A stretch of DNA of 64,000 bases from Octopus vulgaris (lineage: Eukaryota): positions 42,780,001-42,844,000 of the forward strand of contig OX597829.1 of the NCBI GenBank assembly GCA_951406725.2, given 5' to 3'. Positions 1-64,000 of this stretch are shown here, in pieces; the stretch's first letter is position 1; every line of letters begins with the position of its first letter. The notes beneath the pieces are model-generated. The model worked only from the letters and a program-made list of their open reading frames with translations, searched no databases and was not told where the DNA came from. The position numbers and the translations under genes are program-made.

Positions 1-377
1 TTGGTATGGTCAACAAGTACAGGGATACCGCGGTAAAGGATGACCCGTCCTTAGGTATGAGGTTAACTTAAAGCAATCATTGAAATCTCTAGAGCTTCAT
101 TTGACATCTTGGGAAAGTTTTTTGCATTACAGGCCGATGGACATCTCCTGGGTCAAAAGAATGCTGTGAAGAATTTAGTGCAAGCTGGCTAGACATTTTG
201 TTCGAATAAAATATGACAGCATTCCGAAAATTCTTTGGTATGGTCAACAAGTACAGGGATACCGCGGTAAAAGATGACCCATCCTTAGGCATGAGGTTAA
301 CTTAAAGCAATCGTTGAAATCTCTAGAGCTTCATTTGACATCTTGGGAAAGTCATTGCATTATAGGCCGATGGACAT
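1..377. repeat. Tandem duplication, about 234-bp unit, cut by the window start; possibly decayed PLE RT sequence on the minus strand
   Basis: ttggtatggtcaacaagtacagggataccgcgg occurs at 1 and 235. The minus-strand translation FTAVSLYLLTIPKN loosely resembles the PLE RT motif (T.DV.SLY..IP). Confidence 0.6.
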
Positions 378-1071
378 ATAGTATAAAATGATGCATCTAA
401 ACAATTTAGTTGAAGAAACAGAATAAGAGAATTATATCCTGCAAGCAAGAGACATATTTGTCCATTCCCAGGTAAAATCAGAATCATCATTTTTCCCCAT
501 TGTGACTTCATAGCAAAATCCATAACTGGATTCAAATTTACACTCACGAATCCATTACAAATAGATGAAGCTTCTTTTTATTTTTAAAGTTGTTTTTTTC
601 TTCTTTTTCTAGCGTTTTTTCTCACTTTTTTTTTCTTTAAATTTCTCTCCTTCAAATATTCACACGTCGAAATCGACGGGAGTGACCATAATTATTATTT
701 AATTTACGCACAACAGATTAGACTGTTGGAAAACAAACATTCCTAGCATCGGGTTACAACAAGTAACCTCAGGTGCCAAGAATCATTCTTAAGTATCCTA
801 GCGTCTCCAATAATACCGTTCTCTGAAGCTGCACTAAACTAAGTTTTGTACCCGTATCCTCTATCCATCTGTTCAAATCTTTATATAATAGTTCCTAATG
901 CACCTATAACTACGGGGATACATTTTACCCGCAACTTCCATAACCTCTGTAACTCAATAGCTAAGTCCTGGTACTTAGCTATTTTCTCGAAACCTCTCAT
1001 ATTGACTTTCTCATCCTTTGTGACAGTAAAATCAATTATCTGGAACTTTTTATTTTCTTTGCCTACTATTA

Positions 1072-1236
1072 GGCGTAGGAGTGGCTGGGTGGTAAGTAGC
1101 TTGTTTACCAGCCACATGGTTCCGAGTTCAGTCCCACTGCGTGGCACCTTGGGCTAGTGTCTTCTACTATAGCCTCGGGCCGACCAAAGCCTTGTGAGTG
1201 GATTTGGTAGGCGGAAACTGAAAGAAGCCCGTCGTA

Positions 1237-1296
<60 letters not shown>

Positions 1297-1519
1297 TGTG
1301 CGTGTTTGTGTATCTGTGTTTGTCCCCCTAGCATTGCTTGACAACCGATGCTGGTGTGTTTATGTCCCCGTTACTTAGCGGTTCGGCAAAAGAGACCGAT
1401 AGAATAAGTACTGGGCTTACAAAAGAATAAGTCCCGGCGTCGAGTTGCTCGATTAAAGGCGGTGCTCCAGCATGGCCGCAGTCAAATGACTGAAACAAGT
1501 AAAAGAGAAAGAGTAAAGA
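1072..1519 (+). mobile_element. SINE family A (tRNA-like head, internal (TA)n tract, gaaacaagtaaaaga tail)
   Basis: ggcgtaggagtggctgggtggtaag...gttcagtccc...ccagcatggccgcagtcaaatgactgaaacaagt; more than 10 copies in the window. Confidence 0.9.
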
Positions 1520-1787
1520 GTACTACTAAATCACGCCTTCTAGCTTCTCTTATTCTATCACCCTCTATATTAAAATCACACATCATGTATTTCTTACTTT
1601 CTATAATTTTACTAGGTTCATGTTCATACCATTTATCAGTATGGTCAACTCCTAGCTTTAAATACAATGCCTAGTGGATTATTCTCCTTAGGTTGTCATG
1701 TCTTTTCGTGTATTCCATCTGTGCCAGCATGCTACATTCACTTACTAAATGAGTAACACATGTTCCCCTCCTTTGATTTACATAACC

Positions 1788-2162
1788 TCGCAATGGCCCA
1801 GTGGTTAGGGCAGCGGACTCGCGGTCGTAGGATCGCGGTTTCGATTCCCAGACCGGGCGTTGTGAGTGTTTATTGAGCGAAAACACCTAAAGCTCCACGA
1901 GTCTCCGGCAGGGATGGTGGTGATCCCTGCTGTACTCTTTCACCACAACTTTCTCTCACTCTTACTTCCTGTTTCTGTTGTACCTGTATTTCAAAGGGCC
2001 GGCCTTGTCACTCTCTGTGTCACGCTGAATATCCCCGAGAACTACGTTAAGGGTACACGTGTCTGTGGAGTGCTCAGCCACTTACACGTTAATTTCACGA
2101 GCAGGCTGTTACGTTGATCGGATCAACCGGAACCCTCGTCGTCGTAACCGACGGAGTGCTTC
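1788..2162 (+). mobile_element. tRNA-derived SINE family C
   Basis: A-box tggcccagtgg and B-box gtttcgattcc; the same head occurs at 9590 (-) and 46353 (+). Confidence 0.85.
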
Positions 2163-2868
2163 CTTCTACAGTGGAAATCTACTTGACTTTTGTCTGTCTT
2201 GGCTTTTATCCAATTAGTCCTCAATGCTTGATTTTATGTTGCTACTAACTTTCCTTCTCCCTCTTCAGCTTTCCTTTCTGCAACCACGACCATACAAGGC
2301 CTTCTCTTGCCAGTCAGCTAATATTACTTTCTTTTATCTGGTGTTTAGCTTCATTTGGTGTTTTGATTTTCACATCTTCGACTCTTACTCTACCAACTTT
2401 CAATAAAATTTCCTCGCTATTATCTAGGTAGGAGGCTGTATCTCCTCTAGCTAAATCCACACAGTCTTCTACTGCTACTAACCCTCTCCCACATTCTTTT
2501 CAAGGTCAATATGATCTTGATACTCTTGCTCCTTGACGAAGTCCTGCATTCATGTAGAATTCCTTCCTAAGTCTGACTACATTGGCTAACTCAGAGTTTG
2601 TCCAATCTACAAAAGCTGCTGAACATCTAAGTAAAAATACTGCCCAAGTATTCATAGATTTCACTAGAATCAGGCCATTTAATTTCAGCTTCCTCGCCCT
2701 TCTCATGTACTCCTCATTTTTTTTCTTTCACTTCTATAGTTAGTACTCTGTCAGATTCTAATACTCCTACATAGTTATATCTTTCTCCTTCTTTAAGTAA
2801 TTTTAATCTCTCGACATCTGGTAGTTGAATGCCTTCACTTCTGACTACTTGTTCCTTTTTATGTGTAA

Positions 2869-3167
2869 CTAGCAGTATCGCCCGGCGTTGCTCGGGTTTG
2901 TAAGGGAAATAACTATATAAGCATTTTTAGAGAGTTACTTCCCTTATATAATAGCAAAAAAATGCATTAAAAATGGGAAAAAATGATGGTAATTTTTTTT
3001 TTTAATCGTAGACTCATCGTAGACGCGTGCTAATACCCAGAAGGGCTCGATATGAATCACGACTATAAGATACCCGCTTTTAATTAAACTGCACCGCAAA
3101 ATGTGGGAGTAGTTAGGAATCTAAATCGTAGGAGACAGACACACAACTTCACTTTTATATATAAAGA
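2869..3167 (-). mobile_element. Non-autonomous Helitron, about 300 bp
   Basis: The minus strand starts A|TCTTTATATATAAAAG and ends with hairpin CCCGAGCAACGCCGGG then CTAG|T. It sits between A and T with no TSD, and removing it rejoins the Dong frame (CAILHIKRNKVVRSEG). Confidence 0.9.
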
Positions 3168-4945
3168 TATTGCGCAAAATTCCATATTTACATCTTTACA
3201 AAATTCCTACGTCAAATTCCATATTTACATCTTTGCTGAAGAGTCTTACAGTTTCTATTAAGGAATCTGCCTCTTTTTTATTCTTATTAAAAAGCTTCAA
3301 ATCATCCATGTAGAAAAAATAGTTAATATTTCCTTTACTGTTACTAAACTGATCCATTGCCTTTGCCTTTCTTAAGACTACACTGAGGGGGATTAAACAT
3401 CACACAAATATTAAAAGAGATAACGAGTCATCATGAAAAATTTCACTCTTGATGTTAACTTTCCCCCAAGACTGTGTCACCTGAGTAGAAATCTATTTTC
3501 CATTTCTTCATCCTATAGCTAATTAGCTCTCTTGTTTGCAATGCTGGATATTCCGAAACATTCACTTATCCATGAGAGTCGAATTATGTCATAGGTTTTC
3601 TTATAATCTCTCTATGCTATTGTTAGATTATTTTTTTTATTTCTAGATTTAACTACTTTGCCTATATTTAATAGATCGTACGTTCCTGTAGCCTTCTTCC
3701 TGCAACCTTTCTGCTCTTCTGGCCGCAAATTCTGGCTTTCGAGGTGATGATAAATGTTTTTCGAGAGTATTCCTGTTAGAAGCTTCCACACTATTGGTAA
3801 GCAAGTGATTCGTCTATAATTACTAGCTATATTGTCCTTGCTTTTGTTTTCCATAAGGAGTACTATTCTCCTTTTGGTCATCCAGCCAGGTATTACTCCT
3901 CCATTCAGGTTTCGAAACTTCTAGAATCTTTATATGAGCAGTTATATTAACCAATGGAAAAAAAAAACGAAAATGATATTTCTTCGGCAATACGACATTA
4001 CGTCATATTGCCAATTCGGGCCACATTTCAAAATGGCTAAAATGGCTATTGCTACACAGGCATTACTGAAATTGTTCCCTCAGTTTCCATATAAGCTGCT
4101 ACATTTCTTTAACGTGTACCCTCGAACTAAATCTGGTTCTGCGCCTTTTCATTTCTGCATTCTTCCTAACACTTTACTCATTAATATACTAGTTAGTTTT
4201 AGATATAGCTGCTTTTCATTAACTACTCCTTCGCTTATTGTCTTTAACCATGCTTCATCTCCATTATTCTCAACTGCTTATCACAAATATTACTCCAGTA
4301 CTATCTTCTTCTGCTTTAGATTTTTCATCTTCCCTAGTTGCTTCTACACTATTTATTTGGCGCTGAAATCTCTGGTCTGTCGCAAACCATCTGTTCTGTT
4401 GATACTAATATATTCTTTACTGATATTTGGAAATCTTACCTCCTATTGCTATGATATGCTCTTTCAGCTCTTCTATGACTATCCCAAACCAATTCCCTTT
4501 AAGTATTTTTCTCAAGAGAGGATTTTAATCTTGTTTCTCCTAGCTTGTCCTGTTTCTAGACTTGTATTCTAATCAGATCTTGTTTTAAAGTCTTCATCTA
4601 ATTTTCTCATCTCCCGTTTCACATCTGACCTTGAGGAATCCCTAGTCTTCTAGCAACTGCTACCCCCACTGAATAAAACAATAAGTTGGTGTCACCTATA
4701 TTTTTAGTATCTGTTCTACTGGTAACAAAATCTAATTTTCCAGTAATATCTAGCAACTTCCTTCCATTAACATATTTTTTAATGCTGGTAATCTTTTCTT
4801 CTTTCTTTACTCATTACTTCCCTCAACTCATCTAAAGTCTTCTAACCCTTCTCATTTTACTTTCTCATTTTGGTAGTGCTATTATTTTTTCAACTGCTTA
4901 TACGCATAAAGTTTCCTAACCACTTTTCAACATATTCATTGCTCC

Positions 4946-5105
4946 AGGAGTGGCTGTGTGGTAAGTAGCTTGTTTACCAACCACATGGTCCCGGGTTCAG
5001 TCCCACTGCGTGGCACCTTGGGCAAGTGTCTTCTACTATTGCCTCGGGCCGACCAAAGCTTTGTGAGTGGATTTGGTAGACGGAAACTCAAAGAAGCCCA
5101 TCGTA

Positions 5106-5145
<40 letters not shown>

Positions 5146-5360
5146 CGTGTGTGTGTTTGTGTGTCTGTGTTTGTCCCCCTAGCATTGCTTGACAACTGAT
5201 GCTGGTGTGTTTATGTCTCCGTTACTTAGCGGTTCGGCAAAAGAGACCGATAGAATAAGTACTGGGCTTACAAAGGATAAGTCCCGGGGTCGATTTGCTC
5301 GACTAAAAGGCGGTGATCCAGCATGGCCGCAGTCAGATGACTGAAACAAGTAAAAGAGTA
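4946..5360 (+). mobile_element. SINE family A
   Basis: Near-identical to 1072-1519. Confidence 0.9.
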
Positions 5361-5559
5361 TACCCTTAGGTGTTGGTTTGGGCCTTTTTTTCACTTTTTA
5401 ATTTTTTTGGAAAACTACTAAAAATATACAAATTTTCTCTAAAATTATTGGCATTTCCATGAATAGCTACTTCGATAAATGCTATTCGTCAAAGCATTCG
5501 TGAAGTTGCTACCACTACAAATACTAAACACTGTAGTCGTGTGCACGCTCCAGTTGCTA

Positions 5560-5762
5560 TGATGGGGTGCTGAAAAATTTCAAGCTTTGGGTAATTATTT
5601 AATTATGATTTTATTCAACATATTCCCCTCTCAGATTCACTCACTTAGAGCAGTCGTCCTTTAGTTTTAATTTTAAGCCCTGAAATGAACTCGGAAGGTT
5701 GAGCCTCCAACCAGGCCTTCCGTGAAACCCTTAAAGCCAAAAACTTTTCAGGACCCCCCTCG
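5560..5762. mobile_element. Mariner-type MITE
   Basis: Imperfect TIRs tgatggggtgctgaaaa...ttttcaggacccccctcg, with TA on the left flank; related copy at 6401-7052. Confidence 0.75.
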
Positions 5763-5826
5763 TGTGTATGTATGCATGTATGCATGTATGTATGTATGTA
5801 TGCATGCATGTATGCATGCATGCATG

Positions 5827-5860
<34 letters not shown>

Positions 5861-6365
5861 TGTATGCATGCATGCATGCATGTATGCATGCATGCATGTA
5901 TGTATGTATGTATGTATGTATGTATGCATGCATGCATGCATGCATGTATGTATGTATGTATGTATGTATGTATGTATGTATGTATGTATGTATGCATGCA
6001 TGTATGTATGTATGTATGTATGTATGTACGTATGCATGTATGTATGTATGTGTGTATGTATGTATGTATGTGTGTGTATGTATGTATGTATGTATGTATG
6101 TATGTATGTATGTATGTATGTATGTATGTATGCATGCATGTATGTATGTATGTATGTATGTATCTATGCATGCATGCATGTATGTATGTATGTATGTATG
6201 TATGTATGTATGTATGTATGTATGCATGCATGCATGCATGTATGCATGTATGTATGTATGTATCCATGTATGTATGTATGTATGTATGTATGTACGTATG
6301 TATGTATGCATGCATGTATGTATGTATGTATGTATGTATGTATGTATGTATGTATGTATGTATGT
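5763..6365. repeat. (TATG)n/(CATG)n microsatellite
   Basis: Direct inspection; explains the MYVC/HTYI ORFs. Confidence 0.97.
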
Positions 6366-6400
6366 GTTTGTGTGCTCTCGCGCGAATGTGTACGTACATA

Positions 6401-7052
6401 TGAGGAGTGCTGAAAAGTTCCTGGCTTTGGGTAAAAGAAATACAGAAAGATCAGTTAATTATGATTTTATTCAACATACTCACCCCACACCTTTAGATTC
6501 ACACACTTACTGGAGCAGACCTTCAGTTTTTCTAAGACCTTTAAACGAAGTCGCAAGGTAGGCGCAGGAGTGGCTGTGTGGTAAGTAGCTTGTTTACCAA
6601 CCACATGGTTCCGGGTTCAGTCCCACTGCGTGGCACCTTGGGCAAGTGTCTTATACTACAAGCCTCGGGCCGACCAAAGCCTTGTGAGTGGATTTGGTTG
6701 ACGGAAACTGAAAGAAGCCTGTCGTATATATGTACATATATATATATATATGCGTGCGTGTGTTTGTGTGTCTGTGTTTGTCCCCCTAGCATTGCTTGAC
6801 AACCGATGCTGGTGTGTTTATGTCCCCGTTACTTAGCGGTTCGGCAAAAAGAGACCGATAGAATAAGTACTGGGCTTACAAAAAAGAATAAGTCCCGCCG
6901 GGGTCGAGTTGCTCGATTAAAAGGCGGTGCTCCAGCATGGCCGCAGTCAAATGACTGAAACAAGTAAAAGATAAACTATTAAAAGTGTAGGGCCTCCAAA
7001 TGTGACCTTTCGTAATACCCTTAAAGACAGGAACTTTTCTGCAACCCCTTCA
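6401..7052. mobile_element. Mariner-type MITE with a SINE A inserted at 6561-6972
   Basis: TA|tgaggagtgctgaaaagttcctggcttt ... aaagacaggaacttttctgcaaccccttca|TA. Confidence 0.8.
6561..6972 (+). mobile_element. SINE family A
   Basis: Full-length match to the family. Confidence 0.9.
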
Positions 7053-7549
7053 TATGTAAATTACTAATCAAAAGCAAAACTTAGTTAAATTCTTCATGAA
7101 GCAACGCAGTTCAACATGTGATTATTTATTAAGTCGCTATTTTGGAAACTACATTATAACGTTTGCGTGAAAGCTTATAACGATAGCGTGTAATGTACCA
7201 GAATTGTTTTAGTGAGTTACTGGACGGACAAAAATAGTATCATCAGAAAACGTTGCCAATATACTAAAAACCCAGCAACAGTTTTTCACTTGGCCTGCTT
7301 TTTTCTTTTGCTGTGCACCTCAAACAAAGTCGATAAAACTGTCACACGTCCACCGTTTTCTCAAGTCAGAGAGACGAACAGGAAACGGTCTGGAGGAAAA
7401 AAAACAATAAGTTGACCTGAAAAAAAAATAAAAAAGATTTTAAAAAAAAGGGTAGTGTTGTGTGTTTGGTGAGTACTGTATGTGGTGTGTGTGTGTGTGT
7501 GTGCGTGAATGGTGTCCATTCGTGTGCGCGTGCGTGAATGTGTGTGTGT

Positions 7550-7610
<61 letters not shown>

Positions 7611-7905
7611 CGTGATTCGAGTGTAATCGTATGCAACTATTAATACCGTTATAATTGTGTGCGTGACGGCGAGAGAGAGAGAGAGAAGATTATATATATA
7701 AGCAACGCACAACTTACCTACAGTGGCATATATAAACAGGCACACACAATCACACGCGTACATACACACACACACGCGCGCACGTGCACGTGCACACATA
7801 CACACGCATATATGCAAACATAGGCGTGTGCGCACATACCCCCAAGTACATACATACATGCATACATAAATACATACATACGCACACACACACACACATA
7901 TATAT

Positions 7906-7950
<45 letters not shown>

Positions 7951-8038
7951 CATGCATATATATATATATATTCATACATACATACATACATACATATATA
8001 TATTCATACATACATACATACATATATATGTGCATACA

Positions 8039-8074
<36 letters not shown>

Positions 8075-8107
8075 TTCATACATACATACATATATATATT
8101 CATACAT

Positions 8108-8156
<49 letters not shown>

Positions 8157-8695
8157 TATATACTATATAAACATACTATATATATATATACTATATAAAC
8201 ATACTATACCTTCACGTGCATATGTTCTATATATATATATATATATATATATATGAATGTATATGTGTGTGTGTATATATATATGAACATATGCACGTGA
8301 AGGTATAGTACGTTTATACCAGGTGATGATCAACTCTGCGCCTATGTTTTATGAAACTTACCTGTGAACAGGTGTTGCCGTCAGTCTCGTTTCTTTTTTT
8401 CTGATTATTTTATATATTTATTCACTATTCCATTTTGTTATTATTGCTCCTTGTCCTATTTTGTTTTTGTTATTATTTATGGTCCTAAGGTGCATTGAAT
8501 GGCTCATTCGGTAAATCGTGCGAAAAAAAGCATTTTGTCACCACATATAGGTAGGTACTTAATTTTTTACGTGCAGTATTTCAAATCATGCTACAATCAC
8601 TTTTTACCTTTTCATAGTCCTATTGGTCGCGTTGATAGAATAAAAGTGTTGAAGTTACGTATTCAGAGTGAAATAAGGGGAGACCCCCCCCCACC

Positions 8696-9022
8696 CTTCG
8701 GTCATGGATGACCATGGGACTGCATCTAGAAAGTTACCCTCCGAGGCACAAGTCAGGGCAAGGTTGTTTATGGATGACCAACAGTCACCCATGCATACCA
8801 GCTTCCCCTCTCCATACCAATGATGTTATCCAAGGGTAAGGCAAAGGGGCCGATACAGCTTGACACCAGTGACGTCGCAACTCATTTCTACAGCTGACTA
8901 AACTGGAGCAACGTAAAATAAAGTGTCTTGCTCAAGAACACAACACTCAGCCCAGTCCGAGAATCGAACTCACAACCTCACGATCTAACCACTCGACGCT
9001 CTTACCACTGAGTCATGCGCCT
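8696..9022 (-). mobile_element. tRNA-derived SINE family D
   Basis: Minus strand GGCGCATGACTCAGTGG...GAGTTCGATTCT...TTGTGTTCTTGAGCAAGACACTT (A/B boxes followed by a conserved SINE central motif). Confidence 0.7.
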
Positions 9023-9302
9023 TCACTCAGAGTGAAGAAAGGGATTTTACCTGGTACTTTAGAAATTTTGTAAATTCACTCCCTGATCAACAGAGAAAAT
9101 ATTAGTGTCTAACTTTGACCCACGGCCAGTAGTTTCGCGGGAGGGAGTGAGTTGATTAGTACTGGTACTTATTTAATCGACCTCGAAATGATGAAAGGCA
9201 AAGTCGGCTCCAGCGGCATTCGAACACAGAACATAAAGACAGATCAAATACCGTTAAGGATTTTGTCCTGCACTCTAAAGATTCTGCCAGCTCGCCGTCT
9301 TT

Positions 9303-9592
9303 TATTTTTTTATGCGCCCTTTTCAAGCCTAACCAGGCTCATGGGTCTGGTTTCCCGGTTTCTATGGCGTATGTGTCCCCCCCCCCAGCTGGGCAGGACG
9401 CCAGTCCATCGCAGCGATACTCAAGTTGGGGTGTTAGAGTACAACAGGGGTCGCCACCACCCCCTGCCGGAGCCTCGTGGAGCTTTAGGTGTTTTCACTC
9501 AATAAACACACACAGCGCCCGGTCTGGGAATCGAAACCGCGATCTTCCGACCGCGAGTCCTCTGCCCTAACCACTAGGCCATTGCGCCTCCA
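9303..9592 (-). mobile_element. SINE family C inserted at the head of a SINE B, with a 14-bp TSD
   Basis: TSD cagctcgccgtctt at about 9289 and 9593; tRNA head and A-rich tail. Confidence 0.85.
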
Positions 9593-10169
9593 CAGCTCGC
9601 CGTCTTAAGCAGATTAAATACTTATGGTACGTTCTTCTCCACCACTCTCTCTAGCGTTTGTATATTTTGGCATTAAATTAAATTTAAGATACCATTAGTA
9701 TTTTCTCTGTTTAACTTGGCAAGCTGGTAAAATTGCTTCAGTGCTAGACGAAATGCTTAGTAACTATTCTTACGTTTTTACGTTCAGTGGTCGAATGCTG
9801 CCGGGGCTGACTTTACCTTTCATCCTTTTAAAGGTATCCGAAATATCAGGAAATGGAGTTAAGCCAAACGACGGATTATTTACACTCTTAAATGAACAAT
9901 TCTCTCTCTCTAAAAATAAGAGGCAGTTGGAATTAAGTTGGAATCTAAGTGCACTGCATTTTGTAGCAGAAACAGCTGTAACCTAATGAAGTTCATTGCA
10001 TAGTTTCCTGTTCCTTTGTCATTTATTTAATTACATATTCACGCGCTCACTGTACCCAGTTAACGCCTCATTCTGAACCATATCTGAAACAGTTCTAACA
10101 CCAGGCTATCAGTATCGCTATACCTAAGCGGAACAACACCCCCCCACACACACACGCACACAAACAGCC

Positions 10170-10885
10170 AAATGCTATGCAGTCATGTACCAACTTCTTC
10201 TCATCCAATGTCACCTTGTCTGCTCAATCAAAACGTTGTCCTTCGAAGGACCAAACGGTGAAGGTCGGAGAATCCCAAATCCGGACTTTACGGTCATTGG
10301 TAAACTGCTGCTCAACACCTATTGCCAGTTGTATTATTTGTTGCTAAACATGCGTGTGAATGTTGATATTTTCAGATTGTTCGGCATTTTCCTTCTAATG
10401 GCTTCTCTAAGAAATATCAGTCTCTCAATGTACCGCTCGTTGTTCATGACACAGCCACGTTCCAGAAAGTCAAGAAAGATGACATTCTTATCATCCTGAA
10501 AAACAGCCATCATGACTTTCCTGTGTCTATTACTCTTAAATTCTCAAGTACTGGGAAAAGGGATGTGACGCCATTTCATAGACTCAGTCTTCATTTCCGC
10601 ATTATAAAAATTTCAGCCGTTTCATACCGTCAGCAGATCAGAAAAAAAGAGCGCATCTTCGTCGGTTTTAAACGCTTCCAGTATATCAGAGGCTTACTCT
10701 AAACTTCTCTTCGTGAAGTCAGCTTTCAGTTGCAGGAGTACACAATGTTCATACATTTTCCCGTTACCCAAACTTGTTACAATCTTCTCTAATGCACAGT
10801 AATCACACTCGAATTGTGAAGCAAGCTTACGGATTGTGAGTCGTTTGTCCATGGAAATATACTCGTTCAACTGATGGCCATTCGT
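10170..10885 (-). mobile_element. Decayed mariner transposase fragment
   Basis: The minus strand gives pieces such as FYNAEMKTESMKWRH..P...KVMMAVF.DDK, matching mariner YDPETK.QS.EW.H...GKVM..VFWD; degenerate PDLAPSD region near 10250-10290. Confidence 0.65.
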
Positions 10886-10904
10886 GTCAGTGGTCTACGG
10901 ATGA

Positions 10905-11325
10905 TACTCTTTTACTCTCTCTTTTACTCTTTTACTTGTTTCAGTCATTTGACTGCGGCCATGCTGGAGCACCGCCTTTAGTCGAGCAAATCGACCCCGG
11001 GACTTATTCTTTGTAAGCCTAGTACTTATTCTATCGGTCTCTTTTGCCGAACCGCTAAGTGACGGGGACGTAAACACACCAGCATCGGTTGTCAAGCAAT
11101 GCTAGGGGGACAAACACAAACACAGACACACAATCATATACACACACACATATATATATACATATATAAGACAGGCTTCTTTCAGTTTCCGTCTACCAAA
11201 TCCACTCACAAGGCATTGGTCGGCTCGGGGCTATAGCAGAAGACGCCCAAGATGCCACGCAGTGGGACTGAACCCGGAACCATGTGGTTGATTAGCAAGC
11301 TACTAACCACACAGCCACTCCTGCG
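10905..11325 (-). mobile_element. SINE family A
   Basis: Reverse-complement match to the family. Confidence 0.9.
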
Positions 11326-11964
11326 TAGTTTATCTTCAGTTCTGCTTTCATCTTCTTTAAACATCATAATCTCGCTTTGTGTAGATTGCTCTTGTCAATG
11401 ACGTTAATCTCCGCGAACAACTTGTTGCCTTCTAAAGATTTCAGACAGCCTGGACAAAGTTTTCTGAGATGCCGGACATCTTGCAACACCGCCATCATCA
11501 TAAATCCAGCAATGGTATCATGTCTCACCTTAAAACACACAATTTGCTTGCTTATTTGCAATGAAGATAGAAAGTAAGAAGTGTTATGATCGATTAAGGG
11601 TTACTCAACCAGCATGTGGAATTTGATCAACCTACATCAGTGAATAAAACAGTTATCTTTCGTCTTTCATCAAGTACTTGTTTTAGTTTTTAGACTGCGG
11701 CTATGCTAGGGAGTCTCCTTGAAGAGTTTAGTCGAACAAATCAACATCGTCTGGTACTTATTCGTCTGGTACTTATATACACGTATATTATATATATATA
11801 TATTTTTTTTATTATATAGAAGGAGCTTCTACAGGACTAGAACTGTTTCATTCAAGAGAAATCTAGTATAATAAATTAATTTTACTCTGCTATGTATTGA
11901 GTACCTTATTTACTGTGGTTAACCCCGAATCAACCCGGGACCTACATATATATATATATATATA

Positions 11965-12022
<58 letters not shown>

Positions 12023-12025
<3 letters not shown>

Positions 12026-12215
12026 AAAGTTTACGAAAAAAAACAAACAAAAGTCGAAGACAGGTGGTGTACAAAACAAACAGATGTATTAGTATAACGC
12101 TCAGGAATAGAAAAAAGTATTTTACGTTTCGAGTCTACGCTCTTCTACAGAAAAGTACACAGAAAAAAACAAGGAGAGAAACAAGGAGAAAAAAAATGTG
12201 TGTAGTGGCTTAACT
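12023..12215 (-). mobile_element. PLE pLTR-like fragment in (TA)n carrying a degenerate hammerhead (12117-12156)
   Basis: Same family as 23740-23925; minus strand CTGTAGAAGAGCGTAGACTCGAAACGTA. Confidence 0.65.
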
Positions 12216-12237
12216 ATACATACATATATATATATAA

Positions 12238-12288
<51 letters not shown>

Positions 12289-12796
12289 AATACATATACA
12301 TAGTTACACGCGCACACCCATACACGCACACATATCAGTTGAATAAAATTAAAGCATGTTCTGAGTCCTTGTACTACAGTTGTCAAGATTTCAACTGTCA
12401 GTTAAATACATTTTGAAAAGCTGATGATTATTACGAACGTATGAAAGCGTTAATAAAACTTTATGAACATTACAAAATATTTTTTTATGTTTAACAAACT
12501 TCAACATTAACAAAAAAATATTTTTTTAAATACCATAATAAAAAAATGTGAAAACCAGACCATGTTTTAACACATTATTCAACTGATGTGTGTATGTGTA
12601 TGCATGCGTGTGTGTATATATACATATATATATATATATCATAAGGGACTAAAGCCATCTGAATATGGCTAGGGACAGGGCAGGGTGGTGGGGGTGTTAC
12701 TGTTGCATTTAGCCCCAGGCGAACATCGACGTCACCAGAAAGGCTCGACACCATCACGGTGTCCTTATCCTGCAAAGGGAGGTAATTCCCCGATGA

Positions 12797-12868
12797 AGCG
12801 GAAACCACACACGGACCATGGTTTCAAGGTGTATTGCCCATCGTCGGCGTGTGGTAGGCTTCCGCTTC
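12797..12868 (-). ncRNA. Type I hammerhead ribozyme (inverted copy)
   Basis: Reverse complement of the 13087-13160 fold; predicted cut after C at 12814 on the minus strand. Confidence 0.8.
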
Positions 12869-13086
12869 CTCGACGAATTCTCACTCTGCAGGATATTCAT
12901 ATATAGATTTTCAAGCAAAATACATTTGCTGATTTCGGCTTTAGTCCCTTATGTTATCGAGCAGTTACTGTCTATATCTCTTTTAGAGAATTATTATTGC
13001 TTTCTCGAACAGATTTTCGAAATCAGCAAATGTATTTTGCTTGAAAATCTATATATGAATATCCTGCAGAGTGAGAATTCGTCGAG

Positions 13087-13160
13087 GAAGCGGAAGCCTA
13101 CCACACGCCGACGATGGGCAATACACCTTGAAACCATGGTCCGTGTGTGGTTTCCGCTTC
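13087..13160 (+). ncRNA. Type I hammerhead ribozyme, unit 1
   Basis: Stem I CACACG/CGUGUG extended by GAAGCGGAA/UUCCGCUUC. Core CCGACGA (13108-14), stem II GGG-CAAUACA-CCU, then GAAA, palindromic stem III ACCAUGGU, and GUC^ after 13141. Confidence 0.85.
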
Positions 13161-13446
13161 ATCGGGGAATTACCTCCCTTTGCAGGATAAGGACACCGTG
13201 ACGGTGTCGAGCCTTTCTGGTGACGTCGATGTTCGCCTGGGGCTAAATGCAACAGTAACACCCCCACCACCCTGCCCTGTCCCTAGCCATATTCAGATGG
13301 CTTTAGTCCCTTATGTTATCGAGCAGTTACTGTCTATATCTCTTTTAGAGAATTATTATTGCTTTCGAACAGATTTTCGAAATCAGCAAATGTATTTTGC
13401 TTGAAAATCTATATATGAATATCCTGCAGAGTGAGAATTCGTCGAG

Positions 13447-13520
13447 GAAGCGGAAGCCTACCACACGCCGACGATGGGCAATACACCTTGAAACCATGGT
13501 CCGTGTGTGGTTTCCGCTTC
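13447..13520 (+). ncRNA. Type I hammerhead ribozyme, unit 2
   Basis: Identical to unit 1; predicted cut after 13501. Confidence 0.85.
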
Positions 13521-13806
13521 ATCGGGGAATTACCTCCCTTTGCAGGATAAGGACACCGTGACGGTGTCGAGCCTTTCTGGTGACGTCGATGTTCGCCTGG
13601 GGCTAAATGCAACAGTAACACCCCCACCACCCTGCCCTGTCCCTAGCCATATTCAGATGGCTTTAGTCCCTTATGTTATCGAGCAGTTACTGTCTATATC
13701 TCTTTTAGAGAATTATTATTGCTTTCGAACAGATTTTCGAAATCAGCAAATGTATTTTGCTTGAAAATCTATATATGAATATCCTGCAGAGTGAGAATTC
13801 GTCGAG

Positions 13807-13880
13807 GAAGCGGAAGCCTACCACACGCCGACGATGGGCAATACACCTTGAAACCATGGTCCGTGTGTGGTTTCCGCTTC
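13807..13880 (+). ncRNA. Type I hammerhead ribozyme, unit 3
   Basis: Identical to unit 1; predicted cut after 13861. Confidence 0.85.
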
Positions 13881-14166
13881 ATCGGGGAATTACCTCCCTT
13901 TGCAGGATAAGGACACCGTGACGGTGTCGAGCCTTTCTGGTGACGTCGATGTTCGCCTGGGGCTAAATGCAACAGTAACACCCCCACCACCCTGCCCTGT
14001 CCCTAGCCATATTCAGATGGCTTTAGTCCCTTATGTTATCGAGCAGTTACTGTCTATATCTCTTTTAGAGAATTATTATTGCTTTCGAACAGATTTTCGA
14101 AATCAGCAAATGTATTTTGCTTGAAAATCTATATATGAATATCCTGCAGAGTGAGAATTCGTCGAG

Positions 14167-14240
14167 GAAGCGGAAGCCTACCACACGCCGACGATGGGCA
14201 ATACACCTTGAAACCATGGTCCGTGTGTGGTTTCCGCTTC
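14167..14240 (+). ncRNA. Type I hammerhead ribozyme, unit 4
   Basis: Identical to unit 1; predicted cut after 14221. Confidence 0.85.
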
Positions 14241-14442
14241 ATCGGGGAATTACCTCCCTTTGCAGGATAAGGACACCGTGACGGTGTCGAGCCTTTCTGG
14301 TGACGTCGATGTTCGCCTGGGGCTAAATGCAACAGTAACACCCCCACCACCCTGCCCTGTCCCTAGCCATATTCAGATGGCTTTAGTCCCTTATGTTATC
14401 GAGCAGTTACTGTCTATATCTCTTTTAGAGAATTATTATTGC

Positions 14443-14474
<32 letters not shown>

Positions 14475-14599
14475 TATGTATATATGTATATATATATATA
14501 TATGTATATATATGTATGTATGTGTGTGTGTGTGTGTAACCACATGTGAATCGTTGGCGCTTTTTCCCTCTATCTTCCTTTTCTATTAGACTTTCCTCT

Positions 14600-14634
14600 G
14601 TTTCTGAAGAAGAGCGTTGCTCGAAACATTAAAC
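14600..14634 (+). ncRNA. Minimal type I hammerhead (degenerate stem III) in a pLTR-like fragment at about 14540-14735
   Basis: GUUU-CUGAAGA-A-GAGC-GUU-GCUC-GAAA-CAUU-AAAC. Confidence 0.6.
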
Positions 14635-14777
14635 CATCTTTCTTTCCTTCCATAAGCGTCTGCTAATACTTTACATGTACCAAGTCCTCGCGTTGTTGTT
14701 TTTAGTGTTTGTTTTTCGTTTTGGGGGATTTACTATATATATATATATATATATAATTATATGCATATATACATACC

Positions 14778-14823
<46 letters not shown>

Positions 14824-14844
14824 TATGCATATATATACATACCT

Positions 14845-14938
<94 letters not shown>

Positions 14939-15500
14939 GCATATATGGGTACAGGACACAAAAAATACCTTGAACACAATGAGAAACGAAAACAGAAACA
15001 AAAACAGAGAAACGAGACATGCAACATAAAGGATATTCCCCTTCTTCAGTTGTCCCTGTTTCATCTGCTCCCAGTTTCGAAATCATGCACAATACGCGAC
15101 TTCATTGAAACAGTCCTTCCCGCAAAGCAAATTAAATAAAATTTGGGATTTTTTTTGCGGATGGTGAAAGTGATAACAAGAACAGGACGACAGTAAGAAC
15201 AAAACAGTAAAAACAAACGGTGAGGGCTGTTATGCTTTAAAATGCGTTAAATAAATGTTATTGGTCGAGGAAAAGATTAGATGTTTCCAAATCTGGTTCT
15301 GTATCAGATAACTGAAGCAAATGTCGGACAGGAGTCAGTCAATATGGCTCTATTGTGTTATGTAGTTCGGAGGTAATGGTGAGCTGAAATACCAGACGTG
15401 CATAAAGGTTTGAGATACAGCAGAAGAGTCTGACTCTGTCCCTCATTCTGTGTAAACGGTTAGACGTGAACTCACCACGCCTCCATTGATGAGTATGTGC

Positions 15501-15553
<53 letters not shown>

Positions 15554-16477
15554 AGCCTATGAGTGTGTATGTGTGCAAGTCTATATGTGTGAAGTTGGTA
15601 CGAATAGAAGAAAATTAATCTGTTGTTGCTGCTACGAGAGTATTTGTTGTGTGCCCAATTGTAAGATGAAGTTTTCGCTGTTAATCTGTTGTAGTTGGGA
15701 AAACGTGTAGTTAGAGTAATGAACCTTGAAAAAGCGCTGATGAGATTCCAATGATGAGAAGTTAAAACGTGGGTTGGAATGATTGATGGGATTATAATGA
15801 TATTGATAAGATTCCTCCGGAAGTGATCTGCTAAGCGTCGACAAATATCACCTTTATACACTGCCTTATGGAGGTTGCATTATATGAAGTATGTAATATT
15901 CCTGGGTCGAATAGGTGAAATTGTTGAAATTCTGGTGTCTGCTGTTGGACCTGTATAAGTGCAGTTAAAAGATGACTCGACAAGTGTTAGCAACTAAAGC
16001 AGAAAAATCGACTGGGGTTCTCGAATGAGTGAGAATCGAAGCAAAATAATTACTGCCCTTTAGAATAACTACTGCCCTCCCACTTGTCTTGATCTTCTAA
16101 GATAAGATAGAAACAGGTGGAATGGGATCAGTAGCTGGATTAGAATAGCAAATACGAGCGTTTCAGAGAATAGTCTGCTGGAGACATTGGCTGATAGATG
16201 AAAATTTAAAAAGGAATGAATAAAGCCAAGAATGATAGAATTGCATCGATCAACTGAATTTGGTGATGCGAATTATTGGAAACTGACTACGTTTTAGCTT
16301 GTTGTACGAAGAATTAGACTATTTGATGTAACACGGAGTAAGAATTTCAACTACTAAAGCAACAAAACAGAAATTATGAGAAAAAGATAACAGCCTTGGT
16401 TTGAGTGATGTGGGGAAGCAAAATCAAGGTTACAGCGGTGTCTGTGTGTTTGTTAATGTTAGAACTAGAGTAGTAAC

Positions 16478-16806
16478 CATTGCAGCGTGGAAGGTGTTTG
16501 TAAGCCATTTAAGAAACACACAAAAGCCGTTCGATTCACTTCAACATTTAAGTTTAATTTGTCAAAATATTTTCGTCGCTAAAATCGACAAAAATCCGTG
16601 CTGCTTCACGGATTTTTGTCAGTGAACAGGTCGCGGATTTTAGCGACGAAAATATTTTGACAAATTAAACTTAAATGTTGAAGTGAATCGAACGGCTTTT
16701 GTGTATTTCTTAGATGGCTTACAAACACCTTCCACGCTGCAATTGTTTTCGTTCCAGCACACGATCTCTGATCAAATCACTTGCTATGCGAGTACATCTC
16801 TGTAAA
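16478..16806 (+). mobile_element. Palindromic hammerhead-bearing insertion with 12-bp TSD
   Basis: TSD tagagtagtaac at 16466 and 16807; about 108-bp inverted arms (16479-16586 / 16636-16743); second family copy at 51546-51747. Confidence 0.8.
16614..16664 (+). ncRNA. Minimal type I hammerhead with G3-C8 swapped core
   Basis: UUUGUCA-GUGAACA-G-GUCGC-GGAUUUUA-GCGAC-GAAA-AUAU-UU^UGACAAA. Confidence 0.7.
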
Positions 16807-17203
16807 TAGAGTAGTAACATTCTTGATAAAAATGACTATAACCAAGAACTGGTGTTAAAAATGCTGGAAGGTAATTTCAAAGCAGCTGAAAAGAGTGGAG
16901 AAGGATATCAAAGTTGTCCGATGTCCGTTGGGGAGTTGACGGTGTAATGATCGAATAATTAAATGACTAGACCAATGAACGCGGAATGATATGCTTCAAG
17001 ATGACCAAAGCCTCCAAAATGGCATTGCTGGAGGTCCAGCCTATCTCTAGTGTTCTACAAGTGAATCTCGACTGAGAAAAGGTTGAAATTGAGAAGAACT
17101 ATTAAGTCTTAGTTTTGTGTGGGGGTCACTAAAGTGTTTGAGGGTTAGAGACCTGTCATCATAACGAATAACGAATTGAAGATATTTTATAGCTGTGCTC
17201 AAA

Positions 17204-17625
17204 GGCGCAGGAGTGGCTGTGTGGTAAGTAGCTTGCTAACCAACCACATGGTTCCGGGTTCAGTCCCACTGCGTGGCACCTTGGGCAAGTGTCTTCTGCT
17301 ATAGCCCCGGGCCGACCAAAGCCTTGTGAGTGGATTTGGTAGGCGGAAACTGAAAGAAGCCCGTCGTATATAAGTATATATATATGTGTGTGCGTGTATG
17401 TTTGTGTGTCTGTGTTTGTTCCCCTAGCATTGCTTGACAACCGATGCTGGTGTGTTTACGTCCCCGTTACTTAGCGGTTCTGCAAAAAAATAGACCGATC
17501 GAATAAGTACTGGGCTTACAAAAGAATAAGTCCCGGGGTCGATTTGCTCGACTAAAAGGCGGTGCTCCAGCATGGCCGCAGTCAAATGACTGAAACAAGT
17601 AAAAGAGATAAAAGAGTAAAAGAGA
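17204..17625 (+). mobile_element. SINE family A
   Basis: Full-length match. Confidence 0.9.
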
Positions 17626-17666
17626 AATCATATGGCTTGATTGGCGAATCGGTTTACGCTTTTAAA

Positions 17667-17897
17667 GGCGGCGAGCTGGCAGAAACGTTAGCACGCCGGG
17701 CGAAATGCTTTGCGGTATTTCGTCTGCGTTACGTTGTGAGTTCAAATTCCGCCGAGGTCGACTTTGCTTTTCATCCCTTTCGTGGTCGATAAATTAAGTA
17801 CCAGTTACGCACTGGGGTCGATGTAATCGACTTAATACCTATGTCTGTCCTTGTTTGTCCCCTATGTGTTTAGCCCTTTGTGGGTAATAAAGAAATA
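17667..17897 (+). mobile_element. SINE family B, about 230 bp
   Basis: ggcggcgagctggcagaaacgttagc...gagttcaaattcc...aaagaaata; TSD gtttacgctttta. Confidence 0.9.
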
Positions 17898-18119
17898 TGT
17901 TTACGCTTTTATTTTGCAGATACCATCGAGCATTCAACTATTCTGGTACCTATAAGCATTTAACCGTTTCCTTACTTTCCACTTCAAATCCATTTTTATT
18001 CCAGTCCAACCTTCTCATCGATCTTTTATCTTCTGATTTTGATTTATAACATTTTTTTAATGTATTTTTTTTTTACTTGTTTGTTATGTATTAGTCTTAT
18101 TTTTTTCAATCGGCAATAA

Positions 18120-18125
18120 TAACTA

Positions 18126-18198
<73 letters not shown>

Positions 18199-18264
18199 GT
18201 GGTGGTGGTGATGATAATGATGATGAAGATGATGATGATATTATTATCATTATCATCATTATCA

Positions 18265-18299
<35 letters not shown>

Positions 18300-18407
18300 G
18301 TTGTTGTTGTTATTATCATTATCATTATCATCATCATCATTATTATTATTATTATCATTATTATAATATTATTATTATTATTATTATTATTATCATCATT
18401 ATTATTA

Positions 18408-18452
<45 letters not shown>

Positions 18453-18471
18453 CATTATTATTATATTATTA

Positions 18472-18515
<44 letters not shown>

Positions 18516-18545
18516 ATTATTATTATTAATATTATTATTATTATT

Positions 18546-18589
<44 letters not shown>

Positions 18590-18615
18590 TGATGATGATG
18601 ATGATGATGATAACA
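18120..18615. repeat. (AAT)n/(ATT)n/(GAT)n compound microsatellite
   Basis: Direct inspection. Confidence 0.95.
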
Positions 18616-19424
18616 ACCGTTACCCCCCCCCCCGCCTACAGTCATCTCCTGTCACTCGTTCGTCCTCCGATCCTTGCTTCGATCTTTTGAACTCTCTCCT
18701 ATTCCTTGTCCATCTACAAATGATAATCAGGAGCAGCTTAAATGTTAACCTATGTCAAATTTGACAGCAAATTTGATTTTTATGTCGACTAATCGCGTTT
18801 GACTTGCGCACTGACGTCCGTCTGACTCTCCTCAATCAACCCAGCTTTCCAATGCTTCCAAATTTCCGAGATTCCAGCTTCCCAGAATCTTTCCCCGAGA
18901 GAGGAAGGCATAAAAGAAGACGCTATCACATACAGTAAACTAACTACAGTGGCAACAAAACTTCAAAGAGGAAATAACCGACAGTTGCATGACAACCAGA
19001 ATATTACGATTGGAACTTTGTGTGTGTGTGTTTTTTTGTTTGTTTTTTTTTCCCCCCATTCTTTCGTTTCTTTCTTTTCTTTTCTTTTGCCTTTTCTTCT
19101 TTATTTTCTTTGTGTTATTCGTTGATATTCTTCTTTTATTAATTTATGCTGGATTGTTTTTTTTTTGTTTTTTTTCTTTATTTTCTTTATTTTTTTAAAA
19201 TTTTTATTTGTTTGCTCGTATTTGTTTCGATAAACTGTCGGCACAGGCCAAGAGAAAACTATAACTGACGAAACGACAACTTGACGACGGTGATGACGAC
19301 GCCGACAACCATTGCGATGATGACAACAACGATGACGATGACGACAATGAAGAGGAAAAGAGGAATAAAGAGGCGGAAGAGATTATGACTGAATACAAGT
19401 GTGAAGTAGAAGACGATGTTAAAA

Positions 19425-19558
19425 ATTATTATTCATTATTATTATTATCATTATTATTATTGCTGTTGGTTTTGTTGTTGTTGTTATTATTATTATTATC
19501 ATTATTATTATCATTATTATTATTATTATTATTATCATTATTATTATTATTATTATTA

Positions 19559-19590
<32 letters not shown>

Positions 19591-19606
19591 GCTGTTGTTT
19601 TTGTTG

Positions 19607-19646
<40 letters not shown>

Positions 19647-19672
19647 CATTATTATTATTATTATTATTATTA

Positions 19673-19722
<50 letters not shown>

Positions 19723-19767
19723 GCTGTTGTTTTTGTTGTTGTTGTTGTTATTATTATTATTATTATT
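19425..19767. repeat. (ATT)n microsatellite
   Basis: Direct inspection. Confidence 0.95.
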
Positions 19768-20147
19768 CTTTTACTTGTTTCAGTCATTTGACTGTGGCCA
19801 TGCAAATCGACCCCAGGACTTATTCTTTGTAAGCCTAGTACTTATTCTATAGGTCTTTTTTGCTGGACCGTTAAGTTACGGGGATATAAACACACCAGCA
19901 TCGGTTGTCAAGTAATGTTTGCGGGGGGGGGGGGGCAAAAACACAGACACACAAACATATATACACACATTCATATATATACATATATACGACGGGCTTT
20001 TTTCAGTTTCCATCTACCAAACCCACTCACAAGACTTTGGTCAGCCCAAGGCTATAGTAGAAGACACTTGCCAAAGGTGCCACGCAGTGGGACTGAACCT
20101 GGAACTATGTGCTTCTTAAGCAAGCTACTTACCACACAGCCACTCCT
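19767..20147 (-). mobile_element. SINE family A
   Basis: Reverse match to the family. Confidence 0.85.
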
Positions 20148-20163
20148 GTGTCAGTTGTTGTTG

Positions 20164-20260
<97 letters not shown>

Positions 20261-20487
20261 AAGATGGTGAGTTGGCAGAGTCGTTAGCACGCCGGGCGAA
20301 ATGCTTAAGGGTATTTCGCTCGTCGCTACGTTATATGTTAAAGTTCCACAGAGGTCGACTTTGCCTTTCATCCTCTGGGGGTCGATAAATTAAATAACAG
20401 TGAAACAATGGAGTGGAGGTAATCGACTACTCACTCCACCAAAAACAATTTCAGATCTTTGTGCTTTTAGTAGAAAAGGTTATTATT

Positions 20488-21470
20488 ATTGCTGTAACCT
20501 GAGAACTGCATGCGGTGAATGAAATATTGTATGTGTCTCTTTAACTCTGTGGGCTCGCACATGCATGACACATTTCTCATTATTCTGACGAGGTCTGCCA
20601 TCAAAATATTGAATTTGGCATTGTCCGCAATGGCTGAGTTCCGGTGGATCAAGTATTTTGAGGCCATAGGTTTGGCATAGTATGAATGAAGGATTTGGGT
20701 TTTATTATTCACAATTTCTTGCCCGAGTTCGGTGTCTAGTACTGGTAGTCTATGGTTGGGGTGTTTAGTGGGGTAGTCTATTGTGACCTTAATACTCTGG
20801 TGGAGTTATCTATTTGCTGGATGCTCTCCATAGTATTAGTTTCTATTACTATATCAACATTACTCTATTGTGGGGGTGCCTTTACCACTATGTTGATATC
20901 ATCAACATAGCGAAAGTACATGTTTACGAGTATGGAGTTCTGTGTTAGGCGTTCTTTAAGCCTTCTGTCCCACCATACCAGCGATACTAACACCGATGGC
21001 TGTCCCCTCGTCCTGGGCATATATTTTATTATTAAACTTAAACGTGTGGCCTTTTAGGGTAATTCTTATACTAGCTCCTAGTGCATGTGCGATCATTTTC
21101 TTTATCTGATGGACATTTGCGGGGCTCCGTATGGCTCTGGTCCATCCGCGCCATCTTTCTATATGTGTCTTCCTAGCCATAGAAGTAATTGTGGGCGGTC
21201 TACCTCTTAAACATCTACTGGGGCAGAAACTACTAGGATTATGTTTATCTAAGTATTCAGTATTACATGTCAGTCTAAGTAGGAGGCCCAGTTCTTCTGT
21301 GTTGACATTACAGAACTCCACCTGACTCTCATTGATCATCTCCACGCACTTCTCCACCGCAAAATCTACGTCGATCGATGGGTATAGGGATACCACATCC
21401 ATGCTACCCACCATACATCCTGTCAGATCACAAGTGGTGTTACAGTCATCGATCCTGCTGAGGAGATCTA
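20488..21470 (-). mobile_element. Penelope-like element reverse transcriptase fragment (probably Neptune-type), flanked by (ATT)n
   Basis: GSMDVVSLYPSI...GRPPTIT...HTFKFNNKIYAQDEGTAIG, then YFRYVDDINIVV (about 20885-20920), LPVLDTEL and YAKPMAS thumb motifs; frameshifted. Confidence 0.85.
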
Positions 21471-21480
21471 TTACTATTAC

Positions 21481-21520
<40 letters not shown>

Positions 21521-21544
21521 TACTATTATTATTATTATTATTGC

Positions 21545-22097
21545 GTGAGAGAGCAGTGCATGCCATGAAAGTGACAATGGGGTAAAATATACGAAGCCCA
21601 GTATACTCATCATGGCTACTCGACTGATAAGAGTACACCAGGCTCATGCATCACAACCATATGTGCGCGACATGGTGATCTCATATCAAGATAAACAGCA
21701 CATGACCTTGCAGGTGGAGCCCAGTTAGAATTTTCTTCAGGTTGAGCAGCCCATCCCGCTCAAAAGGTCCCTGAATAAGGGTTGTTTAAGGATGTTGAAC
21801 GTAACACATGTTACCAGAGGTGAACTATTCAAACCCCAAAGAATCCCTCTCAACAAATGGCTATGATGCTCCCCCACTACGTCTGCTCGTGGTCAGAGAT
21901 GTACATATCGTCAGCCACTAAGGGACATGCTCAACTGGTTAAGGTCAAACAACTGACAAGCAAATCTATGGTATTGAGCAGAATATTTGCTGTAGCCCAT
22001 CTTTTATACCAAGACAAAACAATGTACATGATAACACTTCCAATCAGTTAAGATCAGAAGCCATGAGAGCCACTGCCTGGTACTGCATCAGGGTATT
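21545..22097 (-). mobile_element. About 550-bp non-coding interspersed element embedded in (ATT)n
   Basis: Close copies at 44187-44742 and 62477-62980, all bounded by (ATT)n. Strand is inferred. Confidence 0.85.
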
Positions 22098-22099
22098 TA

Positions 22100-22197
<98 letters not shown>

Positions 22198-22240
22198 GGT
22201 GGTGGTGGTGGTGGTGGTGGTGGTTGTGGTGGTGGTGGTG

Positions 22241-22300
<60 letters not shown>

Positions 22301-22420
22301 TGAAAAATGTGATAGCAGATAGCAGATAGTGATGACTTTAATCGAGCAACTCGACCCCGGGACTTATTCTTTTGTTTGTATATATATCTATGTACGTATA
22401 TATATATACAAATGTATGTG

Positions 22421-22455
<35 letters not shown>

Positions 22456-22583
22456 ATATATATATAGTTAATCCAAACAAGAAAACACAGAAAAAAAGAG
22501 AAAAAAAAGGAGAAAAAAACACAGCAACGCAGGACGTGGAACAATTAAAGTATTATTGACGCTCAGGAAAGAAGGGAAGGAAG

Positions 22584-22618
22584 GTTTAACGTTTCGAGCG
22601 GAGCTCTTCGTCGGAAAC
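22584..22618 (-). ncRNA. Minimal type I hammerhead in a pLTR-like fragment (about 22465-22670)
   Basis: GUUU-CCGACGA-A-GAGC-UCC-GCUC-GAAA-CG-UU^AAAC. Confidence 0.7.
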
Positions 22619-22765
22619 AAGGAGAAGGAAAGATCCCAAAGAGGGAAGACAGAGGAGAAAATATTTGAGCTGGTGGTGCTTAAGAGATCACATGTTGAAA
22701 GCTCACATGTTGAATACATATATATATGATCCCGGAACCAAGAGATCACATGTTGAATACATATA

Positions 22766-22820
<55 letters not shown>

Positions 22821-22857
22821 GTATATACATATATATATATATTCATGTATATATATG

Positions 22858-23925
22858 TTGCCGCACTTGCCCTTACCTCTCCAACACCACGCTCCTCACC
22901 GGCACCCATCATCGACTCCTTCACCTGCACCTCCAGCAATATCATCTATTGCATCTCCTTCTCTCTGCCATTCCCTGTATATCGTACAAACGGGACGCCG
23001 CTTGGCTGACCGGTTCGCAGAACACCTCCGAGACATCCGTCTCGCCAATGACACTCCAGTCTCACGCCATTTCCGCTCCACCGGTCACTCCTTGCAACAC
23101 TTGTCTGTGTTCCGATTGTCCTTGCACAGAGGCCATCCGGATTCCCGCTTGCGCCGTGAACAGGGATTAATCTTCTCTCTTCGCTCTTTTACGCCATTTG
23201 GGCTCAACTGCCCCCCCCCTTTTCATCTAACCTTCCCCCGACTCCTACTTCTCTTCAGTCCTTCATCTTTTCACCCCTACTCTCTTTCCCTCCTCTTACC
23301 TTCTTTCTCTTCTTCCCTCTTCTCCTTCTTCTCTCTTCTTCCCTCTTTCCCTTCTCTCTTTCTTTCTGCTCCCTCACTCCCCTTCTCTCCCCTCTCCTCC
23401 CCTCCACCTCTCCCCTCTCCTCCCCTCCACCTCTCCCCTCCCCCTTCTCCTCCTCTCCCTCATCCTCCTCTCTCCCGCTCATCTCCCCCCTGTCTCCCCC
23501 TCATCTCCTCTCTCCCCTCCCCTCCCCTCTCTTCTCTCCCTTCTCACTCTCCCCACAACCCCCACTCTACCCCAACCTCCAGCCGAACCCACACCCCACC
23601 TGGGCTTTCCCCACTCTCGCCCTCCACCTCCCCACAACATCACACCACACAACACTACACCATACGACATTACACATCACATCACAACACACCACCCACA
23701 CACCCATCCCCAGATCCCCACACCCACACATACATACACGCATTTTTTTCTCTCCTTGTTTCTCTCCTTGGTTTTTTTCCTGTGTATCTTTCTGTCGAAG
23801 AGCGTAGGCTCGAAACGTAAAAGACTTGTTCTATTTCTATTCCTGAGCGCCATACTAATACATTTGTTTGTTTGTACTCCACCTGCCTTCGTCTTTTGTT
23901 TATTTTCATAAAGCTTCCCGTTATA
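22858..23925 (+). mobile_element. 3' end of a Penelope-like element: GIY-YIG endonuclease remnant, pyrimidine tract and pLTR with hammerhead, flanked by (TA)n
   Basis: [12 protein letters not shown] and SLYIVQTGRRLADRFAEHL...RLRREQGLIFSLRSFTPFGLN; hammerhead at 23787-23824. Confidence 0.85.
23787..23824 (+). ncRNA. Minimal type I hammerhead, A6U variant
   Basis: UCUUU-CUGUCGA-A-GAGC-GUAG-GCUC-GAAA-CG-UA^AAAGA. Confidence 0.65.
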
Positions 23926-24005
23926 TATGTATATATATGTATATGTATAAGTATATATACATATATATATGTATATAATTATGTGAATATTTATATATAT
24001 ATATA

Positions 24006-24083
24006 CTTTATTTAAAGCAGCAGAAAATTCAACAAAACCTATTACTCTGAGTTTCCCGTTGCCGTTCATCGGACAGTTTTTGC
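24006..24083 (-). ncRNA. Hammerhead-containing fragment in (TA)n, same family as 25967-26193
   Basis: Minus strand CUGU-CCGAUGA-ACGGCAACGG-GAAA-CUCAGAG-UA^AUAG. Confidence 0.65.
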
Positions 24084-25112
24084 TATATATATACATGCGT
24101 GCGTGTGTGTGTCTGTGTGTGTGTGAGTGTGTGTTCCTGTTTGTGTCAATCCCGCAACTCCACGGTATTGGTATGTTAACGTCTCCGTGTTTTACCGATT
24201 CGGCAAAAGAGACCGAAAAAACATAAGTACCTGGCTTAACAAAACAAATGAGTACTGGGGTCGATTCATTCGACTAAAACAAGATTTCTGAAGGCGGTGC
24301 TCCAGCATGGCCGCAGTCTAATGATTGAAACAAATAAAAGATAAAAAGATAGTCTCCGAAGATTATTCCAAGAGACGGCTATGTAGTTTCAGCGCAGGCT
24401 TATTCTCCTATCTTCGCTTTTTCTCACTCACCTTTCAGGAGATTTGTTGGCATGTAACACTTCTAACTTCAACCTAAGTTTTCTTTTCAAGTGGTATTTG
24501 AAGAAGCAGATGAAGACTTAACCATAGTGGAAATTCCCGGCCCCTTATCTTCACAAACTCGTTTACCATAGTAGCGTATCTCTTCTGCCGTGTATTGAAA
24601 GCCGTTTCTTTACAATGTTAGCTGGATCCGTCCTAATTCCGTTGAGTGGCTGCTTCACGTAACACTACTAATTACAAATCTTTGAGTATTGAAAAAATTA
24701 AATTATTTAAGAGATAAAATAACACTTTGCCGTATATCATAGAGGCACCGTTTTTGAGATTGTCCTGGACTACACAAATTTGCTATGGAGTATTGTCAGA
24801 GCAAGGACATTGCTTGGTATGTCGGCTGCGTTTTGTCAAATTTTCTGCAGCAATTATTGAATAACTCAATCATACGCGAGCAATGAGAAAAGACACCTTA
24901 AGAATATCTTTTGAGGGAGAATATCAAAAATCATCATTCATTGTAAACAGTCATTATAGAGAACTGCCTCGACATACATACATACATACATACATACATA
25001 CATACACACATAGATATACATACATACATACATACATACATACATACATACATACATACATACACACATAGATATACATACATACATACATACATACAGA
25101 CAGACAGACAGA

Positions 25113-25327
25113 CAGAAACGTTAGCCGGGCGAAATGCTTTGCGGTATTTCGTCTGCCGCTACGTTCTGAGTTCAAATTCCGCCGAGGTCGACTTTGCCTT
25201 TCATCCCTTTGGGGTCGATTAAATAAGTACCAGTTACGCACTGGGGTCGATATAATCGACTTAATCCCTTTGTCTGTCTTTGTTTGTCCCCTCTATGTTT
25301 AGCCCCTTGTGGGCAATGAAGAAATAA
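25113..25327 (+). mobile_element. SINE family B inserted in (CATA)n
   Basis: Family match. Confidence 0.85.
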
Positions 25328-25409
25328 CATACATACATACATACATACATACATACATACATGCATACATACATGCATGCATACATACATACATACATAC
25401 ATACATACA

Positions 25410-25443
<34 letters not shown>

Positions 25444-25709
25444 CATACATATATATGTGTGTGTGTGTGTGTGTGTTAGGGTGTCAGTATCATGATCGTA
25501 AGATTGTGGTTTCGATTCTTGGATCGGGCGACGCGTTGTGTTCATGAGCAAAACACTTCATTTTCACGTTGCTCCTGTCCACTCAGCTGGCAAGAATGAG
25601 TAATGCTGCGATGAACTGGTGTCCATCTGGGGAACACATACGCTATAGGAACCGGGAAACCGGGCCCATGAGGCTGGCTAGTCTTTAAAAGGTCGCATCC
25701 ATTTTATAT

Positions 25710-25740
<31 letters not shown>

Positions 25741-25922
25741 TTCTTTGTGAGTTAGAGGTTGAGAAACCAACTAAGGGATTGTACCTATCCAATATACTGC
25801 TGGTATTGTACCCTATTATTCATAGCCAAGTGCTAGTTATTGAATGGCAATCTCGCAATTGAGTATTATGTGTGGGCGGAGGTAAAAGTGGTTTACCCTT
25901 GAATTATATATATGCGTGTGTA

Positions 25923-25963
<41 letters not shown>

Positions 25964-25966
25964 TTG

Positions 25967-26193
25967 ATTTAAAGCAGCAGAAAATTCAACAAAACCTGTT
26001 ACTCTGAGTTTCACGTTGCCGTTCATCGGACAGTTTTTTCTAGCAAAAACTGTCCGATGAACGGCAACGTGAAACTCAGAGTAACAGGTTTTGTTGAATT
26101 TTCTGCTGCTTTAAATAAAGCATATTACTCTACCCACTGGTATTTGAGTACTCTTTTTTCCACCTTGTTTCACATTTATGTGTTTACTCCGGT
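25967..26193 (+). mobile_element. (TA)n-flanked element with a perfect ~72-bp-arm palindrome; each arm contains a hammerhead
   Basis: 25967-26038 is the reverse complement of 26045-26116. Confidence 0.85.
26046..26092 (+). ncRNA. Minimal type I hammerhead, U4C variant
   Basis: CUGU-CCGAUGA-ACG-GCAA-CGU-GAAA-CUC-A-GAG-UA^ACAG; predicted cut after 26083. Confidence 0.8.
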
Positions 26194-26689
26194 ATATATA
26201 TATATATATATATATATACATAAGGATATGAATGGGCAGCTCAATTAATATTCCGTAGCATGGCTATTTTATTCGCCAATGCATAATATTATATAATATC
26301 ACATTGATAATATATTATTTACGTAACAATCCAATTTCGTCAGGAAATGCTGAACATTTTATTTGATAAATAGCCATGCTATGGAAACGTGCTAGGCATA
26401 AATTGAACAGTCCATTCATATTCCTTTCTAATATTACGTATCACGTAAAATCTGCAGTATTCTCCAATTTCTTTTTTTTTTTTTTAGCAACGTATGTCGA
26501 TATAGTGTTTGCTTAATATCGTCATACAACTGTTAAGTATAATGTTCAGTATTAATGTAATCTTCGTGATTATCAAGTAAGTTAGCTAAATATACATTGA
26601 AGTATTTGCTACCAAGTATATTTTCAGGGTCATTTACATGCTCACATCTATCTCACTCTCACTCACTCTCTCTCTCTCTCTCTCTCAAT

Positions 26690-28171
<1,482 letters not shown>

Positions 28172-28830
28172 CTGTCTGTCTGTCTGTCTGTCTGTCTTTC
28201 TCTCTGTTTATCTGTCAGTCTGTCGGTCTTCTTTCAGTTTCTTTCTACCAAATCCACTCACAAGGTTTAGGTCGGCCCGAGGCTATAGATGAAGATACCT
28301 GCCCACGGTGCCACGCAGTGGGGTTGAACCTGGACTATGTAGTTGAGAGTAAGCTTCTTTATTTCATTATATTTGCCATAAAGGCAGTGCATAGAATATA
28401 GTAGCTTTGCGGTCTGGACGAGGACATTAATGAAATGAATGATAATGAAAGAAAGATGATAAGGATGGGAGAAGACAAAAAGCGCCCGCCGACTTCTGCT
28501 TCTCTAAAACATTGTTCTTTAAAACAAAACACAAAACGAGGTATTAAAACTCTTACAACTTTTACAACTTTTCAATTTTTGGACTTAACAGTCCATTACA
28601 AACAACAACATAGTTCAATAATTACATATAATATATATATATAAATACAATACACAAAGCCCCTCCTCCCAGACCTGTCTTACGCTTCCCTTAGGTAATG
28701 CACCAGCTCTAGGTCGGGGCCCCTGAAGGCGTATCTAAACATGTCTTTTGAGAAGGTGTTCATTACGCTGACCATAGCGACATCCGATATGATATCCCTA
28801 GCGACATAGCGACATCCGATATGATCTCTA

Positions 28831-29062
28831 GGCGGCGAGCTGGCAGAACTGTTAGCACGTCGGGCGAAATGCGTAGCCGTATTTCGTCTGCCGTTACGTT
28901 CTGAGTTCAAATTCCGCCGAGGTCGACTTTGCCTTTCATCCTTTCGGGGTTGATTAAATAAGTACCAGTAACGCACTGGGGTCGATATAATCGACTTAAT
29001 CCATTTGTCTGTTCTTGTTTGTCCCCTCTGTGTTTAGCCCCTTGTGGGTAGTAAAGAAATAG
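28831..29062 (+). mobile_element. SINE family B
   Basis: Family match; TSD atatgatctc. Confidence 0.9.
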
Positions 29063-29410
29063 ATATGATCTCCCTAGTCACCTGCGAAGGCCACTCCTCG
29101 TCCTCTGTCCAGGGCATGGGCTCCTCCCTCCGGGAAGCAAGCTTCTTTACTTTATCAAATTAGCCATGGAGGCCTTACACTTACATAAAAATCAACATGT
29201 CAATCAAACATCGAAAATACATTATCACTTTTCCCCTTCCTCCTCTTTCCGGGGACCCCAGTCAAATACTAGCCGCCTGCAGAGCAGACCACGTTAACAG
29301 CCGGGGGCGGGATATCCAATTCTTCCGTTGGCGGCACAGTTCCCGCCAACGGTGTTTCTTCTCCTGCCGGTGGCACAACTCCAGCCGACGTAGTTCCGGA
29401 CATTCCGGTA

Positions 29411-30277
29411 CTATGTCACCGACTGCCGGCAATGTCCCGTTTCTCTTCCTCTTCCTCTTTTTTCCTTTTCAACTGAGGAAGGGTGCGTCTCCTCCGTGAC
29501 CGGGAGATTCGCCTTCTCCTCCTCATCCCTAGGATCCTTCGGTGAGCACCCATTGTTGCTCACCTTCTTCCTCTTTCGGCCCCTGTTTGATGAGTCCTCC
29601 GTTTCCTCGGCCGCCTTCATTCCCTCTTCTACAGAGGTCTCACTCGACTGCTCCGGGACCTTATTTTGTTCCCGGGGACAGTTTTTCTTTATATGGCCGG
29701 ACTCCAGACACCGATGACACCAAGGGGGGCGACCCTCAAGTATCACCGGGAACATCCACCCGGGCATTTTCAAAAAATCTGGAAAAACCAGATTGGCTGA
29801 TTGGGTCCAAAGGGTCAAAACAGCTTTTGACCCAACCCAATCAGCCGCAGGAAGAACTTTCACATCAAGAAGCTTGGTCCCGCTGCCACCCAGACCCCGG
29901 CGGATAGTCTCCCCTATCCACTCGGGTCTTATCCCGGGTGGCAACCCGCAGACCCAAGCTTTCAACCTCCTCCCACAATACGTGGGAAGAAACAAAATTT
30001 CCTCGCCCTCCAAAGGTTGACAAGCAAATTTGTGAGCCATTTCAGGGGTATCAAATAGCAACCATACCGTTGCATAACTGACACCCCTGGAAATGAATTT
30101 AATTGTTGGCAAATACTCTGCCAACTCCTTTTCAATTGCCGTCTTTTCGAATCGAGCGATGGTGTCGAGTGACTTGGAGTAGGTTCTCAACACCACTGCC
30201 CTATCTTCACGGCCTTTCAACCACTTTTTGGGCGGTATAATCTCCCACTCCAAAACTTTGTCTTTTTTCATTGCCAT
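29411..30277 (-). CDS. LINE ORF1p-like (gag-like) protein with CCHC zinc knuckle, about 288 aa from MAMKK
   Basis: Open frame; RRM-like region, then EGRPPWCHRCLESGHIKKNCP (CX2CX4HX4C) as in Tx1/L1 ORF1; basic RGRKRKK stretch. Confidence 0.75.
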   Translation of the reverse strand: MAMKKDKVLEWEIIPPKKWLKGREDRAVVLRTYSKSLDTIARFEKTAIEKELAEYLPTIKFISRGVSYATVWLLFDTPEMAHKFACQPLEGEEILFLPTYCGRRLKAWVCGLPPGIRPEWIGETIRRGLGGSGTKLLDVKVLPAADWVGSKAVLTLWTQSANLVFPDFLKMPGWMFPVILEGRPPWCHRCLESGHIKKNCPREQNKVPEQSSETSVEEGMKAAEETEDSSNRGRKRKKVSNNGCSPKDPRDEEEKANLPVTEETHPSSVEKEKRGRGRETGHCRQSVT

Positions 30278-32872
30278 GTTTTTTTTTTCTTTTTTGAAAA
30301 TATATTCAAAATAAAACTTAAAAAGCGATAAGAAAAAAGAAATCAAAAGAAAGTCACAATAAACAAAAAGGAGAAAGTCAAATAAAGTTTAGAAGAAAGT
30401 CAATAGTTCAGGAACACAGCAAAAAAAATCTTCCGGCCATTCGGTACTTCCGGCCTAGGTTGAACCCGGAACGCCACAACTGGAACACAACTTCCACAAA
30501 AATTGATATACAAATTGTTCAATCTTCGGAGGCAAAGGCACTCCCCCAAACAGCAGTTCTCACAATTATTAAAGTTCTTCAAAAGGCACAATACAAGCAA
30601 TAATTCTCATAATTAAGTGAGAAAAATATTCACTCAAAATAAATCGAAGACGAATACGCCCCCAAACAGAAATTCTCACAATTCAGCGAGAAAAAGTATT
30701 TGCCCCATGTAGACAGAACCAGAATTCTGAATCCAGTAGGAATTCCTGCCTGTACAAAAACAATTCTCAACAAAAATTTCCACTGGACCCAAAAGCCAGA
30801 ATCTTACCTTACAATGGAGCTTCAAAATTTTTTCAATTCGAGACGGCTTCAAAAGCATGTCTCACCTCTTTGGTGCCGAACACCGCAATTATTCGCACAT
30901 GCGCAGTGGAAGCAAGCTTCTTCCCACATAACCATACCTGTGCCCATATATACCGCAATGATGCGGAAGCATTCCGCTCGTTGTTTCGTGGTAATCCGGT
31001 CTTACTTATCACGTCCAGTCGTATATTATAAAATAGATTATCCCGTGTATAATTCTCTGTAAGGGGATACGGTGTACTTCAGGTGGATTCCGTTGATTTT
31101 TCCCGATATAATGGATAATCTTGAATAAAACCGTTGGTTACATATTGAGACTGAAAGCGTTAGGTATTTGCAGATATTGACTCTCTCTCTCCCTCTCTGC
31201 GTTTCTTTCCCTCTCTCTCTCTCTCTTTCTCTCTCTGCGTTCCTCATTCTCTCTCTCTCTCTGTGTTCCTCATTCTCTCTCTCTCTCTCTCTCTCACGTG
31301 CTGCGTTTTGGTCTTTTCTCTCTGCGTTTCCTTCTTTCTCTTTCTCTCTCTCTCCCTCTCTCTCGACGTTTTGCTCTCTCTCTTTCTCTCTCTCCCTCTC
31401 TCTCGACGTTTTGCACTCTATCTCTCTCTCTCACTCTGTTTTCATACTTCCTATTTCGAATATTCGTTTGGGTGGTTGGCATTTTCGGTATTGTTTGAAG
31501 TATTAGTTACTTAGATAGAGTGTGATAAGTCATAATTTTGCAAAATTCAGGTAGAATTTCGAATTTAGCTATAGAGCTATTTGCATTATCATCATCATAA
31601 AAAGGCACTATCTGGCCCCATGCCGTCAAAAATGACGGCTAATTGTGGTATTTTATATATAAATATGGATGGCAAATCAAATTAATACACTTGTCAATGT
31701 TATCTAGTGATTGGTTGTCTTTTGAGATGTGACATCGATCATCGGTTGTTATTGTAAGAACGCTGGTTCACACATACAAACAACATTCACATACATCTCT
31801 TGAACACGCACACATATACACACACACACAGAGTTGAAATGCTCCTACTACCAGTTTGACATCACCCCCCCCTTCTTTCCTTCCTTCTTTCCTTCCTTCT
31901 TTCCTTCCTTTCTTTCTTTCTTCCTTCCTTCCTTTGTCATTCATCTGTTGTGACGGAGAAAAACACAAGAAGGGGATGATATAAAATAAACTGGGTTTTT
32001 TTTTCTGGTTACTGTCCAGTGTATGGGAAATATCAAAAATTTTAATGTAAATAAATATATTATGTCATATCCTCCTCCCCCTGAACTGCCTACACCCTAC
32101 TCCCAACTACTTCTTTCTTATTTCTTTATTTCCCACAAGGGGCTAAACATAGATGGGGACAAACAAGGACAGACAAAAGGATTAAGTCGATTATATCGAC
32201 CCCTGTGCATAACTGGTACTCTTTTCATGTATGTAATATATATAGAAGCGTCTGGTCCCTAAACGGGTCTGGCGGCTGCATTGCATTAAAATGTTTTGAA
32301 TATTTCCTGAGAAAACTTCGCTCTTTTGTGCCAGTGGGATAGTGGAACACATCTTTGATGTAGGATGCTGCTGTGTGGGGAAAGATGATATTAAGGAATG
32401 GTGCAAAAGCCTCACAAACTTTTTAGACGTTTATGATACACATGCTTCAGTGTCCTCCGAGCCAACCCGGGAAGAGGAGCGTAATGATCACATTGTTTCA
32501 GAAAAGCTCAGATCACGAAATAAGGTGGATTTTTCCTGGACCCGCTGAGTTAAGGCGACGAACTGGCAGAACCATTACCGTGTGGGACAAAAATTGCTTA
32601 GCCTCATTTCTTCGGGACAGTGAGTTAAGAGTTGAAATGCGACTGGGGTCGATTAGCCATTCGTCCTTTTGTGGTCGACAAACCACTCGTTGAGAACTGG
32701 AGCAGAAGTAAAAGAACTAATGGTAATCCCGAAATTGTGGAAAAATTTATCAAAATCATTCTCATCATTATAATTTAAATAATCAATAATAAAATAGCGA
32801 TTAGCGTGTTAATCGATGTAATCGCTTAATCCCACTTACCAATAAAACGTTAGATTTGCACCTTAAGAAACC

Positions 32873-33460
32873 ATTCTTCTTCTTCTTCTTCTTCTTCTTC
32901 TTCTTCTTCTTCTTCTTCTTCTTCTTCTTCTTCTTCTTCACCTTCTTCTTTTTCTTCTTCTTCTTCTTTCTTCTTCTCCTTCCTTTCCTTCCTCCCCCTC
33001 CTCCCCTTCTTCCTCCTCCTTTTTCCTCCTCTTTCTTCTCACTCCTCCTCTCGTCTTCCTCCTCCTCCTCTTCCTTCCTCGTCTTCCTTCTTCTTCTTCT
33101 TCTTCTTCTTCTTCTTCTTCTTCTTTCTTCTTCTCCTTCCTTTCCTTCCTCCCCCTCCTCCCCTTCTTCCTCCTCCTTTTTCCTCCTCTTTCTTCTCACT
33201 CCTCCTCTCGTATTCCTCCTCCTCCTCTTCCTTCTTCTTCTTCTTCTTCTTCTTCTTCTTCTCTCCTTCTTCTTCTTCTTCTCTTCTTCTTTCTACCTCT
33301 TCTCCTCTTCCTCCTTCTTGTCCTCCCTCATCTTCTCTCTCCCCTCCTCTTCCTTCTTTTTCTTCTTCTTCTTCTTCTTCTTCTTCTCTCTTCTTTCTTC
33401 TTTCTCCTTCCTTTCCTTCCTCCTCGTCGTCTTCTTCTTCCTTCTCTTTACTCTCTTCTC
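32873..33460. repeat. (TTC)n/(TCC)n low-complexity tract
   Basis: Direct inspection. Confidence 0.95.
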
Positions 33461-34374
33461 CATTTTCTCAGCCATTCCACCATTTTTTCTTATTTATTGA
33501 AATCATGTTTTTTTTCTTCTTTTCATGATTTTCTATTCGTTTATTATTTTTTTTCCTCGTATATTTGTTTTCTTTTCGTCTTTGTTTTTCGTATTTATTT
33601 ATTTATTTATTTATTTTTTCTCTCTCTCATTTTTATCCATCTTTTTAAAAGCAGGTGGCAACTTACACAAGAGTTCATGGCACGAAATGACCTCCTCACA
33701 AGGACATTTCAGCTTATGACACGAGGGAAAACATCGATCAAATAAAATTCCTGTAACTCTTTTACACTCAATGTTACTTCATGTTGCTTCCTGCGACTGG
33801 AAGCAACATAAACCAAGGACTGAAATAGGAAGCAAGCTTGCAGCCGAAGAAAACAAAGAAACTACATACAAATTTATATAAGCATATGAACCCATAACAC
33901 ACACATAGACTCACTCACACTGACGATTACGCATAAGTACATAACACACAACATTGCTGCATATATATGTATGAATAAGCATATGTATACACACACACAC
34001 ACACGTATATATGCATACATGCATACACGTATATATGCACATATATATACACCCACGTATATATGCACAGACTTATTGACACGTACATTTCTAGATACCT
34101 AGACAAAATTTATTCGCAGGATATAAGCACATCTCTGTAAAAGTACATTAACACACTCCTCAGATATGGGTTTATGAAATATATAAACATACATACGTGC
34201 ATACATATATACATACATATTTTTTTAAATTCTTTTACTTGTTTTAGTCATGCGGACTGCGGCCATACCGGAGCACTGCCTTGAAGTGTTTTTGTCGAGA
34301 CCAGGACATATGAAAAGTGAGCGGGAATTTGTAGTTGGGAAGCGAGATACTTACCACACAGCCACGTTTAAGCT

Positions 34375-34441
<67 letters not shown>

Positions 34442-34576
34442 ATGTATGTATATATATCGAGAGAAAGGTAGGCACACTAAAGTGCAGTGCAACACACAAC
34501 CAAGATCGGGTTTATGTATCGACTTTACTGTCTCAGACAGACATACAGATATATAGATAGATAGATAGATAGATAT

Positions 34577-34625
<49 letters not shown>

Positions 34626-35198
34626 CAGACAGTTATATACTGCCACCTCTAGCAGAGAAGGGGTCCATTACTTGTTAGTACAAGTATTAATAAGTGTCCA
34701 TTACTTGTTAGTATATTACCTGTTAGTACAATTACTGCGTTGATCTCTTCGAGATATTTAAGAACTAGCATTTTTGCTTGTTGCAACTTGAAATTATATA
34801 TATATATATTCTTTTCTACTATAGACACAAAGCTCATGAAATTATATATATTGCGAGCACAAGTGAGCTATTGCTTTCTCTAGCAGATGAGGTGTCCAGT
34901 TCTGAAGAGAGACAGAAATAGCCCAAAATCAGACTGGTCTGCTAATCCCGTCTCTAGAAGGTGCTAGGGGTTCGCCCACGGCACGCAATATCTTGGGTGC
35001 AGCTGTGTATTGTTAACCAGGTAGAGATGTCCTCTCGGGATTAAAAAATGGCAATAAAGTCTGTTCGAACTGACACCCATGTTGTAGTGGCTACGAACAT
35101 ATACATATACATACATACTTACATATATGCATGCATCCATACATACATACATGCATACATACATACATACATACATTCATACATACATACATACATAC

Positions 35199-35269
<71 letters not shown>

Positions 35270-35477
35270 GATAAACAAACTAACCTCTTGTTTTAATTTA
35301 AGCGTCGAAATGTGTATTGTAAGATACATTTAAGATGATAATGTATTTCCAAATGCAGAAACAGATAGAATAGTAAAAATATTGGGTAAATTACTCTTAC
35401 AAAGCGAAAAAGTTTTTAACATGAAACCTCAAAACACAAATATATATGTGTATCTATTGATTTCTTGTGTGTGCGTG

Positions 35478-35514
<37 letters not shown>

Positions 35515-35559
35515 ATGTGTGTGTGTGTGTGCATGTGTGTGTTTATATACATGTATATA

Positions 35560-35609
<50 letters not shown>

Positions 35610-35737
35610 TGTATAATATAACTATATATATATGTATATAATATAACTATATGTATATATATAGTGGGGGAGAGAGAGAAAGAACGAGAGAGTAAGTGAG
35701 AGAAAGAGAGACATAGCAGAGACAGACAGGCTGACAA

Positions 35738-35770
<33 letters not shown>

Positions 35771-36372
35771 GAGACAGACAGACAGATGTGTGTATATGCA
35801 TGTATATTCCGAACTGTTGGAGTCCTTCAAATCTCAGCTGGAATATTAAAAATGAGGATATATCTACAATAAGACGCTTGCTTTCAACCACATGATCCTG
35901 TGTACAGTCCATGGCAATTTTGGCAAGTGCTCTCTACTATAGCTTCGGACTAACCATTTAGCGGATTTGGTAGACGGAATTTGAAAGAAGCCCGTTGTAT
36001 TTATGTATCTATAATACATTAAAAGTCAGATTGAATCTTCATTGCTTGCAATGTTACTCAGCCAAACTGACGCATAATGGGAAAATACTATGAATTAAGT
36101 TGCCCAGAATGAAATAAACTTGGCGTCAATCAGGTAAGTGGTTGCGCAGATATTAAAGGTGCAAAACGGTGAATAATGAAAAAAAGTATCAGAAATTAAT
36201 TTAATCCTGAAAGGGATGTAATGAAAGGAGAGAAAGGGAAACTGAGAAATAGATAGATAGATGTGTGTACGAGTATGTGTATGTGTGTGTGTTTGCATTT
36301 GTATGTGTGTGAACATGTAAATTTGTGTCTGTTTATGGCCCACAACACCGCTTGAGAGTCCGTGTATATACT

Positions 36373-36443
<71 letters not shown>

Positions 36444-36492
36444 CAGATTCTCCCCCCTCAAATTTCAAGCCTTTTGCCTTTAGAAGAAATGA

Positions 36493-36800
36493 TTACCTCC
36501 GCCTTAGCGAAAGTGGGTGTATTATTTTTCGGTCGCGTTTGTCCTTGGGCAAGATATCTCAAGAACCGCTGGATGGATTCGGATGAAACTTTCAGGGGTG
36601 TTTGGATTCGTGACTGGCATGAATTCGTTAGATTTTGGGATCGATCCGATACAGTTCATTTTTAGTATTCTCGTTTGTGAGAGCAGTCGAGTCAATTCAG
36701 ATATTCTCATTTAAAAAAAACCCCAGACATCTCCAGTTAATCGTTGAGAGGACGTTGCTGTTGTCTTGGCGGAGGTTTGCGCTCTTTGAGTGCTCTTGTT
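36493..36800 (+). mobile_element. Non-autonomous Helentron/HINE-like element
   Basis: TT-ACCTCCGCC near the 5' end, inverted GGCGGAGGT near the 3' end, then hairpin GCGCTC-TTT-GAGTGC and a T-rich end; longer relative at 61440-62036. Confidence 0.7.
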
Positions 36801-36846
36801 ATCATTGTTATTGTTGTTATGTTTTAAAAATAACCATCCAATAATA

Positions 36847-37009
36847 GGCGCAGGAGTGGCTGTGTGGTAAGTAGCTTGCGAACCAACCACATGGTTCCGG
36901 GTTCAGTCCCACTGCGTGGCACCTTGGGCAAGTGTCTTCTGCTACGGCCCAGGGCCGACCAATGCCTTGTGGGTGGATTTGGTAGACGGAAACTGAAAGA
37001 AGTCTGTCG

Positions 37010-37042
<33 letters not shown>

Positions 37043-37258
37043 TTGTGTGTCTGTGTTTGTCCCCCTAGCATTGCTTGACAACCGATGCTGGTGTGTTTTC
37101 GTCCCCGTTACCTAGCGGTTCGACAAAAAGACACCGATAGAATAAGTACTGGGGCTTACAAAGAATAAGTCCCGGGGTCGATTTGCTCGACTAAAGGCGG
37201 TGCTCCAGCATGGCCGCAGTCAAATGACTGAAACAAGTAAAAGAGTAAAAAAAAGAGT
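36847..37258 (+). mobile_element. SINE family A
   Basis: Full-length match. Confidence 0.9.
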
Positions 37259-37919
37259 ATCCTTATGTTTCCCCTTCATTTACCCTCCCTTGTTGCCTCG
37301 AGGATGGTTCTACATGGATGAGAGTTCAGTGATAGAAGCTAACAAAACACGTGTTTATTATACAGACAGTATCATCGATATTGCAGCTGCGACTCGTGAG
37401 TAATAATATTATTAACATAGAACTGTAATAACTAATTTAGAGAGAATTGAGACATCTACTGATATAGGGAGAGAGCTGTATTTTGTTTTCCTTGTGTCTC
37501 ATCATTTGATTGCAGCCATACTAGGGCACCTCCTTGTAGAAAATTTTGGTCGAATAAATCGGATCCATTACTAATTTTTTTTTAATGTAGGTATTTATTC
37601 TATAGTTTTGTATTTGCCGAACCGCTAAGCCACGAGGATGTAAACGCACCAGCACCATTTGTCAAGCTGTACTTGGGGATATACACAGACACAACGCAGA
37701 CATATATAGATACCTACATACATATATGTATGAATGTATGTATGTATGTATGTATGTATGTATGTATGTATGTATGTATGTATGTATGTATGCATGCATG
37801 TATGTATGTATGTATATATGTATGTATATATGTATGTTTGTATGTATGTATGTATGTTTGTATGTATGTATGTGTGTATGTATGTATGTTTGTATGTATG
37901 TATGTCTGTATGTATGTAC

Positions 37920-38250
37920 CATAGAAATAATCGGAGTGAATCGGACTCGATCGCGCGGTTAAACCATTGGGGGTGAAGGACTCCTAGCCTTTGTTAGGGC
38001 ATCCTTCTAGGAGAAGGTAAATCAGGTAACTGGGATAACTCCGACATAAAACCTGCGGCTCAGTGGTTACCGTGGATGTTGACTTGTTCTTCTTTTCGGA
38101 TTATGGCTGATGTTGCTTAGTGAGTGGGATTGACTCAGTGCACAGCCTTTCCTCACTTTAAAAAAAATCTTGCACAGGTATTGCCCGATAACAACATTGA
38201 TTAAGGTTCGTGCAATGGCCATACTCGATAAATAAACGAAGGGACTGCCA
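37920..38250 (+). mobile_element. Possible RTE-clade 5' UTR-derived fragment
   Basis: ttagggcatccttctaggagaagg...aaacc resembles RTE 5' UTR motifs as recalled; not aligned. Confidence 0.35.
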
Positions 38251-38358
38251 CCATGTATATATACATATATATCATTGTTCGAAAAATAGTCCATATTCCA
38301 TGTACTCGTACATCGTATTGTTTCTTGTATACGTTTTGTGACGTCCTGTACCCACATA

Positions 38359-38426
<68 letters not shown>

Positions 38427-38432
<6 letters not shown>

Positions 38433-38645
38433 AAAGGGCTTAGTAAAATAAATTACTTTGCCACATACTGAACTCATTAGAAATAGCAGCTAAAGAAAAA
38501 TTTTTTTAAAACTATTTCTATTATTTTACTAAGCCCTTTTATATAATGTAATAATTTGAATTCGCCTTAAATGGTCCCTTTGCATACTGAATACTTGGTG
38601 AAATTGATTAATAATTAATTTATTTTACCCTCAATTGTTGAAATA
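38427..38645. mobile_element. (TA)n-flanked rearranged element related to 55024-55290
   Basis: Shared ttactttgccacatactgaa and gaaatagcagc; internal inverted repeat tataaaagggcttagtaaaataa. Confidence 0.6.
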
Positions 38646-38935
38646 TATATATATATATTAATAAAAGAAATAAAACATATGCATATAAATAAACATATAT
38701 GTACGTACCTACCTCTACATGTACATATACACGCATATATGAGTACAGGACACCAAAGGGACGTCGAACACATAGAGAAACGAAAACATAGACACATACC
38801 AAAGGAACAGGACATTTTTTTATATATATATATATACGTATAGATGTAATATGTACATATACATATGTGTATATGTATATTTATAAATATTATTTAAACT
38901 ATATATATGTATATGTATATCTCTCTATCTCTCTA

Positions 38936-38987
<52 letters not shown>

Positions 38988-39513
38988 ACATGCTTCTTTT
39001 ATTTTCTGCCTGCCAAATCCACTCACAAGGCTTTGCACGGCTCGAGACTATGATAGAAGATAATTGTCCACACAGTAGGACTGAACCTGGAACCATGTGG
39101 TTGGAAAGCAAGCATCTTGCCACATAGCCACGCCTGGACACCATCTACTGATATTTTGGTCAATTGTAATAACGCCATATTAGTTTATGCCAGATTGCTC
39201 CGGCAAAGATCGGCACATTTAGGCCATTGCTGAATCGGTAAGAAAATGCTCCAAAACCTTCTTCAGTTTTCATACCTATCAACTCATGTTCTGACGTCCG
39301 AGTCAACATTGGACCATGTACGGGGTTTTGTGGAAGTAACTGCAAAATCGCCATTGGATGGTGTACATTAGGGCCCCCGTATTCCGCAAACTTTGCATGT
39401 CATGGTTATAGTTGCCATGTCAATGATCCTATGTCTGCTTTATCAGGCACACGAAAACCATACACACACACGCATATATACACACACGCCAACACACACA
39501 CACACATACTCAA

Positions 39514-39546
<33 letters not shown>

Positions 39547-40254
39547 AACAAACAGATGGATAGATATTTAGATATAGATATACAAATTCGATTCTACATG
39601 CATGTAGATTTACAATACGCATATGTAAATGCTAGTATAGACACGTATATGTACTATGTGCGTGTAAACACACACTCACACATACACACACACACACGCA
39701 CGCGCACACATATACACATATACTCAGACACACGTGCACATAAACATACCTATATTATATGCATAATCAATGTATAGTGTATAATTGGGACAAAATATGA
39801 ACAACACACGGACACACACACACTAAAATTATCTCCCTCTCAATCTCTTTCGGTGTGTGTATATATATATATAAATAGATATATATATATATATATACAT
39901 GCATACATATATACATATATATATATATATGTATATATACGTATATAAATGCATATATTCATATATATACATATACAATATATATATATATATATAAATA
40001 TGTATGTATATGCATATATATAATATACACTTACACACATATATACTGTATATATGTATATGTGTGTATATCTATATGTATATATATATATATGTGTGTG
40101 TGTGTATATATATATGTATATATATATATACGTTTATGTATAGATATATGTATGTAAATATGAATGTCTGTGTGTATACATACATACATACATACGTACA
40201 TGCATATAGATATATATTTATACATACACACAACGCACGCACATACACACAACG

Positions 40255-40317
<63 letters not shown>

Positions 40318-40993
40318 AAGCAGGCAGACACACATATACATATATATATATGTTTGTTTGTTTTTTTCTTTCCATGATTTCTCCTTATTTTCTCTTTTCT
40401 TCTGAAAATGTTGCAAATGTCTCTTTAGGGATTATACATCATTATCCTATACCATTTCGCTGTCTATGCCCCTTTACTTGCTCACATTGCTCCCTTTTTC
40501 CATGAGAGCAAACTCCTTCAGATACACACTACACAGTAATTAGCTGGACCATCGAAGCCACAAGATTCTTCAATAGAACACTAACGAGCCCCCGCCTCTC
40601 ATCCAAAACAGCGAAACATACGGGAAGTGAGGGAAGGAGAGCGTTCTATGTGCACGTGAGTATGTCAGAGTGCGTGCATGTATGTGTATTTGAGTGTGTG
40701 TGTGTGTGTGTGTGTGTGTGCGTATATATGGATGTATGTTTGTATATATGTCTGTTCATATGTACACATACGTGTGAGTGTACACACATACACTAACACA
40801 CATACACATGCACTAACACACACACATACACTAACACACACACACACACACACACTAACACGCACACACACACAAACACATACTGACACACACAAGCGCG
40901 CACTCATGCTTTTTACATGTACATGAGTAGCTACGTGTTTATATATTTGCACTTGTATATATATGAGATATATATGACATGATATGATACGAT

Positions 40994-41046
<53 letters not shown>

Positions 41047-41147
41047 CTGTGTGTGTGTGTGTTTACATGTTATATATCATTAGATATGTGTGTGTGTGTA
41101 TTTGTATGTAGATGTTCATATATACACATGCATACACATGTCCAACC

Positions 41148-41179
<32 letters not shown>

Positions 41180-41749
41180 ATTATTAAAACGGGAAAAACC
41201 ACTGAAAGAGCTAACGAAAAAGAGACACGTGAGAGAGATAGGATGAAACCGATAGCAGCAAAGATGAAGAGAGTTAAAAGGAGCATTGATTAAGCGACGT
41301 ATTTGCCAAAATTCACTTCATCTATCATTATTCATCGGCCAAACAGTGTGTTGTTTCCCAGATTCGCCGAGCGCCAGCTTAGCGGCAATGGATGACACGG
41401 ATGGCGTAGCAATAGCATAGCAACCGGAAGTTGTCCTGCAACTAAGCTTTCAAAGGCAGACATATTTTTCTTCTCGTTTACATCCCATTCACACTCTTTG
41501 TCTTTTCTTTCCCTCTATTTATAACCAGTGGAATATTTGTATGTGGATGGGTGTGTTAATTTTTTTTTTGTTTGTTGGGTGGAGGGGGAGGTGTTTGTTG
41601 CAGCTGTTGTTGTTGTTGTTGTTGTTGATGATGTTGTTGGTGTTGGTGTTTCATGTATGAAATGAAATCATTTCTTCCTACATTATTCGTCATTTTATTT
41701 CTTGTTGTTTTTTAAACTGATGATTAATATGCAACTTCATCATCAGTAA

Positions 41750-41758
41750 CAAATAATG

Positions 41759-41824
<66 letters not shown>

Positions 41825-41842
41825 GTAATAATAATAATAATA

Positions 41843-41895
<53 letters not shown>

Positions 41896-41960
41896 AATAA
41901 TGATGATGGTGGTGGTGGTGGTGGTGGTGGTGGTGGTGGTGGTGGTGATGATGATGGTGG

Positions 41961-42012
<52 letters not shown>

Positions 42013-42043
42013 GATGGTGATGGTGATGGTGATGATGATGATG

Positions 42044-42077
<34 letters not shown>

Positions 42078-42120
42078 TAATAATAATACTATTAATAACA
42101 ATAATAATAATAATAATCCA
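41750..42120. repeat. (AAT)n-(GAT)n-(GGT)n compound microsatellite
   Basis: Direct inspection. Confidence 0.95.
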
Positions 42121-42394
42121 AATCCAGGCATTCGCCGAGCTAGCAGGAGGAGGGAGTGAAAAGGCAAGTGTCTGGCGTCTTCGAATAACTGGTGCTCTGA
42201 ATAGGCCGAGCTCGTTATACTTGAATGACAATCAGCCTAATGGGAGGACCACTCCGATTTCAATACAAGGGGAACAAGTCCTCTTCCACCTTGGTGGACA
42301 ACCTTGGTAGAGATGGTGTCTCCATAAAAAATATTGGTTGGTGTTAACCTAAAAAAACACGCCTTATTTATGAGTAAAATTGTCAAGTAAAATA

Positions 42395-42808
42395 TATTTC
42401 TTTACTGCCCACAAGGGGCTAAACTTAGAGGGGACAAACAAGGATAGACGAAGGGATTGAGTCGATTATATCGCCCCCAGTGCGAAACTGGTACTTTATT
42501 TATCGACCCCGAAAGGATGAAAGGCAAAGTCGACCTCGGCGGAATTTGAACTCAGAACGTAACGACAGACGAAATACCTATTTCTTTATTACCCACAAGG
42601 GGCTAAACATAGAGGGAACAAACAAGGACAGACGAAGGGATTGAGTCGATTATATCGCCCCCAGTGCGAAACTGGTACTTTATTTATCGACCCCGAAAGG
42701 ATGAAAGGCAAAGTCGACCTCGGCGGAATTTGAACTCAGAACGTAACGACAGACGAAATACCGCTAAGCATTTCACCCGGCGCGCTAACGTGTCTGCCAG
42801 CTCGCCGC
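42395..42808 (-). mobile_element. SINE family B, tandem dimer
   Basis: Two head-to-tail copies on the minus strand. Confidence 0.85.
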
Positions 42809-43125
42809 CTGCTGACTACAACAGTTGAACAGAACTGGAAACAATCGTGAGGGAGTGTGGCGCACCCGGAAGGTGCTCCATTGTGCCTCAGGGTGGTCCC
42901 GGTTGTAATATCAGTCATTGCTAGCCATGCTGTAAGACAAAAGTGGAGTAAACAAGTAAACACGATGGTTATGGAGTGTTATTACTGTGGCATCCAGTGT
43001 GCCAGTCAGAGGATACAGACAACGAATTCACAGAATGAAAAGCAATAGGTTGTTTGAAATTACTGAACAGAGATTATGTGATCAAGCATGAGCAATACGA
43101 AAGAATGGATGGTTATCAGAACTAA

Positions 43126-43540
43126 GGCGGCGAGCTGGCAGAAACGTTAGCACGCCGGGCGAAATGCTTAGCGGTATTTCGTCTGTCGCTACGTTCTGAG
43201 TTCAAATTCCGCCGAGGTCGACTTTGCCTTTCATCCTTTCGGGGTCGATTGAATAAGTACCAGTTACGCACTGGGGTCGATATAATCGACTTAATCCGTT
43301 TGTCTGTTCTTGGTTGTCTCTTCTGTGTTTAGCCCCTCGTGGGTAGTAAAGAAATAGGTATTTCGACTGGTGCTACGTTCTGAGTTCAAATTCCGCCGAG
43401 GTCGACTTTGCCTTTCATCATTTCGGGGTCGATAAATTAAGTACCAGTTACGCACTGGGGTCGATATAATCGACTTAATCCGTTTGTCTGTCCTTGTTTG
43501 TCCCCTCTGTGTTTAGCCCCTTGTGGGTAGTAAAGAAATA
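43126..43540 (+). mobile_element. SINE family B, tandem dimer
   Basis: TSD ggttatcagaact; internal junction aaagaaata|ggtatttcg. Confidence 0.9.
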
Positions 43541-43858
43541 GGTTATCAGAACTGGAGTTAGAGACCATGAAAAGAAGGATGTCAAGTGATGATGGGCATA
43601 CGAAAAACGAAAGTGGCATAATGAAAGAAACTAACAGTTGCCTACAAGAATATACTGGCGCTAGCCGTGAAAGAATCGAGATCAGTGAGTATTTAAACGA
43701 CGAAGACTAGATGATGATAAGCAAAATTTTGGATCTACTAAATGCAGAAGAGACAGAATTTAGATGCGGCTGACACTTTCCATCATACGCAGCAAAATAA
43801 GCTGTGAGATTTCATATGATGATGATGATGATGAAGTGGATTATTATTATTATTATTA

Positions 43859-44120
<262 letters not shown>

Positions 44121-44154
44121 CATTATTATTATTATTGTTGTTGTTATTATATTA

Positions 44155-44866
<712 letters not shown>

Positions 44867-44882
44867 GTTGTTGTTATTATTA

Positions 44883-44950
<68 letters not shown>

Positions 44951-45767
44951 GGCCACTAAGGCCGACATATAGGGTACAATACAGCAGGCACCTACAGTGG
45001 GGAATTTACACAAAAAAAACAACGAGTACACAAGACAGTTAAATAACAATAATATAAAACAAAAGAATATAACAATGAAAGTTTCCGAATAAGGAGGGTA
45101 ACCACCTGGAGGTGACTCAGTACACCACCAATCAAGAATGCTTACCTTAGCAAGGATAAAATTACCTAATAGGGAACTGATTAACCAACTTGAAACAAAA
45201 GGCTACAAATACCTTAGCTCGCTAGAGTTCAACGAAATTAAGGAGAAGGAAAAAAAAACCAAAATGAAGACTGGATATTTCCGAAGACTAATATTGATGT
45301 TGCACACAAGATTGACCGGATGAAATAAAATTCAAGCAATCAGTACATGAGCGATGGCATCACTTCGGCATGGAACTGGAGGCTTAAACTGGCAAAAGAA
45401 AGAACTGATAAATATGGCTACGATGCCACGGAAAATATTGACTGTGTACAGAGTATTCTATCTCAAGAGTGACACTGATAGGTTGTCCTTGTTCACAAGA
45501 AAGGCTGAGAGAAGTTTGATTAGTTGTCAGGATTGCGTTGAAGCAGAGGAAAAAAAACTTGGGTGGGCATGTAAAAAATACTGTGGAACAATTGTTGAAC
45601 CACGTGAAGAGTCCGGCGTCATTAAAACTAATGATTGTGCAGAGAAAGAAAAAGTTAAAGAGGAAAAAAAATCTCGAAAAAAGGAAATAGTATGAAAGCA
45701 GTTAAAAATGCCAGGTTAGTTTGCAAGGAATTCGAACGCCAAGACAGATACAGAAGACCGGTGGTTG

Positions 45768-46110
45768 TGGTGAGCTGGCAGAAACGTTAGCACGCCGGGC
45801 GAAATGCGTAGCCGTATTTCGTCTGCCGTTACGTTCTGGGTTCAAATTCCGCCGAGGTTGACTTTGCCTTTCATCCTTTCGGGGTCGATTAAATAAGTAC
45901 CAGTTACGCACTGGGGTCAATGTAATTGACTTAATCCGTTTGTACGTTCTGAGTTCAAATTCCGCCGAGGTTGACTTTGCCTTTCATCCTTTCGGGGTCG
46001 ATTAAATAAGTACCAGTTACGCACTGGGGTCAATGTAATTGACTTAGTCCGTTTGTCTGTCCTTGTTTGTCCCCTCTATGTTTAGCCCCTTGTGGGTAGT
46101 AAAGAAATAG
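45768..46110 (+). mobile_element. SINE family B with internal duplication
   Basis: TSD ggtggttgtgg. Confidence 0.85.
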
Positions 46111-46352
46111 GTGGTTGTGGATGAGGAGGAATGACCTGAAAGTAGAGACTGAAACGCTTATATGCGTGGCACAAAAACAAATGTTAAGGATTAACTATGG
46201 GAAGTGCAATATCAACAACATTATCGAGAGCGACAAATGTAGAATGTATAGTGAGAGGGATGATACGGTATGGCACATTGTTAGCGAACGCCTGAAATTG
46301 GAGCAAAAGACATGACAATGTGGTAAGAATGATCTTTTGGGAGCTCTGTGTT

Positions 46353-46652
46353 GAGGCACATGGCCTAGTGGTTAGAGCAGCGGACTCGCGGTCGAGGGAT
46401 CGCGGGTTCGAATTTCAGACCGGACGATGTATGTGTTTATGAGCGAAACACCTAATCTCCACGCGGCTCTGGCAGAAGGTAATGGCGAAACTTCTGCTGA
46501 CTCTTTCGCGACAACTTTCTCTCACTCTTTCCTTCTGCACCTGGCAGCTCACCTGCGACGGACCGGCGTCCCGTCCAGGTGGGGAACCTATACGCCAAAA
46601 AAACCAGGAAACCGGCCCTTATGAGCCAGGCATGGCTCGAGAAGGGACAAAC
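46353..46652 (+). mobile_element. SINE family C
   Basis: tRNA head tggcctagtgg...ggttcgaatt; TSD gggagctctgtg. Confidence 0.8.
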
Positions 46653-47202
46653 ATTGGGAGCTCTGTGGATATAACGGCCTACAAAGAGCAAAGATGTGGT
46701 GTGACCAAATTCCAGAAGGAGTTACTGACAATGAAGTTGCAATGATTCAGTGTGCCCATCAGATCAAACATAGGAAACCGGACATTGCTGTGGTGAATAA
46801 AAAAAAACCCCAAAGAATATGCATGATAATCGAAGTAGCATGTCCCGGTGACAACAGGATCAAAGAGAAAGAAGAAAACTGAACAACTATGGCGATTTGA
46901 AGTGGGAAATACGCAGGTTGTGATCAATGAAGAGAGTGGGCGTGATACCAGTGGTAAATAGCGCACTTGGAAGTATCTGCACTCAACTACCAAAATGACT
47001 GAAAAAGACTGGCACAAATGTAGAAATAGAGCATTTACCAAAACCATTATTTCGTGTAACCGTAAGAGCTCTCAGCAGGGTTCTTTAAGCATAATCAGTA
47101 AACAAGTGTCACCTTAGTCTGCTGGCTGTGGACAGCTGACACTTTCCATCATACGCAGCAAAATAAGCTGTGAGATTTCATATGATGATGATGATGAAAT
47201 GG

Positions 47203-47290
<88 letters not shown>

Positions 47291-47304
47291 CATTATTATC
47301 ATCA

Positions 47305-47369
<65 letters not shown>

Positions 47370-47384
47370 GTTGTTGTTATTATT

Positions 47385-48540
47385 GGCCACTAAGGCCGAC
47401 ATATAGGGTACAATACAGTAGACATGCGCAGTGGGGAATTTACACAAAAAAAACAACGAGTACACAAGACAGTTAAATAACAATAATATAAAACAAAAGA
47501 ATATAACAATGAAAGTTTCCGAATAAGGTGGGTAACCACCTGGAGATGACTCAGTACCCCACCAATCCTGAACACTCGACGTTTCGAGGGCATCCGGGAA
47601 GAGCATCCTTCTCCCTCTCAAATTCACTATGCTACAGGCACATTATCAGAGTAGGTCCTCTCTCAGGGCCCATTTTCGCTACATTCACCTACCTTTTAGC
47701 AAATGTACTGGGAGGCTGCGCTTCTCTCTCTCTCTGCCCTCATCTTCCTTTGCAAGTGAAATTTGAAAAAAAGTTGATGTGTCTTTCTTCAGCCCTTTTA
47801 ACCTGGTCCACCATACAACCTCTTTCGCTAATGTTTATCAGACAGAGGGGAATTGCCTTCGCTTCCTGACCGATGGAAAGCGGCGGATCGATCTTCATTA
47901 TGTATTTCTTTATTACCCACAAGGGGCTAAACATAGAGGGGACAAACAAGGACAGACAAAGGTATTAAGTCGATTACATCGACCCCAGTGCGTAACTGGT
48001 ACTTATTTTATCGACCCCGAAAGGATGAAAGGCAAAGTCGACCTCGGAGGAATTTGAACTCTGAACGTAACGGCAGACGAAATACGGCTACGCATTTCGC
48101 CCGGTGTGCTAACGATTCTGCCAGCTCGCCGCCTTATATCGATCTTCATTATGGACTCGGCCGATAGCCGGATTCGTCCTACACGTTATAACAGCTGTTC
48201 AACATAACTCCACAAGTCAATAATGTAAGAACACTGGACGAGTGCGCGCCGCAGAACGATTTCGTCGCTCTGCGCGCATCTTGGGCAGGTCCGTCTGACA
48301 GCACTTCCGTACCTGTAGAGTTTATCTCGAACCGGCAGTGCCCCTCCCCACCCCGGTATTACTGCCAAGCAAGGGACTTCTGAAAGTTATCCATCGTCCC
48401 CGGCTCGAAACTCCTCTTAAATACACTGGTCAGCTCCATTTCGTGAACGCCTAACGTCTCCCCAAGTGCGTCATCATTCTTTCCCTCGACTAACCCTCTA
48501 TAGAACTTAAGACTTAAATTGTTGACCCTTCCCTGTAAGC
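47385..48540 (-). mobile_element. Tx1/L1-like LINE 3' fragment (ORF2 cysteine-rich region and 3' UTR), with SINE B at 47903-48133
   Basis: GALPVRDKLYRYG...TCPRCAQSDE...ALVQC...LW; SINE TSD atcgatcttcattatg at 47887 and 48138. Confidence 0.75.
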
Positions 48541-48781
48541 CTTACGGTGCCGGAAACGACATGCTTAGCTTCCAATACCCGGGTCCTAACTTACGCTTGA
48601 TATCTAGGTCGAACTTACAGATTACCTACTTATGATCTGAATATGCGATCGTTTTAAAATGTGGACATCCTATACTATTACTATTTTTCTAGTGAAAATA
48701 CTATCTATAGACGATCTAGATGACCCTAAGCGGATTCTGGCGATTGATGTTTGCGTGGATGGTATCTGTACTATTCATTGT

Positions 48782-48943
48782 GGCGAGCTAGCAGAAACGT
48801 TAGCTCGCCGGGCGAAATGCTTTGCGGTATTTCGTCTATTAAGTACCAGTTACGCACTGGGGTCGATATAATCGACTTAATCCTCTTGTCTGTCCTTGTT
48901 TATCCCCTCTGTGTTTAGCTCCTTGTGGGTAGTAAAGAAATAG
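48782..48943 (+). mobile_element. SINE family B, internally deleted
   Basis: TSD ggtatctgtactattcattgtgg. Confidence 0.8.
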
Positions 48944-49199
48944 GTATCTGTACTATTCATTGTGGATGTTGTTATGCTCCGTGGATTTTTTCATTTGTGC
49001 TTTCTTTTTTGCTTTTTGGGCCTTTTGGTTTTCCTTCATCTTCACTACAGGAAGATGAGGAGTCTGTGGCTGTAAGTCTGTCTGTGTGTATGTTTATATT
49101 CTTATTTACAAGTGTAGTTATTAATGTGGGGTAAGTAGAAAAACGTTTCCCCTTGGGTGATTAATGTCTTTGGTGGCGTTTCGCTTGTTGTTGCTGTTT

Positions 49200-49760
49200 G
49201 TCTTGCCGATGCTGGTGTTGGTTGTGGTCCTCATCTCGATACAGGCAGCAGTGGAGGCCTTCGACCCTTTAAACTTTTTATCAGTTGAGGGCAGAAGGCT
49301 CGCAAATGAGTAGTTTCTCTGCAAACGAAACAATGGGGTCTTTTGCCCTCAGTCATTATGTGCAATAACGTCCCGTTCTGGAGACGGATGTGATCCGAGA
49401 TTCTTTTGAAGTTTTCGGGCGGGATCTGGAGAAGTATCTCCTGATCCACCTCAGATTAACCCTCTCTGGCAGTCTTTGTCACCACTTTCGAGATGGCATC
49501 TAACCCTTGCTCGATTACGCATCCCAGACGCTACTACATGTAAAGTCCTGGTGGAATCTTGGGAATGTGAACACGCGCTATTCTTTTTCCAATATGGAAT
49601 GGGTACATAATGACCGTGCTGCTTTTGCAAGGGGTCATTGAGTGTTTCATAGCGAGGGCTTCTGACTTAAAAAGCACCGAAATGGTGTCATATTGTCTGC
49701 CCTCGCTATATACTCGGTTTGATACATCTCAGCGCAGCTTCAATATCTGCTTGTGCTATT
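49200..49760 (-). mobile_element. Decayed Tx1/L1-like ORF1 fragment
   Basis: TEGKRPHCFVCRETTHLRAFCP zinc knuckle. Confidence 0.65.
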
Positions 49761-49794
49761 ATTGCTGGTTTCTTTGTCTTCAATTGCTTTTATT

Positions 49795-50262
49795 GGGATA
49801 ATTAAGTTAGAAAAAATAACAAAGTACCAGGACCAGTCTAGTGAATTACAAAGGCTATGGAAAGTGCAGGTAAAATGTATCCCAGTAGTTATAGGTGCGT
49901 TGAGAACTATCCCCAAAGATTTGAACAGATGGATAAAAGAAATAGGTATAGAACCCAGGCGGGGAGCTGGCAGAGACGTTAGCACGCCGGGCGAAATGCG
50001 TGGCCGTATTTCGTCTGACGTTACGTTCTGAGTTCAAATTCCGCCGAGGTCGACTTTACCTTTCATCCTTTCGGGGTCGATAAATTAAGTACCAGTTACG
50101 CACTGGGGTCGATGTAATCGACTTAATACCTATGTCTGTCCTTGTTTGTCCCCTCTATGTTTAGCCCCTTGTGGGTAATCAAGAAATAGGTACAGAACCC
50201 AGTTTAGTACAGCTCCAGAAAACAGTGTTATTAGGGACAGCTAGGATACTTAGGAGGGTTTT
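49795..50262 (+). mobile_element. R4/Dong 3' fragment with SINE B at 49958-50190
   Basis: KITKYQD...ELQRLW...IPVVIGALRTIP...LQKTVLLGTARILRRVL. Confidence 0.8.
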
Positions 50263-50555
50263 GATGCTTTTTGTAGTTGTGGTTGAATAGTGCGCATTGC
50301 TTTTGTTGTTAGTATTTGGGCGAGTGTGTCGGAGTGGTGCTAGTGTAAGTGATTGTCCTCGTCCTGTCTTTTCGCCTTCAGCTTACGACGGCCTTTTAAA
50401 ACTATTTTTCCGCTTTTCCCCAACATCACTCCTTCTTGGTGGATTCAGTTCCTCATCGTATCATGATAACGCATATGAATCGCCAGTGTGGGGAGTATAT
50501 GGAGTATCCGTGTCGCCCGTCTGTAGGGATGGTCGGGCATTGCTTGTTTCCACCG

Positions 50556-50810
50556 CTACATTCTGGTGGTAGAATTCTGATGATGAAGATGTTGCTTTAA
50601 TGGCTGTTGCTGCAGCATTTGGCCTTCTTGTGGTGGTGGTAGCAAAGCCACCGTTCCTCGAGCTCCATTCTGTTGCTGTTGTGGGCAGAGGGCTTTCAAA
50701 TGTGTGTTTGACCTAAAAGTTTGACACCTTGACTTTCTACCTTTCACCAGAACTTGGAGTTGTGCTCTGTTGGGTAGCTCGATAAGGTCGATTTCACTCG
50801 GGAGTACCAT
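50556..50810 (-). mobile_element. Decayed Tx1/L1-like ORF1 fragment
   Basis: LVKGRKSRCQTFRSNTHLKALCP, a degenerate knuckle. Confidence 0.55.
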
Positions 50811-51446
50811 TCTATAGCCACCCCTCTCTCTCTCATTTACATGTGGTAATCCTTACATACATGTTGAAATGCATGATACTAAAATACATATATGGAGTTA
50901 TATATAACCGTACGAGCGTACATTGTTTGATACGTATGTACGTATGTGTAGATGTATATGTGTGTGTACGTGTGTGTATGTGTTGTGTGTTGTGTATAAG
51001 TATGTACATGCATGCACATATGAGTATGTGTGGATATATGTATGTATTCTATCTATATGTATGCATAAAAAAAGAATAAATAGAATAAAATAAAGCAAGT
51101 TTGAATTTTAACCGTTGTCCTTCAAAAGAGTGTCATATATATATGAATATGTATGTGTGTATGTATGAGTATATATATGTACATATGTATGTAGAGATGG
51201 ATAAGCGTATATGTGTGTGTGTGTCTATATAAATGTATACGTGCGTATATATACAACCTTCAACAAGGTAACAGTCATGTATACAACTTGAACTGACACA
51301 TATCAGTACATAAACATACGTTCACATGTACATACACACACAAACACGGCTAGATACATACATACATACATACATACATACATACATACATACATACATA
51401 CATACATACATACATACATACATACATACATACATACATACATACA

Positions 51447-51479
<33 letters not shown>

Positions 51480-51545
51480 GTACATACACACATACATACG
51501 TACATAAGTACATATATATCATGAACTAACTGTTACTTTCTCATA

Positions 51546-51747
51546 TGCAGCACGGATTTTTGTCAGTGAAGAGGTCGCGGTCTCAAAGCGACGAAAATAT
51601 TTTCACAAATTAAATTTAAATGATGAAGTGAATCTTACGGTTTTTGTGTTTCTCAAATGGCTTATAAACACCTTCTACGCTACAATTGTTTTCGTTCCAG
51701 CACACGATCTCAGATCAGGTCACTTGCTATGCAAGTACATCTCCGTG
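51546..51747 (+). mobile_element. Non-palindromic copy of the 16478-16806 hammerhead element
   Basis: cacggatttttgtcagtgaagaggtcgc...gcgacgaaaatatt...agtacatctc. Confidence 0.8.
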
Positions 51748-53255
51748 ATATACACACACACACACATATATATATATATTTATATATATTTATATATACA
51801 ACGGGCTTCTTTCAGTTTCCATCTACCAAATTCACTCACAATGTTTTGGTCGGCCCGAGGCTATAGTAGACAACACTTGACCAATGTGCCACGCAGTTGG
51901 AATGAATCTGGAATCATGCGGTTTGAAAGCAAGATTCTTACCATATATATATATATATATATATATAGATACAGATATAGATACACACACCACGCACACG
52001 CGCACACACGCACACGCGCACACACGCACACGCGCACACACGCACACGCGCACACACGCACACAGAAACACAGACACACACGGACACATTAACACTGCCA
52101 TGTTTACTAACTGTGTGTGTGTGTGTATGTGTATGTGTGTGTGTTCGTATCTATTTATGTATGTATATGTATGTATATGTATATGCACATATATATGTAG
52201 ACGAGTGTGTGTGCATGCATATATACGCAAAGGAACGGCTATACGCACAAACGTCCACATGTATATGTTTATTATCTATACGTAAAATTCTTCACGCAGT
52301 CCATTCTTATATGTCTAAAATTATACACTAAATGTCTATAGAGTAGGCAAACTGGCAGAAAGAGAACATTAAAATAAATTCGTATTTTATTGAAAAAGAA
52401 TCCTCAAGTAATAATAACATTTAATAAACGTCGTCAAATCTGCAAATTCATTGGATAAGCAAGAGACAGTAAAAATATCCAAATCTAACATGTGATAAAC
52501 ATAACGTTATTTCAAACTTGAAACGACGAGAGTTCATTTTATCTTAGTCAGTCAGAACGTGGGTTTTTTTTCTTTACTATTTGGGGGGATCATAAACAAT
52601 AAACTATGAGAATAAAACGTATTTGAATTAATGACATACAGTATTAAACGCATTAGCACACCTCTGCGACAAGTCGGTACGTTCGTTACCACAAACACAT
52701 GAAAAGTTCCACAAGACAAAAGCAAAAACAAAACAAAAAAAACAGTATACACCATTAAAAGCCAATTTGCTTCTAAGCATTGTCGTCGGCACCAAACATA
52801 GCCATAACATTTCCTATTTGAATCGTGTGTTTCTGTGTGCAAGTATATATATATATATATAATGTATGTATGTATGTGTTTGTCCGTCTATCTATTTTTC
52901 TGCCTGTATGTATATATTGTTACACGTCTCTATGTAAAATATAAATTATACTTTTTACGATGTATAAATGTACATATATACATACGCAGAAACAGGCACA
53001 AAAACACGCACACATACAGATACATATACATACATTCACAGATACACACACACACACACACACACACATATGTATATACCTATAATGTATGATTTCGTGT
53101 GTTTGCGCGCGCGCGTGTCAGTACAAGTACATGTGTATGAATGTATGTGTGTATGCGTATCTGTTAGTGTATGCATACATATCAGAGTGGCTGCTGTGTG
53201 TCAATGTGTATGAATGATCTTTAGATGTCATTCATTATTTTATATTTGTTAGAAA

Positions 53256-54200
53256 GCGGCGAACTGGCAGAATGGTTAGCACGCCGGGCGAAATGCTTTG
53301 TGATATTTCGTCTGCCGTTACGTCCTGAGTTCGACTTTACCTTTACCTCCTGAGTTCGCCGAGGTCGACTTTACCTTTCATCCTTTCGGGGTCGATTAAA
53401 TAAGTACCAGTTACGCACTGGGGTCGATGTAATCGACTTAATCCCTTTGTTTGTCCTCTCTGTGTTTAGCCCCTTGTGGATAGTAAAGAAATAGGTATTT
53501 CGTCTGCCGTTACGTTCTGAGTTCAAATTCTGCCGAGGTCGACTTTGCCTTTCATCCTTTCGGGGTCGATAAATTAAGAACCAGCTACACACTGGGGTCG
53601 ATATATTCGTCTTAATCCCTTTGTCTGTCCTTGTTTGTCCTCTCTGTGTTTAGACCCTTGTGGATAGTAAAGAAATAGGTATTTCGTCTGCCGTTACGTT
53701 CTGAGTTCAAATTCTGCCGAGGTCGACTTTACCCTTCATCCTTTCGGGGTCGATTAAATAAGTACCAGTTACGCACTGGGGTCGATATAATCGACTTAAT
53801 CCGTTTGTCTGTCCTTATTTGACCTCTCTGTGTTTAGCCCTTGTGGGTAGTAAAGAAATAGGTATTTCGTCTGCCGTTACGTTCTGAGTTCAAATTCTGC
53901 CGAGGTCGACTTTGCCTTTCATCCTTTCAGGGTCGATAAATTAAGTACCAGTTACGCACTGGGGATCGATGTAATCGACTTAATCCCTTTGTCTGTCCTT
54001 GTTTGTCCCTTCTATGTTTAATCCTTTGTGGGCAATAAAGAAATAAGAAACGTTAACACGCTAGGCGAAATGCTTAACGTTGTTTCGTCTGTCTTTACGT
54101 TTAGAGTTCAAATTCCGCCGAGGTCGACTTTGCCTATCATCTTTTCGGGATCGCTAAATAAAGTACCATTTGCGTACTCGGATAGATCTAATCGACTAAT
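53256..54200 (+). mobile_element. SINE family B tandem array (about 184-bp units, 4-5 copies)
   Basis: Junctions aagaaataggtatttcgtctg near 53491, 53675 and 53858. Confidence 0.9.
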
Positions 54201-54477
54201 TTCGGGCCTTGTGCCTAGAGTATAAAAGATTATTTTATATTTGTTGGCGGGATGGGGCTGCGATAGCAGTTCTTTTTCAAATCACATACACAGTGTGTTG
54301 TTATTGCTTGCTTCTTCTAAGAGGAAATAGATCTCGGTTGATTTCAATAATGGCTATTCTGTTCATCGACAAACTGAATAGCATACTTTTTGACTTAGAA
54401 CAGGAGTTCTCAAGCTTCTTTTTTTTTTATCTATGGACCCCATTGATTACTATTTTATTCTAGTGGACCCCATACGC

Positions 54478-54733
<256 letters not shown>

Positions 54734-54953
54734 GAAACGATTTACCAAGGAGGCTCAGATGTGTGACAAGAAGTATGCTTCCTAGGTTTTGGTTCTGTCT
54801 AGGTTCAGTCCCACTGTCCGTCCCTAGGACAAGTGTCTTCTTTAGCCCTGGACCGACCAAATTACTTTGTGTTGATTTGTTAGACGGAAACTTAAAACAA
54901 TCCGTCTTTACTTAAAACAGTAAAGTTAATCTCTACATCAACTAGTTTGTTTG

Positions 54954-55023
<70 letters not shown>

Positions 55024-55064
55024 GAAATTAATTAATAATTAATTGATTTCACCCTTGATTATTG

Positions 55065-55097
<33 letters not shown>

Positions 55098-55290
55098 ATT
55101 ATCAATAATCAAGGGTGAAATCAATTAATTATTAATTAATTTCACCAAGTAGTGTTCAGTATGTAAAAGGACCATTCAAAATATTGCGTTATATAATTAG
55201 GGCTCAGTAAAATAATTTACTTTGCCACATACTGAAAATTTTAGAAATAGCAGCCAAAACGTTTTTTTAGCCATTTCTACTACGTTAAGA
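55024..55290. mobile_element. (TA)n-embedded element with inverted duplication of one end
   Basis: 55024-55070 is inverted at about 55097-55143 around a (TA)n spacer. Confidence 0.7.
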
Positions 55291-56279
55291 AAAGTCTCCC
55301 AGATAGTGTTTATATATATATATATATATGTTCAGGTATGCGTTCACGCGTGTGTATGTATTGAAGCAGAACGATGTACAGATTATGGTGTGAAGGATGT
55401 TTGAGACGTTAGTGGCGTTGATATTGTCATCATTATTATTTTTTCTTCTCTATGCACAAGGTCCGAAATCTTTGAGGAGGGAGCCTGTCGATTAGATTGA
55501 CCAAAGTACGTAACTGGTACTTAATTTATCGACACCGAAAGGATGAAAGGCAAAGTCGACCTAGGCGGAATTTGAACTCAGAACGTAGCGGCAGACGAAA
55601 TACCGCTAAGCATTTCGCCCGGCGTGCTAACGATTCTGCCAGCTCTTCTAACAATGGTAGTTGTGATGAAGACGATAACGATGATGGCGTTTTGTTGGTG
55701 TTGGAGATCTTTACTCATAGTGAGAGATTATATTCAGGTAGGAAATATTCCTTGTTCTATTGCTGTATTTTTTTTGTTTTTGTTTTTGTTCTCGCCGTTG
55801 TTGTTGCACTTGATTTAGCTCCCAGTTCGCCTCCGATCAGGAAGTTCTCAAATCCAAGGTAATCCGGCCACGACTTTCCTTTCATATTTCTTATATTCAC
55901 TGCACCCCGAGAACGTATTATTATTCATCGCATTTTTTATCTTTTTCGTTTAATGATAGGGTGTGGACTTCAGAGGATTGATTGCTATTTCTAGCAAAAC
56001 GGGTTTCATCAGACAGGCTCCCTCATTGGCATATCTTGTTGTTGTTGTTGTTGTTGATGATGGTGATGATGGCGATGATAACGATGATGGCAATGGTAGT
56101 GATAGCAGTAAGGTAGTTGAGTTGGTATCGGTAGTGATGATCATGGTAGTTGTCGCGATGGTATTGGTGTACCAGTTACACACTGGGGTCGATGTAATCG
56201 ACTTAATACCTATGTCTGTCCTTGTTTGTCCCCTCTGTGTTTAGCCCCTTGTGGGTAATAAAGAAATAGGTATTGGTAT

Positions 56280-56880
56280 TGATAGTGGTGGTGGTGATTG
56301 TGGTGGTGGTGGTATTGATTGTGCTGGTGGTGTCGATATTAGTGTTACTGTTTGTGGTGTTGGCGATGGCGGTGGTGTTAATGGTGGTGATGTTGGTGTT
56401 GGTGGTGTTGGTGGTGTTAGTGGTAGTGGTGGTGGTGATTGTGGTGGTGATGGCGGCGGTGGTGGTATTGTTTGTGCTGGTGTTTCGATATTAGTGTTAT
56501 TGTTTGCAGTGGTGGCAATGGCGGTGGTGTTAATGGTGGTGATGTTGGTGTTGGTGGTGTTGGTGTTAGTGGTGGTGTTGGTGGTGGTGATTGTGGTGGT
56601 GATGGCGGCGGTGGTGGTATTGTTTGTGCTGGTGGTGTCGATATTAGTGTTACTGTTTGTGGTGTTGGCGATGGCGGTGGTGTTAATGGTGGTGATGTTG
56701 GTGTTGGTGGTGTTGGTGGTGTTAGTGGTAGTGGTGGTGGTGATTGTGGTGGGGATGGCGGCGGTGGTGGTGTTGTTTGTGCTGGTGTTTCGATATTAGT
56801 GTTATTGTTTGCAGTGGTGGCAATGGCGGTGGTGTTAATGGTGATGATGTTGGTGTTGGTGGTGTTGGTGGTGATGGTTG
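56280..56880. repeat. GGT-rich minisatellite, about 152-bp unit with 305-bp higher-order dimer
   Basis: gatattagtg at 56335, 56487, 56640 and 56792, with alternating variants. Confidence 0.85.
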
Positions 56881-57791
56881 TGGTGGTGGTGGTTGTGGTG
56901 GTGGGTGGTGGTGGTGGTGGTGGTGGTGGTGGAAGTGATGGTGTTGGTATTGGTGGCGGCTGCAATGGTGATGGTAGTGTTTGTGGTGGAGGTAGTGGTG
57001 ATAGTGGTGGTAGTAGTGGTAGTTGTAGTGTTATTGGTAGTGGCTGCAATGGTGATGGTGGTGGTGGTGTTGATGTTTTGTGGGGGTGGTGGCTGCAGTG
57101 GTGGTGACGGTGGTGATGGTAGTAGGTGTGGTGGTGGTAGTTGTGGTGGTAGTTGTGGTGGTAGTTGTGGTGGTAGTTGTGGTGGTAGTGATGGTGTTGG
57201 TGTTGATATTTACAATGGTGTTTGTGGTGGCGATGGCTACTATGGTGGCTACAATGGTGGGTCTGCATTGGTTGTAGTGGTGGTGATGGTGCCTGCTCTT
57301 GTTGCCTTTGCTTCTGTCATACCGACGACATTGGGCTTGCGGATGATGCTGATGGAAAATATTTTCTCTGAGAGGATGTTGGCCAAAACAACCGGGGTTC
57401 GGTATGGGGTTTAAACAGGAGAATAGGTTGTATTTGGTTGGGTGTAGAATGTAAATCTTGTGTGTAGATTTGAAGATATTGGGAAACTGGACATATCAAA
57501 TTGTCCAAATGACTGACAGACACTCGCTTGCAATTGTCAGGAATCTGTTTCGCTCAGCCATTCAGTCTGTTCACTATATACTATATGATAATTATCAATC
57601 ATTTGATTAGGAAATAAGATAAGGTAATAGGCATGTTGTCACTTGATACGATAAGGCCAGTGTATAAAATGCACACACACACACACACACACACAGAGAA
57701 ATGCGAGTATACACATATGTACATACCTTTATATGTATGTATAACATGTTTATATATACCGATATAAATAGATAGATATACAGACAGTTTT

Positions 57792-57888
<97 letters not shown>

Positions 57889-58031
57889 CAGATGAGGTAG
57901 ATAGATAGATAGATACTTATGCATATAATCATATAAAAATATGCAGATGTATATATATACATGCATAAACATACATGCATACTCATACTTCACTTCAATA
58001 CGTAAGTATGCATCTCTGTGAATACCAATGA

Positions 58032-58080
<49 letters not shown>

Positions 58081-58401
58081 TGTATGTATAAACATCATTA
58101 TAAAAATAATCCTTCATCTTTCTGTATCAGGAGTGCATTGCACAAGAATGTCAAATTTGCTGGAGTATGAAAATGAGGATATTAGCTGTGATACTGAGAC
58201 GCATATTACTTAGATACAGAATATATTTATGTATTCTGCTGTTTCCGGTATGTCGACTTGTCTGCACTTTGCGAGGGGGGGAAAAATATAAAGCAACCAC
58301 AACAATAATACAAATAAATGTTACTGTATTACCTTGTCACTTAGTTATGAATAATATTTAATCGTTACAGAAATAAAATAGGTATCGAACTCAATTACAT
58401 T

Positions 58402-58442
<41 letters not shown>

Positions 58443-58444
<2 letters not shown>

Positions 58445-58493
58445 AATTAGAAATGGCAGTCAAAGACAGTCTTTGACTGCCATTTCTAATTCC
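58443..58493. repeat. Perfect 25-bp-arm palindrome next to (TA)n
   Basis: ggaattagaaatggcagtcaaagac-a-gtctttgactgccatttctaattcc. Confidence 0.9.
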
Positions 58494-58641
58494 TTATGAG
58501 CGAAGAGCCTGCTGCTAGCCCTTTTATTTGCTTTACTATATACTGAAACTTACAAAGTTCCTGACGATGAATTTGTCGTATTTACATACCGAAATTTATA
58601 AATATTGTTGGTTACATGAAAAACCACAGAAAAATTATTTA

Positions 58642-58687
<46 letters not shown>

Positions 58688-58798
58688 GAAATGAAGAAAA
58701 TGCTGACAAAATAATTTAAGTAAGGGAGAGTGTATTTAATTAGGTGAAAGTTCTTTTTACCGGTTGCGCATTTGTTATGCTTATATATATATATATAA

Positions 58799-58982
58799 AA
58801 CTAAAAATAAGGGTGTCTGAAAAACACCACCATGCCGAAATAGCAGTCAAAACCCTGACTCTAAGAACCGCGTTAAATGTTCATATCGCACCATGAGATA
58901 ACATTTAACGTAGTTCTTAGAGTCAGGGTTTTGACTGCTATTTCGGCATGGTGGTGTCTCTCAGACACCCTTATTTTTAGTT
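58799..58982. repeat. About 83-bp-arm inverted repeat next to (TA)n
   Basis: aactaaaaataagggtgtctga...cgttaaatgtt paired with aacatttaacg...tcagacacccttatttttagtt. Confidence 0.9.
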
Positions 58983-59384
58983 GTAAAAAAATTATTACCT
59001 TTGTATGGTAATAATCCCATGCTGGCCACTTGATAATACCGATATTTAAATATCGATATTGTCCTTATTTATATATATATACATATATGGATTTCTTATA
59101 TAGGTAGAAATACTAAGATTGTTTATTAAGGTAATACGGAAATATAACTAGAGTGTTATTAGCCTTTTATTGTTAATCTTTCATTTGACTCGGCCACGAG
59201 GCTACGGCCATGCTTGGGCACAACCTAGATAATTTTTAGTCGAACGAATCAAGCCAGTTCTTATTACGCTGCTGAATTACGGGCACGTAAACAAACCAAC
59301 AACGACTGTTAAACAAAGATGGAGGACAAATATGAACACGTAGACGTGTACATATAGATATATATACATACTGTATAACATCCT

Positions 59385-59830
59385 TGATCTTGGTCACTAC
59401 GTTCATCCTGGTCTCGAACATGTTCTAGGTGTCGCAGACAGAGCGGTTGGTATCTTATCAACAGCACCTCACATATAATAATCCATAGGATTACAAACAG
59501 GAGAATTAGGAGGTCAGAAATTGGGACTGGTGAAGTAGGAGAAATTCTCCAACAACCATTTCTGACTCTTTCTGGTGGTATGCCGATGATCCAGATTCTG
59601 CTGCTACACATATGGCCCTCCCGTAGCTACACTATCCGGCCGGTAGACGGACAATTCGTCGACATTACGGTTGGCCGACAGACAACTTACAGACATGACA
59701 ATTGTGTGGTATGGTGCAGAGTCCTGCTGCCAGACATAGGGTGTTCCAGCAGCCACCCTCTTGACCAAGGGCAGCACAACCTCTTCCAAGCACTTGATGT
59801 AGGCCTCCGTGTCGAGTCTGAGGCTGTGTG
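59385..59830 (-). mobile_element. Decayed Tc1/mariner (maT-like) transposase fragment
   Basis: AYIKCLEEVVLP...YVWQQDSAPYH and F*PPNSPVCNPMDYY, matching WPPNSPD.NP.DY. Confidence 0.7.
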
Positions 59831-59831
59831 G

Positions 59832-59912
59832 GAATTGTCTGTCGGTGAATTATCTGTCGACGAATTGTCTGTCGGCGAATTATCTGTCGACGAATTGTCT
59901 GTCGGCGAATTG
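59832..59912. repeat. 15-bp tandem repeat, about 5 copies (gaattRtctgtcgRc)
   Basis: Direct inspection. Confidence 0.85.
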
Positions 59913-60164
59913 ACTGCACACGATCCAGCCAGACTTTGTCCACATATTCCAGCAGGTTCAGACGGCTGTATGAACTGAGTTTCAGGCTTTGTTCATGGAT
60001 GTGGGAATGGATTCCAACCTGCTGTTTCCCTTCCTGCTAGCCACGCGTTTTAGTCTCCGTTGCATCTGTTCATGCCAGGCTCTACAACCTTTTCAGTGTC
60101 TACAAGACATTGAGCAAGTTGCTAAATTATTTCAAATTTTTGCCATATGGGCAGCTTGTGGGAA

Positions 60165-60430
60165 GGGGGTTAAGTCGATTAAATCGACCCCAGTGCATAA
60201 CTGGTACTTAATTTATCGACCCCATATGTGTAGCAGCGGAATTTGAACTCAGAACGTAGCGACGGACGAAATAGCGCTGGACGAAATGCCAAGTGGTTTT
60301 TCGTCCGTCGCTACGTTATGAGTTCAAATTCCGCCGATGTCGGCTTTGCCTTTCATCCTTTCGGGGTCGATAAATTAAGTACCAGTTATGCACTGGGGTC
60401 GATATAATCGACTTAATTCCTTCCCCCAAG
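60165..60430. mobile_element. Inverted (head-to-head) pair of SINE B fragments
   Basis: aatttgaactcagaacgtagcgacggacgaaa ... tttcgtccgtcgctacgttatgagttcaaatt. Confidence 0.8.
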
Positions 60431-60967
60431 CTGCCCTTGTGGCAAAAATTTGAAATCATTAAGCAGCAGTCATGCTGTCAGCATTTTGACACCCGCCACA
60501 AATGATCATGTTACAGATAACTCTTCCCCAGTATTCAGACGACTTCCATTCTTCCATGTCCGCTAATTTTTCTTCGCCGACAACTTTAATGTTTATGCTC
60601 TCCAACGCCGTTTACTTTTCTGTAATACATCAAGATGTCCTTGAAAAAAAAAGCGACGTAAAAATTCATCAGATTTAGCCCACACCTCCTCACTCCCTCT
60701 CTCTCTCTCTCACTCTGTATATGTGTATGTGTGTGTATGTATGTGTAGATGAGTGTGTGTCAGCAGTGTGTGTGTATTCACGATAGGCTTCTTTCAGTTT
60801 CCTTCTACCAAATCCACTCGTAAGGTTTTGGTTGACCCGTGTTTATAGCAAAAACGAATAGCTGTTGCCTAAGGAGTTCACATCGTGGAATTGATCCCGG
60901 AACTATGTCACTTGGAAGCAAACTTTTTACAATGCTCTTTCGCATGCACATTTGTCTCGTGCTAATA

Positions 60968-61199
60968 CTCTTTTACTCTTTTACTCTTTTACTTGTTTCA
61001 GTCATTTGACTACGGCCATGCTGGAGCACCGCCTTTAATCGAGCAACTCGACCCCGTGGACTTATTCTTTTTGTAAGCCCAGTACTTATTCTATCGGTGT
61101 ATTTTGCCGAACCGCTAAGTAACGGGGACATAAACACACCAGCATCGGTTGTCAAGCAATGCTAGGGGGACAAACACAGACACACAAACACACACACGC

Positions 61200-61246
<47 letters not shown>

Positions 61247-61417
61247 CACATATACGACGGGCTTCTTTCAGTTTCCATCTACCAAATCCACTCACAAGGG
61301 TTTGGTCGGCCCGAGGCTATAGTAGAAGACGCTTGCCCAAGGTGCCACGCAGTGGGACTGAACCCGGAACCATCTGGTTGGTAAGCAAGCTACTTACCAC
61401 ACAGCCACTCCTGCGCC
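60968..61417 (-). mobile_element. SINE family A
   Basis: Full-length reverse match. Confidence 0.9.
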
Positions 61418-61439
61418 TTCATATTTATTCATGTATTCA

Positions 61440-62036
61440 TTTCCTTCGCCTTCGCTAATGTGAAAGTATTGTTTTCCACTCGTGTTTGTTTATCTGTCCG
61501 TGGACCAGATATCTCAAGAACCGCTGGATGGATTCGGATGAAATTTTCAGAGATATTTGGCCTCGTGACTGGCACAAACTGATTAGATTTTGGGATCGAT
61601 CCGATACTGAACAAGGATTCTGGATTATTTGTTATATTTACTTTACATGATTACGATCTTACGTTAACTGTCAAGACTTTCTCAATTATCTCCCCTTAGG
61701 CTGTAACTATTTTGAATGGTGAATTTGTTAACTTTGGCTTGTATTAGATAAGGATAAACCATTTATTACTGTTACTAAATTTTCTACAACGACCTTCACA
61801 TTCCATGACTACCTTTGGGATTGATCTGGTACCGGACAAGGATTCTGGATTATTTTTCCTTTCCTTCATTTTACTTAATTTTGGAGAACGGTCGGTTTCG
61901 TTTTTAGTATTCTCGTTTGTGAGAGCAGTCTTGTTTATTTTCAGATATTCTTATTTTAAAACCATCTCCGGCTAATCGTTGAGGAAACTTTGGTGTTGCC
62001 TTGGTGGAAATTTGCGATCTCTGAGTGCTCTTGTTT
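61440..62036 (+). mobile_element. Helentron/HINE-like element, longer copy
   Basis: Shares gatatctcaagaaccgctggatggattcggatgaaa and the 3' end gagtgctcttgtt with 36493-36800. Confidence 0.65.
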
Positions 62037-62297
62037 ATCTTTTCTTTTTAACATTTTATCTTTTACTTGTTTCAGACTGTGGCCATGCTGGGGCACCGTC
62101 TTGAATTTTTAACCGAACAAATCGACCCCAGTCCTTTTTTTTTTTTAAAGCCTGGTATTTAATCTATCGATTTCTTTTACCGAACCGCTAGGCTACGAGC
62201 ACGCAAACCCATCAACATCGGTCGTCAAGCGGTGGTAAGGAAACAAACTAACAAAAATTTACTTCAATCAGTTCACTTTGAGGATGACCAAATGGAC

Positions 62298-62386
62298 GGT
62301 CCCTGATGAAGCTGCACCGACAATATTGCAAAGCTGCATTTATGTGCAACAGTGAGTAGTCGCTGCAGTGGAAACACGTGTAGATC
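62298..62386 (+). ncRNA. Candidate type I hammerhead with long stem II
   Basis: GGUC-C-CUGAUGA-AG-CUGCACCGAC...GUCGCUGCAG-UG-GAAA-CACGUG-UA^GAUC. Confidence 0.55.
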
Positions 62387-62476
62387 TTAATGATATCCTG
62401 TATATAACTATTAAATAAACTTTGTAGATGTACAAGTCTACATACTGTTTATTATTATCATCATCATTATTATTAT

Positions 62477-62980
62477 TGAGTGAGAGAGCAGTGCATGCCA
62501 TCAAAGTGACACTGGGGTAAAATATACGAAGCCCAATATACCCATCATGATTACCCGTCTGATAAGAGTACACCAGCCACATGCCCCACAACCATATGTG
62601 TGCGACATGGTGATCTCATATCAAGATAAACAGCACATGACCTTGCAGGTGGGGCCCAGTTAGAATTTTCTTCTGGTTGAGTAGCCCATCCCGCTCAAAA
62701 GGTCCCTGAATAAGGGTTGTTTAAGGATGTTGAAAGAACCACCCATGTTTCCAAAGGTGAATTATTCAAACCCCAAAGAACCCTTCTCAACACATGGTTA
62801 TGATGCTCCCCCACTACTTCTGCTCGTGATCAGAGATGCACATATATCGTCAGCCACTGAGGGACATGCTCAACTGGTTAAGGTCAAACAACTGACAAGC
62901 AAATCTGTGGTATTGAGCAGAATATTTGCTGTAGCCCATCTTTTATACCAAGACAAAACAATGTACATGATAACACTTCC
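62477..62980 (-). mobile_element. About 550-bp (ATT)n-embedded element, copy 3 (truncated)
   Basis: Match to 21545-22097. Confidence 0.85.
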
Positions 62981-63094
<114 letters not shown>

Positions 63095-63152
63095 TATTGT
63101 TGTTGTTGTTGCTGTTGTTAATTTTATTAATAATAAAAACAATAATAATAAC

Positions 63153-63204
<52 letters not shown>

Positions 63205-63921
63205 TGTGTGTATCTATGTATATATGTATATATCTATATCTATAACTATCTATCTATCTGCCTATCTGTTCTTCTATCTATCTATCTATCTATGTGCATA
63301 TGTTTGTGTCTGTGTGTGTGAGTGTGTGCGTGTGTTAGTGTGTGTTTGTGTTTCTGTGTGTGTGTGTGTGTGTGCGTTAGTGTGTCTGTGTGTATGTGTG
63401 TGTGTGTATGGAGACAGAACGGGGAGAGAAAGAAAGAGCTAGGAAGAGAGGATATGATGTCATTATTTGACAGTTAACGTTTCGATAACAATAAACCGTA
63501 GCAGATGGAGTTGACCGCATTAACTAAAAAAGACAGAATATGGGGAAATAATGCATTCTGGTGGGCGTCGGCGGTTGAATGCTAATTTTGCAAAAATAGA
63601 CAAATAAATAATAATTATTATAATTATATGATAATAATAAAAATAAAAATTATGTTTTCTTTATTGGCCACAAGAGCTGGACAGAAAACAAATAGGGGCA
63701 ATACAGCACAGGGGGAGGGGGCAAGTGGGGGGTTTTGGTTCAATGTCGTGTATAAAGATAAATAACAATGACAATTGACAATAAAATTGGGAATCAATTA
63801 TATTCTCGAACTTGTAAAATAACGACTAGAAAACAAAGTGAACAATGAAATAATTACGGGGGTCAAAAGATATTTAAAACTACCACCGGCAACAACAACA
63901 ACAACGAAAATAATAATAATG

Positions 63922-63964
<43 letters not shown>

Positions 63965-64000
63965 CAATAATAATAATAATAATAACAATGATAATAATAA

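Follow-up and report, generated by a model that had tools for sequence, protein, structure and literature searches.

A tandem array of 360-bp hammerhead-ribozyme units, carried by a 64,000-nucleotide stretch of Octopus vulgaris DNA (the window), belongs to a young and dispersed family which, by the sequence-level definition, is a new member of the animal non-LTR retrozymes, and whose copies bear the insertion footprint of Penelope-like elements (PLEs). The form of these copies makes it very probable that the retrozyme is moved by a PLE. The more specific reading, in which it would be copied in trans by the reverse transcriptase (RT) and endonuclease of a local PLE from a circularised 360-nt RNA, is one that we regard as likely.

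In the available text of Cervera & de la Pena 2020 (PMC7229834) and of bioRxiv 10.64898/2026.07.22.740005, the animal non-LTR retrozymes share with this family non-coding tandem units of 150-450 bp with a GC content below 50%, one type I hammerhead per unit, a self-paired monomer and co-occurrence with PLEs, and in the axolotl HHR_Amex2, as in the window retrozyme, stem II begins with a U.U mismatch. Unlike the published ones, the young window subfamily has a U4C core, and its insertion footprint, candidate helper and hybrid are read from the genome. No published cephalopod retrozyme or retrozyme-PLE hybrid was found in a search of main texts that covered subscription papers thinly (supplements might list the family), and the words 'inverted', 'microsatellite' and 'cephalopod' are absent from the main text of PMC7229834.

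The window insertion and its hammerheads

An earlier note, made from the letters of the window, had described about 4.2 near-identical 360-bp units at 12937-14443, and both the period and the identity are reproduced (period 360, 4.2 copies, 99%). The unit has a GC content of 46.7%, and the array carries no long open reading frame. The extent of the element had been seen only in part: the direct array stands, but an inverted arm at 12640-12937, which carries a fifth hammerhead, had been overlooked, and the whole insertion covers 12640-14443, with (TA)n at both flanks. Likewise, the (TA)n setting described in the note is present, but it flanks the element on two sides only once the inverted arm is included. 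Units are numbered here so that unit position 1 is window position 13299, and the predicted cut falls after unit position 203. The features read from the sequence are:

12625-12639 (start approximate), no strand: left (TA)n target tract
12640-12937, minus strand: inverted 5'-truncated arm, unit positions 80 through 360 to 17
12814-12847, minus strand: fifth hammerhead core with stems II and III, in the inverted arm, predicted cut after 12814
12937-14443, plus strand: direct arm, 4 units (362, 360, 360 and 360) plus 65 nt
13102-13147, plus strand: first type I hammerhead, with its core at 13108-13114, the private G at 13116 and a predicted cut after 13141
13462-13507, plus strand: type I hammerhead 2, predicted cut after 13501
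13822-13867, plus strand: type I hammerhead 3, predicted cut after 13861
14182-14227, plus strand: type I hammerhead 4, predicted cut after 14221
13142-13501, plus strand: first of three predicted monomer RNAs of 360 nt, with extensive self-pairing
14400-14443, plus strand: 44-nt PLE-type tail, unit positions 22-65, between the family's two fixed 3' ends
14444-14521, no strand: right (TA)n target tract

The inverted arm (298 bp) matches the unit on the minus strand at 300 of 302 aligned bases and overlaps the direct arm by 1 nt, at 12937. Its 3' end is the short end of the retrozyme family, in which the tail is absent, and the last partial unit of the direct arm is 65 nt long. Units 2-4 are identical, and unit 1 has a 2-nt insertion which lies upstream of the first predicted cut, so that the three cut-to-cut monomers are exactly 360 nt. 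The GUC sites ending at 13141, 13501, 13861 and 14221 all match the sequence, and the exact 360-nt spacing of the predicted cuts, from which the note had derived three monomers, agrees with it as well.

A type I hammerhead motif is found at all five positions of the window (four direct, one inverted), and the stems, core and GUC site that had been listed are there. The core CCGACGA was read correctly, but it is a U4C variant, and a U.U mismatch opens stem II. The young subfamily has a C3-C4 core, older subfamilies have U3-U4, and there are older relatives with the canonical CUGAGGA core. According to the text available for PMC3088659, U4C 'considerably decreases activity in vitro' and viroid infectivity is still possible with it; among PLE hammerheads, both U3-A8 cores and a loop III of the dimer type have been described (in the part of PMC4209133 available). 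The U4C core of the young subfamily would thus probably cut slowly, and we infer that cleavage would be slow and dimer-dependent. In Xenopus, 8 of 9 retrozyme dimers failed to cleave (Li, Clavereau & Pollet 2026, bioRxiv 10.64898/2026.07.22.740005, available in part). Folding of the monomer is far better than that of its shuffles (z = -5.63, 0 of 100 shuffles as good), and the lowest-energy predicted fold of the window copy is different from the hammerhead, which lies above it by 13.5 kcal/mol in the window copy and by 8.8 in the family type, according to nearest-neighbour energies; these give -11.2 for the loop III homoduplex.

A search against Rfam returned no hammerhead in the window, where the only matches were microRNA-like hairpins below the gathering scores. 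This miss is weakly informative, since no hammerhead was found by Rfam in the canonical-core relative L095 either. Covariation among genomic copies says more. It was examined on 22 variants, hand-picked across subfamilies and including two distant relatives, with a structure taken from the window copy, which biases the result toward itself over slid controls: in this alignment 94.3% of the cells are paired and 9 of the 19 pairs are changed on both sides, two values that none of 500 shuffles reaches. The compensatory changes fall in stems I and II, in the 3-8 core pair and in the palindromic loop III, and they indicate that the hammerhead fold is under selection among the relatives. Every one of the 22 variants has C-G, U-G or U-A as its 3-8 pair and AU, UA or UG at the centre of loop III, so the 8-nt self-complementarity for the dimer is retained. 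Thus, stem covariation and core conservation among genomic copies, to which the note had looked, held up on the 22 variants, and its palindromic, dimer-type stem III is supported by the conservation of loop III.

Family size and insertion footprint

The genome searched comprises 2.80 Gb in 227 contigs. The core pattern has 1,327 exact matches in it, as opposed to 2 for the reversed control, and in the best 40 of 1,027 candidates of a DNA search the full-length units are nearly all 98-100% identical, on many contigs, which bears out the earlier description of a young, dispersed retrozyme-class element. Exact junctions with (TA) number 769 for the tail end and 630 for the short end genome-wide, from which we put the family at about 800 or more insertions. 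Sister retrozyme families (L202-L221; 296 matches to one motif, period about 352-360) are about 70-85% identical and have the same two ends and other palindromic loops; sister or older relatives are also found at L095:4520-4600 and L098:4527-4607. The unit was present in 20 of 24 listed public runs, which come from 11 studies and 5 organism codes, and among the listed runs with the unit none is on record as RNA. Contigs that close into a 360-nt loop turn up in presumed RNA runs, but since presumed DNA runs yield them too, they are uninformative on RNA circles.

The way in which these copies end is what connects them to PLEs. We mapped 143 loci, of which 13 were set aside as very short, old or complex, or as truncated at the edge of the retrieved sequence, and 130 insertions were left. 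Among these, 102 are two-armed and inverted, and in 99 of the 102 one end lies near unit position 21 and the other near 65, the tail end being selected in the 79 of the 143 loci that were chosen by it, and diverged copies in which the BLAST alignment broke at a unit boundary being scored as short ends. In 20 extra loci chosen by the short end, all 12 two-armed insertions end at 58-65 on the opposite side. The 3' ends adjoin (TA)n in 216 of 232 cases, compared with 3% of random 10-mers; insertions end directly in this tract, and terminal direct repeats are absent apart from the unit itself. The two arms overlap at their junction by at least 3 nt in 11 of 61 scorable cases (5% expected), and they end at an equal unit position in 17 of 102 (permutation mean 7.3), which is partly a hairpin alignment effect.

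In the sources as available, an inverted truncated copy with a tail on a single end is the PLE pattern (Craig et al. 2021, PMC8557442), and the tail extends from one internal RT start site to the other (Frangieh et al. 2024, PMC11167929). The inverted pairs with one short end and one tail end match both descriptions, and we therefore speak of a PLE-type footprint; mobilisation by PLEs, which the note had brought up, gains support from it. The likeness to the PLEs with an endonuclease (EN+), such as Neptune and Nematis, includes the inverted 5'-truncated copy, the single-end tail, the two internal start sites and the AT-rich or (TA)n targets (PMC8557442; PMC11167929, both available in part), as well as a hammerhead with a palindromic loop III and U3-A8 variants (PMC4209133, likewise). 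Unlike those elements, the retrozyme has no ORF, has a 44-nt tail instead of one of 30-40 nt, forms up to about 23 head-to-tail units and has no sequence similarity to the pLTR of the local PLE. No RT or endonuclease ORF of its own was found in any of the insertions retrieved. A 648-aa frame in L162, a retrozyme copy inside a LINE-like RT gene (G000:C1:202701150-202705650) where the frame is open from the arm into the RT, was rejected as an ORF of the element: it belongs to the LINE-like host, which is the insertion target.

An ordinary minisatellite or an assembly artefact with a chance hammerhead look-alike would be in line with the lack of an Rfam match. Such an origin is extremely improbable, however, given hundreds of dispersed insertions with fixed ends, a covariation that exceeds all 500 shuffles and the occurrence of the unit in public runs that span 11 studies and 5 organism codes, and we consider it ruled out by the fixed-end footprint together with the 22-variant covariation.

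The RNA template

In the mechanism that we propose for this retrozyme, arrays would be transcribed, adjacent hammerheads would join at their palindromic loop III and cleave, probably at a slow rate, and 360-nt circles would be closed by a host ligase. The endonuclease of a PLE, a candidate enzyme with an observed footprint, would then nick both strands of a (TA)n tract, and cDNA would begin at two fixed internal sites of the RNA, 178 and 222 nt past the cut, one per nick. As the copies themselves show, most arms continue past the cut, in the extreme case 15 times, before they end at scattered positions, and the two cDNAs are joined 5' to 5', giving an inverted two-armed insertion. Both arms would usually derive from a single RNA, for which a monomer circle is the simplest candidate, and a switch to another RNA would happen now and then.

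At least one predicted cut site is crossed by 157 of 232 arms, the longest crossing 15, and only 6 of the 232 stop within 5 nt of a predicted cut. Arms that cross the cut and rarely stop there imply a template that is either continuous across it or jumped cleanly. Clean jumping would mean that the RT, each time it reaches the 5' end of a cut linear monomer, resumes at the 3' end of that monomer or of a different one, and a covalent circle would be unneeded. Template switches do occur (in the hybrid L190, described below, and in distal haplotype switches), and there is an excess of first-pass truncations at unit positions 211-300, immediately 3' of the cut; however, this peak coincides with the base of a long hairpin, the stops near the cut are few, and the units join at the cut without indels in nearly all of the 310 covering units. 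Repeated jumping is thus, in our judgement, quite improbable.

The evidence for a monomer template comes from variants that are private to an insertion. In a sample of 97 young insertions out of 137, with 237 near-full units, units of one insertion diverge by 0.24%, its two arms by 0.22% and different insertions by 2.2%. Of 60 multi-unit young insertions, 7 have a variant that every covering unit shares and that predominates in none of the other insertions sampled; 4 of these 7 fixed private variants were absent from all the others. In the window, the nearly private variant is an A>G at unit position 178, in stem II: G stands at 13116, 13476, 13836 and 14196, where the family has A, and it is present in all five hammerheads and both arms. 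It has 7 exact matches in the genome, namely the 5 of the window and 2 in one short insertion, and the assembly holds no other long source array with it (the source may be absent from this haplotype). As this A>G is common to all five hammerheads, copying round one monomer is suggested. The note had taken the non-integer copy number as evidence for a circle, which proves to be a weak argument, the ends being set by two fixed starts and by scattered 5' truncation; variants common to all units of both arms are better evidence for a monomer template and outweigh it.

A single pure circle does not account for every copy. The arms agree in 43 of 55 informative two-armed insertions and differ at a template-level site in the other 12, L107 is a mosaic of haplotypes, and L108, L089 and L015 switch haplotype; the 12 differing pairs and the L107 mosaic are incompatible with one pure circle. 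L107 (G000:C14:72706500-72710750) has an arm of 11 units that differ from one another in A>G at 138, 150 and 272 and in A>T at 249, and it may be useful for mapping template switches or per-unit editing. Its arms differ beside the junction, and fold-back copying of one arm from the other was rejected on that ground. In L108 (G000:C3:70060060-70063990), the arms, of 501 and 3420 nt, share a 120-nt ending of the alternative haplotype at nearly the same position.

From the sequences, a monomer circle with occasional switches fits best, with linear multimers as the alternative. In the latter, the retrozyme would be a non-autonomous PLE derivative copied from uncut linear read-through multimers, its hammerhead being slow or protein-gated and its arrays homogenised by local tandem amplification. 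In the parts of the sources at hand, PLEs insert in vitro without the need for hammerhead cleavage (Frangieh et al. 2024, PMC11167929), unprocessed RNA is the main substrate of the anole PLE in vitro (PMC11167929), and local amplification is favoured by Li et al. 2026 (bioRxiv 10.64898/2026.07.22.740005); the U4C core with its stable alternative fold, the mosaic arrays L107, L108 and L089 and the differing arms of L015 also speak for multimers. Against them stand the fixed private variants, which all units of both inverted arms have in common and for which the assembly holds no larger source array, the up to 15 cut crossings, which would require length to be regained despite 5' truncation, and the continued conservation of core and palindrome. 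On balance we find read-through multimers unlikely, and a circular monomer template probable.

Template-level variants also hold a lead concerning editing. Coleoid cephalopods carry out extensive A-to-I editing, and on the sense strand A>G makes up 10 of 35 template-level sites compared with 11 of 132 single-unit sites (Fisher p = 0.003). At template level it also compares with T>C (10 vs 5, p = 0.10) and with C>T (10 vs 2, p = 0.02), and the A>G sites 138, 139 and 157 recur across several backgrounds. RNA editing as the source of this excess is only a lead, and A>G could instead be favoured by selection for pairing. If true, it would be a route by which RNA edits enter the heritable DNA of a repeat family.

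A candidate helper and a hybrid

In a GIY-YIG search, the best 150 of 6,136 candidates included many copies of a 781-aa frame. One locus, L118, is a full PLE: it has direct repeats of 456 bp and, besides a frame of 359 aa, the 781-aa frame with RT and GIY-YIG, in which RVT_1 lies at 259-442 and GIY-YIG at 685-772. Upstream of the GIY-YIG domain there is a CX4CX2C finger, within the CX2-5CxxC pattern of Neptune and Nematis, and by its sequence the L118 PLE appears to be of the type found in these two. Three copies of its 781-aa ORF are 99.4% identical, and elements of this type border on (TA)n either with a short end or with a 38-nt tail. They carry a U3-A8 hammerhead-like motif with a palindromic loop, spotted by eye and counted at 609 exact matches; scans for PLE hammerheads that demanded C3 or a perfect stem I gave no match. 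Several repeats in the 3' region of the element (L118:5760-6215, on G000:C16) contain TGACGTC and CCAAT-like boxes and may act as a promoter for the downstream copy, and the retrozyme unit has one TGACGTC, at position 283.

The two families meet in the hybrid L190, which has the tail end of the retrozyme on one side and the short end of the PLE on the other. The retrozyme joins at unit position 14 directly to 270 nt of PLE repeat, with no TA between the elements, and the chance expectation for such neighbours is about 0.02 among 100 listed ends. L190 is the sole hybrid in about 157 insertions examined: no further one was found in the best 40 of 1,776 candidates, nor in 29 PLE loci, 20 short-end loci and 49 flanks. 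L190 may instead have arisen as a nested insertion accompanied by a small deletion.

Such a nested insertion is part of the competing view that the helper is another (TA)n-targeting PLE, for instance a Naiad. Naiads, which also occur in Octopus, target (TA)n and make tails (Craig et al. 2021, PMC8557442, in the part available), the GIY-YIG scoring covered the best 150 of 6,136 candidates, and the retrozyme unit has no DNA similarity to the 781-aa PLE; indeed, BLAST gave no significant similarity between the unit and 23 GIY-YIG loci, the candidate PLE included. On the other hand, L190 obeys the rule of one short and one tail end across both elements, with a join that lacks TA and a chance expectation of about 0.02, and the retrozyme and the 781-aa PLE families are equally young. 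Another helper is thus possible but rather doubtful, and we consider it quite likely, with somewhat more assurance than for the circular template, that the L118-type PLE family is the helper of the retrozyme.

Two other routes to a helper were abandoned: a 901-nt contig starting with the tail turned out to be one old copy running into unique sequence, and a loose-end motif yielded the sister retrozyme families. The window itself contains fragments at 20956-21480 (minus strand) and at about 22850-23170 (plus strand) which, by their motifs, resemble a decayed PLE RT and a GIY-YIG endonuclease. It also contains a 325-aa open frame with a CCHC zinc knuckle at 29411-30388 (minus strand), probably a LINE-like ORF1, and a 184-bp SINE-like repeat in tandem, up to 3.8 units, at 42395-42762, 43173-43543 and 53358-54045.

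Non-autonomous elements are known for the Chlamys PLEs, such as MRC1, but in the available part of PMC8557442 these are elements of green algae with a helper-like 3' end, reported without canonical hammerheads. For animal retrozymes, mobilisation by PLEs has been proposed from co-occurrence and pLTR similarity (PMC7229834; Li et al. 2026, as far as these texts are available). The broadest reading of our data would be a first matched animal retrozyme-helper pair, in which an intact Neptune-type PLE primes twice and rolls round a 360-nt circle and A-to-I edits are written back; taken as a whole, we hold this to be a tentative and rather unlikely combination. In the same partly available sources (PMC7229834; Li et al. 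2026), the enzyme that spreads animal retrozymes, as well as the copying of circles, had been proposed earlier and not shown. The present locus contributes a candidate helper and a hybrid: with an intact young PLE protein, two exact predicted starts, a (TA)n target and a 360-nt template, the spread of a retrozyme by a PLE would become testable in an assay such as the one described in the accessible part of PMC11167929.
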